From NCBI GenBank assembly GCA_964388035.1, contig CAYLZE010000058.1:1-26072 (forward strand): 26,072 nucleotides of DNA, in the 5' to 3' direction. Position numbers and translations under genes: made by a program. Source of the DNA: an uncultured archaeon. GTDB taxonomy: Archaea; Asgardarchaeota; Lokiarchaeia; Sigyniarchaeales; SOKP01. A model generated the notes under the pieces. That model had not been told where the DNA came from. It ran no database searches and saw only the letters and a list, made by a program, of their open reading frames with translations. Numbering within the stretch: position 1 is the first letter of the stretch; every line of letters begins with the position of its first letter. Below are positions 1-26,072 of the stretch, one piece after another.

Positions 1-1
1 T

Positions 2-328
2 GAAGAAGCTTACTATCTTTCCGCTGTTCTTAATTCAAATTTTATCAATGAGCAAATCAAGATTAAAAGAAGTTCCCGACATATCTTCAAAATACCTTTC
101 GAAACTCCTATTAAAAAATATGATCCCTTTAATGAAAACCATGCTCTCTTAGCTAAATTGGCAAAGAAAGCCGAAAAAAAGGTTAAGAATAGCATTTTAA
201 CTGTTATTCAAAATAAAGGAAAAAAAGTATCGAAAAATTCCCTTCAAAACATTTGTTTACTAAAATTAAATGACATATTGGTTCAAATCGACAAATTAGT
301 CCGCAAGGATCTTGAAGGGGATGGTTAA
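2..328 (+). CDS. 3' fragment (5'-truncated by window) of a probable type IIG/Eco57I-like restriction-modification or N6-adenine methyltransferase, TaqI-C-like specificity region
   Basis: Not in the ORF track. Manual translation of frame 2 is open from base 2 to TAA 326-328: EEAYYLSAVLNSNFINEQIKIKRSSRHIFKIPFETPIKKYDPFNENHALLAKLAKKAEK...VQIDKLVRKDLEGDG. 'YYLxAVLNS' and 'IDxLV' are typical of these C-termini. Catalytic motifs lie outside the window. Confidence 0.6.
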   Translation, partial: EEAYYLSAVLNSNFINEQIKIKRSSRHIFKIPFETPIKKYDPFNENHALLAKLAKKAEKKVKNSILTVIQNKGKKVSKNSLQNICLLKLNDILVQIDKLVRKDLEGDG

Positions 329-441
329 ATTCATACTTGCATTTATACTCCCCACTTTTATACTGAAATTGAATATTAAATAAGAAAAAATATTGCTCAT
401 GTCCTCTTCTACCCCTTGATTTAAAATAATATACTGTTATT

Positions 442-1245
442 ATGAATGATGAATTAATTTTTTTAGGGACTGGTGGAGGAAGACATCATATCAGAACTCA
501 ATATCGGGCAACAGGTGGCATATTGTATCAAGTTAAGGGAATACAATGCCATTTAGACCCCGGACCAGGAGCTATCGTCAGAATTAATCAATTTAAGGAA
601 GATCCAACAAAAACGGAACTATTTATCGTGACTCACGCACATGTTGATCATTACAATGATTTAAGCGCCATGATCGAAGCTTCTCGAGAATCTTTCCATG
701 ATGAGAAGTATCATTATTATAAAAAGGGTGTGCTCCTTACAACGAAAGAAATGATTCATTTGACTCCCGCTTATCACCTCGACATGTTAGAAAAAGTAAT
801 AGAATTCAAAGCAGGAGATAAATACACGTATAAAGGAATTGAAATCATCGGCACAGAGGTCCATCATTCTAAACAAGAAGGTTTCGGAGTAATATTTAAA
901 GTAGAAGACTATTCCATTGCCTTCACCAGCGATACTATGGTGTTTAATGGATTTTCTAAACAATTTAATGGAGTGAATATCGTTGTTTTGAATCTGCTCA
1001 GACCGGACTCAGTTACATGTAAAAGACATCTATGTACGGATGAGGTCATCCCTTACCTCAATAAAATTACGCCCCCTCTCGATTGCCTGATTATCACGCA
1101 TTTTGGTTCTCTAATGGATGGTCCGCGCTCTGAATATAACCACGTCCCAGACCAAGTGATTAAACTTCAAAACCAAACTAACATTAAAAAAATAATCGCC
1201 GCTGAAGATGGAATGAAGCTGAATATAAAAAAGTTGCTTCATTAA
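442..1245 (+). CDS. MBL-fold metallo-hydrolase (RNase Z/PhnP-like group)
   Basis: N-terminal FLGTGG, LDPG, HAHVDH (HxHxDH), VHHS, TSDT and THF motifs. Confidence 0.9.
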   Translation: MNDELIFLGTGGGRHHIRTQYRATGGILYQVKGIQCHLDPGPGAIVRINQFKEDPTKTELFIVTHAHVDHYNDLSAMIEASRESFHDEKYHYYKKGVLLTTKEMIHLTPAYHLDMLEKVIEFKAGDKYTYKGIEIIGTEVHHSKQEGFGVIFKVEDYSIAFTSDTMVFNGFSKQFNGVNIVVLNLLRPDSVTCKRHLCTDEVIPYLNKITPPLDCLIITHFGSLMDGPRSEYNHVPDQVIKLQNQTNIKKIIAAEDGMKLNIKKLLH

Positions 1246-1324
1246 ATAGCAATATTGAGACAGAACTAAAGAAATTTAGTTATATTATGTATTAAATAAA
1301 AAGAACTACTATTATATCGAAAAG

Positions 1325-1510
1325 TTGGAACATGCATTAAAAGAATATCTTAATGATAAAATATCCCTTGGAAAAGCATGCGAGATCCCGGGTATTTCAA
1401 TATGGGAAATGATGGATGAGTTGAAAAAAAGGAATGTGACACTGAATTATGAGTTAGCCGACGCAGAACTAGAAATTGAAAGAATTCTGAAGAAATATCA
1501 TAAAAGTTAG
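1325..1510 (+). CDS. UPF0175-family small HTH protein (putative antitoxin), probably N-terminally truncated
   Basis: ALKEYLNDKISLGKACEIPGISIWEMMDELKKRNV fits the 'Y..GKISLGKAAE.AG.S..E....L..RG.' pattern. TTG start, in-frame TAG at 1277-1279 just upstream, no partner toxin visible. Confidence 0.7.
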   Translation: MEHALKEYLNDKISLGKACEIPGISIWEMMDELKKRNVTLNYELADAELEIERILKKYHKS

Positions 1511-1706
1511 TTATTTTTGAGAAAACATTATCAAAAATAATCAATCTCAAATATTATAATCCTAATCAAATACTACGGCCTCACTTTAGATTGTTTGAAG
1601 CTGCGATTATAATTTTAAAGATACTAATGAAAAATTAATGTTAAATATTCAGAAGAATGCCATATCATGAATTTATTCATTAATTTAAAAAAGGAAAAAG
1701 ATAGTT

Positions 1707-1817
1707 AGGGAGCAATGAAAATCGCAAAATTTTTTAAGAAAAAGGGAGAGAGTCCACTACTATGTTTAAAAGTGGACAGAGGGCGAAATCCAATGTGTCG
1801 ATTTTCATAGAATCCCT
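1707..1817. repeat. Nested inverted-repeat element (possible MITE remnant or structured RNA)
   Basis: ATGAAAATCG (1715-1724) is the exact reverse complement of CGATTTTCAT (1799-1808). It is extended by AGGGA (1707-1711)/TCCCT (1813-1817), with an inner hairpin GTCCACT (1752-1758)/AGTGGAC (1771-1777). Confidence 0.45.
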
Positions 1818-2247
1818 TCCTTGCATTAGATAAGAATTTTATACTATAAAAAGACTCCTTTTAAATCCAATTTTCTTGCTAACAGTACGAACAAGAAAAG
1901 ACAATTTAGTAAAATAAGATACTTATAAATAGTAATCATGGCATTTATCATAAATTATTTGACAATACCGACGTAACTAAAAATTTTATCATGAAGTGTT
2001 TCTGTTGAAAGGTTAGCAAGGAAGATCACGTTCATGAGAGATATCATCAATCACTTGTATGGACTTTCACTTTATATACTGTACTTATTTGGGTATTTTT
2101 TCTCTATCGTTGAGGAGGGATATGATAACAATTAATAAAGGCAAACAATTGAATGATAAGGAAAACTAACAAAAATATTTAGATTTTAGAAATGATGGAT
2201 GTTTTCATCTCATTAATTTTAAATAAGGGAATTTAGTTTTATAGTGT

Positions 2248-3072
2248 ATGAGTACTAGTAATAAGAAGGTATACCTATTTTTTATCATATTTTATGCATT
2301 TTTGATGATCTTCTCGACTATAGTATTTTTAACATTGCCCAATCCAATGTCATATCCGGAAGGGTTTTTTATCACGCCCGGAAATGTTCAATATGAGTGG
2401 ATCTTTGCGATTGTAATGCCCGGATTAATAGGTATCGTGATGGGATTGATCGCTATCTATATAATCTCAAAACCTTTCATAAAAATTTATATTAAAAGTC
2501 TGGGAAAAAAGAGTGAGATGAAATTGGTTGAATTAGAAGATTTAAATAATTCCTCCTTATTTCGAAAAATCTGGGTGCGTTCGATTATCTTGGGATTTTT
2601 TGTGGGAAATTTATGCTATACATTGGCAAGTCAAGAGGTGGTAGTTCAATTCATGCGAAGCGTGAGCTTATCAGAGCCCTACACTATTCCTGACGTGGAG
2701 ACAATGTGGCAATTAGCTTGGTTGATAATCATTCCTTGTAGTTTAATCGTGATTCCTATTTATGTGATGAGCAACGTAGGACTTGTAAGAGTTAGGAAAG
2801 TTCAGGGAGTACAATTTAAAGAAACAACATTAGCCAGTAGTCCTTTATACAGAGTAATAAAAGGATATGCTGGAATTGGATTTATTTATAATTTAGTTGT
2901 CATGATATTTTTTTGGGTGACTTCCTCCGCGCAGAATTCTGGTTTTGAGATAGCGATAATTATAGAGATTATTAGTCCGCTCATCGCAGCAGCATCAGCG
3001 TTTCCAGGAGTATTGCTTACAGAACATGCAATATCATATATAAGAGCTTACGTGCAAAAGGTTATTGTTTGA
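2248..3072 (+). CDS. Hypothetical integral membrane protein (about 6 TM helices)
   Basis: 274-aa ORF with about six hydrophobic segments and basic loops; no recognised motif. Confidence 0.75.
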   Translation: MSTSNKKVYLFFIIFYAFLMIFSTIVFLTLPNPMSYPEGFFITPGNVQYEWIFAIVMPGLIGIVMGLIAIYIISKPFIKIYIKSLGKKSEMKLVELEDLNNSSLFRKIWVRSIILGFFVGNLCYTLASQEVVVQFMRSVSLSEPYTIPDVETMWQLAWLIIIPCSLIVIPIYVMSNVGLVRVRKVQGVQFKETTLASSPLYRVIKGYAGIGFIYNLVVMIFFWVTSSAQNSGFEIAIIIEIISPLIAAASAFPGVLLTEHAISYIRAYVQKVIV

Positions 3073-3147
3073 AAGGGACAGAAGAGAAGTTAAATTATAA
3101 GCAGAAAGATGATAATCAAGCTATAATGCTTATAAAGTTATGAAGAA

Positions 3148-3978
3148 TTAAGAAAATCTATTTTTTAATTGATCCCTTAAATCCTCAACTTCAGTTTCCA
3201 ACTTCTTTGCCCTTTCTTCTGCTCCTTCAGCCCTTTTCTGTGCCTCTTCAGCCCTTTTCTGTGCCTCTTCAGCATTATGCTTTTCTTTTTCTGCTTTTGT
3301 TAAGAAAACTTGAAATTTATTAGGATCTAGTAAAATTAATCGGTATAATGCTTTATTCGATTCGTGAGTAGAATCCCTTTTTTTCAGTCCTAACCGAAAA
3401 GGAACAATTTTACTAACATCAATTACCGCATTTACATTTTTATTTGTTTCATCAATGGTGGTCTCACGCAATTCTTCAATATGATATTCTCCCGTAGGTT
3501 GGAGAATATAGGCTCGGAGAAAAGGCGGTTTATAATATTTATTTGCCACATGATACGCAGGAAACACAATATAGAGAGGAATCTTTAACTTACGGCAATA
3601 ATCTACAGTTTCTCCTATGTCCGTTTTCCACGTGGTTTTCGAAAGCACATTTATAGCCATAGTTGGGATACGGTTATCAAAATTTTTAGCTTTATAAGAA
3701 GAAAGTCTCTGAGATATTTCCATATCCTTAAAATAAGAAATATCAAATTGAAGGTCCATATCAAATTCGTCAATTGAAAAGTAGTGATGTAAATCCCACA
3801 TTACCCCGTCTTTGGTAAAATTAGTAGTTAATACATCATATAGATAATTAATTTCATCAGAATGAGGTTCGCTTTCTCTCCGTCCAAGTCTTGGTTTTGT
3901 AGGGTCAAAGTCATCTGGAGATATACTTTTATGACGTGTACTTTCAAAAGTTTCTGAAATATTTAATTTATCTTGCAT
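3148..3978 (-). CDS. Uma2-like (PD-(D/E)xK fold) protein with C-terminal coiled coil
   Basis: ESEPH...FDISYF...PTMAINVLSKTTWKTD...YCRKLKIPLYIVF parallels Uma2 'PD...P.L.VEVLS.ST...D...Y...GIPEY'. The AEEAQKR-repeat tail is typical of this family. Confidence 0.7.
   Translation of the reverse strand: MQDKLNISETFESTRHKSISPDDFDPTKPRLGRRESEPHSDEINYLYDVLTTNFTKDGVMWDLHHYFSIDEFDMDLQFDISYFKDMEISQRLSSYKAKNFDNRIPTMAINVLSKTTWKTDIGETVDYCRKLKIPLYIVFPAYHVANKYYKPPFLRAYILQPTGEYHIEELRETTIDETNKNVNAVIDVSKIVPFRLGLKKRDSTHESNKALYRLILLDPNKFQVFLTKAEKEKHNAEEAQKRAEEAQKRAEGAEERAKKLETEVEDLRDQLKNRFS
3225..3273. repeat. 21-bp tandem repeat (about 2.3 perfect copies) encoding AEEAQKR heptads
   Basis: CTTCAGCCCTTTTCTGTGCCT at 3225 and 3246, partial third copy at 3267, and a degenerate copy immediately to the left. 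Confidence 0.9.
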
Positions 3979-4400
3979 CTATTATACACGTGTATTCATT
4001 TAATGATATAATTGTATTTTTTCCCTCATGATTATATTAGAACTATAAGTATTTATTTTTATAGGAATATTCCTTCAAAAACAAAACGATTTAAAAAATT
4101 GTCTTTATAAAGTTTACATTTAAACTAATAAAAAAATAAAATCATTTATCGAAAAACAGAATAAGTAAAAAACCTTATTTTTAATGATTAACAATCATGT
4201 TAAAATTATTTATTTCAAATCTTTGAATAATTTACTCAAAAATAGCAAAAATAGTAAAAGAATTTTCAGAAGATTTTAAAGATCTAAACCTATTTCCAAG
4301 AACTACTATTGGAATATTTATTTATTATAAAGGTCGTTTTCATTCAATGGATTGATTAATTTTCTTCAAAAATAAAAGAAATGAAAAGATAATAAAATTA

Positions 4401-5233
<833 letters not shown>

Positions 5234-5501
5234 ATTTATTTTTTTCAAATCTAATTCTTATTGTTATTTATCATTGAAGTTATTATCTATGTATTTGTTA
5301 AGAAAAGAATTATCAAAAATTTTGGATAATTCCATTATAATGATGAAATTAGAGTAAAAATATTACATTATCTAAGCTGGCATTCGCAATCCTCTTTCAT
5401 AATTCATGATTACTACTTTCACCTAAGTGGAATAAATGCCAAGAAGAATTTTAAGTATTTTAAAATTATGCTTATAAGGGAAGTTACTAAATTAATCTTA
5501 A

Positions 5502-6410
5502 TCAATGGTTCACTACTACTTCATAACCATGCGATTCAATTCTTTCCATGATCGATTCGAGCATTTTTTCTGTTAAATCGCCCATATCTTTATATGATTC
5601 TCCTTTTCCTATTTTTTCATATTTAGTTTTTGCCATTTTATTATATGGCATTAAATGAACGGGCCCGAGATAATCATTTTCCTTGAGGAATTGAATTACA
5701 TTTTCGATTGATTCTATATCCGTATTAACGCCAGGAATAAGTGGAATTCTAGCAATTACTTTATCTTTTTTCTTGAGAGATACTATTTTTTTAAAATTGT
5801 TAAGGATTTTTTGATTAGATACCTTTGTAAATTGCTCATGAATCGAGGGATCAACGTGTTTGATATCGAAGAGAAACAGATCTACAAGCGGGATTAAGTC
5901 ATCCAATAAATTTTCATTAAAGTAACCACAAGTTTCAATTGCAGTATGAATCTTCTCCTTTTTTAGTGTTTCTAAGAGATTTATTAAGAATTTAAATTGC
6001 ATTGTAGGCTCTCCCCCCGAAATAGTTACTCCGCCTCCAGAATTATCATAAAATGGTTTATCAAGTTTTACAACATCCACTATCTCTTCAACCGTTTTTT
6101 CCTCTCCAATTCGTTCCATCACTCCATTGGGGCATTCTTCGACGCACTTACCGCAGTTTTTACAAAGAGAGAGATCTCGTATAACGCCATTCTCACCCAT
6201 TTGAAGTGCGTGATTAGGGCAAGCTTGCACGCAAATTCCACATTTTTGGCATTTTTCTTGAAAATAAGAGATTTGAGGTTCCATTAATTGGGATTCAGGA
6301 TTATGGCACCAAACACACCGCAAGGGGCATCCTTTCAGAAAGACTAAGCTTCGGATGCCTGGTCCATCATAAATGGCATAATTTTGAATATCAAAAATTA
6401 TTCCTTTCAT
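5502..6410 (-). CDS. Glycyl-radical enzyme activating enzyme (radical SAM, with 2x[4Fe-4S] ferredoxin insert)
   Basis: DGPGIR, GCPLRCVWCHNPESQ (CxxxCxxC), CQKCGICVQACP, CKNCGKCVEECP, GGVTISGGEP and HTAIETCG. Likely start is the ATG at 6410 (MKGIIFDIQ), 7 nt after the GRE stop, rather than 6455. Confidence 0.95.
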   Translation of the reverse strand: MKGIIFDIQNYAIYDGPGIRSLVFLKGCPLRCVWCHNPESQLMEPQISYFQEKCQKCGICVQACPNHALQMGENGVIRDLSLCKNCGKCVEECPNGVMERIGEEKTVEEIVDVVKLDKPFYDNSGGGVTISGGEPTMQFKFLINLLETLKKEKIHTAIETCGYFNENLLDDLIPLVDLFLFDIKHVDPSIHEQFTKVSNQKILNNFKKIVSLKKKDKVIARIPLIPGVNTDIESIENVIQFLKENDYLGPVHLMPYNKMAKTKYEKIGKGESYKDMGDLTEKMLESIMERIESHGYEVVVNH

Positions 6411-6417
6411 TGTAGTG

Positions 6418-9003
6418 TTAGACATTGATATGTTCTGTACGAGAAATGATTTCATCTTGAATTTCTTTTCCTAAATCCACAAAATATGCGCTATAACCTC
6501 CGACTTTCACGATTATATTGCGGTATTTTTCCGGATCTTTTTGAGCTGCTTGGAGCACGTCCGTTGAGACGACTGTAGGTTGTAATTGTTCTCCTCCCAT
6601 TGCAAAATAAGTACGTATCAGTGAGATCCATTTCTTTTTAGCTTCTTCGGTTTTTCCAATACCAGAGGGGTGCATTCTTATGTTTACCGCACAACCCATG
6701 ACGTGTTCATATTCCAATGCGGCAACGGAACGTAAAACTCCTGTAGGACCGTGTTCTTCCACATTATAAGGGTTACAACTTGCGGCAAAAGGACGTCCTG
6801 CCAACCTTCCATCCGGTGTTGCGATTGAAATTCTACCATCATACGTATGAGTGGTCATGCTATTAATGAAAGGAGCAACAAATCCCCCCTTGAACGTCTC
6901 ATACTTATAAGTTTCTTTGAACATGTGCTCGGTGACTTTTTTAGCCAGCTCATCGGATTCGGGATTTCCATTACCCCATTTGCCTTTTAAGTCTTGTATT
7001 AATTTAAAAATATATTCATAACCCCCCGTGAAATTATTATCTACAGCATCCACTAACTCTTTTAAAGTGAACTTTTTCTGTTCGAATACAAGCTTTTTGA
7101 TAACGTATAATGAATCCACGGTATTTGCAATACTAGTCATAAAGAGGATACCCTCGCAATCATAGATTGCTCCTCCTTCGGTCACGTCTTTTTTATTTTC
7201 AAGACAACCATCCATGAATGCAGAAATAAAGGGTGCCGGGAGATTTTCCGCATATAAGCGATCGCGTATGATGGAAGCATCCACGATTTTTTTAATCATA
7301 AAATCCGTTTGTGCGTAAAAACTTTGCAAGAATTCATCAAAAGAGTGGAAACTTTCGGGTTCTCCCGTTTTTAATCCTGAATCTTTTACCATACCTACTA
7401 AGGTTTGAGCATTTCCATCGCGTAGAGCCAGATCTAACGTGCGACATAAAAGAAGGGATGAAAAGCCTTCACCTCCCGTTTTTCCAGGAGCACACATGTC
7501 CACGCATCCCGTAATTGCATAAGTATTTGCATCCTCTTGGGTAAACCCTCGATTTAAAAGGGTTTTAACGCAGAGATCGTCATTCATTAAAGAAACGCTG
7601 GATACGCCATGGTAATGCAAATCTGCTATTTTCATTAATAAGTCTTCGGGCGTATTTTTATTGATTCTAACCGCAAAATTCAGTGATGCTTTCGAACGGT
7701 CGGCAGCTTCCAGCATCAAGTAAGTGAGAGGATTAGTGGCATCTTTCCCCTCCTTGGTAAGACCACTCAATGTTACCGGCTCAGAACCTTCGTATCTCTG
7801 GCTAAACTCCGTTGAAGCGTTTGAATAAGGACGCATATTGTGGCACATGACCTTTAAAAATAATTCTTCAAGTAATTCCCGCGCTTCCTTAGAATTGATT
7901 TTTCCGTCTTCTAAATCTTTTTTGTAATAGGGATAAAAAAGCTGATCCAGGCGTCCAGGTGCATGAACATTAAAGGGAATTGCTAACTCTACTGCGGTTT
8001 TGACCGTCCAATAAGATTGGATCGCTTCCTTAAAGGATTCTGCAGGATAAAGTGGAACTTTCTCGCAAATTTTCAGAATTTCAGTTAAAATTGCTAAGTG
8101 TTGGGAATCAGAAGTAAGTTTCATTTGTTCTTTAATTTTTCGAATGATTTGATTATTATAAAGGATCACTCCATCCAGGACAATATCGATGGACTTTAAG
8201 AAATCAACTTCTCTCTGCGTTAAATTTGCTCCTTCTGCTTCGAGAATCTCTTGTACCTCTTTTTTCACCCCTAGCAAGCCTTTTTTAATAGGCTTTTCAT
8301 GATTCAAGATTAAATGCCCTTGCCAAACACCAAGAGCCGAGCCGATTGATGTAACCATATCATTCTGAGCGGTAGTTCGGGGAAGATTTTCAATGAAATC
8401 TCCAAACTCTCCCGGATAAATCCCTTCTTCCTTAAATTTCTTTCCCAATAAATCTGCGATGGTCTTATCTTTCCAATAAGGTAAAAGTTCATTTTGAAGA
8501 ATTTCCTTATCTTCTTCTTTGATGCGATATGGATTTATTTTTCGTTTATCTAACGTATCCGTTCCTAACTCGGGCATTGCAGCACCAATTTTATTTGCGA
8601 AATCTATTAATTTTATCAAACTATCGGAGCCTTCTTTTGCAATCTTATATTTAGTGAAGTTCTTGGTACCTTCTCTTCCGAATTTTCTCATTGTTTTCTC
8701 ATCCAACTCAATTTCAAACACGCGATTGAATAGTCCTCTTTCGATGTCAATGGGAATGCCTAAAAAATTCTCAGTCCAGGTTCCGACAATTTTATCATCG
8801 GGATCGATATTTACATCCATGTGTTCATACACATTTTTCATTGCCAGGGCGACGCGTATACCCAAAGAGAGATTTTGATTTTCCGCGGCACGCCAACTTT
8901 CCGTATAATACTTTGCTCTTTGTATGGAAATTATTGGAATTTCATCCAATAATCTCCTCCTCAATTTCTTAATTTTTACGCTCGCGTTATCACTTAAATC
9001 CAT
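6418..9003 (-). CDS. Glycyl-radical enzyme (PFL-like superfamily), substrate unknown
   Basis: PGRLDQ, Cys loop TGCVDMC (Cys500), ATPDGR.AG.P and C-terminal Gly loop IVKVGGYSAYF...QDEIISRTEH (Gly836). Adjacent activase; AGGT upstream of ATG. Confidence 0.95.
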   Translation of the reverse strand: MDLSDNASVKIKKLRRRLLDEIPIISIQRAKYYTESWRAAENQNLSLGIRVALAMKNVYEHMDVNIDPDDKIVGTWTENFLGIPIDIERGLFNRVFEIELDEKTMRKFGREGTKNFTKYKIAKEGSDSLIKLIDFANKIGAAMPELGTDTLDKRKINPYRIKEEDKEILQNELLPYWKDKTIADLLGKKFKEEGIYPGEFGDFIENLPRTTAQNDMVTSIGSALGVWQGHLILNHEKPIKKGLLGVKKEVQEILEAEGANLTQREVDFLKSIDIVLDGVILYNNQIIRKIKEQMKLTSDSQHLAILTEILKICEKVPLYPAESFKEAIQSYWTVKTAVELAIPFNVHAPGRLDQLFYPYYKKDLEDGKINSKEARELLEELFLKVMCHNMRPYSNASTEFSQRYEGSEPVTLSGLTKEGKDATNPLTYLMLEAADRSKASLNFAVRINKNTPEDLLMKIADLHYHGVSSVSLMNDDLCVKTLLNRGFTQEDANTYAITGCVDMCAPGKTGGEGFSSLLLCRTLDLALRDGNAQTLVGMVKDSGLKTGEPESFHSFDEFLQSFYAQTDFMIKKIVDASIIRDRLYAENLPAPFISAFMDGCLENKKDVTEGGAIYDCEGILFMTSIANTVDSLYVIKKLVFEQKKFTLKELVDAVDNNFTGGYEYIFKLIQDLKGKWGNGNPESDELAKKVTEHMFKETYKYETFKGGFVAPFINSMTTHTYDGRISIATPDGRLAGRPFAASCNPYNVEEHGPTGVLRSVAALEYEHVMGCAVNIRMHPSGIGKTEEAKKKWISLIRTYFAMGGEQLQPTVVSTDVLQAAQKDPEKYRNIIVKVGGYSAYFVDLGKEIQDEIISRTEHINV

Positions 9004-9198
9004 AAATCATACCTGTTATATGCTTATTTTGCATTTTAATTTTAAGTGGGTTATAATAAACAAATCAGTAATTTTGAGAAACTATTAATAAGAAAAATAC
9101 TTGCCTTTTATTAAATATAATATATATTCTAAGAATACCTAAATATTTAGTTGCGGGTAAAGAAATCGATCCTTAATTTCTAATAAGAATCCAACTAC

Positions 9199-11787
9199 TC
9201 ATGGGAGAGGCAATGAAAAATAAAATGTCGAACCTTTATTTCTTCCTTCGGATTCCATCCAGATATTCCCCCCATGAAGTTTAATAATCTTTTTAGAAAT
9301 ATATAATCCTAACCCAGAACCATCACTCTTAAGATCTAATCCTTGCCCGTATCGTTCAATTTTTCCAAATTTTTTGAATATTCGCATTTTCTCTTCTTCC
9401 GTGAATCCAATTCCATTATCTTTAATAGAAATGATAATTTTGTCATTTGTCAACTGAGATCCGATCTCAAGCATGCTGTGGGGTGGGCTAAATTTTATGG
9501 CATTAGTCAATATATTAGTGAGTACATCGAAAATTTGTTCTTTTTCAAAACTCGTAATTAATTTCTCTGGAAGATCCAATTTGATTGACATATCTCGCAA
9601 TTTTAATAACCCATTTAATTCGTTCAAGCAATATTTGATTAGAAAACTTAAATTTTCAGGAGATTTCTTGATAGAAACGTTTTCAGATTGCAATTCTGAC
9701 GCTTTCAAGATAATATGTATGAGATTTTCCAGTCTCCCACAACCCTGTTTGATCTCATTAATATTATTAAACATTTCAGTGGTGAAGACGCCCCCATACA
9801 ATTCCACCATCAAGTCTGTAAATCCTTTTATGGAAATCAATGGAGTTTTCAATTCATGAGAAGCTCTTCGAAGGAAGTCGGATTTAATTTTGTTTAGATT
9901 GATTAATTCTTGTTTCGCGTTCTTTTTTTCCGTTACATCCTGTAAAATAGTTTGTATGTATTTAATGTTCCCTAGATTTATTAAAGTAACCTGAACTGAT
10001 GCCCAAAAGATAGTATCATCTTTTCTTTTTAACTTCATTTCTTGTTCTAAGGGAACGAGATCTTTTTCAATTAACTCATCTATTTTCTCAAGTTTATCTC
10101 TCTGATCATCTGGAAGGAAATTGAAATCGCTTACGTTTCTCTGAAGAAGCTCTTTTTTAGTATATCCCATTAATTTACTCGTGAGTTCATTGCAATCTAA
10201 AATAATTCCTTCATTAGAAAATAAAATTATTGCTACGGGTGCATTATTGAATAATTCATGATATTTTTCCTCACTTTGTTTTAATAATTTTTCCGTTTCT
10301 TTCCGAGAAGTGATTTCTTTAACAAATATGGCAACTTGATCTTCCGAAAAAAAGAGATTCCGGACTTCGTAATATCTTTCACATCCTTGCATTGTCAATG
10401 AATATTCTATTGTTGTAGGTCTTTTAGTCTCAATAGTGTTTTTAATTGCATGACGGAAGAGATTCGCTACTTTTTCGGGAAGAACATCAATCATTTTTTT
10501 TCCCATGAACTCTTTTGGTGAAACATAAAGATCTTGTTCTCTCCCTCTATAATCCACTATCGTGCTATCTCCGGAAACTTTAAAAAATAGATCAGGAATA
10601 GCTTCAAAAGTATTACGAAATTTGGCTTCTGATTACTTTAGTAGTAGTTCTGCTTGTTTTCTCTCCGTTATATCTGATATGGTGCCTAAATATCCCACAA
10701 TTTCACCAGAATCGTTATGTAAATGAACAATTCTTCCTTCCACCCATGTTATTTTTCCAAGGGAACTTTTAAATCGATAGACAGCGTTAAAATCCGCTTG
10801 TTGTGAAATAGAATCACGCCATTTTTTCAAAATTAATTCTCTATCTTCTGGATGTAACCATTGTAACCAACCCTGACCCACTGCTTCTTCCAATGTAATT
10901 CCAGAAATTTCACTCGCTTTAGGATTAATGTAAAGGCAGTTGCCGTTCTTATCTAATTGAAAAATGCCTATTGGTGCTGATGTGGTTAATATCCTATACT
11001 TTTGTTGCGATTCTTTAATTTTTTCTTCTGCTTTGATTTGTCTCGATATATCCTCGCAAAGGGTAACGATGCATTGTTTTCCACTGAGCTTAATCAAATT
11101 AAAATTCAAGCGTGCGGTATATATTTTACCATCTTCTCTTATTAAATTAACAATATAGTCTCTTACTTCATGAGTAGTATGCAGTATATTAAGAATCTTG
11201 TCCCGATCTGTGGAATTAACATATAATTTTTTCAAATTCGTTTTCTGATACTTTTCTAAGCTAAACCCGCTGATTTCTTCCATTTTTTTATTGATGTTAA
11301 TAACATTTCCATTTAAATCAGAGATGCAAATTCCAACCAGTGAGGAATTCCATAGCGTCTTGTATCTTTCCTCTGATTCCTTTAGTTTTTCTAATGCTAT
11401 ATAACCCTCAGACACATCCTCAATAGTACAAATCATTCCTTTATAAGAATTTTTTTCCAAGATAGGTATAATCCATCCCGAATGATAATCGATCCTTCCT
11501 TCTAAAGAATGAATTGGGATAGGAGCATATTTTATGGGTTTTAATGTCTTTTTCGCTTTAATAAAAAAAGGTCTGAACTTTTTGATCCTATCCTCGGGAA
11601 AATTTTTTAAAATATTACCCCCAATAATCTTTTCGGATTCAATATTTGTTATTTTCGGAATTGCTTCATTATGATAAACAATAATATCTTTTGTATTAAT
11701 GACTAAGACTCCATTATTAATTCTGTTTAAGATATTTTCATAAAAATCGGTAGTATTATCTGAAAAATGAGGGGGTTTTAATTTCAT
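9199..11787 (-). pseudogene. Soluble multi-PAS (about 5) sensor histidine kinase interrupted by one in-frame TAA at 10633-10635
   Basis: ORFs 10633..11787 and 9199..10557 share a frame. The 75 nt between them read SEAKFRNTFEAIPDLFFKVSGDSTI, giving ERKQAELLLK*SEAKFR, a PAS linker where E is expected. H-box ASHELKTPL, N-box NILTNAIKF, DNGIG and GSGLGL are present. No TM segments. Confidence 0.85.
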
Positions 11788-12051
11788 TTTGTCTGACCTA
11801 TTTATCTTCCAAAATATATAAAAATAATTAGTAATTTAAAATTAACGAAATAGGAATTGTTCAATATTAGTTTGATTCTTGACCATATCTATTTTAAGAA
11901 TCGTTTCGAGATATTTTTATTAAATCTCTGCTTAACAGAAAAATTCTTTCAAAAAAATAGAGAATATTTTCATGAGATTAGAAAAAGGTAAATCGAAATA
12001 AAGTATCATAACGCCCATGAAATTGTTTCAAAGTAGAGCAGAATGAATTTA

Positions 12052-13446
12052 TCAAACTTTCCTTACTAAGCCTTCGGCAGCAATTATGCCCGTTACTGCA
12101 GCTCCAACAATTCCACGTGAAACTCCTGCTCCATCTCCTGCAAAAAACATCCCCGGAATTTGAATCGATTCCAGATACTCATTAGTGGCAATCCGTTTAG
12201 CGCTTCTTTTAAATTCGGGAGCATATATGAGAGTACTTGAATTATTAACCCCAGGAATTACTTTATCTAGAATTTTCAAACCTTCCAAAATATCCACGAT
12301 AAATCGATAAGGAAAGGCCATGGCTATATCCCCGGGAGTGGCATCATAAAGTGTAGGCTGGACGGGATTCTTTTTTATCAAGGATTCCCGGGAACGATGC
12401 CCCGTTCTTAAATCGCCTAGAGTTTGAACCAAGGGCTTATATCCTCCTAATATTGAGGTTTGTTTACTGATTGATCTTCCATATTCCGTCGTATCTTCTA
12501 AAGGACTGGTGAGTTTTTGCCTGATTAAGAAAGCAAAATTACTATTATCGGATTCTCCATCAATTTTTAACTGATGCCCATTTACTCCTACGATTTTTTC
12601 CTCGTAAGTTTCCTTTACCACATACCCCTTATGATTCACGCAAAACGTGCGAATAAAATCTTTATATGTAGGCGTTATGATGTGAAATTTAGGATCTCTT
12701 TGGATATTTTCACAAATTTCATCTAAAATGATGGAAGGCACTTCAACCCTCACTCCGATATCCAAGGGTCTGTAAAACGTTTGTATCCCAATCCTTTCAC
12801 ATTGATCAGCGAGCCATACCATTCCCCACCTTCCTGGCGCAAACAAGATGAAATCAAATTTTTCTTTCTTTCCATCCTTAAATATTAGGCTTTTATCCCT
12901 TTCAAAAGAAATTACTTTCCAATTAGGGAAAATACGCACATTATATTCATTTTCCAGATGCTTTTGGATGGATTTAATAACGTTTGGAGTATTCACCGAA
13001 CCAATTAACCTCTGTCGAATGGGAATGAATCGAATATCAACTGCGGCACATTTCTTTTTTAAATCTTTCAATCTTTCTTCATTATCATGAGGATCAAATA
13101 CTTGAGAGGGAGCTCCATTTTCCACAAAAAAATTATCTACTTTTTGTATTATCTCATCTGCATCTAAATGGGCATTTTTACACAGTTTTTCTAAATCTCC
13201 ACCAATTTTCTTGTTAAGATTCAATATTCCCGAGGAAAAAGCCCCCGCCCCTCCAATTCCGCTCATGATCTTACAAGGTTCGCATTGTGCACAAGCATAA
13301 CCATTTTTCTGGGGACAAAATCGTTTATCAACCTCGGGACCTTGATCAAAGATTGTAATTTCGACATCTTTTAAATTCTTTTTTCCTAATTCATTAGCGG
13401 CAAAAAAACCAGCTGAACCAGCCCCAATAATTGCAATTTTAACCAA
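12052..13446 (-). CDS. FAD-dependent oxidoreductase (COG2509-like uncharacterised dehydrogenase)
   Basis: IAIIGAGSAG dinucleotide fold, Cys cluster CP...CAQCEPC..MSGIGGAG, DIGVRVE, RTFC, LIYAPE and FAGDGAGVSRGIVGAA. TTG start. Confidence 0.88.
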   Translation of the reverse strand: MVKIAIIGAGSAGFFAANELGKKNLKDVEITIFDQGPEVDKRFCPQKNGYACAQCEPCKIMSGIGGAGAFSSGILNLNKKIGGDLEKLCKNAHLDADEIIQKVDNFFVENGAPSQVFDPHDNEERLKDLKKKCAAVDIRFIPIRQRLIGSVNTPNVIKSIQKHLENEYNVRIFPNWKVISFERDKSLIFKDGKKEKFDFILFAPGRWGMVWLADQCERIGIQTFYRPLDIGVRVEVPSIILDEICENIQRDPKFHIITPTYKDFIRTFCVNHKGYVVKETYEEKIVGVNGHQLKIDGESDNSNFAFLIRQKLTSPLEDTTEYGRSISKQTSILGGYKPLVQTLGDLRTGHRSRESLIKKNPVQPTLYDATPGDIAMAFPYRFIVDILEGLKILDKVIPGVNNSSTLIYAPEFKRSAKRIATNEYLESIQIPGMFFAGDGAGVSRGIVGAAVTGIIAAEGLVRKV

Positions 13447-13604
13447 ATTTCGGCACTCTCTAATATAGCTACTTTATAATTAATCATTCATTAAAAAAAA
13501 AGAATCCTAAAATCATCTTATAAAAATAGCTTGTTATAAAAATAATAATATAGCATGTTTTGTGATCCTTTTGAGTAAAAAACCCGAAATTAGAAGCTAA
13601 TCCT

Positions 13605-13781
13605 CTATTCTTGAGGAAGCCAATGACGGCACACTATACATTGGTAAATTTTCTCTTTTTTTATGCCATTATTGCCATTCTTAACGAAAAGAATTTTATT
13701 TACCATGATACTTCCACATTTATCGCATGTCATAAAAGAATCATTCACTTCAACTTTTTTTGGTACAACTTTCGTCATCAT
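13605..13781 (-). CDS. Small C4 zinc-ribbon protein (58 aa), absent from the ORF track
   Basis: Manual translation: MMTKVVPKKVEVNDSFMTCDKCGSIMVNKILFVKNGNNGIKKEKIYQCIVCRHWLPQE*. CxxC-x25-CxxC; co-oriented with neighbours. Confidence 0.8.
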   Translation of the reverse strand: MMTKVVPKKVEVNDSFMTCDKCGSIMVNKILFVKNGNNGIKKEKIYQCIVCRHWLPQE

Positions 13782-14181
13782 GTATCAAACAATCTCGGAG
13801 CTTAAATATTGATTAGAAAGGGATCTATCGGACAGTCGACAAAAAACCCTTATATTAGATTAATATTACTTTAATTATATAAATCTTCGTTTAATTAAAA
13901 AATTTCCTAGTTCGTTTGAGCTCATTCTAAATTTGCATGAATAAATCTTATAAGGATTCTTTACCATTTTTACTGAATCAATTACACTTTATACCTCCTA
14001 AACAAGTTAAGTCATAAATTTAATCTCTTTTAATTTGAGAACTAGAAATGTTGAGAAAACACCAATTTATTAATTTCAATTTAAAATAATTAGGAAAAAA
14101 TTGTTAAAATTCGGTTCTAATGTTAACGGGATTGCTTGTATTACGGATTTGTTAATAGATTTCACATCAAAATATAATCGG

Positions 14182-15003
14182 TTAGGATTTTAAAAAATCG
14201 ATGATCAATTGATTTACCGTTGGTGCGGCTTCCAGAAAGACATGATGTGCAGCATTATCAATAACTTCTAGTCTACTGTTTTTTATGGCCTTACTGATTT
14301 CTTCCATCACCATTTTGGGAGCCAATTTATCATTGGTACTGGAAATTAATAAAGTGGGCACTTTAATTTCAGATAACTTATCGGTAACATCATGTTTTTC
14401 AATCGCATTCGCTAATAGTTCATAATCTTCGGGGGTCATTTTGTTATCTGTCAATTCTTCAATCATATCCTCTGCGCTCCATATTCCATGGAATTTCTTC
14501 TTAGGATCCGCTTGCATTTCTTTTATAAATTTACGCGCATGCGTTAGCTTGCTATAATTCCAATAGGCTTGAACTTTATCGGTTTTTTGAAGTTCGTAAG
14601 CGTCTATCATTGCATTCTTCATGAATTGAATTCCGGAGCCCTTATGGTTTGTTCCAATCAGCACCAATTTATTTATCTGATTTGGATATTTTAAAACAAA
14701 ATTTTGTGCGATCCACCCTCCCATAGATTGTCCTATTAAATGTGGTTTATCAAGATTCAAAGTATCTATCAATCCCTTTAGATCTTCCACGAGGGTATCC
14801 ATTGTATAGGGTGTTTTTGGATGATCCGAAAGTCCTGAGCCACGACTATCTAATGTAATTACGCGAAAGTACTTGGATAACGCGCCTACTTGCCCCACCC
14901 ATATTTTACCAGTTGCTCCGTATCCGTGATGTAAAATTACGGGATATCCTTCTCCATGAATTTCATAAAACATTTTTATATCATTAACATCTGCATATGG
15001 CAT
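14182..15003 (-). CDS. Alpha/beta-fold hydrolase
   Basis: HHGY oxyanion motif, DSRGSGLS, nucleophile elbow GQSMGG, ND acid, AAHH His. Likely start is the ATG at 15003 (MPYADVND) rather than TTG 15018. Confidence 0.92.
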   Translation of the reverse strand: MPYADVNDIKMFYEIHGEGYPVILHHGYGATGKIWVGQVGALSKYFRVITLDSRGSGLSDHPKTPYTMDTLVEDLKGLIDTLNLDKPHLIGQSMGGWIAQNFVLKYPNQINKLVLIGTNHKGSGIQFMKNAMIDAYELQKTDKVQAYWNYSKLTHARKFIKEMQADPKKKFHGIWSAEDMIEELTDNKMTPEDYELLANAIEKHDVTDKLSEIKVPTLLISSTNDKLAPKMVMEEISKAIKNSRLEVIDNAAHHVFLEAAPTVNQLIIDFLKS

Positions 15004-15343
15004 AATTATATATTTCAACTTGATTTTTATTTATAATTTTGCATTTAAATTTGTTAGATTAAAACGTCTATTTACCATTCACGAGCATAATTCTCAAAAT
15101 AAATTGAAAAGTATTAGACAAAATGATGAATTAAGAACATATTGCTTAGAGAGATACCATCAGATAGTTGATAATTATTTAAAGTGTTCTAGAATCTCAT
15201 TTTAGACTTAAGAACAAAAACAATAGACAATAATATTTAATTAGAAAAATAAATGAAAATTAATTGACTAGATTTTAACTTTTAACCCTTTTATTTTTTT
15301 TCCCTTTTTTTCATTTTTTTAATCAGAAACCCCCTCTTTCATA

Positions 15344-16810
15344 TCAGGGAGGATTTAGTCGGAAATTCGAAAACGAGAAATTGAAGATCTGAAATCCCGC
15401 GTTTTTCGCAAGGAAGGGAAGCATGCTTCCAAAATTAAAATAACGCGAGGATTCAAACGCAGAATATTTCATTACCAAATCGGGTCGTCCTAATTTATAA
15501 GCGGTTAAAGCTTTCAATAAATCTAACATGTAGAGGAAACTGCGAAGCTTGATTGCTGCTTCCATCCCCCGCGTGTTCATGCGAAAAGCATTATAATAGG
15601 TGGTATTGGCAGAATTCCCCTGTTCTATCATCAGTCGAAAACTTTAGAGCTTTAGTACAAACTCATCTGCCCATCCTTTTGGAATATACTCCATGTTAAA
15701 GAAGTAATCTTTTTTTAATTCACGGATGGGATGGGTTTTGAGGTTCTTCTTTGCTCGGATGAGGGGGATCAGCCCTTTAAACTGCGTGGATAGTAAATTC
15801 TGTTCACAATAGGGCCCGGTATCTGCAATGGCTATCATCCATTGATAGTCCGTAATCGTTAAAAATTGGTCCAAGGTTTCCCGATACGCCACCGTATCGT
15901 TCCTATTTCCGGGAAACATCTTGAAATATACAGGAAACCAGCGATTAAAGCAAAAAGCATATAAAATGCCGGGATCATATCCCACCCCTTTCTTTTGCCC
16001 GATGTGACGACAATATCCCGCATCCGGATCGTTGTAAGTTTCCTTTCCTTCCTCTTTATTATTTTTACAGTTAGAACGAATGAATTGCCCATCCCAAATG
16101 AGAATTCTCGGGATGATTATCCCGCATTCCACGCATTCTTTCACTAATAGCTGAAAAAAACCAAAAATGGCGTGAGCAGGAATTTTGGAAAGAACGTAAC
16201 TTAAATCTGCAGCGGTGGGAAAGAACGCTGAATCATGAGTGATGCCAAATAAGGGAGGTCGCCCCATGAAGCGCTCCATCTTTTCAATTCCCCTGTAATT
16301 CTTAAAGCCCAGATTAATCCGTAACAATTCATAGGCGATGATATCCGAAAGAAACAGGGATTTAAAAGAAACCCCTTGCCGTTCCAATTCTTCTTGTACA
16401 TCATCGAAATACGAAAAATCATTCAACTCAAAAAGGTTCTCGAAGAATCCCTTAAATCCCTTAAGGTAGCGATGCATGGCCCATTCTTTTTTAGAGATCA
16501 CGCTCTCACAATACTCCGCATAGGGAGGAATCTTGAGGGAGGGAAAGCGATATAAATATTTTCCCTTAAGTATGGGAGCCCAATCCGTAAAATCCGTGAT
16601 CTTTTTCTGGAATTTAGACACATCTTGTTTTGTTTGCCTTCCTTGTTTTCCCCTATTTGCTTGAAGAGGAATCCATCGAAATTTTTTACGGGCAAGCCTA
16701 TAGTCTCTGGGAATATTCATATCGAGCTTTTCAATGCTCCTCTTTCCTATAAAATCAGTTAATTGAGTCTGGTAAATACTGGCTTTTCTCTTATATAAGA
16801 TGATTATCAT
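15344..16810 (-). mobile_element. IS4-superfamily (DDE_Tnp_1-like) transposase with in-frame TAA at 15644-15646; element ends not resolved
   Basis: WDGQFI (D1), DPDAGY, IADTG (D2) and LKL*SFRLMIEQGN (Y-x2-R-x3-E signature with Y replaced by TAA). The two ORFs are in frame, 12 nt apart. The region is visibly more GC-rich than its flanks. Confidence 0.8.
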
Positions 16811-17061
16811 GAGCTATTAGTTGTACTATTATTAATTAATTTATACGCAATCGCCTATTTATCTTTTTTGGTTTACCATCTTACTGTAATGAAGAATCTG
16901 ATCATTAAATAATAACGATTTCATGGAAAACATTTTTATTTTTAATGTGATCCTGATTCTGAAAGATAAAAGGAAGGGCAGTATTCTAAGAAGATATAAT
17001 CCGACATAATTTATAGAACTATAGAAAGCGGGCAAAACAAATTATTAAGCGAGGATGGACT

Positions 17062-17090
17062 AAAAAAAATAAAAAGAATGAAAATTAAAA
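17062..17090 (-). terminator. Oligo-T terminator-like tract after the M28 gene
   Basis: Minus strand reads TTTTAATTTTCATTCTTTTTATTTTTTTT just after the stop codon. Confidence 0.4.
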
Positions 17091-17095
17091 TTTGC

Positions 17096-18493
17096 TTAAT
17101 TAGAATTTAAATCTTCTTTTGGAGTGTTATCGATAGATTGAATAATATCAATAAAGGCTCTTGTCAGTGGCTCAAATATCTCTACTGCTAATTTATCTAA
17201 GGTATCAATGGGATTATAAATGAAAAATGGAGCACTGGCTAAACTTATCACTGTTATCCCTTCTCTCTGGAAAGGACCTCCTTCCGTGGGAACGCCCCCT
17301 AGGGGATTATTCGTCGGTAATATTAGAGAACGTTGTAAATCATATTTAATTATTGCTTCCTTTACATAAGATACTAATTTAGTACGATCCGAGACAAAAA
17401 TCGCTCGCGGCTCATTATATCCAGTAAAAACTAATTCTCCATCTTTCTCTATATATTCTTTAGCAATATGCTCGATATGAATTGAGGTGACAATTTTAGG
17501 AATTAGGTCATTATTATGTACTTTAATGAATGTCTTACCCCCGATTTCTTCATAGAAATGACCTGCGGTAAATAAGAATAGGAGAGTTTTATTAAAAGTC
17601 TTTTCTGGAAATTGGGAAAAAAAGTTTGCTAAGGCCAACACCATTCCCGTACCTGACGCATCTTGAACTGCATTGTTATAAGGTGCGTCATGATGGGAAG
17701 AAATGATCACGAGATCATCAGTTTTCCCCGGAATGAAGCCTAATATATTAGAACTCGTTCCGGGTATTTTCTTTCCCGTTTGTATTAGAGTCCCTTTGAT
17801 AGGAGTATCTCTATTCTCGCGTAAAAGCTTCCTTAATTTCTTTCCTTCTTCCCTTCCAATGTATAATCCAGGTAGAGGACGAGGATCGCTGGCAATTTCA
17901 TCCGCTGGAAAAAAATATTCTTTAATTCCTCCAGGATGATCTTTTAAAATGCCTATGACCCCTTTTGCGCCATTTTCATACGCTCGAAAAAATGCGTCCC
18001 AATTCACGAATCTAAATGTTGCAGTATTAGAATAATCTTTCGGAAGAGTATTCTCTGGATCATGAACATAATAAGCAATTTTTGCCAATGGATTCACACT
18101 AAGAGGAGGATTACGAAAATCGATCACTGCTATTTTTCCCTTCACCTCTGATTTTTGGAAATCTACTTCTCTTCCTGTTTTTACGTAAATTAATTCGCTT
18201 GAAATTCCTTCTAGAGATGTAAATTCCGTATATACTAAGAAATAGCACGGAATTTCTTCTTTTCCCCCATTTACTTCGATCGTTAGTTTCCAAATATCTG
18301 GGTTCCAAATAGGGATATGTAATTTTTCTCGCTTTATATTTTTAAATCCAAATTCCTCCAGCAACTCAATTAAATAATTTTCCACTTTTTTATCCGCTTC
18401 TGTAGCAGGTCTTCTATAGCCCATATCACATATTTTCTTAATCCAGGATAAAATCTCGTCCTTTTTAGGAAAAAAAATATTTTGATTAACCAT
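17096..18493 (-). CDS. M28-family peptidase-like protein with PA domain and atypical active site
   Basis: R..AT.AD, PA domain 'DF...V.GKIAV...A..NGAKGVI', NILG.IPG, SSHHD and QDASG. No signal peptide seen. Confidence 0.8.
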   Translation of the reverse strand: MVNQNIFFPKKDEILSWIKKICDMGYRRPATEADKKVENYLIELLEEFGFKNIKREKLHIPIWNPDIWKLTIEVNGGKEEIPCYFLVYTEFTSLEGISSELIYVKTGREVDFQKSEVKGKIAVIDFRNPPLSVNPLAKIAYYVHDPENTLPKDYSNTATFRFVNWDAFFRAYENGAKGVIGILKDHPGGIKEYFFPADEIASDPRPLPGLYIGREEGKKLRKLLRENRDTPIKGTLIQTGKKIPGTSSNILGFIPGKTDDLVIISSHHDAPYNNAVQDASGTGMVLALANFFSQFPEKTFNKTLLFLFTAGHFYEEIGGKTFIKVHNNDLIPKIVTSIHIEHIAKEYIEKDGELVFTGYNEPRAIFVSDRTKLVSYVKEAIIKYDLQRSLILPTNNPLGGVPTEGGPFQREGITVISLASAPFFIYNPIDTLDKLAVEIFEPLTRAFIDIIQSIDNTPKEDLNSN

Positions 18494-18548
18494 ATTACTT
18501 CACTTTTTTAAAAAAATTAGATTATATAGAAAAAAAAAAGAAAATTTA

Positions 18549-19955
18549 TTATACTTTGAGATGAGCAAGCTTTTCTTTTATTATTTTAGATTTTTCTGGG
18601 GTGATATCGTAAAATCTCAGAAATATAATGAAACCTATTGCCATTAAAACTGCAGGTATGATACCAAAGAGAAGTAGTATCCCTGTTTGAGCAGATGGTG
18701 ATTGAACATTAGATGTTTCAACAAATCCAGTGAGTTCATGAACAATTGTAAAAGAAATGGCTTGAATTACAGTACTTAAAGTTCCGAAAAATCTTCTTAA
18801 TCCCGAATATAATCCTTCTCGCCTCACACCTGTCTCTGCTATTGCTTCATCAATGATATCACCATATACTACATAGTAAATCATCCAAAATCCACCAAAT
18901 CCCATACCCCATATAAATGCAAGGATTAACAAGCCTGCATAGGTTGTTAGAATAGTAAAAAAGACAGTAAGAACGATTAAAGCAATAGAAGCCATTATCA
19001 TTGTTCTGCGATTATTGCCCGTTTTTTTGTTATACAACATCCATAAGGGAATCCCAACCATAACACCTATGAGTAAGAGAATCATAACATAAAGCACATC
19101 ATCCGCATTTCCATAAATTATGAAACGAATCCAATATAGAAAAGAGGATTGTACCATCGTTGTCAATGATAAATATAGCATGTAGAAGAAGAGAAATGCA
19201 AATAAAGATTTATGTTTGAAAACAAATCTAAATACTTCGGTCAAAGATTCTTTTTCTTTTTGCTTAAAATTTTCAATAAATTGTTGAGTGCTCTCTTTAT
19301 CATCTCGAACTCCTGGAATCATCAAAAATAAGACAAAAAAGTTGATGGTAATACAGATCCAAGCCATTGTAATATAAGTACTCTTATTCCCAAACTCTAT
19401 TAGACTGGGTGGGAGGAGGTTTGCAAATACTACACCGAGAATTCCCATGTAGATAGAAAAAGCGCTAACTTTGGTGCGTTCCTTGTTTGTTCTATATTTA
19501 TCTGGATATAAAGCGTAATAATTGTTTGTAAAAATTGTCTCACATGTATCAAAAATACATAGTGTAATCGTAAACCAAGCAAAAATAATCCATGGTTGTT
19601 CTTGAGGATTTACATTTGGAGGGTAAAAAATAAGAAGGAATGAAATCAAAGTAGGAACAAATCCAATAACAATCCACGGAAAGCGACGACCCCATCTTTT
19701 AGTTAATCTTGTTGGTTTGTCTGAGACAAATCCTAAAAGAGGATCATTAACCGCATCCCAGATTCCGTAAATAACCATTCCTAATCCAGTCATCCAAGTC
19801 GCTAATCCAATTTCTACTTCATAAAAATAGAACAATAAAAATATAAGAACCCCTTGTATGAATTCATTAACGTAAAATCCGGTACTATATGAAAGCATAC
19901 CTAAAGTCGAATGTTTGGTTCCTTGCATTTCATTGTTTTCAATAACATTGTCCAT
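18549..19955 (-). CDS. MFS transporter, GPH (MelB-like glycoside-pentoside-hexuronide:cation symporter) family
   Basis: About 12 TM; IWDAVNDPLLGFVSDK...RWGRRFPW, ERTKVS and DIIDE...TGVRREGLYSG are GPH signature motifs. Confidence 0.92.
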   Translation of the reverse strand: MDNVIENNEMQGTKHSTLGMLSYSTGFYVNEFIQGVLIFLLFYFYEVEIGLATWMTGLGMVIYGIWDAVNDPLLGFVSDKPTRLTKRWGRRFPWIVIGFVPTLISFLLIFYPPNVNPQEQPWIIFAWFTITLCIFDTCETIFTNNYYALYPDKYRTNKERTKVSAFSIYMGILGVVFANLLPPSLIEFGNKSTYITMAWICITINFFVLFLMIPGVRDDKESTQQFIENFKQKEKESLTEVFRFVFKHKSLFAFLFFYMLYLSLTTMVQSSFLYWIRFIIYGNADDVLYVMILLLIGVMVGIPLWMLYNKKTGNNRRTMIMASIALIVLTVFFTILTTYAGLLILAFIWGMGFGGFWMIYYVVYGDIIDEAIAETGVRREGLYSGLRRFFGTLSTVIQAISFTIVHELTGFVETSNVQSPSAQTGILLLFGIIPAVLMAIGFIIFLRFYDITPEKSKIIKEKLAHLKV

Positions 19956-20302
19956 TTTTTAATTCACTCATTTTTGTTATTTTTTCAAGAAAATCTATGC
20001 TTATTTTATACAAATAACTCATATAAATAGATTAAACTTGAAATTAATATCTCCTTTTATAAAAAAGATCTATATTGTGAAATAAAATGGGCTTTATAAA
20101 ATTAATCAAATTTTTGACAGAAATATAAATTCCTATTATGATTCTTATTGCATGATTACTCTTGAAATGAATGGTGCTTTGAGTAATTTGAATTAATAAG
20201 TTAGTTCAGATTTTTTTAACATTAATCAAAGTTACCGTAAAAAAATAAAAAAAGATGGTTAATCAATTATTCAGCATAATTCTCCACTCATATATGGTTC
20301 AA

Positions 20303-21067
20303 TTATTTTCTAATGAACATTTCGAGTCTGCGTTTAACTTCCTCAGATTGTCCCGTGATTATCATCCCAATCAATTCTCTGTCTAACACAGATTCATTAT
20401 CGCTATCTCGATTTTCATTTAAGAGTTTTTTGGTTAAACTTAGCCCAAGATGATCTTTTTGAACAACGCTATTAGCATATTTTCTAAGGGTTCTTTTAAG
20501 TCCCTGAGGCTTGCATACATGATTAACTAGGCCGATTCGATAAGCTTCTTCCCCACTTATTTCTTTACCAAAATATAAGATTTCCCTCGCTTTACACTCT
20601 CCCACCATTCGTGGTAATAATTTAGTGCAAAGATTTCCGAAAAACAACCCCATATTTAATTCTGGAAGCATTATTCTTGTATCCGTCGTCGCAATCTTTA
20701 AATCAGTACATAATGTATGTTCAAAACCACCTCCAATAACCCATCCGTGATAACCTACAATAATGATACCCGGATGGCTTATCATTGCCCTAGTAACATC
20801 TTGAAAAGCTTTTAAAAATTCAATTCCTTCAACAAACTTATCTTTATTTTGAATTAATTCATATCCATATTTTAAATTAGCTCCAACGGTGAAATCTTTA
20901 CCTTCAGAGGTATAAATTACGCATACGTCATTATTCTCTGCGCTCTGATTGAATGCTTTAGTTATTGTTTGAAGGGTGACCAAATCAAGAGAATTACGTT
21001 GCTCGGGTTTATTTAGGGTAATCAAACCAATATCGTTTTCCTTTTCATATTTAACTATTTCTTCCAA
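20303..21067 (-). CDS. Enoyl-CoA hydratase/isomerase (crotonase superfamily)
   Basis: ITLNKPEQRNSL, FTVGANL, GWVIGGGFE, MLPELNMG and EAYRIGLVN; both catalytic Glu positions present. GAGGT SD upstream of TTG start. Confidence 0.92.
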   Translation of the reverse strand: MEEIVKYEKENDIGLITLNKPEQRNSLDLVTLQTITKAFNQSAENNDVCVIYTSEGKDFTVGANLKYGYELIQNKDKFVEGIEFLKAFQDVTRAMISHPGIIIVGYHGWVIGGGFEHTLCTDLKIATTDTRIMLPELNMGLFFGNLCTKLLPRMVGECKAREILYFGKEISGEEAYRIGLVNHVCKPQGLKRTLRKYANSVVQKDHLGLSLTKKLLNENRDSDNESVLDRELIGMIITGQSEEVKRRLEMFIRK

Positions 21068-21190
21068 TCACATTACCTCATTTTTCAAATTTTTTATTCA
21101 AACGATATAAAATGGTAGTTCTATTATCTTATAAAGTCATTTTTTTTTCAAATTCATCTTTTCTCTTTAACACGAAATTAAGAAATAAAA

Positions 21191-22819
21191 TTAAGATGAT
21201 GGAATCAATTCTTTTTTCAGTCTAACGCGATCTATCTTTCCAATTCTAGTAATAGGAAGATCATTCGGATCCAAATCATAGACAATTATTTTTTTTGGAA
21301 CTTTAAACTTGGCCAGATTTTCCTCGCACATTTTTAAAATTTCCTTTTCTTCCTCTGCACTAATTTTTTGTCCTAATTCGGGACCAACGACTAACCATAC
21401 TACTTCGCCATATATTTCATCTGGAGCGCCTAAAGCAGCAGCAATGGCTACTTTAGGGTGTTTTAAGACGATTTCCTCTATTTCAGAAGGTAATACGGTA
21501 TAACTACCCACACGAATTATGTGTTTGATTCTACCGGTTATATATAAACCACCATCTTCATCCAAATAGCCCAAATCCCCAGTTTTACAATAGCCCTCTG
21601 ATGTAAACCCCACTTTATCTTCTTCTGGCATTTTAAAATACCCTTTACTGGTTACTGGCCCCTTAACCAATACTTCTCCGATTTCTTTCGATTTTAAGTG
21701 ATCCCCATCCTCATTAACGACTATTACTTCTAATCCCGGCAATGGTTTACCCACGTAGCCGTTAGCCATCTTTTTTAGATCATCTCCAAGTTCTGTAAAA
21801 GATACTCCAGCTCCTGCTTCAGTAGCTCCATATCCAATAATTATATTTTCACAAATATGCTCTTTTATGTCCTTTAAAAGTTCTAAGGCAACTTTTTCTC
21901 CCGCAACAACCACAAATTTAAGATATTTTTTGGGTTCATATGTATCTAAATTCGGCAGGGAAAGATAAATCTTGAACATGGTAGGAACACCTCCAATCCA
22001 AGGCAAGTTATATTTCTTCATAGCAGACAATGAATCAAAGGGAGACCATACCGACTGTACGATCATTTCAGCCCCTCCAATAAGACTGGATCCAATAAGT
22101 TCTTGAGTGCCCCCTACGTGACTCACAGGTAAATTAGCTAAAAATTTAAATCTTTCCTTCACACCTGATTCTATTAACGTTCTGCTTACTTTTTGAAATT
22201 CAAGATACGCCATATTAACGACATTTTCATGTGATAATAATACTGCTTTTGGCATGCCAGTTGTGCCTCCTGTCCATATAATCAAGATACCATCTTGTTC
22301 CTTTTGTTTTTGTTTAGCTATCTTAAGTTTCTCTACATAATCCACTCTATCTTTTAATAAATCCTCAAATGAAGTGCCAAAATCTGACTTTCCCACAACC
22401 ACATGTTGGATTTCCCCTAATTCATCCATTATCTCTTTAAGTATGGCTCCAATGGGATTCTTTTCAAATTTATTTATTGAAATAATTATTTTTGGTTCTA
22501 AATGGGGAATTAATCGGATTAAATCCGCCTTCTTGTAACTTACATCCATTGGAACAGTTATTGCTCCAACTTTACTCGCCGCTATGAAAGTAAAAATGAA
22601 TTCTGGAATCGTGGGAAGAATTGTCACAATAATATCTCCTTTAGAGAGACCTAATTCTAAGAATCCTTCAGCTAATTGATCAGTTGATTCATCCAATTGT
22701 TTAGCAGTGATTATTTTTTTCTTAAATTGAATTAAAGGGAGTTCTGGATCTTTTTGTGCCCAATATTTGGGATATTCCCAAAAGAACTTTAATTTTGGAA
22801 TTTCCATGCTATAATTCAC
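21191..22819 (-). CDS. Acyl-CoA synthetase/ligase (class I adenylate-forming)
   Basis: WTGGTTGMPKAV P-loop, LPVSH, GYGATE, TGDLG, GRIKHII, PSEIEE and LP.TRIGKIDR. Start is GTG 22819 or ATG 22807. Confidence 0.93.
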   Translation of the reverse strand: MNYSMEIPKLKFFWEYPKYWAQKDPELPLIQFKKKIITAKQLDESTDQLAEGFLELGLSKGDIIVTILPTIPEFIFTFIAASKVGAITVPMDVSYKKADLIRLIPHLEPKIIISINKFEKNPIGAILKEIMDELGEIQHVVVGKSDFGTSFEDLLKDRVDYVEKLKIAKQKQKEQDGILIIWTGGTTGMPKAVLLSHENVVNMAYLEFQKVSRTLIESGVKERFKFLANLPVSHVGGTQELIGSSLIGGAEMIVQSVWSPFDSLSAMKKYNLPWIGGVPTMFKIYLSLPNLDTYEPKKYLKFVVVAGEKVALELLKDIKEHICENIIIGYGATEAGAGVSFTELGDDLKKMANGYVGKPLPGLEVIVVNEDGDHLKSKEIGEVLVKGPVTSKGYFKMPEEDKVGFTSEGYCKTGDLGYLDEDGGLYITGRIKHIIRVGSYTVLPSEIEEIVLKHPKVAIAAALGAPDEIYGEVVWLVVGPELGQKISAEEEKEILKMCEENLAKFKVPKKIIVYDLDPNDLPITRIGKIDRVRLKKELIPSS

Positions 22820-23036
22820 TACTTTTATTTTTATTTTAATCTAATTCTTACGTTTATTTTGTATTTATATTAATTTCCTAATTTATTTATTCTGACCCTT
22901 TATAATGATCTATCTTTTTTATATTATTTGGATTTTATATCTTGTCTATTCAATATTCTTCCCATTCGATATTGGAGTTAGCAATTTCATACTATTTTGT
23001 AAAGAAATAATTTTTATTAAAATGAAATATAAAAAG

Positions 23037-23060
23037 TGGGTATACAAAAAAGTATATCCA
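23037..23060. promoter_or_regulatory. Imperfect palindrome (operator or hairpin) between the 7-TM gene and the acyl-CoA ligase
   Basis: TGGGTATAC-AAAAAA-GTATATCCA, 8/9 arm match. Confidence 0.35.
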
Positions 23061-23147
23061 AAATAAGGAATAAAATATTTATCAATTTAAGGAAAAGGAA
23101 TGGATGGTTGATAAAAATAAAAAAAAATAGAAAGAAAGAAATTAAAA

Positions 23148-23885
23148 TTATTTATTATCCTTAATAATCCAGCTCGCGACTCGTTCCGGCAAAAGAAAAC
23201 CCATATAATAGGTTAATGCACTAAATATCAAGATAATCCTTATCAAGATAAGTGTGAACACATCCATCAGGACACCAGCATCGAAAATTGCTGCAATCGT
23301 GAATAATATAAAAGCAATTATCAGGAATTTTCCTTTTAACCGTATTTTTGGATCATCGGATTGTAAGGATTGCCTCGTAAAAAGGGAGCCCGTGACAAGA
23401 AATGATACAATGGCAAAAATAGAAAAGATGTATGGATAAAGAGCGTATTTTGAATTAAATGTTGAAATGATAATAATAACACTCTCTGGATCAGTGATGA
23501 TTAAATAAATAATAACGATCTCATAAACCACACTTATCGCTGAATAAATGATTAAGAGAGATTTCTTATATTTAGGATAAGCTAACGTGGTAAAAGTGTA
23601 TATCCAACAAATTACTGCTATTGGAATGAACACGCTGTCAATAATTCTGCCTACAATGTGAGGTACTTCCACATCAAACAAAATAACTAATGGAAAATTC
23701 AACGTTATTCTCCACCATCCACTTGTCATGAAGATCCAAGTTAAGCCAGTCGTAATCATTGATTTATGTTTATATTTAAAATACTTGGATAGAATTAGTA
23801 ATCCCAATATCAATGATAATATGACAAATACAAAACTGAGACTCCCATATAAAAGTTCAGTTATGGTAAGATTCTGAATCCCCAT
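23148..23885 (-). CDS. Hypothetical 7-TM membrane protein
   Basis: 245 aa with seven hydrophobic segments by eye, short termini and no soluble domain. Confidence 0.8.
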   Translation of the reverse strand: MGIQNLTITELLYGSLSFVFVILSLILGLLILSKYFKYKHKSMITTGLTWIFMTSGWWRITLNFPLVILFDVEVPHIVGRIIDSVFIPIAVICWIYTFTTLAYPKYKKSLLIIYSAISVVYEIVIIYLIITDPESVIIIISTFNSKYALYPYIFSIFAIVSFLVTGSLFTRQSLQSDDPKIRLKGKFLIIAFILFTIAAIFDAGVLMDVFTLILIRIILIFSALTYYMGFLLPERVASWIIKDNK

Positions 23886-24219
23886 ATTACTTACACTTTT
23901 GTAAAAGTATTGTGTTATTGTAAAATAGTTAACAAATAAGAATGTATGATATATGGAATTTAAATCTTTTTAAAAATAAGGATTATAATCAGTTTTACTA
24001 CATTTTTGTGTTAAAAATTTTAACTATTTAACGTTATTTATATTAGTCGCTCTTATATAAATGTGTTTAGCAATTAGAGTTAATTTATGAAAATACATCT
24101 TAAATCTGGGATTTTTCTTAAGTTATAAAATTCTTCGAAAATTATAAATTATTGTAGAGACAACTTCAGAAGATTAAGATCATATTATTTTCAAAGTGGA
24201 AAAAAAAGGAAAAAAAGCA

Positions 24220-24336
24220 TTATATAATTTGTGATTTTTCAACCTCAGAGACCTGCTCATCTCGAGCTAATTCTAACTCGACTAGTTCTCGAGGGTTCAA
24301 TTCTTCTTTTTGCCAATACATGTTATAAGAACACAT
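24220..24336 (-). CDS. Putative 38-aa acidic small protein, absent from the ORF track
   Basis: MCSYNMYWQKEELNPRELVELELARDEQVSEVEKSQII*. GAGGT lies 8 nt upstream of the ATG, two T runs follow the stop, and the ORF is a GC-richer island in a very AT-rich spacer. Confidence 0.55.
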   Translation of the reverse strand: MCSYNMYWQKEELNPRELVELELARDEQVSEVEKSQII

Positions 24337-24727
24337 TCTATTTTACCTCTTAACCCTGTTTTTTATTTTTTTTTTTTAATATTTTTAATAAGTTTAATAA
24401 TATTAATATCAAATAAGATATGATCAAACTTCTATTTAAACTAGCAGTTTTTGGTTAATATAGATTTAATAGGATTAATAGAAATTCCTCTAATTTAATG
24501 CATAAATCAAGGAATAAAACCCAATCTATTAAGTTCGTGAAACATGCCTTTCAAGTTCGGATATACACATCTAGATATTAATTTTCTTTAAAAACTTCTA
24601 AATAAGGATAGAGTGTAAAATTCTTACTTTGTATAAAATTATATATATCGAATTTGATATTTAATCTATTTCTAATCACTTAATTTGGAGTTTTATTTAT
24701 TTTTAATTTTAATGTAAAATTTTAATT

Positions 24728-24748
24728 GTAAGGAATTTTTTTCTTTAC
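24728..24748. promoter_or_regulatory. Probable autoregulatory operator of the AbrB-VapC operon
   Basis: GTAAGGAA-TTTTT-TTCTTTAC, a 7/8 inverted repeat 11 nt upstream of the antitoxin ATG. Confidence 0.4.
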
Positions 24749-24759
24749 TAGGAAGGAAC

Positions 24760-25029
24760 ATGGTTGAAGAATCAAAAATTTCAAAAAAAGGTCAAATAAC
24801 GATTCCTAAAAAAGTAAGGGACAAATTAGGTCTTAAAGCAGGCGATAAAATTGTTTTTGAGTCTTTACCTAAAGGTTTTCTGATAAGAAAAAAGGAAGAT
24901 TCGGATGTTGATAAGGTATTAGATGAAATTTCAGGAATATGGAAAGATCATCCTCTCTTTAAAGACAAAACCACCAAAGAAATAATTGAAATATTAAGGG
25001 GCCCCGATGATGATACTAAAGATAGATAA
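24760..25029 (+). CDS. vapB: AbrB/MazE/SpoVT-family antitoxin (VapB-type)
   Basis: SKISKKGQITIPKKVRDKLGLKAGDKIVF swapped-hairpin signature; overlaps the downstream PIN gene. Confidence 0.92.
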   Translation: MVEESKISKKGQITIPKKVRDKLGLKAGDKIVFESLPKGFLIRKKEDSDVDKVLDEISGIWKDHPLFKDKTTKEIIEILRGPDDDTKDR

Positions 25030-25465
25030 AATCACTTTAGATTCAAGTATTATCATTTCAATTCTTAAAAAAGATTCTTTTTTTGAGGACGTCATTAAAG
25101 CAAATAAAATACTAAGGAAATCTGAAATTAACACATTTATTAGCCATATTACATATGCAGAATTGTGGGTTGGTGTTATATCTAGTACTAATCCTAAAGA
25201 AGATGAAATCGCTTTGAATAAGGTATTATATGAAATTTTTAGAGTTGTTATAACAGATCTAAATGTGACTATTGCTCGGACTGCAGCAGCGGCCTTTTTA
25301 AAATATAAAAATTTAAAGGGCAAAAGAGATTTTTTGATTCCAGACTTTTTAATTGGGGCTCATGCTCAATATTATACGAATTCAATTTTAACTACTAATC
25401 CCCGTGATTTTCAGAGATATATTCCAGATTTGATGGTTATCACTCCTAAACAGTTTATAGAATAA
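25007..25465 (+). CDS. vapC: PIN-domain toxin (VapC)
   Basis: TLDSSII (D), ITYAEL (E), LIPDFLIGAHA (D) and LTTNPRDF; coupled to the AbrB antitoxin. Confidence 0.92.
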   Translation: MMILKIDKITLDSSIIISILKKDSFFEDVIKANKILRKSEINTFISHITYAELWVGVISSTNPKEDEIALNKVLYEIFRVVITDLNVTIARTAAAAFLKYKNLKGKRDFLIPDFLIGAHAQYYTNSILTTNPRDFQRYIPDLMVITPKQFIE

Positions 25466-25765
25466 GTTTTAAAAAAGAAGAGAATTTAAAATGTTTTATT
25501 CTTTAAAATGAGAATTTGAATTAATAACTACATCTATTCTTATTCAATTACGTCTTCATTATGTATTTTTAAAATTAAGAGGACGTTTTCTGTTGCTCAT
25601 TTAATTATCCAGATTGAACTTGATTAGACTCTTCAAATTAAAATATAATTTTTTAAGTTTTAAGTAAAAGAATTAGGATAATGAAGAAAATGACCTCAGT
25701 GTGAAGAATGCAGATTATATTCTAATTTCAATAAAAAACCTTCCCTTTTGAACCCAATCCTTAAT

Positions 25766-25963
25766 TTAAGCAGTTTTTAATGGTTTATTTTGATTTAATT
25801 CATCATTGATTAACTTGATATAATCCAAATACTTTAATCCCTTCAATTCTGCTTCCTTGGCAATAATTTTTCTTGCAATATGGACTTGTTGCAAAGCTAA
25901 ATCATCAGGAAAGTCTTTCTCTATTTCTTTTGTTATTTTCTCAACTTCTTCCTTATTTAATAT
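25766..25963 (-). CDS. 65-aa hypothetical protein (probable PIN partner/antitoxin) with apparent ATA start
   Basis: ILNKEEVEKITKEIEKDFPDDLALQQVHIARKIIAKEAELKGLKYLDYIKLINDELNQNKPLKTA*. SD GAGGTGA ends 6 nt before the ATA, and an in-frame TGA upstream excludes an earlier start. Confidence 0.65.
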   Translation of the reverse strand: MLNKEEVEKITKEIEKDFPDDLALQQVHIARKIIAKEAELKGLKYLDYIKLINDELNQNKPLKTA

Positions 25964-25977
25964 TTTTCTTCACCTCT

Positions 25978-26070
25978 TCATAATAGTTCTGCTGGTGTCA
26001 TGATTTCTAATTGTCTTAAATCATTGAGAGTTATGATCATTCTTATTATATCTTTAGTCTTTTTTCGAAC
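25978..26070 (-). CDS. 3' end of a probable PIN-domain protein (truncated by window)
   Basis: VRKKTKDIIRMIITLNDLRQLEIMTPAELL* resembles the '(HI)V..KT......N......I.TP.E' C-terminus of a PIN subfamily. Only 30 aa are visible. Confidence 0.5.
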   Translation of the reverse strand, partial: VRKKTKDIIRMIITLNDLRQLEIMTPAELL

Positions 26071-26072
26071 TA

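Follow-up and report, generated by a model that had tools for sequence, protein, structure and literature searches.

Gene organisation of the locus

The window, that is, the whole stretch of 26,072 nucleotides that was analysed, carries a gene for a glycyl radical enzyme (GRE) and, beside it on the same strand, a gene for a radical SAM activating enzyme (Table 1). The translation of the GRE gene is free of stops, in agreement with the earlier note, which had described the gene as intact. The protein comprises a PFL-like barrel (PF02901, 1.8e-141) and a C-terminal Gly_radical domain (PF01228, 9.8e-22), with G836 in a loop of the xVxGY type. These features, the invariant Cys-loop residue C500 and the adjoining CxxxCxxC radical SAM activase are those of the GRE superfamily. 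The AF2 model of the protein (pLDDT 82.6, pTM 0.88) adopts the GRE fold and matches glycerol and propanediol dehydratases best. The phmmer alignments break between residues 78 and 148 of the GRE, as compared to residues 78 and 98 of glycerol dehydratase (GDH), which delimits the insertion listed in Table 1; low pLDDT values were seen for residues 76-88.

Table 1. Positions of the GRE, its activase and related features within the window
Feature	Position	Strand	Remark
GRE-activating radical SAM enzyme, two-cluster ferredoxin insert	5502..6455	minus	TIGR02494
Glycyl radical enzyme (GRE) P0001, 861 aa	6418..9003	minus	CVD/KVGGYS family, E512/N714 subtype
Gly loop K833-V-G-G836-Y-S (residues 833-838)	6490..6507	minus	G836, predicted glycyl radical site
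Cys loop G499-C500-V501-D502-M503-C504	7492..7509	minus	C500, predicted thiyl radical site; D502 replaces the Glu of CXE
R403-Y-E405-G-S-E408-P motif, family-specific	7777..7797	minus	E408 aligns with the substrate-contact Tyr339 of GDH
W227-Q228-G229-H230 motif	8314..8325	minus	H230 aligns with His164 of GDH
Insertion of about 50 residues in the GRE (residues 79-147) relative to solved eliminases	8563..8769	minus	Mostly helical in the model
AT-rich intergenic region, 5' of the GRE	9004..9198	minus	Presumed promoter, from sequence reading
GPH-family (MFS_2) sugar:cation symporter, 468 aa	18549..19955	minus	

The activase scored 342.7 bits against TIGR02494 (cut-off, 174) and contains the motif C43-x3-C47-x2-C50 at 6306-6329. 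As the start of its translation, the ATG at 6410 is more likely than position 6455; this ATG lies 7 nt past the GRE stop and gives a protein of 302 aa, a length typical of the homologues. The activase adjoins the GRE in 55 of 70 family loci. The GRE is an oxygen-sensitive, full-length enzyme with its activating partner adjoining, and the locus is predicted most likely to encode a functional GRE with a dedicated activase.

The neighbouring genes had been described as decayed, and this is real for at least one of them: the GltD-like reading frame at about 4300-5233 on the plus strand is broken by an in-frame stop and by a frameshift.

Conserved catalytic loops and active-site residues

Both catalytic loops, GCVDMC (499-504) and KVGGYS (833-838), were found exactly where the earlier note had placed them. 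Among 120 homologue clusters with 59-83% identity, from Promethearchaeota, Hermodarchaeota and at least six bacterial phyla, C500, V501, D502 and K833-S838 are invariant. Since these loops are invariant in 120 clusters from two domains of life, the combination of Asp for Glu with KVGG is a family signature and not strain-specific drift. Two other features that had been proposed as distinguishing fared less well. Residue 504 is variable (Cys in 103 clusters, Val in 9, Ser in 7 and Ala in 1), and uncharacterised GREs quite often have Lys in place of the Gly-loop Arg (13% of neighbouring clusters, 19 of 145), so that its significance was overstated. The residue two positions after the catalytic Cys (C+2) is far more restricted: of the 150 nearest GRE cluster representatives at 50% identity, 117 have Glu there and only 4 have Asp. 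The Gly-loop Lys is older than the Asp, because sister clades retaining CVE also carry Lys.

D502 aligns with E435 of GDH, the KVGGYS loop with the RVAGYS loop, and H230 with His164, which is proposed to act as the acid towards the departing hydroxyl group; the roles of E435 and H164 are described in PMC13450708. Q228, G229 and H230 are invariant across the 120 family clusters, as are R403, E405 and E408, and the motif spanning R403 to E408, the most conserved peptide pattern, served to search for relatives. According to a 2026 review, every characterised GRE eliminase or isomerase keeps C-X-E with its catalytic Glu (PMC13450708). The family departs from this rule of the 1,2-eliminases and isomerases, with C-V-D in place of C-X-E and an Asp that is invariant in the 120 homologues. 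The predicted catalytic base of the CVD family is therefore one carbon shorter than in all studied relatives; as a carboxylate is retained at C+2, the mechanism of the CXE class may still apply.

Residues 512 and 714 define two subtypes, and the pair E512/N714 switches to or from I512/I714 only twice on the family tree. With just two switches, a test for repeated co-evolution of the pair has no power, and no such co-evolution is claimed.

Separation from the characterised GREs

The closest relatives of the GRE come from Promethearchaeota (Asgard) MAGs, supporting the earlier assignment of the DNA to a probable Asgard archaeon, whose genome carries two CVD-family copies among its 10-11 GRE genes. 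The family is not specific to Asgard archaea: members occur in 69 species-level genomes, from anaerobic bacteria as well as from Asgard archaea, and on the tree the archaeal copies are grouped in a single clade that lies among those of bacteria. The CVD clade has a support of 99-100. In bit scores, the family (1190 or more) stands apart from the sister clusters (833-866), the next GREs (at most 455) and the best solved structure (380). The separation from the characterised clades rests on the HMM cut-offs, the PDB scores and this gap in bit scores, not on the position of characterised enzymes in the tree.

All NCBIfam equivalog scores of the GRE were below half of the respective cut-off. They were 404 against 1050 for CutC (TIGR04394), 441 against 1100 for HypD (NF043068), 457 against 1000 for the C-S lyases IslA/IseG/HpsG (NF048011), 102 against 994 for pyruvate formate-lyase (TIGR01255), and 285 against 1150 (NF033715) and 297 against 1100 (NF033718) for the arylacetate decarboxylases HpdB/IAD. 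For the PFL2/glycerol dehydratase subfamily (TIGR01774), the score was 489.8 bits, short of the cut-off of 678.2. The adjacent Cys pair of pyruvate formate-lyase is missing, with Gly preceding C500 and the second, variable Cys at +4. In the Arg-Gln-Arg sulfonate anchor of HpsG, of which the first two positions were mapped, R183 aligns with L224 and Q187 with Q228. The family thus lies outside every characterised GRE clade, as the earlier note had anticipated, and the substrate residues of the glycerol dehydratases and the sulfonate lyases are not conserved.

The uncharacterised metagenomic GREs of the sister clusters (44-56% identity) have the KVGG[YF]S loop, the length and the N-terminal region in common with the family. 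However, they fall outside the CVD clade on the tree, and most of them keep Glu or have no carboxylate at C+2: GCVE with KVGGYS is found in P0124 and P0126-P0128, and VCANF with KVGGFS in P0125, while L068 has GCTD. In three loci (L026, L028 and L063), tblastn matches spanning 3.3-3.7 kb had raised the possibility of an intein, which was set aside, since the ORF in each of them is ordinary and full-length, at about 860 aa.

Among the solved enzymes, the B12-independent glycerol dehydratase of Clostridium butyricum (1R8W/1R9D) and the propanediol dehydratase of Roseburia inulinivorans (5I2A/5I2G) have the same fold (TM about 0.8). They have in common with the family a single catalytic Cys, a C+2 carboxylate, a conserved His, the C-terminal glycyl radical domain and an activase with a ferredoxin insert. 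In contrast, the identity is about 28-33%, and the family has Asp for Glu, KVGG for RVAG and the N-terminal insertion of about 50 residues. Among archaeal PFL-like GREs, only the PFL2/PflD protein of Archaeoglobus fulgidus (2F3O), which is of the PFL2 type and has a debated function, has been characterised structurally (PMC13450708). Its fold is similar (TM 0.82/0.91), whereas its sequence is only 28% identical (317 bits), and it is absent among the family and sister clusters.

In the literature on GREs with deoxyribose, polyols, DeoC, Asgard archaea and similarity networks, a characterised member of the family was not found, and the 2026 review states that a function has yet to be assigned to any archaeal PFL-like GRE (PMC13450708). 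These comparisons indicate that the family is a large uncharacterised clade across archaea and bacteria, defined by its C-V-D and K-V-G-G-Y-S loops.

Genomic neighbourhood

Besides the activase, the 70 family loci contain genes for a GPH transporter (34 loci), an FGGY kinase (23), a KDPG/KHG aldolase (16), a TetR regulator (12), an Fe-alcohol dehydrogenase (Fe-ADH; 10) and DeoC (6); many of the archaeal loci are closely related, so that their synteny counts are not independent. About one third of the loci have no informative neighbours. The bacterial operon is ordered TetR-GPH-GRE(-GRE)-activase-FeADH-FGGY-DeoC, and its DeoC scores 202 bits against the deoxyribose-phosphate aldolase equivalog, above the cut-off of 117. 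The type of aldolase splits by domain, with DeoC in bacteria and Eda in archaea.

The GRE-adjacent FGGY kinase, which is XylB-like, belongs to one orthogroup across the domains, with about 50% identity between archaea and bacteria, whereas the figure for other FGGY paralogues is at most 31%. For the Fe-ADH beside the GRE, identity between the two domains is also about 50%. In one locus (L008), an aldehyde:ferredoxin oxidoreductase gene lies directly upstream of the GRE.

Within the window, PAS kinases, hydrolases and a transposase separate the GPH symporter from the GRE, and the archaeal partner module of this genome (kinase, aldolase and dehydrogenase) is located on another contig (C17), unlinked to the GRE. 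The earlier note had overlooked both the transporter and the conserved sugar-catabolic gene set of the relatives.

The absence of adjacent small-subunit and microcompartment genes, also remarked on earlier, extends to the family, as none is conserved. No conserved ORF of 35-110 aa was present within 2 kb of the GRE or the activase in 68 loci. A 47-aa ORF that follows the activase or the transporter in one Lokiarchaeal and one Dehalococcoidia locus was considered as a small subunit and discarded; the two peptides are unrelated.

Proposed reaction and alternative explanations

The GRE is probably a radical dehydratase or eliminase for an imported, unphosphorylated sugar-derived polyol or similar carbohydrate derivative, a reading from sequence and gene context to which we assign a probability of roughly 60%. 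The following account, in which the mechanism of elimination, the part played by D502, the class of substrate and the sequence of pathway steps are all inferred, is the most likely one. The activase would place a radical on G836, from where it would move to C500, and the C500 thiyl radical would take a hydrogen from the hydroxyl-bearing carbon of the substrate. D502, in place of the usual Glu, would deprotonate the substrate hydroxyl, and H230 would protonate the neighbouring leaving group; these pocket assignments come from sequence alignment to GDH, not from coordinates. Water or another beta leaving group would then be lost, and the product radical would regain a hydrogen from C500. The substrate would be imported by the GPH-family symporter, and the deoxy-sugar or aldehyde product would pass to the co-inherited XylB-like kinase, the Fe-ADH and the aldolase. 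Given the split between DeoC and Eda, the common genes may instead work in a parallel branch that leaves the GRE product untouched.

Because the C+2 carboxylate and H230 are kept, the reaction is more likely a 1,2-elimination of the usual kind, with a different substrate. Of the earlier proposal of a new class with another substrate or chemistry, the separate family is upheld and a different substrate is favoured, whereas new chemistry is disfavoured by these two residues.

The conserved H230 and the nearest solved structures, glycerol and propanediol dehydratases, would also be expected for an ordinary dehydratase of small diols (glycerol, 1,2-propanediol or ethylene glycol) with a conservative change of Glu to Asp, in which the Fe-ADH would reduce the aldehyde like DhaT or FucO. 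The Fe-ADH is partly similar to lactaldehyde reductase (176 bits), and, with the FGGY kinase, it resembles the gene set of glycerol fermentation. However, the identity is just about 30%, the TIGR01774 score falls short (490 against 678), and the insertion of about 50 residues is family-specific. Of the five GDH contacts (His164, Ser282, Tyr339, Asp447 and Tyr640), the family keeps only the His, by alignment; S282 is replaced by V346, Y339 by E408, D447 by F514 and Y640 by N714 (Ile in the other subtype), and these replacements are family-invariant or fixed within a subtype. The transporter belongs to the GPH sugar carriers and is not a glycerol facilitator, the kinase is XylB-like and not GlpK, and the neighbourhood holds a sugar transporter, a kinase and an aldolase rather than the dha or pdu genes of the GDH and propanediol systems. 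A small-diol dehydratase is therefore quite unlikely. Another kind of radical lyase or isomerase with a carbohydrate derivative as its substrate, such as a ring-opening isomerase of anhydro-sugars or glycosides, or an ether, C-N or C-S lyase expelling a leaving group other than water, is improbable but deserves consideration. The 1,5-anhydrohexitol-6-phosphate isomerases YbiW and PflD (8ID7, 8ID0 and 8YJO) are GREs whose substrates are sugar derivatives and which precede aldolases in their pathways, and they occur as paralogue pairs for C2 epimers (PMC13450708); the CVD family likewise occurs in sugar-catabolic clusters, and bacterial loci often have two tandem family paralogues with one activase. 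GPH transporters carry glycosides, the archaeal loci of the I512 subtype hold aminotransferase, PIG-L deacetylase and amine-oxidase-like genes, and corrinoid methyltransferase genes lie nearby in two loci. On the other hand, YbiW and PflD (about 25-27% identity) retain CXE and have phosphorylated substrates that enter through the PTS, whereas the CVD family has a GPH symporter and a kinase encoded alongside. Identity to YbiW, PflD, HplG, CutC and IslA is just 23-27%, the alignment of L224 with the first sulfonate-binding Arg of HpsG argues against a sulfonate, the kept His is typical of dehydratases, and no gene for processing a leaving group is consistent across the loci.

Addition of hydrocarbons to fumarate by an alkyl- or benzylsuccinate synthase (Ass/Bss) has a precedent in annotation: Hermodarchaeota GREs were called Ass/Bss from 29-33% identity and a single Cys in a Gly-Cys loop (PMC8163825), and family members occur in Hermodarchaeota MAGs. 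This assignment is very improbable here. Of the solved GREs other than PFL, BssA (203 bits) and MasD (182 bits) rank near the bottom as matches, as compared to 380 bits for GDH; the C+2 carboxylate and the dehydratase His are kept; the 68 loci have no conserved subunit ORF of 35-110 aa within 2 kb, so that the features of an X-succinate synthase are missing; and the neighbours are genes of sugar transport and catabolism, not of beta-oxidation of succinate adducts. Caution is called for where the literature describes Asgard GREs as synthases of alkyl- or benzylsuccinate, and if the genes behind such claims belong to the CVD family, their hosts would ferment sugar-derived compounds and would not be hydrocarbon activators.

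The CVD family breaks the C-X-E rule with an invariant Asp, and its conserved, testable pathway context makes it a practical target for finding a new anaerobic carbohydrate transformation. Against the preferred reading of a dehydratase for a sugar-derived polyol, the corrinoid methyltransferase genes beside one family gene in a Dehalococcoidia locus and beside one sister-clade gene hint at a methoxylated substrate instead. A rather doubtful version of the dehydratase reading is that free pentitols, such as ribitol and its C2 epimer D-arabitol, with each tandem paralogue taking one of the two, would be converted to 2-deoxypentose, which the XylB-like kinase would phosphorylate and DeoC would cleave to acetaldehyde and glyceraldehyde-3-phosphate. 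In archaea, a related deoxy-sugar would enter an oxidative branch of sugar dehydrogenase, lactonase, 2-hydroxyacid dehydrogenase, kinase and Eda. If so, this would be a new type of GRE reaction, the five-gene bacterial operon would be a complete pathway, and deoxyribose-5-phosphate would be reached by a route that bypasses ribonucleotide reductase.

The GRE gene and its activase

The open reading frame of the glycyl radical enzyme (GRE) runs without interruption, and a script search of its translation confirmed the Cys loop and the Gly loop at the positions reported in the earlier note (see the table). The protein matched the Pfam PFL-like (1.8e-141) and glycine radical (9.8e-22) domains, and the adjacent radical SAM enzyme scored 342.7 bits against TIGR02494 of NCBIfam (cut-off 174). 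These results indicate that both genes are intact, as had been proposed. The longest activase frame (start 6455) extends 38 nt into the GRE. A more likely start is the ATG at 6410, 7 nt past the GRE stop codon, because it would yield 302 residues, the usual length in homologous activases. Directly downstream of the activase, a GltD-like pyridine-nucleotide-disulphide oxidoreductase frame has no N-terminal part, contains an in-frame stop and a frameshift, and looks like a pseudogene.

Coordinates of the GRE gene, its surroundings and related loci
Feature	Location	Position	Strand	Remark
GRE	window	6418-9003	minus	861 residues
GCVDMC (Cys loop)	window	7509-7492	minus	residues 499-504
KVGGYS (Gly loop)	window	6507-6490	minus	residues 833-838
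GRE-activating radical SAM enzyme	window	5502-6455	minus	ferredoxin insert; C43-x3-C47-x2-C50 present
GltD-like frame	window	4300-5233	plus	stop near 4590; frameshift near 4703-4754
PAS histidine kinases	window	9199-11787
DDE transposase	window	15644-16810	minus
GPH symporter	window	18549-19955		retained
Second family GRE	contig C127	4297-6888	minus	62% identical to window GRE
Partner module	contig C17	6733-18933		unlinked to either GRE copy
Tandem second paralogue	L001/L032	12562-15180		bacterial
Tandem second paralogue	L002	7297-9876		bacterial
Tandem second paralogue	L006	12702-15278		bacterial
Corrinoid methyltransferase genes	L002	15232-18189		Dehalococcoidia; beside the CVD family
Corrinoid methyltransferase genes	L086	1448-3293		beside sister-clade gene P0124

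A GRE family with a variant catalytic motif

Searching 5.8 billion proteins yielded at least 120 full-length homologue clusters (59-83% identity). C500, V501, D502 and K833-V-G-G-Y-S838 were invariant in 120/120 clusters, as were Q228-G229-H230 and R403/E405/E408, indicating that the two loops are the signature of a family, hereafter the CVD family, and not strain drift. Residue 504, in contrast, was C in 103 clusters, V in 9, S in 7 and A in 1. This variation means that Cys504 cannot act as the second catalytic cysteine found in PFL, and the extra Cys is not a family feature. The proposed novelty of the loops held only in part: of the 150 nearest representatives, 117 have Glu and 4 have Asp at C+2, whereas Lys replaced the Gly-loop Arg in 19 of 145 and Gly preceded the radical Gly in 12. 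Thus, the Asp is truly unusual and the Lys is recurrent.

Family members scored 1190 bits or more. When 1.84 billion cluster representatives were searched exhaustively with HMMER, two full-length sister clusters scored 866 and 833 bits, and the next GRE clusters 455 or less. All NCBIfam equivalogs fell far under their cut-offs (HpsG 457/1000, HypD 441/1100, CutC 404/1050, PFL 102/994), as did the PFL2/glycerol dehydratase subfamily model (490 bits; cut-off 678), and the top solved structure by sequence, glycerol dehydratase (GDH), reached 380 bits. These scores place the enzyme outside the known GRE classes, in line with the earlier note.

In a FastTree phylogeny of 135 sequences, the CVD sequences formed a single clade (support 99-100). 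Its nearest relatives, P0124 (GCVE), L068 (GCTD), P0125 (VCANF) and P0138 (GCVE), all carry KVGG[YF]S, so the Gly-loop variant predates the Asp. Two subtypes, E512/N714 (window gene) and I512/I714, differ at seven positions, with only two switches between them on the tree, too few to support a claim of co-evolution. With each GTDB species represented by a single genome, a scan located the family at 69 loci, all in metagenome-assembled genomes, covering Promethearchaeota, Hermodarchaeota, Thermodesulfobacteriota, Spirochaetota, Chloroflexota (Dehalococcoidia), Actinomycetota, Bdellovibrionota and unclassified bacteria. This widespread clade of GREs is uncharacterised, and its catalytic motif is a variant one. 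Within it, the archaeal members group together (support 100), surrounded by bacterial sequences, a pattern that, with midpoint rooting only, fits a gene acquired from bacteria.

The genome that contains the window (5.47 Mb, 211 contigs) carries 10-11 GRE genes, unusually many for an archaeon, on contigs C2, C11, C39, C54, C55, C58, C63, C91, C127, C156 and C187. In most of them the loop is the canonical GC[VL]E, and several come with their own activases. The second CVD/KVGGYS member, on C127, is of the I512/I714 subtype (loop TGCVDMS...GGI) and has no adjacent activase.

Active site

The AlphaFold2 model (pLDDT 82.6, pTM 0.88) adopts the standard GRE barrel, with glycerol and propanediol dehydratases as best fold matches (TM about 0.8, 28-30% identity). 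Compared with solved enzymes, about 50 extra residues are inserted in the family in the region 79-147. According to a 2026 review (PMC13450708), the CXE motif is retained by every characterised eliminase and isomerase, and in GDH the hydroxyl of the substrate loses its proton to the Glu, while the leaving hydroxyl is protonated by His164. In a phmmer alignment to GDH, Glu435 corresponds to D502, a carboxylate one carbon shorter, and His164 to H230, whereas Ser282, Tyr339, Asp447 and Tyr640 are replaced by V346, E408, F514 and N714. Each of these six query residues is invariant or subtype-fixed in the family. HpsG R183, the first sulfonate-anchoring Arg, aligns with L224. The retained carboxylate and His argue for the same eliminase logic on a different, more polar and probably larger substrate. 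Of the earlier suggestion of a different substrate or chemistry, this favours a different substrate and speaks against different chemistry.

Gene neighbourhoods

ORFs were called in 70 loci and clustered, and cluster representatives were annotated. The GRE was accompanied by an activase in 55/70 loci, a GPH-family (MFS_2) symporter in 34, an FGGY kinase in 23, KDPG/KHG aldolase (Eda) in 16, TetR in 12, Fe-alcohol dehydrogenase (Fe-ADH) and DUF2804 in 10 each, and DeoC in 6. No conserved ORF of 35-110 aa lay within 2 kb of GRE or activase in 68 loci, bearing out the reported lack of small-subunit genes.

The bacterial arrangement is TetR, GPH, GRE (often two tandem paralogues), activase, Fe-ADH, FGGY and DeoC. 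This DeoC scores above the cut-off of the deoxyribose-phosphate aldolase equivalog (202 bits versus 117), and the kinase is closest to xylulokinase (324 versus 380). The second tandem paralogues ([AG]-S-C-V-D-[LC]-C loop and KVGGYS) form their own subclade inside the family, one activase being common to both copies. For the archaeal E512 subtype, shikimate-dehydrogenase-like, cupin PGI, 2-hydroxyacid dehydrogenase, UlaG-like lactonase, Eda and FGGY genes precede GRE and activase. For the I512 subtype, the order is PIG-L, FAD oxidoreductase, GPH, Eda, activase and GRE, then DUF2804, M29, aminotransferase and a second FGGY type. In one archaeal locus, the gene immediately upstream of the GRE encodes an aldehyde:ferredoxin oxidoreductase. 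The kinase beside E512-subtype archaeal GREs shares ~50% identity with its counterpart in the bacterial operon, against 31% or less for other FGGY paralogues, and Fe-ADH is about 50% identical between the domains. This cross-domain co-inheritance of kinase and Fe-ADH is the strongest functional clue.

In related Promethearchaeota, a sugar-catabolic module of the C17 type abuts the GRE; on C17 it comprises an XylB-like FGGY kinase, Fe-ADH, shikimate-DH-like, cupin PGI, fused 2-hydroxyacid DH-lactonase, Eda and GPH transporter. The window keeps, besides the symporter, an AMP-ligase and a conserved gene (unknown-253) that accompany the GRE in relatives. PAS kinases, hydrolases and the transposase separate these from the GRE, suggesting that insertions broke up the conserved neighbourhood.

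Proposed function

No function has been assigned to any PFL-like GRE from archaea (PMC13450708). The evidence best fits a 1,2-eliminase, in the simplest case a dehydratase, whose substrate would be an unphosphorylated polyol derived from sugar, or a similar compound, that the cell imports. Most likely the chemistry is that of known eliminases and the carbohydrate-type substrate is new. D502 would serve as base and H230 as acid, and the deoxy product would enter a kinase and aldolase route. A plain small-diol dehydratase is disfavoured, because the pocket residues are changed relative to GDH and the transporter and kinase types do not fit. Asgard GREs have been annotated as X-succinate synthases on 29-33% identity (PMC8163825). 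This assignment is also disfavoured here: similarity to BssA (203 bits) and MasD (182 bits) is near the bottom of the range for non-PFL GREs, the acid-base pair is retained, no conserved small-subunit gene lies nearby in the 68 loci, and the gene context is sugar-related. A ring-opening isomerase or other lyase on a carbohydrate derivative remains as an alternative.

Within the dehydratase reading, the five-gene bacterial operon could constitute a complete pathway, in which the GRE converts a pentitol to 2-deoxypentose, followed by phosphorylation and DeoC cleavage, although this assignment is speculative and rather unlikely. By analogy with YbiW and PflD, a pair serving C2 epimers, the tandem paralogues of the bacterial loci could likewise serve C2 epimers. 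The corrinoid-dependent methyltransferase genes (URO-D family and B12-binding protein) beside two of the GREs may hint at a methoxylated substrate.
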